Shown piece after piece: positions 1-64,000 of a stretch of 64,000 nt of DNA (its first letter is position 1; each line of letters begins with the position of its first letter). Both the position numbers and the translations under genes were made by a program. Under the pieces are notes generated by a model. It was not told the origin of the DNA. It saw only the letters and a program-made list of their open reading frames with translations, and did not search any database. Origin of the DNA: Antedon mediterranea (lineage: Eukaryota > Animalia > Echinodermata); NCBI RefSeq assembly GCF_964355755.1, contig NC_092680.1, positions 2,542,001 through 2,606,000 on the forward strand. Reading direction: 5' to 3'.

Positions 1-239
1 CACAAATTATAAACTATTGCCTCTTGTACAAAAGTTTTTTGGACAAGTAATTCTCGTGAAAATGCAATTTCAGTTTACTTGTTACTTTAAGACTGCTCGG
101 CGGTTTTTTAAAATTGTCTCCTATCTTTCAACACCAGCAGGTCTGAAAATAATACTAAAAAGAGGTCCAGAATTGGAACCTGGTCCGGATTGACTCCAAA
201 ATTGAATGAAGTGGTCATTGACCACATCTGTATTTTCAT

Positions 240-340
240 TTTGGTAAAGATCTTGCAATAACTTTTTGAGTAATCCTGCTAACAAACAAACAGACACCTT
301 ACGCGATCGACTACATTATACCTCTTTGGTGGAGGTAAAT
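240..340. repeat. End of a probable Helentron/HINE-like non-autonomous element
   Basis: Short ACAA/ACAG microsatellite followed by a terminal hairpin-like motif acctctttggtggaggtaa (320-338), the arrangement seen at HINE-type element ends. Confidence 0.35.
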
Positions 341-361
341 TAACAAAATGACCGTTTAACA

Positions 362-622
362 ACACGTATGTCATGGGTTCGAACCCCACGCTGGTCGTGG
401 CGGAATAGAGTTAAAGGTATGCAACCACTCTGTTTGGGGTTCACAGAATTATATGTCCCCCTTTCCACCACACATCGTAAGAAGGCACTAGCAATGCACC
501 TGTTGATGATGTGGTGGGACGGATAACCCCAAGGCTGTGGCGCAGGGCCTTAGTGCTGAGGCAGGGAGAGCACACTTTACATCTTTTTTTGGCTTTCGCC
601 ACCTGTATTTGATAAATTAAAT
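362..622 (+). mobile_element. 5'-truncated tRNA-derived SINE fragment
   Basis: Pol III B-box GGTTCGAACCC at about 376-386, followed by a GC-richer body and an AT-rich tail; no complete tRNA cloverleaf. Confidence 0.4.
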
Positions 623-1068
623 TATATGTTTAGCACCCTAAATTATAATGTCAGAAAATTTGCAAAAAGATACCGATGTCCAGTCAGACTAATCAAATTG
701 TTAAATGTATGTCGGAGGTTCTTCAGGTCCATAACATGCAAAATGTTTAAAGACTTAAATATCTAACCTAGTAGACAGAGCTTTATATATAGCCTCACTC
801 AAACATTCACTTATTTTTATTGTAATTTTATTCATATTAAAACACTATATATTACAACTTCTTTGAAATATAAATTTCTAACAGTAATGAATTAAATGAT
901 AAATGAATACGAGACATTAACATTTCTGTTGGAAATTCTTAATAATATGACAAAAATCCAATCCAGATAATCGCTTTCTTTCTTATACCATGAGACAGAT
1001 TCTGTAAAGATATGGTAGATGTGGAAGGAATTGAAGACAGAGATTTTTCCAACTAAAACACAGTTAAA

Positions 1069-4000
1069 TCAACTAATCTCTTTTTTTTCCATTATTGCAA
1101 CATCTTGCTGTTCTTCCCTCTTTGTGTCGGCTATTTTTACGGTACTTGATGTATCCATCGACTGAGATGGGGGTCTGAACTTGGCACCTGGTGGTTTGGA
1201 AGCCATGATTGATTCTGGCACAGGTATGTTAATGATTTCGGGCACCATCCATGCTTTCAACCATCCCACAAGTGGTGTGCTGCCCAAAGTGTAGTGGGTC
1301 TTCTTATGATAAAACAGTAAACCATCAAGCTTTGTCTAAATATAAAACAACAAAATCATTCTGTGTATTAAATGAGTCTACTGCCCTCAACTTTCATAAG
1401 TGGTGGTGCACAGTAGTAATGTTGTGTGTACATTTGATTTAGATCTTTTTGTACTGGTGGACATTATGGTTAATAATTGTTGATTAAAAGCCATACCTGA
1501 AATGGCATTGGGTTGGCCAATACTTCCTGTAAGTTGGTTTTCTCGCACACATAGTATGGTAGCGCTTCAAATTTGATCTAAGTAAAAAGAGTTTAATTAA
1601 ACTAGCTAAAACTACTTCCTAATGCCTAAAGCTCTGTCTACACTATCAAACTTCATGTGACAAAAAAATGTAGACATGATGTCATATCATTACCATATTT
1701 AGGCATATCACTACCATATTTAAGCAAATTTTTTTTTTATCAAACTAATTAGTGCAGACAGAGCTTAACATGATCTCTTTATTGTAAAATATTTACTGTA
1801 TATTACATATTATGTTTTGACAAAAGGCCAAATAACAAACAATTAATAATTTATATTTATTAAGAAATTATTTTCTGGAAATGAAGAAACTTAAATAACC
1901 TACAGGGTTGAGTTTAGAGACTTTTGTAACTTCTGTATTCTCTTGTATTTTACACTGTAACCAATAGAATCTGAACTCTGTGTCACAATCATACACTGGA
2001 TGGCCACCCCAACACATCACATCTAAAATATAGTATGTCTTTGACACTTCATCATATACACAGTCCAGTATAGTGTATTCTAATGGGAAAAAATAATTAA
2101 TTGTGGTTAATAAAAATGATTGATATTAGCGCAATATAATATATACATATAATGAATGTTTATGAGTTGAATAGGAAAAATATTCAACAAATATTCTTCC
2201 ATTCAATGAATACAAAACATTTATTTATCTGCATCACCTACTTTTCTAAAGAAAACTTTATCCAATTAATGCAGCCCATCCATCTATATTTATGTCAAAG
2301 TTATATAAAGACTGCAGCCCCTACTATGTTGAAATGGCTATCTTTTGACAAAATATGTTTAATATTTTGACACAGACACAACACATGCTTGAACCCACAC
2401 TTCCATTCCATTCTGTCATCTCTCAAACTATCATTAACTGTATTTTATTGTTAACCGTTTTTGATGTTGTATTGTTTTATGTTTCAAAACTGTTAGTGGC
2501 GGTATTTATCGCTGTTGGTTTTGATTGAATAAAAATTAAAAAAATAAAAATAAAAATAAACAATAGTTTTTTTTATATACAAAGCTTGTATTCTATCAAA
2601 AAGAAATATATTATAATGCATATTGCTATTTTCTTACGAGATATTGTTCGACTTGACGACCGATTTCCACCAGGAAGATTAGAGTGAAATCTTTTGATAC
2701 AATAGCCACTTTTGGTATAGGCCGCTGTCCTTCCCTGTACAGATATAATCATTCCTTTTTATACAATAAAAAATTTAATTAAATTTCAATTAGCTTTTGA
2801 AGAATACCCAGTCATATTATATATAAATTTAACCAGAGTGTATGGCTGAGCAGTTAAGACAGTGGAACTGCAATCTATAGCCATAACATCGGAAAAGATT
2901 CGAGGCTCACTCACTCCTTGGTTCTAGTGGTAGAACAAGTCTTCTCGGATAAAGACTACAAACTGTACGTCCAGTGTACACATCTAGCTTATGTGCACTT
3001 TAAAGAACCTAGTACATCTTTCAAGATGAGTAGGGGGTTACCCCGGTGTATTAGTAGGGGGTTACCCTGGTGTATTAGTAGGGGGTTACCCCGGTGTATT
3101 AGTAGGGGGTTACCCCGGTGTATTAGTAGGGGGTTACCCTGGTGTATTAGTAGGGGGTTACCCCGGTGTACTAGTAGGGGTAACCCCGGTGTATTAGTAG
3201 GGGGTTACCCCGGTGTATTAGTAGGGGGTTACCCTGGTTTACTAGGATACACACAGCAACTGATCATAGTTGGGCCCTCTGGGAGACCAGTCTTTGACTG
3301 AACAGGTTACCCAGTATAAATCAATAACAAATTCAAAATATATATCACAATATATTACAATACTGTACATACCTTTGACGCTACTACTAAGTTCCTTTTA
3401 CCAGTTGGACAAAACACCATAAGCCATTCTTGCTCAAAATCTGATGGTACATCCACTAACCATTCTGAGAGCATCAACTATAAACATAGCATACTTCAAG
3501 TTACCCTTGATAGATTTGTTGACTAAAACACTAACAAATTATTCTATTTGGGAGTGATAATACTGCAATATATTTCAAACTGAAAAAAATAAATAAATAC
3601 AAAACTACTGGCGATTTCAGGAAGAGTTTGAATTTTAAAGGCCATATATTTTTAATGATTAAAAAAACAAAATTTGTACAAAGTCCCTGACAACAACAAA
3701 TTCTAAATTACAATATTATTTATTTATCATCAACCCTTTATATTACCTGACACGGTCTTACCTGATTTGCATAATAATTTTTATGTTTGCGCTCCTCTAA
3801 CGTATCCATTTCCTCGCTATCATCAGGTTCCTCCTCTTCCCAGTCATTTTCAGCTAATCTTCTGGCATAATTTGCAAAATCTAATCTCTTTCTGAAAAAA
3901 TGAATAGTAGAGATTAAAGAAAGTAATCATTTCTGAGGTCCTCTAGCAGACTATCACAGTCCTAATTCTGTAAATGTCAATTAAACCATGCATTGTGCTA

Positions 4001-4417
4001 ATAAAGCTTCAGTTTTTCAAGAACTTTTTAACTCTTGAAACAAAATAAAAATATTGGCAAGTCCTCATGTCTAATCCAGTGCTTTTGTAGTAAGGAGGGG
4101 TGAATACTGTTATTGACGGAAATTACTTATTACACAATTCAAGTAAGATACACAGTGTCGGTGCACATAGCAAGTGATTGTTACCCAGGCCCTTCCCACA
4201 CTACAGTATGTCATATGACACAGGAACAATACAGATATATTGGTGCAACTGATTACTGTTTTTGATTCTGTAGTCTGCTTCTACGACGTTCTTCCTGCAA
4301 TCCAGAGCGGTCTTCTTTGCTTTTATACTGCGCAAGTCTTGGATGCGATGCTGCAGTTGTGTTGTCTGATTTTGTTACAGAAAATGATGTAGCGAGTTGT
4401 TCTGCCAAATCCTCCAT
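1069..4417 (-). CDS. SNUPN: Snurportin-1 (m3G-cap snRNP import adaptor), 7 coding exons
   Basis: Exons at about 4417-4257 ([14 protein letters not shown]...[10 protein letters not shown]), 3891-3762 ([17 protein letters not shown]...YANQ), 3478-3373 ([11 protein letters not shown]...[13 protein letters not shown]), 2737-2636 (AAYTKSGY...LPGGNR), 2080-1903 (YTILDCIY...[10 protein letters not shown]...FRFYW), 1577-1497, and 1335-1069 (LDGLLFYHK...GSTPLVGWL). These match recalled snurportin-1 motifs; GT-AG boundaries. Confidence 0.95.
1630..1765. mobile_element. PIF/Harbinger (Tourist-like) MITE, family A, representative complete copy
   Basis: TIR AGCTCTGTCTACACTATCAAAC...; TAA flanks on both sides; internal 21-bp CATATCACTACCATATTTGGG units. 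Other copies start near 6575, 7368, 12812, 14155, 14723, 22377, 29341, 38036, 42205, 42735, 43470, 44751, 45673, 46267, 47083, 47659, 50423, 51165, 53571, 55579, 56417, 57249, 58947, 59513, 60777 and 62999. Confidence 0.8.
2834..3330 (+). mobile_element. tRNA-derived SINE with Deu/Nin-like core, in a SNUPN intron
   Basis: A-box-like TGGCTGAGCAGTTAAG head. Core cttctcggataaagactacaaactg...ttaaagaacc...gagtagggggttaccccggtgt resembles the recalled DeuSINE core. A-rich tail. Confidence 0.6.
3029..3238 (+). repeat. 24-bp minisatellite (about 9 copies, AGTAGGGGGTTACCCCGGTGTATT)
   Basis: Directly visible tandem units; they produce the SRGLPRCI repeats of the spurious ORF 2918..3301. Confidence 0.95.
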
Positions 4418-4597
4418 GTTTTCTGTGTAACAAAAATATTGAAAACATCAGTTTCTGGAAAAAAGGGGGAAGGTGAGAAACTGCATTAGCATCAACATTT
4501 ACAATATATATCGTGCGCAGCATTAATATTCATTATTTTTTTAGAAATAAAAACATAAAATACAAAATATACTACTAGGTAGTACTAGAGAGAAGAT

Positions 4598-4737
4598 ATT
4601 AATGACAATGCTGTGGGTATCAGTTGGCTGGATCTCAATGGAGATACAAAAAAAAAGCGAAAAACTAAATCAAAACGATAAAGTAAAACAGCCAGAAAAG
4701 TTAGCTGAGCTTTCGGGCAACACTAGCCCTTTATCAT
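4598..4737 (-). repeat. Dispersed repeat, probable Penelope-like element fragment with a degenerate minimal hammerhead motif
   Basis: A second copy lies in the opposite orientation at about 61531-61630. The minus strand reads aTGATAAa-GGGC-tagtgtt-GCCC-GAAA-GCTC. Confidence 0.5.
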
Positions 4738-4751
4738 AAGTGCAAGTGGTA

Positions 4752-4782
<31 letters not shown>

Positions 4783-4814
4783 AATTGAGACCACCAGGTG
4801 TATATATATATATA

Positions 4815-5623
4815 TGTTATGCGCGATTTGAACGATTTGCGCAATTTGAAATTGCGCAAAAAAAATCCTTGCGCAATTTGAATTGAAACATGTGTTTCAA
4901 ATTGCGCAAGCAACGTATTAAATTGCGCAAGTAATCTGCAAATTGCGCAAGGTTTTTCGACAGATTGTGAAATCATGCACACCCATATTTTTATAGTATT
5001 TAATTTCTAAGAATGATTCAAAATTAAAGATAAATATCGCATTTCCTTATTTTAGTAGTGCAAATATTGTTATAAGTTAGCATACCGTCGAAGAACCGAC
5101 GAAGGAAAACGAAGCGGTGGTGTTCCACCAGGCGGGCGCGGCGCGGGCGGCCGGCTATACTAGGCCTACTCTAGCCTAGCTAGGGTCTGGACTACTGATA
5201 CTGACTAGGTTACATGGCCTAGCTTAAACTAATATTAAAAACTTAAAAAGTGAGTATTAAACATTATCTTCATTGAAATGGTCTTATTTATATAATAAAA
5301 TACTAAATTTTAAACTCCTCTGCCTAGGCCTAGCCTAGCCATGTATGGGAAAATTTACAGTTCGTTTTCAAATTGCGCAAAGGTGTCATATTGCGCAAGA
5401 ACTATCTTGCGCAATTTACAAATTGTGCAGCGCAATTTAAAGTTGCGCAAAGATTTTCTTGCGCAATTTGAAATTGCGCAAGTTGATTTCGCAATTTGAA
5501 ATTGCGCAAAAAAATCCTTGCGCAATTTTAAATTGCGCAAGAATTCTTTGCGCAATTTCAAATTGCGCAAGGATTTTTTTGCGCAATTTCAAATTGCGCA
5601 AATCGTTCAAATCGCGCATAACA
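4815..5623. mobile_element. Foldback-type non-autonomous DNA transposon inserted in (TA)n
   Basis: Termini TGTTATGCGCGATTTGAACGATTTGCGC... and ...GCGCAAATCGTTCAAATCGCGCATAACA; long inverted arms built from TTGCGCAA palindromes; TA repeats on both flanks. Confidence 0.85.
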
Positions 5624-5736
5624 TATATATACATCATAATAAATATTGTCCCTACATACTACTACCAGCCTCCCTTCCCTACACACTCTATTTTACAGAC
5701 ACTTCCTTAAATGAATTGTGGGCATAGGTCTACTTA

Positions 5737-6314
5737 CATAGGCCTAGCCTAGTTCAATGATATTCAAGCAACCCTTATCATCCCCCTTAATTCACTACAC
5801 AGTAAATGCGACCAAAGAATATAAATTCTGATATAATATTCTTTGAGATGCAACCTTCTTCTTTCACTTTCTCCACATGTTGTTGGCGACGGCGACGACG
5901 ACGATCCAGGAACGTGTGGTGAGTCAGTCAACCATATCCTGTACTCTGCGACCACGTCCATTTATATAGACAGGGACATTGATCAAGTACTTGTCCCACA
6001 CAATGATGTAATTAAAATATAATGTTTTTCAAATTTATTGTAATATAAATCGAATGCGGATTTTAAAATATTATGTATCTATAATGAGAAATGATTATTT
6101 TGTTTCAAGAAACTGCGTACAGCAATTAAAATAGAATGAATAATTATATTCACCGTTGTAATAATAGTATATTCCATTTTTATGACGTAGTTGTCACAAG
6201 ACTGCTCTCAAAAAAGAAATTACGACGATCGCAATATCACGGGGGAAACCAGACATTTCTTCTGTTTTGCTTGCTTGTGACAAACCTGAAATTCAGTAAA
6301 TCGCTACCAAAACC
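5737..6314. promoter_or_regulatory. Probable bidirectional promoter region of SNUPN and TSPAN3-like
   Basis: Head-to-head genes. Minus-strand donor GTAAGT at about 5736 for a non-coding SNUPN exon; TATATAAA on the minus strand at about 5961-5968; CpG-enriched relative to flanks. Confidence 0.55.
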
Positions 6315-9300
6315 ATGGGTCTTTGTACTGCTTCTGCAAAGTTATTCTTAACTCTACTTGGCTTGTGTTTTACAGTATGTTTAAAATATTGATCTGTAGT
6401 ATTATAAGGAACAATTTGTTGCATAATTATTAGTTGTCTTCTAATTAGATTTGTTGACCGTGTCTTTCTTTCAATGCTAGGCTAGCCTAGGAGGTACAGT
6501 GGCAGTAGGCCTCTCGGACCCGGTTATAGGCTTACTTAGGCCTAGGCTGTAGACTAGTAGTAGATCGTCGTGACTGTCCATATATGGGCACATCACATAA
6601 AGTTTGATAGTGTAGACAGAGCTTTAAATTAATCAATCTTTGCAGGTTGCAGCAGGATGTTTGATGTACGCTGGCATCATTGTGTTTGCTGGATATCAAG
6701 AGTATGATAAAATCTATGATGATCATTACGTGTGGGTGCCTGGTGCGACCATAATCACAGCTGGTGTTTTCATGTTTATTCTTGGCATCATTGCTTGCTG
6801 TGCAGCATGCAGAGAAAATAAATGTCTACTCGCATGTGTAAGTATATAAGTATAAATTAATAAGGTGATTTTTTAGTGAACGATGAGCAAAACAAAAACA
6901 TTTGAGAATATTTTAGTTTTGTTGTTATCATTGTTGAATCCCAGATAATGAATTAGTATGTGCAAAGGTTTCATAAAGTGTTAATTTTTAATATTTTATA
7001 AATATAATTGATTGTATTTTCTTTTTTTCCCCAGTTTTTCGTAGTCTTGCTGGTGATAGTAATGATGGAACTCACTGGCGCCATTGTTGCAATTATCTAT
7101 AAAGGAGAGGTATAACGCCATTATATTTTTTGAGAAATTGAAGAACTATTTTTTATTATCACAGATCATTTTAGACCATGATAGGCTTATGTCTGCATCA
7201 ATACAGCAACAAGTTAACCCTTCCTTGGCAAAACCCTTAATAAGGAAATGCTATGGCTAACACCTATGACACCCCTGTTTAGTGAACATTTGTTGGGTCC
7301 CAAAGGTGTCCCCTTAATAGAGGTTTTCTGTATTTCCTATTTGTATTCATTTTGTTTTATAACGTGAAGACCTTGTCTACACTATCAAATTTTATGTGAC
7401 AAAAAAATGTGATGTGCCCAAATATGGTAGTGATATGACATCATCATGTCCATATATAGGCACATCACATTTTGTTTGTCACATAAAGTTTGATAATGTA
7501 GACTGAGCTTAATATTTGGCTGACCACAGATAATTTTGCATTCCATCCCTGTGTGGGCTTATACTTCAATCAATTTAGTATTTCTCAATTGTATTTATTT
7601 TGTTTTATAAGGTTAAAGATGGTATCCTTACTGGCATGCACAAAACATTTAATGAGTATGGCACAGACAAGGAAGTAACAGATAGCATTGATGAAATTCA
7701 AGAAACTGTAAGTACAACAATTGTTAATTAAAATGGACCTGAAATGGACTTTTGATTTTCAAGAAATTCACACATGTTATTTAAATGTATCAAATTAACA
7801 CAAACCCATACAAATAAAAACAAAATGTATAGTATTTTGAGTAAAAACAAAATTTTAAGATACCATGGTAAATTAGCAAAAATTACTCACGCCATTGCAA
7901 TATTCTATTTCAACGGTCGTCGGAAGCCTCTATATTTACGACGTCACATATACACACGATGATATCGAGAGCGTGTATGCTGCCCGATAGTCAATGAATG
8001 ATCGACGGCGGCCTGGAAAGATACGCGAAGCGTTGACACTAATACTAATTTATTCAATATCTAATGTTGTTGAAATATAGGTCACTAAAATGTACTTCGT
8101 TTGTTCTAAAACCCGAATTTAGAAGACCTACCTCCCAAACCTTTACTAGGCCCCCAATCCAGCGCGCGGAGTCGATCCACCACCCACATCATGCGGCGAG
8201 GCTCCGTTTCATGTGCATCATCCAAGGACCAAAGCGATATCAACAACTTGCAAAATATGAATAAAATTCGTTTTCGAACTGCCTGACAAATAAATTATCA
8301 TCTCATATTACTAATTTAATTCTGAAAAACTAAAGAAACTAACACATTTTAGCAGTATAAATTATGAACGATATACAAAATACACGAACGGAAAATATGG
8401 ATACGCATCATTGTGCACGGAGCTGTATCCCGGACAACGTTGCCAGGCCAACTTCGGTATTGCCAGAAAAAAACCGTTGATTTTAAGATTTTAAATCGTC
8501 ATTTACTCGATGAATAACCGTTTATACGGTAATAATTTTATCTAAAAAAATTCTAAATACGTTTCTGCAAATGCACAAGCATTTTTTAGAAAATACTCCA
8601 TAGATTGCAAGAGTTATAGCCAAAAAACTGCAAATTGTCCATTGGAGGGATAGGAATATATTCGCAAAGTGACGTCACCCGTGAATTTTTTTGATTTTCA
8701 AATGGGGCTTTCCCCAAAAGGGCCAATTTATATTTTGTAACAATATACATTCTAGCAACACCTAATAGCCCCCAAAACATCATTCTAAAATGAAAAAAAT
8801 CGAAAATCCATTTCAGGTCCATTTTAAACATTAAAACGAAACTCTATATTTAGGACCAAGTATTCTTTTAATGCTTTGCTATTGTATTGCTTTTGTGACC
8901 AAATTTGGTCATATGTGTTTTTAAATTTCATCAATTTAATGCTGAAAACTCTTACATATTTTGGTATGGTATGCTTATAAAGTAAAACCTACATTTTACG
9001 TATGATACGGGATCGAAAGACGTACGTAAAACATGGGATTCGTAAATCGAGGTTGATCTTAAATTCACCCTAAATACAGAGGCTAACTCGTAGTCTGTAG
9101 TCCAGCTTGGCGCTTTTTGAAGTCTAACCAGATCCAGAATAAAATATTCTTTTCTTTCTACTTTCAGTTGGAATGCTGTGGAGTTGAAAACAGCACTGAT
9201 TGGGCAGATACCACATGGGGTAAAAAACATCTTTTACAAGTGCCTGGAAGTTGCTGCAAGAAGGGACAGAAAAACTGTAATGGATCAACCGCTGATATTC

Positions 9301-10209
9301 TGTTTGATCGAACTTATACTGAGGTATATTCATTATTTTAATTCTCCTATTTTGTTATCCATTCATTTGTTGCATTATGGAGATATTTGACAACCTGTAC
9401 CTATATCAGTGCTGTATAAACATATCTGTGCTCCATATACAACAATAACTGGCCAGTATCATAGGAATATTTGGTAATACAGTATCTCATATGTCTCGCA
9501 TTGCATGTGGTGTGTCTGTGTCATATACAGGACTTTAGAATATGTCTATAGTACTAGGCATACATGTGAAACACATGTGATGCTGTATTATGTTATTTTC
9601 CTATGATACTGAAGAAATATAGATGCAATACAGAGAACCGGGTGTAGCATGCACAAGGAAGTTTTCAAAACACTGTATTTGGTACATTATATATTGTTCC
9701 AACCAAAAAAATATATTGTGTCATCGTTTTGCGTAGTCGACAATATTGTTCTTTAATGTAATGTATTGTGGTATCTAAAATACAGGGATGTTACAGCAAG
9801 GTAGAGAGAAAGCTTCAAGATAACCTAAAAGTGATCATTGGAGTATCCGTTGGTCTTCTTGTCATTCAGGTGAGTACTACATTCAACTCTCGCATTTACC
9901 AGACTATGAAAACCACAAAATCTCTCAATACCAGACTTTTCTTGAGGTTTAAAAGGTCCTTGTTTTCTGTGCAGAATACCAGAAATATTATCCCAGTCCA
10001 TCGGTGTATTGGTAGTTGATTATATTTCAATTTTTCAGAAAATTGAGGTTCGAACACTTTCTCAGTGCAAGCACCTAAATAATAAAATATATTTTGTCTT
10101 ATTTTAGGTCGTTGGCCTCATCTTCTCATGTGTTCTGTTCTGCAATAGGAAGAAAGTTGCTTATGCAACATTAGACAACGAAGGCACTACACATGGATAC
10201 AGAGCTTAG
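6315..10209 (+). CDS. Tetraspanin, TSPAN3-like, 7 exons
   Basis: Exons at about 6315-6374 (MGLCTASAKLFLTLLGLCFT), 6646-6837 (...GIIACCAACRENKCLLAC), 7035-7109, 7612-7707, 9168-9323 (LECCGVENSTDW...VPGSCC), 9786-9869 (GCYSKV) and 10108-10209 (...YATL...GYRA*). Four TM segments, CCG and PxSCC motifs, C-terminal YxxL. Confidence 0.92.
7732..8823. mobile_element. Non-autonomous Kolobok-type DNA transposon (1.09 kb)
   Basis: TTAA at 7728-7731 and 8824-8827; about 28-bp TIR AATGGACCTGAAATGGA(C/T)TTT(T/C)GATTTT; RR...YY termini; no credible ORF. Confidence 0.8.
9454..9611. mobile_element. Small foldback MITE
   Basis: Inverted ends CAGTATCATAGGAA...TTCCTATGATACTG plus inner inverted arms; no clear TSD. 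Confidence 0.55.
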
Positions 10210-11016
10210 ACTACCTGAATTATGAATAAACAGGTTTAGGTTTACTAACTTTTATAATAGCCATCCCCTTGTATGTCAAAATTCCTATTTTGTCCAGTCT
10301 TTTTATGGTTTGCTGATCAATATTTTACTATAAATACTATTTAATAAATACGACACTGTAAAATGTATGTTATTGAGTACAGTAATATGTTTAAAAACAG
10401 ATTTTTGCATAATATTTTCTGTAGATGAAATGTTTTATTCCATGTAATTTAGTAGAATTTAGTGCAATTATTTGTTACACCTTGCTTTGCAAACAGAACA
10501 GGACGATATTCATCCCAAAAATTGAGGAATTATAATTTTTAGAAATTAGTACTTTTTTTATCCTATTTTTGATAAAGCACATAGAAAGGTTACCGTAAAT
10601 TAAACAGTTGTGTAATAAATGTAATACGTCTACATAATTAAACAACATTATATAAAATGCATTTAGTTATTGAGAAATAATTTCATAGATAAATTGTAAA
10701 AGTACTGTTCATCTGTTAATCATGGACCTATACTTTATAGGTCCATGGTTACACTTTCAGAACACGATTTATATGCGAGTCTAGCATCTGGTCACAGAAA
10801 AGGAACTGAAGCATGTGAAATAGTAATATTATTCAATTTACTAATTTATCACTACAGTTTTATACAAAAAATAATGCAACTTTAAAATATATATGGTGTT
10901 GGTGTTAATACTTATGTTTATACAATTTTAGTTAATTTACTGTATTATATACAAATTAGTTCTGGTACCCATTTCAAGTGTATGTAGGCTATATCCCATT
11001 GCTGGTGGCTGCCTCT

Positions 11017-11172
11017 CAGTGGCGTAATGGCTATGAGCACTCACTGGCAAAACCCAGGAGCCCCAGAGCTCAAGGGGCCTCAGAACATGAGCAGTCCAAT
11101 GCAACTACCCAGTGTTGGAGGGCCCTTAGGAGTGCTAAACCAGGGGCCTTTGCCCTGTGCGTTACCCAACTG
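11017..11172. mobile_element. hAT/P-type MITE (family B)
   Basis: Ends CAGTGGCGTAA...TTACCCAACTG; 8-bp flanks CTGCCTCT/CTGCTTCT; related copy at 54490-54612. Confidence 0.7.
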
Positions 11173-13075
11173 CTGCTTCTAGAAATGTTATGTATTTAAA
11201 TAAAATATTTATTACTGGAAATTGATGTATAAAGCAATAACTACTAATATATGTTGTAAAACCTGACATTTTGTTAGTAAAATCTGTAAAATTGACTAGG
11301 CTACATTTCTAAGTTTGTATTTTTTTATGCTGTAACCCACTTATAGTTTATGTTGTGTGTAATTCAATTCATTCCGGATTTGACAAAACAAACAATAACA
11401 CGTACATCACACATGCTAGACCCGTGGCACTCCTACACCGAACTCAATCGCTTTCGATGGGACGTCCTCGTACGTGTATATTGTAAATCTTTTTTCTAAA
11501 ATTTAAGGGGATCCTGATGCTTTTGTCTCCTTAATAGCAGTTTTATATATACTAATTTATTAATGAAATTGAGTGTCAACTAAAGCACAACAATTCAGAA
11601 CATATCATGATGTATGCTGGTATGACCATGGAGGAATTTCCTACATAGTATTTATTGCACAGGAAGTCAAACTGTTTATTTCGTTTTAAAGGCCTATTGT
11701 TTGAAGATTACTACCTAATTATGCTAAATAAACATTTTTTTCTTAGAGGAAGTGGTTATTAGCTCATTTCAGCTAAGTGAGCATATAAAATAATTTATTT
11801 GTTGCTACACTTCTTGAATGAAGGTGTGTCCAGAGTAAGTTAAAGAAAAAAAAAATGATTTACCAATAGGCTTATTTACAAGGAAACTTGGAATAAATTA
11901 TATACAAAATATAAAAAAATAACATTAACACAGTAATACAAAAAACTATATTTTAAAGTAGTACATAAATAATGAATTTTAATAATATTTAAATATAATT
12001 CACACACAAAAATTTACATTCAAGATACATGGAATATTTATAGTGGACGGAACTTCATACAGTACTGTACTTTGTGACAGACAAATTTGGCCACAATGAT
12101 GCATTATATTTCATTAAAAAACATAAAGAGACAAAACAAAAACTAAGATAATAGACAGACACTGGAGGATAAAGCTCTGTCTACACTATTAAACTAGTTT
12201 GACCCTCTACTCTCCGGTTCTATAAATAACATCTACTCATTATGTACAGTAACTACACATTAATACAAAAATAAATAAATAAAATTAATATTTGGAATGT
12301 CATTTTGTATTTCATTATATTTGTATTCAAAAGAATAGTTATAAATAATAAATAAAAATAGAATAAATAATTTGTTAACAAATTATTTATTTAAAATAAA
12401 TTGCATAATAAGTAGTATCACAATGCAAGGATAAACTGCATTGTGCGTCAAAATAATTCCTGATATATTTCTTGGAAAATGAATATCTCTACATAATATT
12501 AATAATATATACATACTTACTGTAATATACATTTTTCATAAATTATTTAAAATAAAATAATTGTATTATAAAACAGCTGTATTGTATGAGAAGCCTGACC
12601 TTTTTTATCTCCTCCTAAAACATATGTTCAATACTTATGCTAAAATACCAAACTACTGTATGTAAAGCTCTATCTACCCAGCTGGGATAAGGCATTATAA
12701 CCAAACATTTGTTAGATAGTCCCCCTTTTTATTTATATTTATTTTAGGCAAACCAAGGTTTATGAGCACTGTAATTTCCATTAATATTTTGGACAATAAA
12801 TGAATCTGTATCTGTCTACACTATCAAACTTGTTTGACAAAAAAAGTGTGATGTGCCCAAATATGGTAGTGATATGATGTCATCGTGTTCCTATGGGCAC
12901 ATCACATTTTTTTGTCACATAAAGTTCGATAGTGTAGACAGAGCTTTAGAAATGATTTTCTACAAAGTGTTCAGCCAGCAAATCTTGAACATATTTACAC
13001 ATCACATATTCAGGTCGTATAGAGGTCAAAGATGTCCAATAGATCAACTCTAGTATATACTTCTATATGACTTCT

Positions 13076-16000
13076 TTATGTCAAGACTACCAGCTTTTTT
13101 ACCTTTCCCATTTCTTTACGAACCTCTTCTGCCAGAAGACGGCGTTTACCATCAAGAACACTTTGCATGGTGGCCATTGACTGTTGCAATGTTTTAAATC
13201 CTTCAAAGTTTTCTTTCTGCATCTGTTTTGTTCTTTCTTCCAACGATTGCAGCAGACGTTTGTTGTTATTCCGAAGTTGTGAATTAACGCGCGTTTCCAA
13301 GCTTTGCAAGTTTTGGATTTCCTCTTGTTGCTGGTGTACAACTGTCTCTAAGTTTTCTATTTTGCTTTGTAATTTTAAAATGTGCTCAGATTGCCTTTTA
13401 TCCGACTCTTTCTAAAATACATAAATAAAAATTGTTAATTATGAACTACGTTTAAGGTACAATTATGTAATAGTTTCATCAGATTAAACCATTTTCTCTT
13501 ATAGGGGACCATACAAATGATATAAATAATAGGATAACCAATTATGATAGCGTGAGCCATGCATGATGGGAAGTAATTGGGAGCAATGGCGCCATCACCA
13601 GTATATAAAGTTTTTTATTATACGGTGGCGCTATTGCTCCTAAACCCTTCCCATCATGCATTGTACAATGACGTTCCTCGCGAAATCAAGCTTTTTGCGA
13701 TAAAACTTATTACGGTCATTTTGACACCTCATGTGTGGATACATTGCAAGAATGTCTATGAAGTAGCATAAAACAATATCTATGTACCTGTTGCAATTTT
13801 AATTTGGTGGCAGCATTACCAAGCTCTGTCATCAACACTTCTTTGAGGTGTTGTTGTTCTTGAACACTGACTAATTGATTTGACTGGACAGACTTGTGCA
13901 CTGTTTCTATTAAGGCCCTTGTCTTTGAATCCAGAAGCGATACAGCTTGGTTGGAACCACCTTCGACACTACGTAGCTTAGAGTCTTGCTGTACTTCAAA
14001 CTTCTCAATGCTACTTTGTAGTCTTAGAACCTTCAAAGATAAAAAAGGGCCAAGTTATTTTCTACTTTTCTCACAATGAAAATATAAAGGTTTGCAAATG
14101 TTGTACACATATTTTCTTACATCGCTGTTTTCATAAGAACAAATAAACACTTAAAGCTCTGTCTACACTATCAAACTAGTTTGACAACAAAAGTGTGATG
14201 TGCCCAAATATGCCAGTGATTTACCCAAATATTATAGTGATCATGTCCATATATGGGCACATCAATTTTGTTTGTTGTTTCATAGTGTAGAGCTTAATAC
14301 CTAAATAATCATTATTTAATTGAGTTCTTGGTAGAAACAGGACCAATGATTTATTTAATTATTTAAGTAATGCTGTAATGGTGCTATACTATACTATACG
14401 AACATGAAATATGATCACCATAATCTAATTTGTTTTATGCAGACACACACTAGGTAATGCTAACGTTAGACAATTATTCTTTTAAAAATATGACGATGTT
14501 AAGTAACAGGTATTGTTATTATGTTAAATTCTATGTGTTGTGAATAGACAGGTTAATAATGCAATTTTATACAATACAAAGTACAAAGCATTTAAACAGT
14601 GTGTACTCATAAAAATGGTTTTTAAAATATTTAAATTGTTATCCCATTGCAAATGTTCTTTAAATGTTGTACCCATATTTTGTTACAATCGCTGTTTTTT
14701 ATAAGGAGAAATAAACAAGTTAAGCTCTGTCTACACTATCAAACAAGTGTGATATTATTATTATTATTATTTATTGCCAAAAACCAGATACAAACAAACA
14801 AAAACACAGAAACTAAGGGAGTAGGCAGGAACCTAAAAGTGAACCTAATCACTATAACAAGAGTTCAGGTTCCGTACTCCCAAGTAACAACAATGATATA
14901 TAATAAACTATATAAAAATATTTAAATAACAAATAGACGAATCAACAGTGTCAATAGTGATATACCCAAATAATGTAGTGATATGCTTAAATATGGTAGT
15001 GCTATGACATCATAATATCCATATATGGGCACATCACATTTTTAAATCACATAAAGTTTGATAGTGTAAACAGAGCTTTACACAGTTATATAACTATACC
15101 TTAGTTGAGGTTTCCATAACTGTTTCACTCAGGTTCTTACTAAGATCTTGAACTTGTTTACTTGCATTAGCAATAGACTCATGTAAACCTCGCATTTGAG
15201 TTGACAGTTTGGCAATTGAGGCGTCGCATCTTCCAACCCGTGATCGTAGTTCTGAGATACTGCCAATGTGATGGTACTCAAGGTTTTTAACCGAATGACT
15301 GGCTTGATTGTGGGAGTGATCACGCATCATCATCTGAGATTCTAGAGTCTTGGAAGATAAATAATAAATTATAAAAATATTGTAGGAATAGGCTAAGAAC
15401 CCATGCAGTTTATTCTAGTTTACAAATCCTGTTTAAAGAAGTGTCAAACTAGGCACTCATTAAAAAGAATCATTAAATGAGAGTACGGAATCAAGTCCTT
15501 TAAAACTGTGGCACTACATTGAAATGGTACTACAGTACTGTATATATCCTATGAATAATTGTAGGTTGAGAGTGAGTCTATGAGGCTTGCAGTTGAAAGC
15601 AGGTGTCAAATGCATTGTAATGTAACTGTTCCTAAAATCTGTAAAATAGCCTACGCAATAAAGACAAAATCCCTCTCTAGGGTATGTTGAGTAAAGAAAG
15701 ATGAATGCTTGTATTGTACACAATAAAGACAATGGTGAGTAAAGACAAACAAAAATTGTCTGACTGAGTGACAATCCAACCCAAAATCTCAGAAAACTAA
15801 CTACATTTTTACATATGTGACCATCTAGTCAATAAACAAGTTAATATTTAATTGTATATGAATGCTGCAATAATGTGCATACAGGAGGTTGTTTTTATAA
15901 CTGATCAACCATGACTTGGTTGACACCAATTCTATACTCTTCATTGTGTCCTCAAAATATACCACTGATAATATAAAAATAGCTAAAACAAGAAAATATT

Positions 16001-16342
16001 CTTGTTTTAGCTATTTTTAAAAGAGGGTCAATACAGTATGCGTATGCATACAAAATAAGTTGTATTTACTTCGATATCTCTACTGAGGTTAGTAACTGCC
16101 ATTGTGATCGTCTGTATGTGTTCTTTTAGTAATGCCTTTGCCTCAGCCGCTTTCAGAATATTTCCAGCAGCAGGATTGGCCAGTGTCAGGAGGAAGTCAT
16201 TATTTAACTGTTTAGCTCTGTCAACCAGCACCTGTGATGTACGTTCCCTTTGCAGGATTCTGCTGTCTTTCCCTAGATAGTGGGTGTCACCATCATAACT
16301 GCTGGAGATGTATGGCGCAGGATGGCGCCCTCGAAGACTCAT
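13076..16342 (-). CDS. FAM81-family coiled-coil protein, 4 coding exons
   Basis: Exons 16342-16070 (...LLKEHIQTITMAVTNLSRDIE), 15348-15100 (...ELRSRVGRCDASIAKLS...), 14030-13788 (...VSLLDSKTRALIE...) and 13411-13076. These match recalled FAM81A motifs (LEEHIRNIT...LNRDIE, LRGRVARCDASIARLS, LLDTK). Confidence 0.9.
13559..13661. repeat. Imperfect foldback (MITE remnant) in a FAM81 intron
   Basis: atgcatgatgggaag...ggagcaatggcgcca paired with tggcgctattgctcc...cttcccatcatgcat. Confidence 0.6.
14752..14955 (-). mobile_element. 3' end of a LINE/SINE (stem-loop plus (TAA)n tail) nested in a MITE-A copy
   Basis: Minus strand gggagtacggaacctgaac...gttcac...aggttcctgcctactccc stem-loop, then AATAAA(TAA)n; it splits MITE-A 14723-15077 into two halves. 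Confidence 0.6.
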
Positions 16343-17779
16343 GTCAGCATCGCCCTGTAAAATATATTTTTTTCAAAATCATGACATATAGCAAGCAAAT
16401 AAAATTGGAAAAATTAATGTTAAAAACATGAATCCACCACTGCTAAGAAGCTTGTGTTCAATTTGTTATGTTATTTATTACCATAAATTAAGACTAAAAG
16501 ATCAGTTATTTCACTTCCAACTTTATTTATAAAACGATATTTTACAATGTTATTGTTATGCTTGCAGAATGTTGTAGACAACTCGTGAGTAGGTTAGATG
16601 ATGTATTGAAACAATTGTGAGTAATTTTAAGGGGTGGGTACGAAACTGCATTAGCGTCCATAAAAATATTCATGCTCATTGTAGATTTTAAATAATAGGT
16701 ACGAATCGTCCTAATTATGGGACCAATCGTCCACACATGTCGTTTTTATCGGTTTCGTGTGTGCTACAATAGTATGCTAGGCTAGAAGTCGATGAAGAAC
16801 CTTGAAAAAACTCCATCAATTTCTCGTAAATGTGGGCCTAGGACTAGGTCTTCGTAAAGTAATTGAGACATGTTTTCATAAATTCGTGTAAAAACATTAA
16901 ATTAAGTCGCGTGAGCTCCGCGCAAGTCGTACGTACGTACGTACGTCGTCGTGGCGGCGGCCTGCTCCTGTGTGCGAGACACACAAAATCCACCATGCCA
17001 TGGTACCACACGTCACATCATCAATCAACGACGGCCCAGCCCCAGGAATCGTTCCCCGACCGACATCCCGTAATCATAAGAGATCAATTCCTTCAAAAAA
17101 AACAAACTCCCAAAATTAATAAATACATACTTTGATAATTCCAATTATTGGGGAATCTTTTGCCTAACATTGGTACAAGAAATGAAAAAAGACTGCAACT
17201 TTAGGCCGTGTATTTAACTATGATCACTCGCCAGAAATAAATGTTTATCCGTTGTCACACAAACAGTGCGGTAATGTATAGCGTATTTCGTGTAATGCTT
17301 TTTGTGTATGAGAATATAGTAGTACAGTATGAGCACATCGAATCCTCGACGGATGAGAAGCGAGAGGGAATACCATTGAATCTGCAGTATACAGAATGCA
17401 GCAGGAAATAATTTATTAAAAGCAAAGTCATTTATTCCTTAAAAACTCCTGCAGTTTTTCTAAACTAATTTCAATTAACAACTTATCATTTCTTTGTGTT
17501 AAAAAGAAATGGAAAGACCTGGGTTCCTTCTCTTTCAACCTGCAAAATTACTGATCGTTAAAACGAGTTAAAAATGTAATTGGTTGTTTTTCATTGACCA
17601 ATTAAAAAGGATTTGGGATAAGTTTTAATTATATTAATTGTATAACATTTCAATATATGCCATGAGATCCTTGTAAAGACCATCATTGTGAGGTCATTTC
17701 TGACCATGACGTCCAAATTTAGACCTTTTATTTTTCAGCATTATTTATACGTTTTTCCTATTTGCATAGGAGGGCTTTT

Positions 17780-18340
17780 GCGCGATATTATGCAGGCACT
17801 CAAATTGTGACGTAGTTGAATCCTTTACACATTGACTACAGCTGTTGTCAGAAGCCTTTTATGTGTTTCGCGGCGAGTAAGAAAGAAAGCATCTCTTTAT
17901 ACCCGTCGTATTTCCATATGTTTAACTGGTAACGTTCGAATTGCACAACAAAGGTTAGTTACTTATTTATATTTCACAGAATTGTCTCTTTTATTCTTGT
18001 CTGTAAGTCATGTGAAAGTGGATTATTGTGAAATCTAATGTATTGGTTTTCATTCGCCATCGCGAGAGAGGAAGTTGCAGATTGGCGTGTTTGCGTGCAG
18101 GCTCGGGTCAGTAGACAATGACCCGATGATCAAGTAGGCAGGAATATGTAGATAAGTGACGCACTTAGAAGCCAAGCCCTTGAGCTGAGGCCTCAGTGTG
18201 TGGTGTTAATCGAGAAAGGAAGGAACAAAGGCCTGGCATGCCAAGCTCCTTTTCTCTGTCGCCATTTTGATTACAGAAGGAGTTGTTGCATTCATTTTTC
18301 TGCTTGTCTTGTTGAGTTGTGTCAGAGGAGTTATTAAGGT
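17780..18340 (+). promoter_or_regulatory. Probable promoter and non-coding first exon(s) of the zinc-finger gene, head-to-head with FAM81-like
   Basis: CpG-enriched; GGAAGT (ETS), ATTGG (CCAAT) and CGCCATTTT (YY1, about 18260) motifs; donor-like AAG|GTTAG at about 17953 and 18338. The link to the zinc-finger gene is inferred. Confidence 0.45.
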
Positions 18341-21300
18341 TAGATTTTATTTTATAACAGTGTTTGAATAATTTATATGATAATGATGATTCTTTTTTAT
18401 TTAATTTGCCATTTTCCTAAAAAACATGCACAATTATAAATTATTATCTTTTATTGACACCAATCATGTCAATTCAGAATATTTTATAAAACTGTGGACA
18501 CCGCATGTTATGAAGTAGCATAGAGATTTAGTTAGTTTATAACAAATGTACCAATAAGTTTGGCAGAACTATGAGAAGGATGTTTTAAAACAATTTAAAA
18601 GGAAATTTAAAGAATAATTTATTTTCTATTTTTTAAAATCTTTTTTAACTGAATTATCTAGAACTTTAAATTAAATGGAATTTACCATCCAAGTATAGTA
18701 ATTCGATAGTAAATTCTAATACTGCAGTAATTCTATACCGTACTGCTGTAGTGTACTGGAGGTTTATTATTGTTTTCGTAGCCACGAACACAATGCCACC
18801 AACAGTAAACACACCTTTTAAAAGCATCTCTTTTACGAACTAGCATTCTTTTTATGCTTGTTGGATAAAATATATAACCAACCAATATTAAAGATACTGT
18901 ACAAAAGTAACTTGAAACCGAGATCGAATACAGTAATTAAGATATCTAAACAATTTTTGTCATATGACAATTTTAATATTAAATTTCAAATTAAATTAAA
19001 ATTAGTATTTTCCATCTTAATTAGTAAAAAATTAGTGACAATTTTCTTTAGAAATGGTTTAAAACTTTAGAATTTTTACAAAATTATAAAATGTAATTAA
19101 AAGAATTTTAAAGTATCCTAACCCAGTATGGAAAATGTCCTAGAAATACGACTTTTTAACATAAATTAATCAAAATTTTTAAAAATGCAAAATTTACAAA
19201 ATCGACATCTGAAAACTTTGTTGCGCAACAATTGACAAATGATTTCTTGTTATTATGCAGACTTCAATTCTTAGGAATTTTTATTGTAATTTACCATTCA
19301 AAATGTTTTATTTATTTAAAAAAAAAAAAGGCCTTAAACTGTGTTTAAAATTGACCAAATTGCAGATACAGGTATGTTTCAAAATTGAGTAAATAGATTA
19401 GCTTGATTGTATAGTCAAGGAACACATCAAATTCCATGTAATCCTGCTTGATAACTAACGATAGAAAAATGTTATGAATTTGAATAACGAATGAATAATT
19501 TATAATAAGGCACCAAGCAGTCATTAAAATATTTTTTGAACAAACATACTACAGTATTAAGAATTGTCATTTATACAATACATTAGTTAGTTACTGTACG
19601 TCACTACAAGTATATAACATAGCTCGTTCAATACTGATGAGGACTCAGTGGCTAAATTGCACACAGGTGTCGATGAAACATAATTAAAACAACTTCTCCC
19701 CATATGGTCCCTGTAGAATGGAATTTGTAACAATACGATTTTAACATGTTGCCGTTTTATACTTTTACACTTTTTGTCATTTTTTAGTCCGTTTATGTAT
19801 ATGAATGTATCTTTAAATCGGATTGCTGACAACCGACATTTTTTGGTGTTTTTTTTAAACGAAAACCAGTAAAGTTTCTTGTATATTGTGCCACCAAACG
19901 GCGCTCATTCGTCGGTCAACAATGAGATACACACGATAAACCAGTAGAGAACACTGGGATAAATCCCTATTCTTCCGAATACACTGGGTTCTCTAGTTCA
20001 GGAAAGAGTAAACTGCTAATATTATCACCTGAATCAACAGTTCACTCCAAGACCATATGGGGGAAGGATTTATTTATTGATTAAGGTCAAATGCAGAGGT
20101 CACTTTACATACAGTACTGATTTATCTTTAAAGAATTACCTTAAAAGAATTGATTGATACTACTTTGTTAGTAAAAAAATGACACAATTGATAATACAAC
20201 ATTTAAAATTGATAAGAAAATAGTAAATACTGTACCAAAAAAAACTCATACATTTTTTGTTGTAAATTATAAAAGTAGGGCTGATTATCTAATTTAATAA
20301 TTAAGGACTTTTTGCTTGTTTGCAAGAATAAACAATTACTGATATTGCTATGCCTTCTTAATTGTTATCTTTAATCAGTGGTTGATAACACAGGTTGTTT
20401 ACTATGAAGAATACAGGCTGTTAAGTATCTATATGTATTACTCTCAGGAAATGAGCACATAATAATAGTGTACCGTAGTACAGCAAGCAGGGACAGCACC
20501 CAGAAAAGAGCATTGTTCAAATGTCAAATAAAATGAATTAAAAATATGTTTTGTGTTTTTACTGTAAGCCTGTTTCCGGAGTATGAACAATTAAAAGTTA
20601 TTTGCTGTAGTTTACTGGGTTGCATTTGTGGACACTTGATTTAGTAATGTACTGTTGAAATGGTGAAATCAAGGGAAAGCCAATCTTTGGGCTCTTTTGT
20701 GGGCTAGTGAAAATCACAGTCACCAGCAGGCTCATTTTATCAATTCAAAATATTATAGATACAGTGATTTATGTATTTCCAAGCTATTACAATATGTGTA
20801 TAGTAGGCTATGCAGGGCCATTGCCACCAGTACAGTTGGTAAGGTTTCAACTTGTGTCCTGCACATACAGGGAATCGTTTCTGTTTTTGCGCGACCATGT
20901 GTAGAAAACATTCATACTAGCTATTGAATTTAGATGAAGATGATCCCTATAAGTAATCAACGATCAAACTTCAGAGAACATCCCTTAGTGCTATATCTGA
21001 TGATTCTTTCCTTGGAGATGATTGGAGGGCCTGCAGATCAATTGAAGTCCTTGTCTGCCCTTCGATGAATACAAGCACTATTGTCTACTGAACAGAATTG
21101 GTTTTCCATAATGATAGTTAGAAATGCAGCAAGCATTTGCCAAGCTTGTTAGCAATCTTGAGACTACCTATGCAGTACAATTAACATATTCATTTTATGA
21201 GTGCTACATTACCAAGGTCAGGTATTAGGAGCTGTAATGAAGTGTTTTTCTGGGATTCAGTCTGAATAAAATACTGCACAAACAATACTTCTTTAGGGAT

Positions 21301-22814
21301 TTAATTTCAGAGATGCTCTGATTAGCACCTTAGCTTTTAATTGCTAATTCAATCATTATTTATTAATCCTCAATGTATTTGCCTTCACAATTTAGTGTTC
21401 ACAATTCCTGAATAATTGCTATGTCAATAGTATGTATCAATAGGACTTGTTCCAACATATGGTCTAAATGGATGTAAAACAGCACATGCTATAAATAAAT
21501 AATATTACTACTTTTTCCATGTTAATCTAAAGATCGCAATATATTGTTGAATTGTATACAATTATAGTTGAGTTAGAGAAGGATCGCATTGCATTTAAAA
21601 AAAAAGATTATTCCATTTTATTCCAAGTTAAAGCATCTTTCGTGCATTTCAATTTCCAATTTAGTACAAACATTATCAGTATTTTTAAATCTTTATTTTA
21701 GAGAAGAACTTGATTTCCGTCTAAGATATCGATCTAAATAATTTTTAAAATTGCAATACAGTATCTGGAAACCTGTTAATGACCTTTCTATCAAAGATCT
21801 TCAAAGAGACGACTGTTGAGATGGTCCCTCAGCCTCTCCCATGTCACATGGTCTCTGTCTTCTTGCTGTTGCCGTTCTATTGGTCAATGTATTAGAGATT
21901 TTCATTAACTCTTCTCATTAAAATTCTTCTGCAGGTATACAGTATGTTTCTCTTTTTAATGATTGTTGATCAGAAATGAGAGGTGGATTCAGAATAGAAT
22001 TATTTTTTTACTGGGAATTCTTTGTCCCGTTCGTCTAATTCAAATTAAATTATGTTGTTTTGTATGATTGAACAATTGGTGACTTCTCATGGGGCTTGTT
22101 GCTATACCTGTATATGATTAGATCTTAAATAATGTAATTCATGCACCATACAATATTTATTTTAAAACCATAACAATGCTATTTCTTTAATTTTATTTAT
22201 TTCAATGCTATTTATGTTACAGTGCATGAAATAAAATAGGAAAACAGTAAAGATAAGAAAATGAACAGTCACCAAAATAACAAGACTTTTGAAATCTGCA
22301 GTACCAGTATACTGAATAGCTTTCTAATAGTTTTTTAATTATCTCAAGATGTGTTAACTTACTGGTACTGGTCCAAAGTTCTGTCTACACTATCAAAACC
22401 TTATGTGACAAAAAATATGATGTGGCCATATATGGACATGATGATGTCATATTACCACCATATTTGGGCATATCACCACCATATTTGGGCACATCACACT
22501 TTTTTTATAATATAGTTTGATAGACAGAACTTAACATTCTATCTATTCCTTTTTGATAGAAGCAGATCTTTTCATTTTTGTCTTTTGTAATCTGATCTTA
22601 ATAATAGTTTGCTAATAAAAAATGCTGCATGGTTTCAAAACAAATATAAATTTCCTAATTAACTGACTGCCATTCAGCAGATCTGTTCTTCATGACCTTT
22701 GTGCCTGTAGAACTTGTTAGAGAAATCTTTTTTAAGACGGTCCCTTCCCCTTGTCACACACACCAGCAATAAGCAATCACTGTTGATCGCTACCTATTGG
22801 CTGGTATATTTTAA

Positions 22815-23290
22815 AGGACAACTGTACCGAGGACCATATTTTAAAAACGTATTAGGGGTATACATATGATTTCAGAACCATCGCGAAATCGAGGATATCG
22901 CCGCACGCGCTCGCCGTACAGCCGTCGCCGTAAATTGCTGTGACGTCACAGGTGCATCGCATAATCTACTTAATGAGTTTTCGCTGTTGTTACCATACAA
23001 TAGATAGGTACCGTCACTTCAATTGCTTATTTAACCTTTTAAATTACTTAAATTTGCCAAAATGTTTTCCTGGTATTTTGAAGAAACACTTCAATATCCA
23101 GATAGACAAAACAAACAATAAAACAATTCAACTTTTATAATTTTTACGATTTATTTAAAAAGTGTGTTTACTAGAAATGTTCGCGCTTTGCGAGACTTGT
23201 CTATGGGACCCGAAGAGTAGCTAGTAGAAACATGACGTATGACGTTCTGGAATCATTCAACCATATCGGACTCAAAACTTTTTCTCTGCT
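22815..23290 (+). repeat. Left TIR (476 bp) of the Kolobok element
   Basis: Reverse complement of 28677-29152; the only mismatch I found is 23140 vs 28827. Confidence 0.95.
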
Positions 23291-23398
23291 AGCTAGCGAT
23301 TTTTGGGCCGTGTGCGAGCTTCCTCCTCCTCCTCTCGTGTGTGTGACGGTGGTGTGATCAACATTGTGTAGAGTAGTAGTAGAGAGAGGGAACTGAAA

Positions 23399-26300
23399 AT
23401 GCCGGCGTGTGTTGTTTCAAATTGTTGGGAATACGAAAAAGCCCGATTAGATGGAATACCCTTTCATACTTTTCCAAATGATAAGGCGTTGGCCAGAAGA
23501 TGGTTAACTGTTATTAGAAACGCTAATTTGAATCCCGGCTGTAAGCCGTCGACATACAGAACTTTGCGAGTTTGTGGAAAGCACTTCATGAAGTCAGATT
23601 ACCTACCTGACCCAAAACACGATCTAGCTCCGCATCTTTACAAGCCAAAACACCGCCTGAAACCTGACGCAGTACCAAGTATATTTGCATTTAACAAACC
23701 TAGTAGTACAACTATGAGAAGTGCATTTAAAAAAAGACAGGAGGCTGGTAATCAAGAATCGGTAAGAACAATGATGAATTTACCACCAGAACAATAATAT
23801 TAATAATTAGGCCTAATATATCAAAGTAAATTATAGGCCTAATAAGTTTTTTTTTTCTTTTTATGTTTAGGCTAAGCCTAAAAAAAAATTAACAATTGAC
23901 TGGGCCTACTACTCTGTACATTATTAAAATATTACATTTATGATATAGGCCTAGGGATTTTAGGCTATGCCTAGCCTATAAATCCAAACAAGAAAAAATA
24001 TAGCCTAGGCCTATGCTAGATAGTATTACTACTACTACTAGCTAGAGATAGGCCCTTTCTTAGTGCATTATTTTTTTTTAATGAAAAATGCTATAATGAT
24101 GATTACTACTAACTAGGCCTACTAACTACTAGCCATCATTTGGTGATTGAGAACAACAACAATTAACACTAACTATAGTTTAAAAAAACAATTCTATTTT
24201 TTGTTACTGTGTAGAAATGGTATTAAAGAAAAATAAATATATTTAGTTTTTCACAGGCTCAGAATCATCGCATACATCACATGATGTCCAAGAAAAAAAA
24301 TCAGTACATGGCAATGATGATGAGGTATGATTATTTATGGTTTATCTATCTTCACCAACTTGTGAATGCGTAGTGTATGTAATATCAAATTCTGTAAACT
24401 ATATAATATTATAATTTTACAGGACTTAAATGTAAGCTTTTCATCATCACATGGAAATGAGTCGATGGGATGGATACCAGAAGAGGACAGTTCTTCTTCC
24501 TCTGAAGAAGAAATAGAAGTAGTAGATGATAATGTTACAGGAAAAGTGATAGTCAATGTTGATAGTGTGCTTGAAATGTTTAAGCGATGCCAAGAATGCG
24601 GTCAGAAGATAATATCAACAAATGTGTTATACAGGGGAGCAAAAATAATTGTACATTGGCAATGTACTGAATATCACTTTGGCAAATGGGAAAGCTGTCC
24701 AGATGTTCGTGGAATGGCAGAAATCAATTTACTTACAGCCTCTGCTATTTTGTACAGTGGAAACACATATCAAGCAATTAATAATTTTGCTAAAATTCTT
24801 GATATGCATTTTTTATCATCATCAAGTTTTTATCAAATTCAAAAATGTTATTTGTTGCCAGTCATAAATGAAGCATATAAGGAACAACAAGATGTGATGA
24901 TTGCCGAACTCATTTTAAGAAGTTTGGATAATGAGACTATCTCAATTTTGGGGGACGCCCGGTCAGACTCGCCAGGGTATTCCGCAAAATATTCTACGTA
25001 CTCTTTTATTGAAGAGAAAAGTGACAAAATTGTTGATGCTCGGCTGATACAAGTGACGGAATGTTCCAGCTCAGTAGCAATGGAAAAGGAAGGTTTCATC
25101 AGAAGTTTAGAGTTTTTGTTGGGTCATGGCATCAACATCAAAACAATCACAACTGACAGATCACCATCAATCAGAAAAGTTATGAAGGACGAATACTGGG
25201 AGATATCACATCAGCTTGATTGCTGGCATGTTTGTAAAGGTATGATTGATACAGTAAAATAATTCTCTAACAAACTAAAACCAAATTAAATCCTTCATTT
25301 TTTTTACTCTCATCAGTATATAAATAAGCACCATATACATATTGTACAAATGAGCATTATATGAGTTTGCTCTAATCTATCTCATCTCGCACAGTGTAAT
25401 TTCAATTGACACTTCTTCTAGTCTACTAGTGTAGCACCAGCGAGTACAGTATATACTGTAATCATGTTTGTAAAGTTCATAAATTGTTTTACTAATACTA
25501 TATTGTATATTTTATCAAATATTTCAGGCATTAAAAAGAAAGTCTTGGCAAGTGGTAAAAAGAAGGGAAATGAGCACCTATTATTGTGGACCAAGAGCAT
25601 AACAAACCATTTGTGGTTCTGTTGTGCAACTTGTAAAGGTGATGTCCAGGTATGACCACTAGTGAATTTTTTTTTCAATCGACAGGGGTGAAGAGGAAAA
25701 GCAAAAGTAATGAAACTCTCATCTTGTGATGTGCTTAACAAGCCCTGTCAATATACTGTAAACAAAACAAAAATATATATTTATGTACATCATCATATTG
25801 ATAATTGATATATAAAATACTCAAAATTAAAAAATCAGTTCTGCTTTATACTGTGTTTATTATTAATAAGTACTATATAATTAATACAGAAATAAAAATA
25901 AAGTTGTGTCCAATAAAAAATATTGCAGTACTATATAAACTGCTCTTATACTAGTATAAAAGAAAAAAGAGCACCATCATCATCATTCTCTAAATTGAGC
26001 TTTACACTATTTTTTTACTAATGTTTAGGTACTCAAAAACAGGTGGAAATCAATTTTAAATCACGTGGTAAATGTTCACAGATGGGAGGAAGATGGGATT
26101 GAGAATACCTGTGCACACAGTGCCCTAACAGAAGAAGAAGCAGAAAGCAAGATATGGCTAGAATATGATTCGCCAGCCTATGATGCTTTGAAAAAAATTG
26201 TACTGGATAAAAGATTAGATAATGATCTTGGTCAACTTGGAGAATTTAAGCATACTGGTGGGTGTGAAATGTTTTTTGTGTAGACAATAAGAATTAAACG

Positions 26301-26925
26301 TTAGTGTAAAACCCATTTTACTTACTCACTGCTCAATTCTTCAATTCAGGTACCTTAGAGTCCTATCATGCCTCGTACACCAAGTTTGCCCCAAAACGAA
26401 TTCACTTTCATTATGGTTCTATGCAAGGCAGGACTCAGCTAGCAGTTATAGATCATAATGCTAATGTTGGCAGGAAACAGGCACAAACAATTGCAGGTAA
26501 TACTTATAATGCATGTAATAAAATAACAAGACACTTTAAGTTAATATACAACATTTTATTATATTCTCTGTTCACCCATGTCTAAACTGTCTAGTCCAGC
26601 TACATAATAGGCCTATTAAAAATGATTTGTTTTTCTGAATTTAATTGTAGGTGATCTTCGATACAAAATGGTTTGCCCAAAACGGGGCGATGGATCATGG
26701 TCTGCCAAAAAAATTTATGAAGCTAAAAAATATGATTACGTTGTTGATCTGGTTGAGAAGACGCTACAGAGACGAATGGACCCAGGTATAAGGTACAAAT
26801 ATACAGAATCTGCAGTGCCTCTTCCAGAATTACCAAAAAACATCTCAAAGCAGGAACAACCTTCTAAAGATTTATTAATAAATGAATATTGTCAAAGAAC
26901 CGAGCAAATTATGGATAATCAGTAG
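23399..26925 (+). CDS. Kolobok transposase with N-terminal THAP zinc finger and DDE core (about 668 aa, 7 exons)
   Basis: Model 23399-23747, 24257-24324, 24423-25239, 25528-25649, 26029-26257, 26350-26496, 26651-26925 sums to 2007 nt in frame (the exon-1 donor is uncertain). THAP C2CH (CVVSNC...FP...W...VCGKHF...AVPSIF); catalytic GDARSDSPG / TTDR / HTGTLESYH; His/Cys-rich NHLWFC...HVVNVHRW...CAH. Confidence 0.9.
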
Positions 26926-26994
26926 ATGATTATGATGGTGATGATTTAAATACTGTTGTTATACAAAGTTTATTTTTCAGTTTAATCGAACAAA

Positions 26995-27967
26995 TTATGC
27001 ATCATCAGTAGCAGGCCAAGAAAAACCTTTGTATGTTCCATCAGGTGAAGGAAACTTTTCTCTAATTTTCTTGACCAAACAAGCTGGCAATACCATTCTG
27101 TTCTTGTAGCCTAGTTTTTCACCTTGTAGAATCCATTGTAGTACAACTCTGTAAGCTACAAGGCGGTATTGTCTGATAATTTAAAAAAATGAATGACTTT
27201 AGCTAAGTCTGTTAAAAATAAAAAGTGCCATGTTTTCTATATTTTGTTTTACTCACTGCTTGTTGATATCTAGTATTCTATATAGTAAATGGTTATTAGA
27301 GTGACTTTTGAAAACATGGTCATGCAAAACAGATTTAGTGGTCAAATGTATTTTTAAAAACAAAACATATTCTTGTGCTTATAGAGTAGTTCTCTTGAGT
27401 TTAACACAATGGAACTAGCGGCAAAATGAATGTATTATGTAGAAAGAATAAAAAAAATAAAGGAAGAAAGATATCTTGAATAAAAAACCAAAAGCCTTAC
27501 TCATTATTTAGTTGGCCATGTAGGCCCCTTGGTTTCGGAAATTGTTTCCAGTTGTGTCGATGACTTCGAAAAAATGTTGTCAAAACACTTGTATTTAAGT
27601 GTGCTTCAAGATCACAATGAGATGTAATGCACCGTAATAATAAATCGTCATCTTTTTCCATTGGAGTTGTAGTAGGCCTCTCTCTCTCTAACAAAGACAA
27701 TGTTTGTTGAACTTCATTGCAACATACACATTCGTCTTCCGTTGCCATTGGTGTACAAAAACCACATGTACACCAAAAACTGTCATTCAGTCTACTTACT
27801 AAAGCTGTTGGCAGGGGTGCAACTGCACTATTATTCTTCTCCTTTCTTCTGCGCTCTATCTCGGTTGGTGAGTATTGTGGTTCAAATAAATATGGTCTTG
27901 GAACAGAATAAAAAATATCGTCGTCACTTCCATACTCTTCTTCTTCTGTTTCATGCACTTCAGCCAT
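26995..27967 (-). CDS. KolX-type accessory protein homologous to the P2X7 cytoplasmic ballast domain (214 aa, 2 coding exons)
   Basis: Exons 27967-27501 and 27172-26995 join in frame (645 nt): PYLFEP...WCTCGFC...ECVCC...CITSH...QYRLVAYR...W...LPACLVKKIREKFPSPDGTYKGF. This aligns with recalled P2X7 WCQCGSC...LCC...CITTS...RHCAYR...LPSCCRWRIRKEFPKSEGQYSGF. Confidence 0.9.
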
Positions 27968-28676
27968 GTTTTATCGTTATGTGTCTATGATGAAATTAAA
28001 TGAGAGTATTAAATTGGGCTATATTAAATACCGATTTGATATGCACTGCCTAGTAGGCCCTGGGTCTACCTAGTAGTATTCAATCCATCTGCCTAACCCT
28101 TCCTCTAGCTGGGCACAATATGATTATGAGTGAGGATTTCGAGTAAAATATTATTAATATTATTATAATAAGTTCATGAATTTTTAGGCGTTCATAAACG
28201 GCGGCCATGCCCCACCCATGCCATGGCCAAAGGCCCAAAATAATCAGACCCACTCTAAGCTAGTAGTAGAGTACTACTAGGCCTAGGCTGGTACTAGGTA
28301 GGCATAGTACTATACTAGGCTCTTGCGCATATCAATTAGTAGCCTATTTATTATAGGCCTAGCCTAGTAGAATAGGCTTACCCAGACTCCTACTAGGACC
28401 TAGGCTAGGCATATATATAAAAGAAAACAGCGGCAGCAGAGCCAGAGGGGACCTAGGCCTAGGCCTAGGTTAGGCCTAGTTTTGTTTTCCAAAATTGAAA
28501 TTACGAGACCCTGACACAAAAACAAACATAATCTAATTTTTTTTTTAAACTTACGTGATAAGCCCACGATCAATGCTAAAAAACTTGTCTGGAAAAATTA
28601 CAACTATCTCACACACACAGTTTACCACATCACCACACGTCACATACACACCACCACCACACAGCAGCTAGCATGC

Positions 28677-29152
28677 AGCAGAGAAAAAGTTTTGAGTCCG
28701 ATATGGTTGAATGATTCCAGAACGTCATACGTCATGTTTCTACTAGCTACTCTTCGGGTCCCATAGACAAGTCTCGCAAAGCGCGAACATTTCTAGTAAA
28801 CACACTTTTTAAATAAATCGTAAAAAATATAAAAGTTGAATTGTTTTATTGTTTGTTTTGTCTATCTGGATATTGAAGTGTTTCTTCAAAATACCAGGAA
28901 AACATTTTGGCAAATTTAAGTAATTTAAAAGGTTAAATAAGCAATTGAAGTGACGGTACCTATCTATTGTATGGTAACAACAGCGAAAACTCATTAAGTA
29001 GATTATGCGATGCACCTGTGACGTCACAGCAATTTACGGCGACGGCTGTACGGCGAGCGCGTGCGGCGATATCCTCGATTTCGCGATGGTTCTGAAATCA
29101 TATGTATACCCCTAATACGTTTTTAAAATATGGTCCTCGGTACAGTTGTCCT
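28677..29152 (-). repeat. Right TIR (476 bp) of the Kolobok element
   Basis: Reverse complement of 22815-23290. Confidence 0.95.
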
Positions 29153-30631
29153 TTAAGGAATCCATTAGGCATTAGCTGCTGTTCATTAATTCGCTCAAGG
29201 CAAGGCGACTGACTGTGTTGGCATCACTCACTCATAGCAGAATGGATAACTAGCAACTGTGTAGTTGAGTTATACCATAAGTGACTGACTGATTTAAAAG
29301 GGAAGTTGATTTCACCGAAGGATGATCAGATTATTGATAAAGCTCTGTCTACACTATCAAACGAGTTTGACAAAAAAAGAGTGTTATGCCCAAATAGTGA
29401 TATGCTTAATATGGCAGTGATATGACATCATCATGTCCATGGCCACATCACATTTTTATGTCACATAAAGTTTGATAATGTAGACAGAGCTTACAAAGGC
29501 CTATAAACAAATCTGCATAATGACCTTTTCAATTTTACTGTATGGATTTTTCAGAAGTCCATTCCATGACTAAATTTCATACACACAGCTCAAGTAGATC
29601 AATAGCTACAGTATCAAAGTACAGCTGTAATTGTAATGGTATGGTAATCAAAATTACATACTTCAGCAAATAAATCCCTTTAAAGGGTATAATACTGTTG
29701 GTATATTTAAAAACTTTGAGTTTTCATTCTTTCATTTTGATCTTATTAATTTTTGCCATGGTCATCGTGCTGTTGGATTCTATTACCAATTATTATTTAT
29801 TAGATTAAGGATGTTTGGAATTGTGCTGTAAATAAGAAACTGATGTTCTTTCATCAGTTTAATTGTTTCTATTCAAAATGCATTTCTTGAACAGGAACTA
29901 TTTGTTTTAGAAAAGAACTTCCCTTTAAAAACATTATTTATAAACAGTTAAATCGTATTATGGGGTTTTCCATTTTCTGTTATCTTCAACTACATAAAAG
30001 ATATATAAATATATTATATATTTTTTTGGTGATATCTTTGTCGCTCTCAAACGTATGCAATAATAATAAAAAATAATTACTGCATAAATATAATTTTAAG
30101 AAAAGTTGAACAATGTTTTATTGTAATTTTCTGATATCTATAAAATGTTTGCAATTTTTTAATAATTAAATTGAACAAATAAAAGTGATTGAAAGACTAC
30201 AATTACAGTGAAAAGGACTGTGAAACATATCCTGTGAATTTCTAAGAGATTGAGCTTTCATCTGTACTATATCCTTTCAGTGATCTTCAAGTTACCAGGA
30301 CTTAAAAATTGCAGCAAACTGTGAAGAATTTGTTATGCATGATTGAACATTAGTAACTAAAGAAATTGAAGTAGATGATCATCATCCTCAATTTTCTCAC
30401 TAAAAAACTCTACTGATGATCACTTTTATATTTTATTTTATAAAGTAACAAAATGAAATTTGTTTCGTATTAAAAAAAAAAATATTCAGTTTAAAAATAA
30501 TTTGTCATTGTATTCAATTTAGATTGTTGTTTTGAAAAAGAATTTGGGAATGGAAAGAAAACTAAATATATTAATATAAAAATACTATTTATATCAACAT
30601 ATTAATTATTACTGAAATTTGTATCTTTCAG

Positions 30632-30723
30632 GTGAAGTGTTAAACTCGCATCTACTGTCAATCAACCTGATATATATAGACGTCAACCAAACAACCTGTC
30701 ATAGATTTTACCTAAAAGTGAAT
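30632..30723 (+). other. Probable 5'UTR exon of the zinc-finger gene
   Basis: Acceptor tctttcag at 30631 and donor gtaagt at 30724. Splicing to the acceptor at 31026 places an in-frame TGA upstream of ATG 31049. Confidence 0.6.
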
Positions 30724-31048
30724 GTAAGTTGTGTTGAAAGCATGACATTATAAATGGGAACCTGCACTTACTATTGATATGCTCAGCCTGTGTGGTTGTG
30801 AAGTAGCATATAGCAATGTGTATAATGTTTTTGTGGAGGTCTGCCACTGCGGGTGGTATAAGCTGTCTCTAAACAAATTTAAAGATCGGTGGCGCCTAAG
30901 TGAAACTATGATTCTAGGCCTACAGTACTAGCTACTGAGTGAAGCTACTAACTTCATTAACTACTCAAATGTTTCATAATATTAAACAATACTTTAAAAC
31001 TGTAAATCTTATATGTTTTTTTTCAGATTGAAGAGTAAAATAGACAGA

Positions 31049-34000
31049 ATGGAAGAAGAAGCTGAGTTGCATTGTGAGAAATGCGAGTTTACATCTCGAT
31101 CACATTCCTCGATGAAGCGCCATATGAAGGGGAAACACAACGAGCAGTACGAACCACCTTATCAGTACACGTGTGACCTCTGTCCATATGCTACAGGCAG
31201 TAAAATGAACTTTGTTATGCATGTCAGATCTCATGCAAACCCCCAGCAATTTGTCTGCTCAATATGTCATCGCAGTTACAAAAACAAAAGTTCTTTGAAT
31301 AAGCACAAACAAAGCCACAGAAACAACCCATTTTTCTGCAGTAAATGCAACAACAAGTTTGTTTATAAAAGCAACATGAAGACGCACATGAAAACGTGTA
31401 AAGGAAGACAGAAGCCGACTGTCAGACGCTTTCGGTGCAAAGTATGCTCGAAGGAGTTCCTGTCTGGGGTTAGCCTTCAGATGCACATGAGCGAACATGA
31501 TCACGTAGAATTAAAATGTACTCATTGTAGCTTTGTCAGTGATTCACAAGACATCATTGCCAACCACATGGAGAATGTTCACCAAATTTCCAAAGATGTT
31601 GAAGATCCAAATGATTATAATATAATTTTAAACCAAATCAAGAAAGAACCAGGTCTTGATGATGATACAGATACTGGTAATGGAATGCTTAGTGGTCAAA
31701 GTGATTCTAACCAGGTGGCAGATAACTTACCATTTGAGTATGAATCTTCAGGAAACACATGTGGCGAATGTGGGTTCACTGCTGGCAGCAGTAAAGGTCT
31801 TAGATATCATCGCATGAAAAATCATCCAACCAGTGCAGATAAAGCAAAAATGCCAATTTGTAAACTCTGTAATGAGCAATTCCTCTACCCATCTCTGTAT
31901 AACCGCCATCTTATTAAACATTACAAAAGAGGTGATACCTACCAACTTGATAATGATGCACCCATTGGATGTCCTTATTGCTCATTCCATACATCAAATT
32001 GGAACTATGTTTATAAACACATTAAACGAATGCATCCTTTCTATCCAAAAGTAACACGACATCGTAGTAATACAACCACCAGTGTAAACAATTCTACCGA
32101 TACCATTCAAGATTACTATGGAACAACTGAGGATACCATCCAACAACAAGATGAGGAGGTTGGTTCTTCTACCATCAGTCCACCATCTTCCAAAAAACGA
32201 AAGAACCGTCTGTATGCTTGTGACCTCTGCGAGTTTAGTACATGGAGTCATGGAAGTTTAAGTTATCACAAGAAGAAGGTTCACTCCACTCACAGGTTTA
32301 AATGCAGCATGTGTCCATACAAAGCAGTCAGCAGGTGCGACGTCATCAAACATCAGAAACGCCACAGCAAAGAGAAGCCATACATCTGTAAGACATGCGG
32401 CGATGGTTTTGAATCCAAGAAACGACTCAACACTCACATGTTAAATTCTCACGATGGTACCATGGAAGCTGAATCTGAAAATGAAATGATTATAGAGGAA
32501 GAGAATGGAGAAGAAATCCGAGATGATGAAGTACCAGATACAATTGTTGATGAAGATGGTAAAGAGATAACTCTTGTGACAGAGGATCAGTCGGATGATT
32601 CCAGACCATTTAAATGTGATGAATGTGGAAGAGCCTATAAACACAGGAACAACCTTCAATTGCACAAGCTCTCTCACACAGTGGTTCGTATACATCAATG
32701 TCAATTGTGCAGCTTTGCAGCAACGTCTGCCGCTAGCCTAGGAACTCACATGTCTGAGGAACATGACATAGAGCAAGCTGAGGAAGGGGGTGCTGAAGAA
32801 TCTACTGCTGTTGATATGTCCCAACTGCAAGAGACTACTGCAGAATACGATGAGGGTGAAGATGCATCAAATGTTACAGAGTCCAGCGATCAGCCAATGT
32901 TTGTACGTATAGGTGGTTTGTACAAATGTAAATTGTGTGCTTATAGAAGCAAGTACCCTTCGAAAATGGGTCGTCATGTGAAGATTCATACACCAATAAC
33001 AAAGAGCACAAGCTTCTCTTGTGATCACTGTTCTTACCTGACAAGATATAAATTTGCATTGAAAAAGCATGTTATGAACAAGCACAAACGAAACCTGGAC
33101 GGTACACCAATAGGTGATGGACAGAATGAATTAACACCTAAAATAGAACATAATGAAGAGGAGGAAAATAATGAGGAAGACATGAACGAAGAAGAGATGC
33201 TAACCGAAGAGAACTTTGACTCGCCAACGGACATGGTACCGATGGAGGACGGTAGCACAAAATCAAGATTTATCATCAAATGTACGTGTCGTGCGTGTCA
33301 TGGCAAAGCAATTCCAAAAGACAGTGTCACTAGAGAGCAGGATGTGTTCTCGAATGCTAATGAAATGCTGATAAACAAGGTTAACAAAGACAACACTGTT
33401 TTATGGGAGTGTTCCATCTGCGATAAGGTTTTCTCCGAGAAGATTCGATGCCTTCGTCACAGCCTAATTCATACCGGAGAAAAACCGTACACTTGTAGCC
33501 ATTGTTCACGACAGTTCAATCTACGTAGCAACGCTAAACGACATGTCATCATTCACATAAGAAACAATGGCGGTGAAAAACTTTCAAAGTGCACAATATG
33601 TAACAAAGTGTTTGCTTTTGAAGGGCAGTTAAAATACCATTTGAGAACGCAGCATGCAACAGGGGATATTGCATTTGAAGAGGCCTACGATGCAGATGTT
33701 GATAACAGCTTAAAAGCTGTTAAGGATTCCAAAATTGCTGGAAGCTTAAGTTGGCATGGAGAGATGATGGAAATCTCTAGAAGATTCCGATGCAGATACT
33801 GCGATAACACAATCGTGGGCCGAGCAAACTTTGTTAAACACGTCTGCTCGCACACCGGCCAGACACCGATGTCGTGCAACATCTGCGGTAAACTATTTTA
33901 TGATAGAACGTTGTTGTATAAGCATAAGCTTATTCATAAACGCAAAGCAAATACCTGTAAAGGATGTGGAAAGGTTTTCACCGTTCAGTCTAAACTTACA

Positions 34001-34699
34001 GAACATAACCTTACATGTATTGCTTTGAAACGACTTAATAATGAAGTCTCAGCAGGTGAGAATATTAAAGAGAGGTCTGTCTTAGGAGTGGATACCACTG
34101 GAGAAATTGATGCTATGACTGGTATGCCACTTCCTTTACCAGTTATCAGTAATGTCTACTCGCTACACTCGCCCCAAGGAGTTCATCAGAGTAACGCCAG
34201 AATGATGAATTTAAATCAAGAATTTGATGCTCATAATGACGTAGGCCTGTCAGACTTGCGTAACTACCAGCCCAAGGATGAAAGCCCATTGTTGTCCAAC
34301 ATTTTATCACATGGCCGGCTTGTTACTCCACAGAAAAGTCATAGACAGTACGACCACAACAGTTTAAGCCCTTGCATCAGCCCTGAACTTGACCGGAACG
34401 GAGGTCATAGAAATGATGACATGAGGTCATCGACGCCAATTAACAGACACGAAATGAGAAACAACAGTAATCACAGTCCTGAAAATTCAGAAGAGTCAAA
34501 GTGTACGGATTGCTTGAAGAATTCCTGCCATCAACTGAAATGTGTTCATTGTGGTCTGATCTTCTTGGATGTCGTCATGCATACACTTCACATGGGATGG
34601 CATGGAAATAGGAATCCATTTGAATGCCATGGATGTGGCAAAGACTGTGGTGACAAGTATAGCTTTATATCTCACATCTTTAGGGAAAGTCATAAGTAA
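31049..34699 (+). CDS. Multi-cluster C2H2 zinc-finger protein (24 fingers, about 1216 aa) with Ikaros/Hunchback-type C-terminal finger pair; single coding exon
   Basis: Long uninterrupted ORF; 24 C2H2/C2HC units counted in the translation. C-terminus CVHCGLIFLDVVMHTLHMGWHG..NPFECHGCG...DKYSFISHIFRESH matches the recalled Ikaros dimerization fingers. ATG 31049 follows the acceptor tttcag at 31026. Confidence 0.9.
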   Translation: MEEEAELHCEKCEFTSRSHSSMKRHMKGKHNEQYEPPYQYTCDLCPYATGSKMNFVMHVRSHANPQQFVCSICHRSYKNKSSLNKHKQSHRNNPFFCSKCNNKFVYKSNMKTHMKTCKGRQKPTVRRFRCKVCSKEFLSGVSLQMHMSEHDHVELKCTHCSFVSDSQDIIANHMENVHQISKDVEDPNDYNIILNQIKKEPGLDDDTDTGNGMLSGQSDSNQVADNLPFEYESSGNTCGECGFTAGSSKGLRYHRMKNHPTSADKAKMPICKLCNEQFLYPSLYNRHLIKHYKRGDTYQLDNDAPIGCPYCSFHTSNWNYVYKHIKRMHPFYPKVTRHRSNTTTSVNNSTDTIQDYYGTTEDTIQQQDEEVGSSTISPPSSKKRKNRLYACDLCEFSTWSHGSLSYHKKKVHSTHRFKCSMCPYKAVSRCDVIKHQKRHSKEKPYICKTCGDGFESKKRLNTHMLNSHDGTMEAESENEMIIEEENGEEIRDDEVPDTIVDEDGKEITLVTEDQSDDSRPFKCDECGRAYKHRNNLQLHKLSHTVVRIHQCQLCSFAATSAASLGTHMSEEHDIEQAEEGGAEESTAVDMSQLQETTAEYDEGEDASNVTESSDQPMFVRIGGLYKCKLCAYRSKYPSKMGRHVKIHTPITKSTSFSCDHCSYLTRYKFALKKHVMNKHKRNLDGTPIGDGQNELTPKIEHNEEEENNEEDMNEEEMLTEENFDSPTDMVPMEDGSTKSRFIIKCTCRACHGKAIPKDSVTREQDVFSNANEMLINKVNKDNTVLWECSICDKVFSEKIRCLRHSLIHTGEKPYTCSHCSRQFNLRSNAKRHVIIHIRNNGGEKLSKCTICNKVFAFEGQLKYHLRTQHATGDIAFEEAYDADVDNSLKAVKDSKIAGSLSWHGEMMEISRRFRCRYCDNTIVGRANFVKHVCSHTGQTPMSCNICGKLFYDRTLLYKHKLIHKRKANTCKGCGKVFTVQSKLTEHNLTCIALKRLNNEVSAGENIKERSVLGVDTTGEIDAMTGMPLPLPVISNVYSLHSPQGVHQSNARMMNLNQEFDAHNDVGLSDLRNYQPKDESPLLSNILSHGRLVTPQKSHRQYDHNSLSPCISPELDRNGGHRNDDMRSSTPINRHEMRNNSNHSPENSEESKCTDCLKNSCHQLKCVHCGLIFLDVVMHTLHMGWHGNRNPFECHGCGKDCGDKYSFISHIFRESHK

Positions 34700-37600
34700 C
34701 AAACTAATGGTGTAACTCAACCAGCAGTTGATTACTATTTTAACCCTCTGTTCCAGAACTTTGTGTACAGCTATCCATTTTGTGTGTCGGTTCTGTAGAC
34801 CTCCTTACCCTTTTTGCCATTAGCAATAATTGATACAAACTGATAAATGATAACAATTAATCAAGATTAAATTAGATTAAATAAAATGTTTTCTAATGTA
34901 ACCATCATTGAAACATGTTTTTAGAATGCTAAGATCTATGATTTAGAAAAATATTTGGACACATTTGGAAAAATAATTTATGAATTTAGAATACTGTAAA
35001 TTTCAGTACCCCTTGTATGAACTGTTACAAAAGATAGGCCAATAGCCATTTATATTTGTACAGGTCGGTGTACACTATTTCAATAGTAAAAAAAAGTGTG
35101 ATGATATGACATCATCATGGCCATATCACATTTTTTTGTGTATGCAGAGATAAGTCAGCAGATATTGGCAACCAGTCCAGATAATGAACGGAACGGCGTA
35201 TACTTGGCTTGTATTATACGTATGCGCAGATTAATATTCGGTATAACCATATAATGCTAAACGCTTGTTAGCATCGAATCTGGAACAAAACACTTTATTC
35301 ATGCGACGTCCCAAAATATTGATTTATTTCATTTTCTGACTGCTTGGCTCGCATGGAATTATGTTATGTTATTTTGATTTAAAATGGGCCTACTAATGGG
35401 CTGCAATTAAATACCTTTATCATTTTTATAAAAAAATTAATTCTTATTCTTGAGCACTGTATGGAGATTTAAATATTGTACCATAGTACAAATTCTACAT
35501 TAATTTTCAAGGCTATTCCTTATGAATTATACCTTCATTTTAATATGTTGAATGATGTTTATATTGATTTAATATTTTTTTATTAGAACACATTGTCCCA
35601 ATTAATTTATTGTCCAAATTAACTTTAATTAAATTGTGTGCTATTTGTATTTATAGTGTGAATAATTCACCATATATATAGTTTGGAGAAATAATTTCTC
35701 CAGGGTGAAAGTATATAATTCGTTATATTTGCATTAGAATTATGTAATAATACTGGCTTTGTAAACATTATGTGAATTTTTAAATTTGCCTGTTGAGCTC
35801 AGAGCCGTAGCCACCAGTACGTGTGGTTTCTTTATTTCGGCACCACCGAAACACAACTCATGGCTACGCCACTGGAGCTGTGGTTGGCATTATTTTTAAA
35901 TATACAGTAACTGGTTTGTCTGTATAGTTTGATCTAAACTAGTCGTTGAAATTGTATGAATTATTTTGTTATACAGGGTTCCGATGTTTGTGAAATTAAA
36001 AATGTGAAAATGAATATTTGTTAGTTTATTTATGTCTTTAGATGAAACTTGCATTTGCAGAGATGCTGGTGTTTTATGTTTGAAATTGTGGCAGATGCTA
36101 GTACTGTATATAAAATCATTTCATCTAAACATTGCAACTTTTGGAAAGAATAGATTTTTTTTATAGTTTACTTGCTTGATGAATCGGTTAACAAGCTTAT
36201 ATGACCCTTCCTACACTTTCTGTGCAACAAGACTATATAGTAAATAGTGTACGAAAACGTGTATTAAAAAAAACAACTATAACGTGAGTGTGGGTTTTAA
36301 AGATGTGCTTATATGTCAAAAAGTAAACTTGCAGTCAAGAGTCTTCCAATGTTCATTTAGCAGTGACTACTTGAATTGATTGAAGCTTGATACTTTTAGT
36401 ACATTCCATGTGCCATCTTGGAAGCAAAGATTTCCCACCAGAGCTCTCCCTCTAGTCCGATTCCAAGTAAGGCTGAAAGTTGTACAACATGCAATACTGT
36501 ATTATATATTATTTTATTCAGACAATAACCATTCATTTTTAATTCATAATCGGGCAGATCCAGGTTTTTTTTGTGGTGTCAAAAACAATTATTTTGGCTG
36601 TCAAAAGGGGTGTGTTCTTCTAGCAATCCTCATGGATCCGTCCATTATAAAATTTTCCAATTCAATCATGCCATGTGCAGCCCAAGGGAGTTCACAGTAC
36701 ATACAAAAATAAAGCTTCAACATGAGTTGCCCTACAATTTTATTCACATTTCTCTATATTTACAATACGTAGGACAAAGGCAGCTTTTTTTATTTAAAAA
36801 CAAAGTAAATTTAAATCACAATGGGGTATTGTTACTATACTTAGCTGCACCCACAGTAGTATCTATAACACTTCAATCACAAATAATCTGCGGAAGGCAT
36901 TACTAATCAAATGAGAAAAACTAATAATGTACAATCATATTGTTTGAAGGTTTGCATGGCGAAATCAAATGTGTGCGGTATATACGTAGTGTATCGCAAA
37001 CTTTATATCAACAATGTAGAATCATTAAAATGAGAAAAATTAATGTACAATCATATATTTTGTTCAGGTTTGCATGACAAAATCAAAGGTTGATATCAAG
37101 TTTACAGTACAGCACATATATACATGGTGTACCGCAAACTTGACATCACGTACATACGTGGTGTAACGCAAACTTTATATCAACACTGTACAATCATTCA
37201 ATTACAGTATTGCAGAGATTTGACAAATAGTTTTCTTTGATATCTTCCATTTAAATGTTATGGACACAAATAAATATTGATTAATTATCAATAATTAAAT
37301 AAATAAAAGACTTTACTGTACATAGCTTGAGACATGATGATTTACAGTAATAGAACTGAATATATAAATTTGAATTTAACACCCGGAATTAGGTAAATAT
37401 GGTACACCCTAGATTATTTGAGTCAGTCCAAGCGTTCTAATAATAAGGAAACTAATATGAAATTGTATAATAATGAAAAAAGACAAATACATATTTTAAA
37501 TTGAAGATTTAGTTAATTAAACATTAAGTTTCTAAAAGAAAAATGTGGTATGCTCATAGTACAATATCTTGTTAAAAGCAGAATATTGTTTGATACCATA

Positions 37601-38461
37601 ACCACCACCTTTAAACCAACACCCCCCACCTCCCCCAATAACACCCATTTTTCCAATTCGAATAGTCTATGAATAAATTGTCTTGGCATTATTTATTAGT
37701 ACACTTTTGTGCGTACTAATAAAAATCGTTTCATTTAAATAGCACACCGTAATGTATTAATTTTTACATTATACTGTAGTAAGAAATAATGTATTTGAGA
37801 TAGAAAAGGAATAGTTCTAATTTATACCCACTTAACTCCTAACATGGCGATATGTATTATAATTGATATGGGTTTGAACAATTATCTACAATACTACTTC
37901 TTCTTTGTACTCATATAATTTCTTTCTATAAAATGTTAGTCCCTTGACTGTAATAATTTTGATACCCAAGAATTCATTCCATCTTCTCAATACAAGGGAT
38001 TTGTGTTAAGTAATAATTTGATAGGGTTAATGTACAGCTCTGTCTACACTATCAAACTTTATGTGACAAAAAAATGTGATGTGCCTATATATGGACATTT
38101 CATATTTGGTCATATCACTACCATATTTGGGCACATCACACTTTTTTTTGTCAAACTAGTTGGATAGTGTAGACAGAGCTTTAATGATCGAATATGCACT
38201 TGTTGAACAAGCTGAGTGTTAGTTGTTTAATAGGCAACAGGTATAAACTATATTCTGCTAGGCTTACATTAATTATTAGCCACATACTTTCAAACTGATT
38301 ATTTACATTATACCTTTCTATTCATTTCAATTATACATGTTATGCTTATTTACGGCATATCAAGTTAATAAATCAAACTTAAAACATCTTTAACAAGTGT
38401 TGCATGGGAGTAATTACCACCCCATCGCTTATTCGATCATTCACAGTGTAAAACCAACAGC

Positions 38462-41400
38462 CTACTGGGGATTTGGGTTCCAAAAGTGATGCCCAGGTGG
38501 CTGCTGGGAAGGCGAATGGGCCATCTGAGGTAGCTGTTGGTTATATGAGGCGGGAGGAGGTTGAGAATATGTAGGGTTGGTACGAGTGTATACTACCTGA
38601 TGGTGTACAACACCACCATAGGCAGATGTAGAGCCTGGGGGATGGTGCATTGGTTGAGAAGATGGGGGATAAAGGGGTTGGGAAGCGTTGGGATAGGGAA
38701 TCTTCCCTTGTATGTGATTATACATTCCCATATTATGCTGCATCCGATTCCCATCATCGTCTTCATCCGAATCCCCAGCATAGTCCACCAATCGCATTCT
38801 TTTGCTTACCCCACTGGGGGTATCTTCTGGAAGGCACACCCTAGATTTACCTGTTTTTTATTTTCCAAATATTAATTTTCAGTCCCAATTGATTTATTCC
38901 AATAAACCGGAAATATTAATTAATTAAATTTGCGTACAATTTTGAAAATTTTTTTTCAATTTTTTCATAATTTAAAGAGAAAAAAATTTGAAGAGAAAAT
39001 GAATAGTTAGATTCGCCAATTTTGACGTGAAATAGTAAACGGCGATGACACGTTGAACACATCCAGTTTGAACAATGGAGAAGACAGCAACATGCAAGAG
39101 AAAAGAGAAACAACAACAGCAATGTTAGTTAGCAATCTGAGTACAAGAAAAACAATGTTGTAATAATAAGGACCAGATATAATAATTCTTATAATTATGA
39201 AAATGGAATACAATGCCTATGTATGCATTGTAATACATTTTTTATTTTTTTCTAAGTTCTGAAAATGTCATCAAATGCAATGCCTATGTATGCATTGAAA
39301 TACATTAATTTTTTGTTAATGTTCTAAAAATGTCATCAAAATCGAAGGCAACATATTGTATTGAAAATTTAAAATGTTCTTTAGTTATTTGCAACATTGT
39401 TTTTAAACCTAAAAATGCAATATACTTGCATTTTTTTTCTGTGGACAAAAGTAATGGTTAATATTGGATTGGTCCAAAATGAACATTGATAATCCTAAAG
39501 TTTCGGAGAGAGAATTGGAGAAAAAACTGCCTGTTAGTTACCCCTAGCAACTAAATCTTTAATTATAACTTAGTCAAGATGTTTTCAAATGTTAAGTGCT
39601 AATTATGGAATGTCATTTCTATCCCTATACACTATTGGACACATGCACATATCAAACTGTCTATTTACAATTTTTTTTGGTAATTTTGTGAGGACTCGAG
39701 GCTAAATAGACAAACATCATTATGAATTAAATAAATACAATAATGACAATGTCAGTAATAGTAATAACATAATAATCTAAATTTTAGTGCTAGCTAATTA
39801 ACTGGGAGAAAAAAAAAATAATAAAAAAATATCTATCTAATGATTAAAATATCTACAATTGTATTAATGAATTAGACTATATAACATTTATAAATAAACT
39901 ATTTCACTAGTAGTACTAAAAGTAATTAATATCAATTCTGCTTGATATACAATACTATTGGTAAAATGGAATAAACTTGCAATGGTTTAAAATACACAAT
40001 ACAATGTTAAAACAAGACACAAATATGTGATGAAAATTCTACTTCATAGCAAATTTGCTCTCCTTGCTAATAAAAGGATTTCAGACAATATTAAGTGCCA
40101 TGCTTTGACCTTTGACATGTGTAGGTTAAACCAAACAGAGGCTTATTAATTCCTAGTTAAGAGATATGGGATACAAAATCGGTATGTAATTAGTGCTGGA
40201 GATGCAGTCTCCCCTACCGAGGGGATAAGATTGATGTCCTTTAAGAGAATAGTAATGTAAAATAATAACATCAATAAGTGTTTCCAGAATTTATTTATCG
40301 ACGAACCCCTGTAGAGAACGGAGGAGAAAAATGTGCCTAGTGGCGACAAACCTGAAGCTGGGAGTTGTGGTGGCGGCATCAGATCACGGTCATGTGCTAC
40401 ATTAAACGCTAGTCCCACTGGCACTGGTGGCGGCGGCATTAACCTGCAACAAAGCATATGTAACATTCCTAGGGTGTTGGGAACACAAAACACCTACAAT
40501 GTGCAATCGAGTATAAATGAATTTATCATAACTATTGGTATTAAACTTTAACAAAATAATATCGGCTGAATATCTTATTTCCAAGATTTAACAAAAATAG
40601 AAATTCAGTTTTTTAGAAGGCACAGTGTATGAATGGAATGGAATGGGTATATTACAATTAGATATAAAAGGCATTGAAAATTGCCAAAATACTAGTATAA
40701 TTAGTACAAATTAGTAAACATTTGTAATTTTGTAACTTATGGGATTAAACACATATTTGATAAAATGAATGAATTAATGTTTATTTTAATGTGTTGATAT
40801 TAAATATTAATACTCTCTTAAAAAAGCAGTAATAGAGAATTTAAAATGAACATGCAAGGAAAATCCCAGATTAATTAGCCTCCTTGGAGGTGCAATTTAC
40901 CTAGCATCATCTGGATTTTGAAGTCTAGGCGAATGTGCCATAACACCATGAGATGGTCCGTGACTGGTTTGAACCGGTTGTCCAGGTGGTGGATGGGACA
41001 GATTTCTTGGTGGAGAGCTGGCACCTAGATTTGTCAAGTGGGGAGGGCCATGCTATGTAGAGTAAAGAAATGCATGTTAAGACATAGAAATTTGTAAAAA
41101 GAAAACCTGGTTAGAATCTTATTTAGCATGCTTGATAATCCTGGGCATCAAGCATAATACCATGCTAAACCGGGTATAAGCCCACCCTGGGATAAAAGCA
41201 TTCATGTTATACCTAATTATCCATGTAAAAATAGATTGACCAACTATGTGTTGGCTTTCTAGTACACGTACCATACTTGGGCAAATGTTCAAATGAGGGA
41301 GATGGGGAAGGAAGGGTTGGGCTGGGCTTATACCCGAGTCAGTTCAGTATTTAATATCCATCTTCTGCAAAAATTTCTTATTGGTGAAAAACAAGATTTT

Positions 41401-44400
41401 AAATTAAATTCTAGCTCTTCATTAGCACAATCGTCACAGAATTCTACCTTTACATGGATAAAAACAAAACAATCATAATCAAACTCATCTGCCCAAATGC
41501 TTTTAAAAGTTGAAAAGATCCTAAGATATCGGCAAGCAAAAAACATGAAAATAAGAGAATAAAAGGGAAGGAATATGGACATATTAAAGAGAAAAATATG
41601 AATTTGAAATTCATTATTCAATCTTTATTTGATCATTCCTGATGATGGATTAGATCTCTATTCCGCTTAAAAAGAAATTAAACTGTATAGGATAAAAAAC
41701 AAATTTTAGTTTTCTGTTGCACAGAAATGCGTTAAAGATAGAAAATAAAAAGTTTATTATTATTTGTCGAACCTGGTAGCCTAAGAGACCGTCTTCTAGT
41801 TTTTCCGGATCCTCTTTAAAGTGTCGTTTCTGAGGTTGTTGACCCTGTTGATGTTGTACTTGTTGATGCGGCATCTGTGGCTGCATCGTTTGCAACTCTT
41901 TTGGTGGTAGGTAAACGTTGAGTTGTTGAGGCATGTGCGTCACGACAGGTTGTGGCGGGGGCTGTTGTAGAAAGCGAGGAGATGGTCCTTGGTTTAGTGA
42001 ATGTTGGATAACGGGATGGACTGCACCACCAGGTGTGTTTACTACCGATACCGGAATCTATATGAAAAAAAAACAATGTACAAATTACTAGAATGGCCCT
42101 AATAGTAAACAAGAAATAGACCACAATCAACACACCAATATTACCATATATATTGTACCAATCCAAGTCAACACAATATAATGTGATATTCTTACCAAAC
42201 TCTAAGCTCTGTCTACACTATCCACATATCACTACCATATTTAGGCATATCACTACCATATTTGGGTACATCACACTAGTTTGATAGTGCAGACAGAGTT
42301 TAAAGATAATACTTATTTTAATTTAATTGTTATTGTTACATGTTTATGTCTCATCAAGATGTATTTTTGTGAGGACACCCTCGTAAAATATTGTTGAAAT
42401 AAAATAAATAAATAAAATAATCTCAGTAGGTGCGACCGAACATTGGCACCTACAGTGCATACAAATTGTACACTTACATGTGTGGTGACTATCTGCTGAG
42501 TCTGAGGGACTTGTTGTTGCATGGGTACCTGTGTTCCTGGTACCTGACCTGGACGTTGCATATGCTGTATTTGAACAACTTGCTGTCCTATGCCTGGCTG
42601 TATAGCTTGCGTTAGCTGAGGCCGTTGTACCAAGACTGATGATAGAGTGAGGGGCTGTTGAGTTAACTGAGGTGACTGCTGCCCTAGTGATGGTGCAGTG
42701 ATCACTATGAGAAAAAACAAATGTAAATTACTAAAGCTTTGTCTACACTACCAAATATAATAGTGATATGCCCAAATATGGCAGTGATATGTCCAAATAT
42801 GGTAGTGATATGTCCAAATATGGCAGTGATATGTCCAAATATGGTAGTGATATGTTCAAATATGCCAGTGATATGTCCAAATATGGTAGTGATATGACAT
42901 TCATATATGGACACATTTTTGTTGTCACATAAAGTTTGATAGTGTAGACAGAGCATAAGGAAGAATGTGTTTGTATATGCGGTAAAGACTGACTCAACAG
43001 AATTACAATTTATCTAATGTTGGCAGAGCAGTAGACCCAAAATCTGACTTAAGATATGGAACTGTTCGCAATGTCATTAATTTTGGAGGATTGTATCGGC
43101 GATAGATTTATGTCTGGAAAATCTAGGCCTTCTTTTTCCTCCATATAAATATTCAATAAAAAATTCCTTTGTACATACCCGTTTGATTAGATAAACCTGC
43201 AGAGGGGAGGTGGACTGATGCTGTGCTAACCTGTAACCGTATCTGCCTAGGGCCTTGAGGGATCTGGGGAACAAGTTGTTGTAATTGTGTCTGTTGGTTG
43301 GCCATTGCCGCTGTGAGTGAAGCATGTTGCAGCTGTACTTGTTGCTGGCCTACAGATGACATCTGAATTTGCTGTGGTTGAATTGCTTGCACATTTTGTA
43401 CTGCAGGCATTTGTACAGTTTGTAAATTTACTACACCTATAACAACAGACAGTTATTGGGTAAACAAGTGTAATGTCCCCAAATATGGTAGTGCTATACC
43501 CAAATATGACATCATCATGTCCATATATGGGCACATCACATAGAGTAGACAGCTTAAGAATGCTAACTACAGTAGAAGTTAATACAACAGCCAAGCGTTG
43601 ATACTCAACAAGTTTTATTGGTATTACATGATGTACTGTAACAATTACTTTTAAAAAATGTATCTGTTGGCAGAGCAGTAGACCCAAAATCTGACTTAAG
43701 ATATGGAACTGTTCGCAATGTCATTAATTTTGGAGGATTGTATCGGCGATAGATCTATGTCTGGAAAATCCAAGCCTTCTTTTTCCTCAACAATATTACT
43801 ATTATTATTATTAAACTTTTATTTTATAGAAAAAAAATGCTTAAAATCCAAGCAATTCCCAAATCTGTAACAGTGAACTTACCTGATGGACCAACAACAG
43901 GTTGTACTCTAACTGAAGGTGATATTATCTGACTTTGCAATCGACTGTATTCACAATGAACCTTTACATAAAAGAGAAAAAAAAATATACCAGGTTGCAA
44001 TCAGAGATTTGAATGGTGCTTCGTTAAGCTATGTTAGACAGGCAAATTTGCCCTATGTATCCAGTTTCGGAGAGTAATTATATTTTATAAATTTATAAAT
44101 AATTTTATATATTTATAAATAATTTATTATTGTTTATTACCGTTTGAATAAGATTGTCACATAGTTTCTTAGCAGCTTCAATAGATTCTAGTTTTGGATG
44201 ACTGAGATGTACGTGCATAGGTTCAAACGCCTCTCGTCCTGATATTGGATCAGGGGTGCCTGAACCTTTCCCTCGCAACGTTACATTCACTCCAGTTTCT
44301 GTTCGTATGTGCATGAGAAACGAGCCCTAGCAAAAACAAAACATTAACGTATATTATAACATGACTTCAAGAATGTAGCCAATCAGACGTGCTGAAATGA

Positions 44401-47400
44401 GTCACATGTTCAAATTTGGAACAGAGGCTAAGGTTGAGATAGGTACATTTAAATAGGGATGTTCAGACGAGTTGGAGGTAAGCCCTGAAATAGCAGTTTG
44501 TTTGTTGTAAGCCTTGGGTAGTGTTTTTGTATTAAGGCCATCTACATAATTGCTTATAATCACTTGTTAAAAAATGTATAAATTTTTACTTACTCCTGGT
44601 CCGAGTATTTTGTCTTTTACACTGTATGAAGGATGTGCGTGGTCCAGCCCAATAAATATCTTTTCTTGATTCATGTGCTGTGAACAAATACAAAAGATAC
44701 TAACATTGTGTTGTAGTAGTACAATACTTCCTGAATTTCCTGATGTTTTAAGCCCTGTCTACACTATCCATATATGGACATGATGATGCCACATCAAACT
44801 AGTTTGATAGTGTAGACAGAGCTTTAGATGTTATACTACAACCATCTTCTGGAGTAATGCTAGGCGAGTAAAGTTGAAGCAAATATAAAGAGAGCCAAGC
44901 CTAAGGTGTGGTTATCTCAAGACAATTAGTCTTAGCCAAAAACAATTGTGTTGCTTATAGGTGTCAAAGTAAATGCTGGCCTTTGCTCCAGTGGGCGTGT
45001 GTAAAATGACTAAACGAAGTTAGAATACACATAGTGCAGGGCATGATGACATTCCAATGGAATCATCATAATTTTTGGAATCACATGATAGTGTAGCACA
45101 AACCTTACTTTACAAGGGTCTTTTTATGACAATTTTATTCAAACTGTTGGTAGACTTAAAAAGTATACATGCCAAATTTTTTTTCTTCAAAAATGATACG
45201 TACGTTTAATAACGAAAATTGTTTTAACACTATGGTCAACCTCTTTTCAGGGGACACTTTGGTCTTATTTGAAGTTCTACTCAATTACAAATAAGATAAG
45301 ATAATTTATTTCGTCCACAAAACAAGTGGAAATAATGGTGCTTGTCTCACGCAAAGTTAAAACGGAAAAACAAATATCAAAACAATTAAAGTTATTAACA
45401 TCAATATCTACAAAATAAAATATAATTGTCAGTCTTTACTTACCACTGACTGAGATGGTGCTCTTGGAGGTGAAATTGTCATTAAAGGTGGAGGAACCTG
45501 CCTGTTACCCTGATTGACACTACCTGGGCCTGATAGGCCAGGCCTGACAGGTGCAGGCTCAAATCTACTTGGCCCTAGTCTACTACGCCCTCTTCCCTTT
45601 GGTTGCATGTTGTCTGCAATTATCTCTCTAATACTCATTACAGCTCCTATAATATATCAAACAATTTTGTTAAGCTTTATCTACAGTATCAAACTTTATG
45701 TGATGACTGATGTCATATCACTACCATATTTGGGCACATCACACTTTCACATTGTATGTGTGTTAATTATTAAGTATTTGTTTACATTGTAGTATCATTT
45801 GTTTACCACTGTAAATAAATGTTACATCACAATACAGGGTTTTTGTCAGGTTGCATAGAGTGGCAACCAAGTCCCATCTCCCTCCCTCACAAGAACCCTG
45901 ACATTACAATAATAATAGTTCATTCATATATAGCGCATATAAGCAAGCTCCCAATGCGCTGCACATTATTACCCCAGTCATTTTTTGGATACTACACATA
46001 TGGAAACATACACCCATAATAACAATACAATTTATAGCTATTAAAAATGTAGTCTAGAGTTATTGTTGACTAACCATGGATCACACTAATCTAACTCAAT
46101 TCTGGTTTAACTTATAACTCTAATAACGCAAACAATACATACTATCCACCGCCTCCTTGTCTTGTCCTTGTACGCATAGGTATAAAGGTCGCTCTCTATG
46201 AAAATATAAGAAAACATTTAAAAAATACATTCTTTAAATTTGTATCCCCTTTTCAAACTCATCTAAAGCTTTGTCTACACACAGAAAAATGTGATGTGCC
46301 CATATATGGACATGTCATATCACTACCATATTTAAGCATATCACTACCATATTTAGGCATATTACTACCATATTTGGGCACATCACACCTTTTTTGTCAA
46401 ATTAGTTTGATAGTATATAGCTTTAGAGTATTGGTGTAAATATTATTATTATTAAATGTCAAATAAAGTTTGATAGTGTAGACAGAGCTTAAGTTATTCA
46501 CAATAAAAATAATACAAATAAGGAAGCAATTTAGGTAATTAACGTACCCCATGTTGTTCTTGGCCCTGTCTGCATATGACATGTATCTCCCTCTGGTTGA
46601 TACAGCAACACCAGTCATTTTACTAATCTGAAAAAAAAAAAAGGTTTTCATAATTTTCTATGCTTTAACCATAACATTGTTATACTCAATTTAAAATGTA
46701 ATATTGCAAAAATCTAGTTTAAAAACCCAAATATGTCAACTGAACATATGAAATAAGTTCATCTGCTAACACTTTAATATGATACATGTATAGGGCTTGG
46801 TTTACAAGCCCAATCAACAATATGTAGTAAACACATGCATGGCCTAAGAAATTCTGTTTTATTTGTGGACTAAAAGTCGTAGTTAGTCATGCCTCGGGTC
46901 ACATTCTATGGTCACCGTACAGGTAGGCTACTACATCAGTACTTCTATGAATGGATGACTAGTCGGTGACAATAACGCTAGTTGGTCATACCCAGTACCG
47001 TTTTGATTTTACGATCATTCGGGAAACCACCTCACGACGTTTTATTTGTGGACTAGCAATAAATTAGTAGAATAAGCATTAAAGCTCTGTCTACACTATC
47101 AAACTTTATGTGAAAAAAATGTGAGGTGCCCAAATATGGAAGTGATATGCACAAATATGTTAATGCTATGACATCATCATATATGGGCACATCACATATC
47201 ACATAAAGTTTGATAGTGTGGACAGAGCTTAACAAAAGCATTTACTTACATCATCTTGAGTAGAGCCTCTAGTTAGCAGATTGCGACAGTGGATTGGTAC
47301 ATCATTTATCTCAACCTCTGCAACAATCTGATCTTCTTTCTTTTGTGGATTTGCACTTGTCTAGAACAAATGTTAATTTTATGGCACATTTAAAAACAAA

Positions 47401-48795
47401 AGTAGATGATACATAATTGCACTGGGTGGAGGTGACCAGGTAAAACAAAAGTAGACGATGCATAATTGCACTGGGTGGAGGTGACCAGGTAAAACAAAAG
47501 TAGATGATACATAATTGCACTGGGTGGAGGTGACCAGGTAAAACAAAAGTAGATGATACATAATTGCACTGGGTGGAGGTGACCAGGTAAAACAAAAGTA
47601 GATGATACATAATTGCACTGGGTGGAGGTGACCAGGTAAATTCTTTCAACCAGTCTATAGCCCTGTCTACACTATCAAAATAGTTTAAAAAAACAAGCAC
47701 GAATGCGATACTCGGGGTACAGCAAAAGAAGCTGTAATGACGTCATAAGACCGGATGTAACGTCACATACACATCAATAACCTTGCTACCAAATACGGCT
47801 ATACGGTACCATCTTCCAGACGTCATATGGCTGCATCCGGTTTGAAATTAAAAAATCCAGCTCTATAGATTTGAGGACATGTCTCTGTAGTATATTCATG
47901 CCAAATCCCAGCTCAATACTACAACGAATAAGTGAGGAGTATACTTTATAAGTCGCACTTTTTACTCAATAGTGTCCAGATGGAGGAGGAGAAAATGAGT
48001 AAGTCTTAGACTCGTGTACCTCGAGTAAAAAAGTGTGATGTTATGGGGTAGTGATATGACATCATCATGTCTATATATGGGCACATCACATTTTTTTTCC
48101 AATTAAAGTTTGATAGTGTAGATAGAGCTTTATATGAACTGATGAATCAACATTACCTTAGTTTTTGTATTGGCTGACACTGGTAATTTTAGTTTTCCTT
48201 TTGATATAAGCATAGCATTGATTTTAGCAGCAGCGGCTGAAGCTGCTTCTAAGCTACTCCCCGATTGGTTGTCCTGTTGATGCTGCATTAACATGTGACT
48301 TGCGTTGGAAGATGGAGTGTCCCACTTGCTCCTACGACGATGTTGGCTAAAATAATAAAAAAAATACAATCATTTATTAAATTGATGAAAAGTGTGATAT
48401 ATCTAGTTAGAAGACAAAACATTTACTATGCCTACAAATGTTATTATCATTATGTTAAATGAGGCAAAAGGTATTGTCCATTTTGACATGATCTGGTGAG
48501 TGAGGTGATTTCTTAGTTACTTCTGTCCACTTCCACTACCATATCATATGCAATTCAAGGGTGTGTAGAAAGCGACGACCTCGAATTGGACGACCCCAAC
48601 GACCTCGAATTGGACCACCCATAACACGAAACCGACGACCCCTATAGGGATGTTATATCACACATAGGCCTAGGCTATAGGGGTAGTCGGTTTCGTGTTA
48701 TGGGTCGTCCAATTCTAGGTCGCCCGGGTCGTCGCTTTCTACACACCCTGCAATTCAAGCATGTCAAATTTCAATCAAACTTACTCAGTGGCCAT
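38462..48795 (-). CDS. KHDC4: KH domain-containing 4, pre-mRNA splicing factor (BLOM7/KIAA0907), about 15 coding exons
   Basis: MATD|QHRRRSKWD (48795-48785, 48346-48157), [26 protein letters not shown] (47360-47250), [35 protein letters not shown]...[27 protein letters not shown]...[19 protein letters not shown]|[33 protein letters not shown] (38462). All match recalled KHDC4 motifs. Confidence 0.93.
43015..43143 (-). ncRNA. Box H/ACA scaRNA, SCARNA4 (ACA26)-like guide for U2 Psi41/Psi39, copy 1
   Basis: Minus strand TGGAGGA-AAAAGAA-GGC...CGCC-GATAC-AA-TCCTCCA, H box AAATTA, second hairpin with GAACA / TACTGC pocket, ACA 3 nt from the end. Guides are complementary to U2 GUAUC-[U41]G-UUCUU and GUAGUA-[U39]C-UGUUC. 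Intronic and sense to KHDC4. Confidence 0.82.
43662..43790 (-). ncRNA. Box H/ACA scaRNA, SCARNA4-like, copy 2
   Basis: Near-identical to copy 1 (about 4 differences, all in the 5' hairpin stems); same H box, ACA box and guide pockets; lies in the adjacent KHDC4 intron. Confidence 0.82.
46871..47044. mobile_element. Degenerate MULE-type MITE
   Basis: 9-bp direct flanks TTTGTGGAC (46862-46870 and 47045-47053); ends TAAAAGTCGT...ACGACGTTTTA. Confidence 0.55.
47393..47637 (+). repeat. 49-bp minisatellite, 5 copies
   Basis: Unit AAAACAAAAGTAGATGATACATAATTGCACTGGGTGGAGGTGACCAGGT, nearly identical copies with no spacers. Confidence 0.95.
47690..48030 (-). mobile_element. Helentron-associated (HINE/DINE-1-like) element nested in a MITE-A copy
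   Basis: Subterminal inverted repeats TACTCGGGGTACA / TGTACCTCGAGTA; minus-strand end ...CTTGTTT; inserted into the A-run of MITE-A 47659-48129. Confidence 0.55.
48559..48748. mobile_element. Mutator-like (MULE) foldback MITE, 190 bp
   Basis: Perfect 10-bp TSD TGCAATTCAA (48549-48558 and 48749-48758); TIR GGGTGTGTAGAAAGCGACGACC...GGTCGTCGCTTTCTACACACCC with long inner arms. Confidence 0.85.
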
Positions 48796-49149
48796 TGTGT
48801 ATCCGCTACTTCACACTACCTGTGTTTAAATTGATTTTCTGTAACATAAAACATTTAAAAAAAATTAATTTATATTTAATTTTAAAATCCACAAATCCGG
48901 CTAGGCCTTAACTATAATATGTCAAACCTGAGAATCTTTTTAATAATCATGGGTTTTCATAAACGTTAGGCGACCTCTCTGAAACGATCCCGATCCCCAA
49001 ACCGCAATGTCTTTGGGCCGAAACGACCTGCTATCAGCCTAGGTCTAGCCTCTAGGCTAGGCCAACCTAACTTAGATAGGCCTAGGCCTATTCAATTTGG
49101 GCAAAAACAGAGAAAATACGTACAAAGCAAAAAATACAATTACCCTTAT

Positions 49150-49779
49150 AAGTTCTCTGTAGCAAAAAGAATATACAGTACTTTGTATGCATTTGGATAC
49201 TAGTATACTAGTTTAATACAGTGGTTTTTGGGTTCAAAATGAGTTTATTTATAGGCCTACTAGCAGGCCTAGAATCTTCTTTTCTTATGTGTCGCGAGCT
49301 GAAAAAAAAGCAAAATGGAAGCGACCCTTGTGTTGACAGAAAAACAGCATTGTTTAAAACGTAGACATAACTTTGCACTTAATTTGATTTCATATATAGT
49401 AGAAGAGTATACATTAATAAATATAAGTGTAACCTAGTATTTTATTGTCTATGATATATATGGATATTATGACATCAATGTCGAACATTAATTAAACGTT
49501 ATTCTGGCAATATTACCAGGTCCTTTAAATAATTTTCAGTCCTGGTGGCAGCAAACATCAAAATAATAAAAATGTGAAATGTGATGGTACACAATAGGAG
49601 ATGGTATATTTGATGGTACAGTACTATTATTATAAAGTACTGTAGGCCTACATACAGTAGTAAAGGCAGCAGCAAGAAGAAGCAACAGGATAATAGGCCT
49701 AGGGCCTAGATAAACTCAAAGGAAGATAGACATTGAAATAAAATCGATATTAGTAGGCTATGAAGCATAGACAAGACGT
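49150..49779. promoter_or_regulatory. Probable bidirectional promoter region of KHDC4 and WDR41
   Basis: Head-to-head genes; minus-strand donor at about 49152 for a non-coding KHDC4 exon; TCGCGA palindrome at about 49292; TAGGCCTA-rich flanks. Confidence 0.55.
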
Positions 49780-52700
49780 ATGGCTCTTTTTTGGAGATCA
49801 AGCCGTACCGAACAGGCAAAAAACAAGGTTGTGAAATGTGTCCCTATTTAGTAGCCTAGCTAGTTATCATATCTTATTTATTTTACTAGACTAGGCTTAC
49901 GGTAGTTTAGATTAGGCCTAAGCCTACAAACAAGTCAGTAGTATACTCTAGTTCAGTGTTAATATTTAGTATTAACTATTATATAACACCTAAATAAATT
50001 CCTGTCATTTAATTAGACGATTGAGGAGTGATGAAGAGACGATGGAGTGCAATAGTTCGCTCTATTTAATGATCGTGTAATAGTACTTTTTTCCATTTTT
50101 TTGTGCACGTAAAAAAAATCTGAACAACATTTCTGTGAAACTCATTTCCAATTTATAAGCTTATACAATTATAAAAAGGCATGATGTGGCCTATTGCTGA
50201 TACCATTATCCATACATTCTCTACTTCATCATGCTTGACAATGATGTTATTATTAATATTATTCATATTATTGTTATTTTTTTCAGAATACCGTACCTAC
50301 AGTAGAAGCCAATCAGCCATTGAATCCTTTTACAGAAATCCAAGTATTTACAGATCATACAGACATTGTGAGACAGATACTGAAAGTTGACGCCACAAGG
50401 TAAATTGCATTTTCTAATGTAAAGCTCTATCTACACTATCAAACTAGTTTGACAACAAATGCATAAATATGGTAGTGATATGACATCATCATGTCAATGG
50501 GCACATCATATTTTTTGTCACATAAAGTTTGATAGTCTAGACGGAGCTTAAACCTACATTTTTTTACAGTCGCTAAACTGAAAATTATATTTCAATTTTT
50601 GTTAATAGATGTGTATCATCTTCTGATGATTGTACAGTTATATTATGGGATGTTGAATTAGGAATTCTGTTCACATTCATCGGACATTCACGACCTGTGA
50701 CCTGTATGTTATACTATGTAAGTGAGAATACAGAGCTATTGGCAACAGGATCGTCTGATAAGACCATAAGAATCTGGAATCTACATACTGGAGAGTGTGT
50801 GCAAACAGTAACTGAACATGCTAGTAATATAAAAGTAAGTGAAACCTATTTTTATTAATATATAGTTCAATGACCTTTCAAAAAAATGATACATTTGATT
50901 TCTAAGTCCATTGTTGTTAAGTTAACACTATATAGATTCTGCGTTGTTGAAAAGGATGGGTCACATGACTATGGAATTTTTAATTATTGTCAATTTACCT
51001 AATACTAAAATTATAACAAGAACCTTGTACGGTATTAACATTTACAGGTAGCAGGTCTTAACTCTACTGCATACTGTGTAACAATCAAGGCTATGGGTGT
51101 GGAGAAAGTATTTAAGGTTTAGCTGTTATAAATAATATACTTCATACTCTATTTTCAGTGTTTAAGCTCTGTCTACACTACCAAACTTTATGTGACAAAC
51201 AAATGTGATGTGCCCATATATGGACATGATGATGTCATATCATTACCATATTTTGGCATATCACTACCATATTTGGGAACATCACACTTTTTTGTCAAAA
51301 TAGTTTGATAGGTGTACAGTATATAGAGCAATCAATGCTATGGGTGTGGAGAAAGTATTACGATTTAGCTGTTATAAATAAAATACTTCAAACTCTATTT
51401 TCAGTGCTTAGTTAGCATTACATCTTCTGAGTTGTTTTGCTCTGCTTCTGAGGAACTGTGTTTATGGGACATTGATTGGAAAATCGTACACAAAATCAAA
51501 CCAAATGAAGATGGTAATCAACCTGTCTATCTATCTTGATAATTATTGTTAATGTTTATATACATCCAATGAAAGGTTACAGTGGTTTAGTCGGTTGTTA
51601 GTTGTTTACTCACCAATCTCATGATCTTGGGTTTTTCGCTCTGACAATGATATAATGATACTAAATTATGATTTTTTTTTTATGATTAGTAAAAAGATAA
51701 ATATTTTTTGGCACATATGGCGTTTCATACGTATAATACTTGAGCTTGTATTTCAGACAAACATCGAAAAGCCTAAAAATAACTACATACTGTATATGAT
51801 TTGTATTTCGACAACCTGAAATGAAAATTAGCAATTTTACTCGATGGCATGATTTTTAACTAAATTACATTTCAGTGCAAATGAATCACCTACTGGTATT
51901 GTCAGATGAAAGACTTGTGGTGTCTGCAGCTACTAAGCTAACATTGTATAAAATAATATTGATTGGCGATGTTTACCGATTACAAATATTGAAGAACTGC
52001 TTGCCCCATCACCGAGAAAACATCAGATGTCTTGTCTCTATCTCAGGTAACCATTCTTGTACTTTTATAAAAACACCCCTGTACCATAATGGACTAGTCT
52101 GCAACCACACCCTCATTATACTTTACCACTTATAACAGTACTCCCTTGATCTATTCCACAGAGCTACTAATATTAGTCTTTATTTTTCTCTTCATAGATA
52201 GCGTTTTTTGCAGTGCTTCTCTAGATGGCGCTATTAGTGTATGGTCAACGCATGCATTAAATTGCACGCAAGAGTTAAATAAATTTGAAGATTACAAAGA
52301 ACATTACAATTTTCCACACAGTGTGCAATATCTTTTACCAATACAAGAGGTATACTTAAAAAATCTAATTATGTTTTGTTTCGCACACTAATTTGACACC
52401 TTATTTAATAGATAATGCATAGTAATAAAGCATTTATATCTGTGAAAATAATTGCGTGCACAGTCTACACCATTTTCACGGTCGGCCGCACCGATAGCCA
52501 CATATGAATTCCTATCTTTCTATTGCTCAGTTCATTATAATTGTGTTTTATTTGTTTTTTTAGCGTTACGTATTTGCTGCAATAGCCAATGGGTTTTCCC
52601 TGTACGATGTCTTTACTGGCAAGTGTTTGGTCAACATGTCCAATGCACATTTTTCTTCTGTTACATCATTGGCAATGATTTATGGAGGGTAAGTAACTGC

Positions 52701-54070
52701 AATTATTGTAGAACTCCTATGAAGGGACCACCTTCAGGATCCAATAAAGTGTCCCTGAATAGCAGTTTGCTGTAGTGAATGTCACTAACATATGATTTTC
52801 CTCATTCATTTCAAAACAAAGTGTTCCTTTAATAGCATTGTCCCAAAGGAGAAAATGTAATATACAGTATAGTACTTTATACAAGTAGATATAGATACAA
52901 GAATAGGCCATTTGATATTTGTATGTAACTAATGACAATTTCAATTTCTGTATATCTGATTTCTTTCGCCTTCTTCTTTCAGTGAATTTTTAGCAAGTTC
53001 TTCCGAAGATGGTACGATACGCCTTTGGGGTTGCAATGAGAAGCACTCTCCAACAACTGAATCAACCTCTGAATTTAAAAAAGAATTAAGTCATTTTTTT
53101 GGCAACAAGTAAGATCTTCATTTAAAGTATTTATTTATTTATTTTATTTGATACACTCTTGTAGAAGAAGATAAAGATGTCCTCTTAATAAGGCTAATGT
53201 ATTTACAACTAATAAAATGATCCTTTTTTTAGTGTACAAAGTAATTCTCCCCCAAAGCAGCCATATCAACCAAGTTTGCTGGGACAGTGCATGGCGCACT
53301 CTGGGGCAATCAACGCGTTTCTGGACTGTGGTCGGGAAGGTCTTGTATCATGTGGAGCTGATTCACTACTTATCATGTGGAAGGTACAGTTAAATACATA
53401 TAGTATGGTAGTGGTTGTATCTTGGTGGCTACCAATCTCATAGTCATGTTAGATTTGTTTTCACATGTTTAACACCCAAAGACTTGTTTTTAGAGTGTAC
53501 TGAATGTTTGGTGGATTGATGGTCACCTAGATATTGGGACACTGGTAACATTTTGAATTGGCAATCTTTAAGCTGTCTACACTATCAAACTTTATCTGAC
53601 AAAAAATGTGATGTGCCTATATATGGACATGATTATGTCATATCACTACCATATTTGGGAATATCACTGCCATACTTGGGCACATCACTTTTTTTGTCAA
53701 AATAGTTTGATAGTGTAGACAGAGCTTTAGCACCATATACATGACACATAAGTATGGTTTATTATCAATCTTTATAGTTACATTATAAATGTTAATTTTG
53801 TCGTTTATTTATCTACTTTATTTACAAAGAAAATAAAATAAGTTGTCATTGTCATTGTCACATTTAAAACTTAAGATTAAAGGAGATGGAATATTTAAAA
53901 GAGTTTAAATTTGTGAAAATCAAATGATATGGAAACTTGTTTTTCTTTGTTTATTTCAGGATGGTATAAGGCAGTCCAGCAAACGAAACAATTTAATACG
54001 AGAAAGTTTGCTTTTAAATGGATGTATCATGGATGAATTGACAGTGAGCTCTGTACATCTAGCATGTTGA
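49780..54070 (+). CDS. WDR41: WD repeat protein 41 (C9orf72-SMCR8 complex subunit), about 10 exons
   Basis: MALFWRSSRTEQAKNK (49780-49827), QPLNPFTEIQVFTDHTDIVRQI (from 50287), SSSDDCTVILWD...GHSRPVT...TGSSDKTIRIWN, HHRENIRCL, AAIANGF...AHFSSV, SSSEDGTIRLW, AHSGAINAF...LVSCGADSLLIMWK|DGIRQS..., stop 54070. Matches the recalled WDR41 motif order. Confidence 0.88.
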
Positions 54071-54239
54071 TTAAACATGGTAGTCTGGTAGCGTAAATTG
54101 TTAAATAAATGTGCGCCTCCATTTAATAAGCGATGGAGTTGAGAATAAAAATATATTATGGTGGTAATACAGGTTCAAATGAAGCCACTAGCGGAAGTTG
54201 TGCACATATAGAGAACTACAATTTGTAGGAAGATCAAGG

Positions 54240-54426
54240 TACAGCACAGAACCCCTAATAGGGGGACACCTTTAGGTAGGAAATGTCCCCTAAATAGGGG
54301 TGTCCCCTAAATGTGGTGTCCCCTTGGCCCTTGTGTTAAAACATACTGTATATTCCTTCTCATCTGTTTCAAAGGAAAGTGTCACCTTAATAGGTGTGTC
54401 CTAAAGGCGTGGTTTTATCCTAATAT
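54240..54426. repeat. Degenerate Tc1/mariner (pogo-like) MITE with GGGGACACC/GGTGTCCCC internal motifs
   Basis: Related decayed copies at about 7200-7332, 52705-52775 and 55110-55207, with TACAG...CTGTA-like ends. Confidence 0.45.
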
Positions 54427-54489
54427 ACGTGTTGCCCTGAAATCGCTGCAGTACATTATTGGATATGTTAATGCACATCTTGTCAGTAC

Positions 54490-54612
54490 CAGTGGCATAA
54501 CGGCTATGAGCCCTCACTGGCTCAAGGGGCCCCAGAGCATGAGCAGTCCAATGCAACTAGACAGTGTTGGAGGGCCCCTTGGGAGTGCTAAACCAGGGGC
54601 CTTACACCACTG
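54490..54612. mobile_element. hAT/P-type MITE (family B), second copy
   Basis: Ends CAGTGGCATAA...TTACACCACTG; 7-bp flanks TCAGTAC; body shared with 11017-11172. Confidence 0.7.
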
Positions 54613-57600
54613 TCAGTACACTGTATTGAAGATGTTGTTTTCCAGTCAGTATTCATTTGTCAATATTTCAATAGTATTCCTTTTTCTAGTAGTATAGTAA
54701 TCTTTGCAATTGTATTTGTATAGTTTGATAGTGTATCTCACACCCACGGCGTGGGTGATTTTATAGTAGCAGTCTTGGGTGATAAAAATAAAATGCATTT
54801 AATGGTTTGAGAAGGGAAAACACCAGTAATTTAAAAAGTAAAAATATATTAGCAAATTTTAGGAATTGTTCAAAATAATGATTCAAAAAAGGGAAATTTT
54901 ACAGTTTTAAATGTATGTTTTAATATGTAAACATTTACATAAATTAAATATGAATAACTGAATATAAAATTACTGCAATACAATGTTGTGTATGCTTCAA
55001 TAATCAGATATGGACTATAATATATTTTGTCTACAGTGTTGTAAAAATAAAAATATGGAATACCGCAAATATATATATATTTCAGTAAAACATTATTGTA
55101 ATATGTGCATTACTGTAGAACATCAATCAAGCAAGGGGACACCTTTGGGACCCAACAAAGTGTTTTCTTAATAGGATGCCCTTTGAATAGGGGTTGACTA
55201 TGCTGTAAAACATATGGTATATTGCCTTTTGTTTAGAAAGAGGGGTTATAATGTTTAGTAATTAGTGCAAAATAGATGAATAAATGTAAAATTATGGTTT
55301 TTTGAAAAAAAAAAAAGATCAAAGACAAATTATGAGATGTTGCACAGATAGTTGGCGATATAATTAAATAAATTATATTGGTAATATTATATTATATAAA
55401 ATAAAATTGTCACAAATTGAGTAAAAAGTAAACAAAACATGTCTCGTCATATATACATATATATTTTATTTGATATGTCCAGAACTCAATACTGTACTGA
55501 TAAAAGCCTAAGCCTGAATTACATTCATACAACCTAAAATGTAGAAACTTTGCTGCACCATATGATTGGGAAGCTTTAAGCTCTGTCTACACTATGTGCC
55601 CAAATATGGTAGTGATATGACATCATTATGTCCATATATGGGCACATCACATTTGTTTGTCACATAAAGTTTGATAGTATAGACAGAGCTTTACAGAGAT
55701 TTGACAACCAGACTTGAAAGACTCCAAGAACCACACATATCAAAAGTTTGTACTATTCTGTAAGCTATATTTTCAAGAAAACTAGATACAGTATTATTAC
55801 TCAGGTCAAAGTTGACCAGTCCATGAACAGCATGGTCATGTATACCTGGTCCCTGTTATGAAAATTTATTTTAAAACCTACTCGATGTAAGGCCAATTTA
55901 CAAGTGGTAAGCGGTAAACAAAAAATATATTTAAATACTGGCAGGGAAAGCGAAACATTAAAAATATTTCCGTTTCTTCTGAGCCAGCTAATGTAGTCTA
56001 AAAAATATAATTGTGAGACTTTATACTGATGTCACCCTAAATGTTGACACAGTTTAAACATAGTGTGGTATACGAAAATAATTACATTATGAATTTCTTT
56101 TTAAATAAATATATTTTACTGTATGTCCAAGGTGATTTTTATATTCAAAAAGTGCAAAAATAATTCTGAAATATCATTTCTAACGCAAGAGACATTCAAT
56201 ATATTCTGTATAGTAGCTGTTACAAGAATTATTTATAAAATAGATCAATTTTAATAACAATGTTTAACACTTGCTTTCATTTACACCCTTGGAATTTTAT
56301 AACTTTTTAAATACAATTATTTCATCCTTAAAGATGAACCCTTCTATAAACTTATTCCCCTTTTACATTATCACCAAAAACACAGAACTTGAAAAAATCC
56401 ATACCAGGCTGTCTAAAGCTCTATGTGCACTATCAAACTAGTTAGACAAAAAAAGTGTGATGCGCCCAAATATGGTAGTGGTATGCCCAAATATGGTAGT
56501 GATATGACATCATGGATAGTGTAAATGGGCGTTAAAGACCAAACAATTGTGCAAACAGCATGTCAGTGAAGTCCTCCAGTTTATTAGTTTTCAGGAGATA
56601 GGTAGTACCCTGAAACCGGAGTCTCAGAATAAAGTGAAAAAAAAACCATTCTCATGTATGATACTCTATTAAAGATTGATTTTGAAAAAGCGTACACTGG
56701 TCCGAATACCGTGGTGTGAATGGGTGTTTTAATCATCGTTCATCTATGTTTTTTTGTGTTAACTAGTTGGAAATTGCCCGGAGAGTTTAGCTCTGTTGAT
56801 AGTTGAAAGTGTAAAAAGGAAATTACATCAAACAACAAGAATTTTTATTGGATATACAGACTTTTGTAACTTTATTTTGATTATTTACAAACATATTATT
56901 TAAATTCTTAAATTTCAAAATAAGAAAAAATATCCATATTGTTTCTTAAATAGCAATATATAAAAATAATATAAATTTCATATCAGAAATAAAAAGTTTC
57001 ATATCAGAGGGATATGTTTATCTTTAAATACTATCTATTTAACAGCTATCAAAGGAATACACCTCTTATTTTGAGTTGTATAGTTGATTTCTAACAAATT
57101 CTCTTCTAATTTTTACTATATAAATCATCAATAAATAAGTTCTCACAATTTTAGAACTGAATTATCTGGATTTTAATAAATCAACTCAAATTAATTATGT
57201 ATATGTATGACATTACATGCAAATTGTTCCACAATTCAAACATCTTAAAGCTCTGTCTACACTATCAAACTTTATGTGCCAAAAAAAAATGTGATGTGCC
57301 CATATATGGACATGATGATTTCACATCACTACAATATTTAGGTATATCACTACTATATTTGGGCACATTACACTTTTTTTAGTCAAACTAGTTTGATAGT
57401 GTAGATGGAGCTTTAAACATCATCTAGATTATTTTAAAATGGAGTCATAATTAAAATTCTGTTTATCAACTCTACAAAAATACCAGTAATATTTCCTTTT
57501 TATAATCCCAAAACTTCTTAATTTATAATTTAAACTATACACTATACACACACTATATAAATACACTAACATGAATCAAGTTCTTCTCTTTCCAACTCCA

Positions 57601-58731
57601 AGTTACAAATGTTTTTGCTTGAAAAGACGTCTAATACATCTTTATAATTCTTTTAAAGTTAATTCATTTGAAAAAAAAAACATGAAAATATTCATCATTT
57701 TGTATAAAAAAGCAATTCTGTAACAGTATTAAAAAAAAAAAATATTATTAATAATAATAATAAATAAAAATAAGTCTTTATATTAAAAGATTTCCTGGTT
57801 TGTGTTATTCAAGCAATATCTGCAACAAACAATCTTGATATCTTGTAGCTTGGACCCGCAAAACTATACTATAAAAATATGCAACACTGCGCATAACTTT
57901 GTAAATAATTGTTCCCAATATTGAAAACTATCCCCTTATTATCCATGCAAACATCCATAGAACAATATTTCAAATAATTTTCTTTTGCTTAAAATAGAGC
58001 AAAAAAATGAATAGGATTTAGTCTATAACTTTTATTCTTTAAAATATCATAGCAAAGATAATGTTTATGAAAAAAATAAACATAAATATAATTATTATAA
58101 AATAGCACCTGAATCAAAAAAATTCATAAAAAAAAAAAATTATCAACTTATGAAAATTGAAGTCTTTACTGAAAAAAAAAACACCAATTTCTACTAAAAA
58201 CCCATGGTTTGTCGTTTACTATATGGAAATGCCAACATTAGTTTTAAATTATATTATTCATTTCTACTGTATATATGTATAGGCCTATGTATAAAGTGCT
58301 TTAGTCTTCAAGTCTGAAGTTTGCACTAAATTGGAAGAAGAAGGCCTACTGAGATAGTTTTTAAAAAGTATTGAATAGTAGAAAAAGAAAGAAAAAAAAT
58401 CACATGTTTGCATGAAAACTAAATAAATGTGACAGTTGTTTCCCCACAAAATCATTTAAATTACATAGTTATACAGTTTATTTATGTAGGAATTAATCTT
58501 AACTAAACCATTGTTGATTCTACCAATATCATACTCTCTGACAACCGAAAAAAAAAACCTCTCCCAAAACCGGACGTTTGGTATACCAGAATTTCTGGAC
58601 AAAAATCCTCACAATTGTTCAATACATAAGCATATCTTCTTAATTCAATTAAAACAAATGTACAGCTACATATTATACATTCCTGGAAATGGAATCACAA
58701 GTTCAACAATTTCTTTTTGAGTAAACAACAA

Positions 58732-61700
58732 TTAATTATCTTCCGATCCACTTTTTTCCAGTTTGTTTTCTTGTTCCTTTGTTTCTTGTTCCTTCCAATA
58801 CCTGTAATTATTTTGTAAGTGGACGATAACTTCTGGACAATCAATAAATTCTGCAAAAGAAAAAAATTCATCCAATTGTAAATGTTGTTGCTTAATAATA
58901 ACTTAAAGTAAACATATTATCATCAAAATAAATTTTGTAATACTAAAGCTCTGTCCACACTATCCAAGTTTATGTGACAAAAAAATAGACAAATATAGAC
59001 ATGATGATGTCATATCACTACCATATTTGGGTATATCACTACCATATTTGGGTATATCACTACCATATTTGGGCATATCAACCTACCATATTTGGGCACA
59101 TCACAATTTCTTTTGTCAAATTAGAGCTGTAGAATGTTAATGTTTAAAATGGCCCATCACACTTTTGTTGTCAACTAGTGTAGACAGAGCTTTAGTCATA
59201 CACATTCTATACATAAATTAATCCGTGCATTGCTCACTTACCGTCCCATACATCAAACATATCGTTGATGAAATATTCAATAAAAGACATCTGTGACTTT
59301 GGAATGCTACAAGTGACTCTATCAAAGACAGGCATAACAACAGGTAAACCTCTTCTCTTTTCTTCTTCAGTCTATAAATTCAATACAAACAATGTATGAA
59401 TGAATAACACAGGTTGAATATGCATCAAGATATGATGATGAAGATATAGTACTTGTCTGAATAGCAACCATGTTGAATTAAGTATCACCCTATTTTTTTA
59501 CACATATCCTAAAGCTCTGTCTACACTATCAAACTAGTTTGACAAAAAAACTGTGATGTGCCCAAATATGGTAGTGATATGACATCATCATGTCCATATT
59601 TGGGCATATCACTACCATATGTGGGCATATTACTAAAATATTTAAACACATCACACCTTTTTTGTCAAACTAGTTTGATAGTGTAGACAGAGCTTTACTG
59701 CCATATTTGTTGTTATTATTTACCTGTGAAAAGTATTCCTCAGCTATTCTGTCAGCCCAGGCTACACACAGGTCCTGAGGCTTGGTGGGGTTGGCCACAT
59801 CGGCACATTTGATAAGCATTCGCCGTATAAGTGTGCGATTCTCTGGTGCCACATTGGAGCTAAGTGAGATACCTCCAGGAGAACCACTGATCTGTTAAAA
59901 AAAAAAGAAGAAACGATTGGATGGCTAACTGAAAATTCTGTGGAAAATGCCTTGAAATCCAGTATCTAACAGGAAGACTTCCTTTAATGCATGAACACAG
60001 TGTTTTACTATTTCCATATAAGGATAGAATTTTAACATACAAAATTGATCTCTGAACAAAAACTTTGTAAAATAAATAAAGATAAAATAACATACCACTG
60101 ACATGCCATCCTCTGCATTTGTTTTAATAAAACTGGTTGTAAACTTGTTGAGATGTTCAAAATGTTTCGTCATTTCTGTGGCCAACACCATATCAATGAT
60201 AGTCTGACGTAACATACGATATTCATCTCTAAAAAAAAAAACCCAAACATAAATAAATTGATTTTCCACTCATGTCAAGCATGTGGCCAAAATATTACAA
60301 TCCACTTGCAACTTGAAAATGTTTAAAAACCATTTATTCAATTCTCATTATTTCACAATGCATTGGCTTTTTTGTTGGTGACAGTTAATACAATCTGCAA
60401 CTCAAGTAAATGAGGTTGCAGAAATTGAAGAATTTTATAGAAGATAACTTTTAAAAAGAAAAAGTAAACTTACTGATCCATATTTTTGAATATGTTGCAT
60501 TTATCTTCTTTGGTCGTCACTTGGAATGCCAAGGCAGCATGGTGGCTCTCCAACACAGCTCTGCAAATAAAACAATAATTTATATATACAGTGTATATAT
60601 CACCTCCGGAATACAGTATTTTCATGCAAAATGACCTGATACAATGGACTTAAAACTAAATTCCATAAAGTAAAATTTGAACATGAATGTCAAATCAGAA
60701 GCTAGGGGACTGTATAGTATTGACAATATGGAGAGTCGGTTTTTTGGTCCTTATAACCCTTTGTATTTAAGAGTTAAGCTCTGTCTACCCTGTCTAGTTT
60801 GACGAAAAAAGTGTGATGTGCCCAAATATGGTAATGATGTGCCCAAATATGGTAGTGATATGACATCATTATGTTCATATATGGACACATCACATTGTTT
60901 TTGTCACATAAAGTTTGATAGTGTAGACAAGGCTTTAATGATGTATTAAAAGTATTCTGAAATAAAACAAATGTCATCAAATATGATCTTTTAACTTTAA
61001 AAACATATGACTTTTTTGGAATGATTCACTTACTACTCTGGTACTATATTATACATAAATCATTTTAACATAACACAATCACAAATCATTAATCATGTTA
61101 CCGTACAAATGTCATAAATGTCATACAAATCACGTTTGTACACATAAATCCATATTGCCAAGAAATACCAACATGACATTTTCTACCTCCTGTGGCGAAC
61201 ATTATCTTTCTTAGATGGATTCAATTTGTGCTATAAATAAATAAACTAGATGTGTATTTAGCCTAAGTACCTCATTAGATGTAACACAATTCTATTTGCA
61301 AGATATTTTTAGAAGTAATAGTTGGCGTTTTTTTACTTAATGAAAATATGATGATAATAATTCTTCCGATTTTTTTTACTTAACAGCGAAGGCAACAATT
61401 TATATGCAATTAAGATACCTTTGACAGGGTGTCATTGGAATTTGAGCCCTTGTATTGCTAGTGCAAACTTGGCTTAATATAGGAAACTTATTCTCCAATA
61501 GCACTGATTGAGGAAATTGTATATATATATTTTTCTAGCTGTTTTATTTTATCGTTCTGATTTAGCTTTTTGCTTTTTTTTTGTATCTCCATTTAGATCC
61601 AGCCACTGATACCCACAGCATTGTCGTTATTGTCAGTATTTTGCCTTTAGATTTATATTCTATCCTTTGATTGGCTGATTGTGTGTCACATGATATTCAA

Positions 61701-63465
61701 TAAATAGTCCATTGCAACTACGCAACATCAAGAGTGATTTTATCGCTATGCGAGTGCAAACTTGTATTACATACATACATAATTATTTCATCATGTTTGT
61801 AGTATACAAACTTATAATGGTTATCTAAAGCTATTATATTAACTTAGCAGATAACTGAATAATACATCAAACATCTATCAATCAGTTTTTTTTCCAATTC
61901 TTCCATTCGCGCCTTTAAATGTTAAGGAGAACATTTTTTTAAGTTATGGAACAAATAAAGTTGATTCTTTGATTTCATAGTGACATCTGACATCAATCGA
62001 TCAATCAGTATAAGATTGTATTTTTTTATGTATAATTCTTCCATTCGCGCTTTTAAATGTTGGGAACATTTTTTTAGTTATGGAACAAATAAAGTTGATT
62101 CTTTGATTTCATAGTGACACCTGACATCAATCGATCAATCAGTATAAGATTGTATTTTTTTATGTATAATTCTTCCATTCGCGCTTTTAAATGTTGGGAA
62201 CATTTTTTTAGTTATGGAACAAATAAAGTTGATTCTTTGATTTCATAGTGACACCTGACATCAATCGATCAATCAGTATAAGATTGTATTTTTTTTATGT
62301 ATAATTCTTCCATTCGCGCTTTTAAATGTTGGGAACATTTTTTTAGTTATGGAACAAATAAAGTTGATTCTTTGATTTCATAGTGACACCTGACATCAAT
62401 CGATCAATCAGTATAAGATTGTATTTTTTTTATGTATAATTCTTCCATTCGCGCTTTTAAATGTTGGGAACATTTTTTTAGTTATGGAACAAATAAAGTT
62501 GATTCTTTGATTTCATAGTGACACCTGACATCAATCGATCAATCAGTATAAGATTGTATTTTTTTAATGTATAATTCTTCCATTCGCGCTTTTAAATGTT
62601 GGGAACATTTTTTTTAAGTTATGTAACAAATAAAGTTGATTCTTTGATTTCATAGTGACATCTGACATTTTGAGAATGTCAGTTAAGTACCAAAATACTT
62701 ACGTATCATTGTATAGGATTGCGAGTTCACTTCCTGCATTGCATAAGAATGAATTAGTTCTTCCTGGGTGGTCAACGTCGTGAACAGTTGCCGCAATTAA
62801 CGATGCTACTTGGTCGTACGTGTCAAAACATTGCTGAGGAAAAAAGAGCGCATTTAAACAATTACAATTTATGAGACTATAATTACGAAAAATAGAGTAA
62901 TACTGGGCTAAAATTTAGCAATCTTTGTGTTGAAAAAATAAAATAGTTAAGAAGTTCTTAAAAAAACTGCAACCTTATATTTATCAATTCATTTCTAAAG
63001 CTCTGTATCCACTATCAAACTTTATGTGACAAAAAAATGTGATGTACCCATATATGGACATGATGATGTCATATCACTACTATGTTTTGGCATATTACTA
63101 CTATATTTGGGCACAACACACTTTTTTTGTCAAACTAGTTTCAGAGATTTAGTAAAAAAAAATGATTAATAAAAACAAAGTTTAAATTAGACCTTAAATT
63201 AGAAACATGGTTTTACTTTTTTTTTGTTTATTTATGAAAAAAGTAACTTAAAAAAAAGTAATTACCTTCAGTTTATCCTTACTGAGAAAGTAAGCCGTCG
63301 TATGAAGTACGTCTGCCGCATGAGTTGAGTTATGGTACGGGTTTGATGAATGATAATTTGCTTCGATAACTTGTAACCAGTTACGTAGCACTGCCTCTGA
63401 GCAGTTTAAGTAGCTACACACACTAAACCGTGTAAATATACTCATCCCTAAATTTACCAACGGTC
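58732..63465 (-). CDS. cAMP phosphodiesterase PDE8 family, 3' catalytic-domain exons (5' part lies beyond the window)
   Basis: Exons about 63465-63266 ([26 protein letters not shown]), 62834-62703 ([30 protein letters not shown]), 60560-60474 ([12 protein letters not shown]), 60228-60095 ([20 protein letters not shown]), 59892-59724 ([12 protein letters not shown]...EEYFSQ), 59371-59242 ([24 protein letters not shown]) and 58850-58732 (stop TAA). Confidence 0.93.
61865..62668 (+). repeat. About 135-bp tandem repeat, about 6 copies, in a PDE8 intron
   Basis: Recurrent unit ...aattcttccattcgcgcttttaaatgttgggaacattttttagttatggaacaaataaagttgattctttgatttcatagtgacacctgacatcaatcgatcaatcagtataagattgta...; copies differ mainly in T-run length. 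Confidence 0.95.
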
Positions 63466-63718
63466 TGAAATTAATAAGACAATAATTTGTATTAATTAAT
63501 AATTCAATAATAAAAAATAAGAACATCTGTGGCATATGTACAAATTAATTGTTGTTATCTTTACAATGTAAATACAAATCCTCTGTTTAAACTGAGAAAA
63601 CGGGGGTTGTGTACTCTAAAAAATCCACTCATTTTGAATAGTTCATGAGTTAATTAAAATATGTATTTTGAACATGTGCAAAGCTAATTATGTAAATTAA
63701 TTATGCAAGTACTAATTA

Positions 63719-63855
63719 AGCTTGGTTCCCATTAGAACGTAAACGCAACGAAAGCGTTGTTAGCAATCACAAGCGAATAAGCCATCGCTTGTGATTGGTC
63801 AATTCACTTGCGTTGCTTTACGTCCATGCGTTGCGTCGCTAGTGGGAACCAAGCT
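63719..63855. mobile_element. Harbinger-like MITE (family C)
   Basis: TIR AGCTTGGTTCCCATTAG...CTAGTGGGAACCAAGCT; inner inverted arms caatcacaagcga / tcgcttgtgattg; TTA on the left flank. Confidence 0.65.
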
Positions 63856-64000
63856 TGTGTGAACAGCAATTAATAAGATAGTAGCAATAGATAATTCGAT
63901 AACGAGGCCATTTCAGTAAGTTAATTTTAAAATGTTGTACGTAACACATATACAATTCATGATTCCTGCATAATAAGGCTTAACACTAACAGAAGTGGTT

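Follow-up and report, generated by a model that had tools for sequence, protein, structure and literature searches.

The question raised by this locus is which RNA is encoded by an element that lies in two consecutive introns of the KHDC4 gene of the crinoid Antedon mediterranea, and how long this kind of RNA has been associated with its host. We analysed a stretch of 64 kb of contig NC_092680.1 (the window, with positions counted from its first letter; Table 1). In our view, the element is very probably an intron-encoded H/ACA scaRNA for the branch-recognition region of U2, duplicated into the neighbouring intron. This reading is built on the sequence, the host, the intron positions, the boxes, the pairing potential and the conservation with compensatory changes in five homologues.

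Table 1. Position of the KHDC4 gene, of the two predicted RNAs and of their motifs in the window.
Feature	Position	Strand	Remarks
KHDC4 (KIAA0907/BLOM7)	40300..48795	-	13 coding exons, GT-AG introns, start of 14th; 3' end open
KHDC4 exon 8	44141..44326	-	most of second KH domain; Pfam PF22675, 80 bits; PDB 2YQR, E 9e-23
KHDC4 exon 9	43883..43961	-	upstream of copy B
KHDC4 exon 10	43179..43436	-	between the copies
KHDC4 exon 11	42478..42704	-	downstream of copy A
Copy A, predicted box H/ACA RNA, 129 nt	43015..43143	-	KHDC4 intron 10; ends predicted from Rfam alignment and ACA+3
Copy B, predicted box H/ACA RNA, 129 nt	43662..43790	-	KHDC4 intron 9
Box H (AAATTA)	copy A 43078..43083; copy B 43725-43730	-	
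Box ACA	copy A 43018..43020; copy B 43665-43667	-	
5' pocket, left arm AAGAA	copy A 43130..43134; copy B at +647	-	pairs U2 43-47
5' pocket, right arm GATAC	copy A 43093..43097	-	pairs U2 36-40; predicted target U41
3' pocket, left arm GAACAG	copy A 43062..43067	-	pairs U2 41-45 (U39) or 40-45 (U37)
3' pocket, right arm CTACTGC	copy A 43028..43034	-	TACTGC pairs U2 33-38 (U39); CTAC pairs 33-36 (U37)
CCAG, 5' terminal loop	copy A 43114..43117; copy B 43761-43764	-	degenerate CAB-box candidate
UAAG, start of 3' terminal loop	copy A 43048..43051; copy B 43695-43698	-	degenerate CAB-box candidate
MITE-like repeat	42200-42290, 42730-42960, 43460-43560, 44740-44825, 45670-45745, 46280-46500, 47080-47230, elsewhere		

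The host is KHDC4, as the first-pass annotation of this DNA had proposed. Its exons were chosen by hand along the open frame, from 48795 down to about 40300, and the resulting model equals the Antedon mediterranea protein at 675 of 687 residues. Exon 8 matches the Pfam family KH-I_KHDC4-BBP and, among solved structures, the KH domain of human KIAA0907, and it is 100% identical to the A. mediterranea protein and 95% identical to KHDC4 of Anneissia japonica. Exons 10-12 (41773-43436, minus strand) encode a long glutamine-rich stretch that is well kept between Antedon and Anneissia. KHDC4/Blom7 has been described as a splicing factor expressed in every tissue tested (PMC2781463). The human gene also hosts SNORA42 (PMC6466398); in the crinoid gene (window positions 38000-50000) there was no match to a SNORA42/SNORA80-like sequence.

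Several repeats are present in the introns of this gene. Most of them, introns 9 and 10 included, contain a short, very abundant MITE-like repeat whose ends are inverted and which has 21-nt tandem units inside. The window has 16 occurrences of its 18-nt end motif, and the summed contig depth over the repeat goes from thousands to millions. In intron 2, about five 50-nt units follow each other in tandem (47400-47640), and intron 1 contains an inverted-repeat element (48560-48745). A weak SNORD86 match in the repeat region of introns 1/2 was discarded as likely chance.

Both predicted RNAs are sense to KHDC4. As previously noted, they represent one element in two consecutive introns, offset by 647 nt on the minus strand and 98% identical over 124 nt, and the likeness between introns 9 and 10 is confined to the RNA borders, besides one unrelated repeat. 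A pattern of three arms had two matches in the window, against none in 100 shuffles. The hairpin-H(AAATTA)-hairpin-ACA layout was recovered in each copy, with both boxes at the places first described. Four positions distinguish the copies between the first base and the ACA box, and the boxes and guide arms are indeed untouched: one difference is a bulge position, two change A-U into G-U in the upper 5' stem, and one costs copy B a pair at the base of its 5' stem. A start about 90 nt after the donor, also claimed at first, holds for copy B (approximately 92 nt) but not for copy A, which begins around 35 nt past its donor at 43179; single contigs of runs X5 and X9 splice 43179 to 42704. In the sequence, a second donor lies about 87 nt ahead of copy A, yet the spliced contigs use 43179.

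Could the copies be a dispersed repeat, or a chance duplication without RNA function? A high-copy repeat does occur in the same introns. However, the element has just two matches in the 64-kb window, contigs over the RNAs continue into unique exons, and their summed depth is exon-like and orders of magnitude under that of the repeat, a rough hint rather than a copy number. Together with the compensatory changes and the U2-specific pockets described below, this leaves a repeat origin hardly credible.

The second copy would come from a local duplication into the adjacent intron, and it is likely redundant. In organism B, contigs carry the 5' part of both copies, each with its own exon; therefore the duplication predates the split from that species. 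It could be argued that copy A alone is functional and copy B is a decaying duplicate, which would suit the broken pair at the foot of its 5' stem, its two A-U to G-U changes, its lower Rfam scores and its fold, which is no more stable than shuffles (z -0.8), whereas that of copy A is (z -2.7). Against such a decay, the boxes and arms of copy B are all intact, and a contig of run X8, from organism B, that covers 43741-43983 carries seven substitutions and a 6-nt deletion in the intron flank; among the six substitutions listed of the seven, none falls in the copy B RNA and five are in the flank. Moreover, copy B lies in an intron shared with the homologue L030 (see below), so it may be the older copy. 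We regard decay of copy B as unlikely. A low-depth contig of run X5 covers part of copy B and its flank and is uninformative on processing.

The pockets were compared with positions 30-50 of vertebrate U2, as read from a primer in PMC2064619, a reference that may differ from crinoid U2; this U2 region is printed in PMC2196410 as well. A U2 gene was also sought in viral contigs, and none was found there. Both copies present bipartite pockets complementary to U2 at about 14 nt from the box. Against this vertebrate reference, the 5' pocket makes 5+5 pairs around U41 with 14 nt to box H, and the 3' pocket in the U39 register makes 5+6 pairs (one G-U) with 13 nt to ACA, so the two fits originally claimed, AAGAA/GATAC to U41 and GAACA/TACTGC to U39, were reproduced. 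In an alternative U37 register, the 3' pocket makes 6+4 pairs with three unpaired bases and 14 nt to ACA. By pairing, then, all the pockets of a triple guide (U41, U39 and the alternative U37 register) are present in the crinoid RNA. Its likely targets are U41, U39 and perhaps U37. This third target is uncertain because, in humans, SCARNA15 knockout abolishes Psi39 and leaves Psi37 unchanged (PMC8271217), and because wild-type Xenopus SCARNA15 was reported to give no U37-equivalent pseudouridine in yeast (PMC5733568). The U37 register is also weak, with just four pairs on one side.

No Rfam family reached its gathering level in the window. Below it, the full SCARNA4 model (RF00423) ranked first, with 44.2 bits for copy A and 32.5 for copy B (gathering 60), and the fly PsiU2-38.40.42 family (RF02667) matched over the full length with 41.2 and 27.9 bits, respectively (gathering 88). 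The Rfam check proposed with the first annotation thus gave the expected family at the top, at scores under its cut-off. When copy A was divided, the 5' half alone had SCARNA4 as its best match (29.1 bits), and the 3' half alone had SCARNA15 (RF00426; 23.8 bits, gathering 65), with SCARNA4 absent from the results. The name SCARNA4-like consequently describes the 5' half and the host, but not the 3' half. SCARNA4 and SCARNA15 belong to one Rfam clan, CL00019. The original assignment to the H/ACA guides of this clan, with the U2 branch-recognition region as target, is borne out; the crinoid RNA is likely a member of this known family. Matches to SNORA47 and snoR104 were set aside, as they rest on the 5' hairpin (43072-43145, minus strand). 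This hairpin resembles the consensus of both, and snoR104 has the same U2 U41 arm; a distant kinship is possible.

Compared with characterized guides, the RNA joins traits of two of them. With SCARNA4/ACA26 it shares the best full-length match, the U41 5' pocket, the length and the KHDC4/KIAA0907 host, the latter confirmed for the human RNA by the tables of PMC6023535 and PMC6466398. It differs in that human SCARNA4 is placed in intron 6 (bioRxiv 10.64898/2026.06.30.735655) and not in introns 9 and 10, and in that SCARNA4 appears as a single copy in the human and Xenopus tables (PMC6984369, bioRxiv 10.64898/2026.06.30.735655). When tested, human and Xenopus SCARNA4 modified only the U41 equivalent (Deryusheva and Gall 2018, PMC5733568). 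An A-G mismatch next to U39 makes their 3' pocket inactive, and a single G-to-U change is enough to reactivate it (PMC5733568); in the crinoid RNA, the base adjoining the U39 target is a pairing U. The earlier statement that SCARNA4 guides both Psi41 and Psi39 is accordingly right for Psi41 and wrong for Psi39, which is made by SCARNA15 (PMC5733568, PMC8271217). With SCARNA15/ACA45 of non-eutherian vertebrates, the crinoid RNA shares the U2 41/39/37 pocket set (PMC5733568), the arms GAACAG and CUACU, the spacing to ACA and an alignment of the 3' half that is gap-free from the pocket to ACA. However, human SCARNA15 is hosted by the non-coding SNHG21 and not by KHDC4 (PMC8271217), the crinoid 5' half scores higher on SCARNA4, and the SCARNA15 score is under its cut-off.

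Non-eutherian SCARNA15, fly pugU2-38/40/42 and worm C50C3.14 have been grouped as triple-type guides (PMC5733568). The Drosophila RNA (scaRNA:PsiU2-38.40.42), a tested triple guide, has the four arms of the crinoid RNA; it differs in its host, an intron of bur (PMC3884663), in having a canonical UGAG where the Rfam consensus forms the 5' loop, and in pairing that is better at position 37 and worse at 39. By description only, the crinoid RNA can also be likened to C. elegans C50C3.14, a tested triple guide that has been described as an orthologue of SCARNA15 (PMC5733568), and to yeast snR81, which makes the Psi41 equivalent (PMC5733568, PMC3884663). In chicken, an 'orphan' RNA, GGoACA5, was listed in intron 6 of KIAA0907, and GGgACA49, labelled ACA26, in another transcript (PMC2653536); these may be chicken SCARNA4 and SCARNA15, respectively.

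The search for the first three arms in other sequences gave 45 loci, 43 from metagenomes and two viral. Five of them (L003, L029, L030, L038 and L042) also have TCTAC and ACA at the right spacing, motifs that, like the longer TCTACT, lay outside the search pattern, and the scores of these five on SCARNA15, SCARNA4 or the fly family are 35-42 bits. The other 40 reach at most 18 bits on a model made from seven sequences, which those seven match by construction. Among the metagenome loci, 38 of 43 were rejected as chance, with low model scores and without TCTAC and ACA at that spacing. As a control, none of 123 viral or prokaryotic matches to the 3' pattern has the 5' arm and ACA together; the viral loci (two from the first-three-arm pattern and 120 from the other pattern scan) and the three prokaryotic ones were taken as chance matches only.

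In the alignment, all seven sequences have a hinge with box H (ANANNA) and an ACA that follows the second hairpin. Changes on both sides were observed in 15 of the 24 stem pairs, and 86% of the cells pair, against 38-46% when the partners are slid; the seven represent about four independent lineages, were chosen by their pocket motifs, and were tested on a structure from their own alignment. The covariation thus supports, rather than proves, the predicted guide-RNA structure. The 3' arms are kept in all homologues, and the 3' half of L030 gave no match to SCARNA15.

The locus L030 comes from another animal and has, on the strand of the RNA, two short exons that are probably those of KHDC4. The first corresponds to the last part of the second KH domain (Pfam E 0.27), with 9-14 of 20 residues identical to eight KHDC4 proteins, which are named or clustered entries. 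The second, of 70 nt, has the phases of crinoid exon 9 and the best of 102 candidate acceptors (13.1, next 2.8). The RNA starts 777 nt behind this exon-9 equivalent, that is, at the intron position of copy B. A repeat in the same intron may be of a stony-coral type. Other loci lie elsewhere: the RNA of L038 (1176-1305) is within an EAF7/MRGBP gene, the exons of which had no usable match in the protein atlas, and that of L042 (1201-1336) precedes what looks like a coding exon (about 1570-1712), for which Pfam and the protein atlas gave no match. Around L003 (1137-1266) and L029 (1207-1335) no exon was recognised. These two are closely related to L038, an EAF7/MRGBP intron in one case and different DNA in the others, which indicates that the guide was duplicated in that animal group too.

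The hairpin-hinge-hairpin-tail fold was found in the predicted RNA. The 3' hairpin has a weak lower stem, in which 5 of 8 pairs form when it is aligned to SCARNA15, and the lowest-energy predicted fold leaves the 3' pocket closed; both features speak against strong activity of this pocket. Could the RNA be a true SCARNA4 equivalent, with only the 5' pocket (U41) active and the 3' pocket a relic or structural partner? This would agree with the weak stem and closed pocket, with a best full-length Rfam match and a host that are both those of SCARNA4, and with the frequent inactivity of predicted guide pockets on testing (PMC5733568). Nevertheless, the 3' arms are conserved among the homologues, where TCTACT and ACA had no part in the search pattern, the crinoid RNA has the target-adjoining U that SCARNA4 lacks, and its 3' half scores on SCARNA15 only. 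We consider a single active pocket improbable.

As regards localization, the UGAG CAB box is literally missing, as first reported, but the terminal loops carry CCAG and UAAG, the AG of which does not vary in either loop among the seven aligned sequences. In the CAB box the third and fourth bases, A and G, are crucial and the first two less so (PMC2172171), and a canonical UGAG is present in the 5' loop of L003, L029 and L038. These observations make it plausible that CCAG and UAAG are degenerate CAB boxes.

According to the known pathway, dyskerin, NOP10, NHP2 and GAR1 would bind the RNA co-transcriptionally, the debranched intron would be trimmed to about 129 nt, and the AG motifs of the loops would direct the particle to Cajal bodies, and two or three U2 uridines would be converted into pseudouridine. 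U41 would be the target of the 5' pocket. Those of the 3' pocket would be U39 and, after a refolding that leaves three bases unpaired, U37, in the manner of SCARNA15 and fly pugU2-38/40/42. The H/ACA class, the U2 targets, the invertebrate triple guides and this mechanism are already known. The new point is evolutionary, namely the predicted SCARNA15-type pockets inside the host of SCARNA4. We found no description of an invertebrate member of the family hosted in KHDC4; snoRNA annotation supplements and subscription journals might hold one, and the main text of PMC13736004 does not mention these RNAs.

The host intron is not conserved, being intron 6 in humans and introns 9 and 10 in the crinoid. 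Intron 6 of crinoid KHDC4, which would correspond to the human one by the human exon borders, gave no match to the guide RNA. In this RNA class, extra copies are common, as are moves from one intron to another within a host (PMC6984369). Under constrained drift, hosts are kept for their broad expression (PMC3511168), and the expression of KHDC4/Blom7 in all tissues tested fits this view. The family also has other hosts, including bur in the fly, SNHG21 in humans, EAF7/MRGBP (L038) and another gene (L042). On these grounds, the link to KHDC4 looks old yet not obligatory. The earlier dating to early deuterostomes holds insofar as the crinoid and human genes make the link pre-vertebrate; with L030, it may be older than early deuterostomes. 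On the other hand, the suggested coupling of a splicing factor to U2 modification is not supported, given the relatives in bur, SNHG21 and EAF7/MRGBP, and a relation of host and guide beyond co-transcription is unsupported too.

The different introns, the other hosts and the published drift model (PMC3511168) might also be read as convergence, with independent landings of the RNA in KHDC4 of vertebrates and crinoids. However, this would place members of one clan in one gene in three lineages, among thousands of broadly expressed genes, and in two of the three behind the same exon; besides, moves between introns within a host are common (PMC6984369). Convergence thus seems to us quite improbable.

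As the crinoid RNA joins SCARNA15 pockets with the SCARNA4 host, it suggests a state preceding the vertebrate SCARNA4/SCARNA15 split, in an order of events taken from few lineages without a tree. We see about even chances that a single triple-guide RNA in KHDC4 was what served U2 Psi37/39/41 in ancestral animals and was later divided into SCARNA4 and SCARNA15. In that history, the triple guide would have been kept in KHDC4 since before the deuterostomes, perhaps before the bilaterians; SCARNA4 would have stayed there and lost its 3' pocket, and SCARNA15 would have left, losing its 5' pocket in placentals. The crinoid would retain the unsplit RNA, with a fresh duplication of the kind that may start such a split.

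These results indicate that Rfam thresholds miss this U2-guide family in invertebrates. They would add to what is known of how the guides for the U2 branch-recognition region evolved, and offer a testable origin for the vertebrate SCARNA4/SCARNA15 pair. They would also represent a case of an snRNA guide associated with one host gene over a very long time, a persistence that constrained drift does not need.
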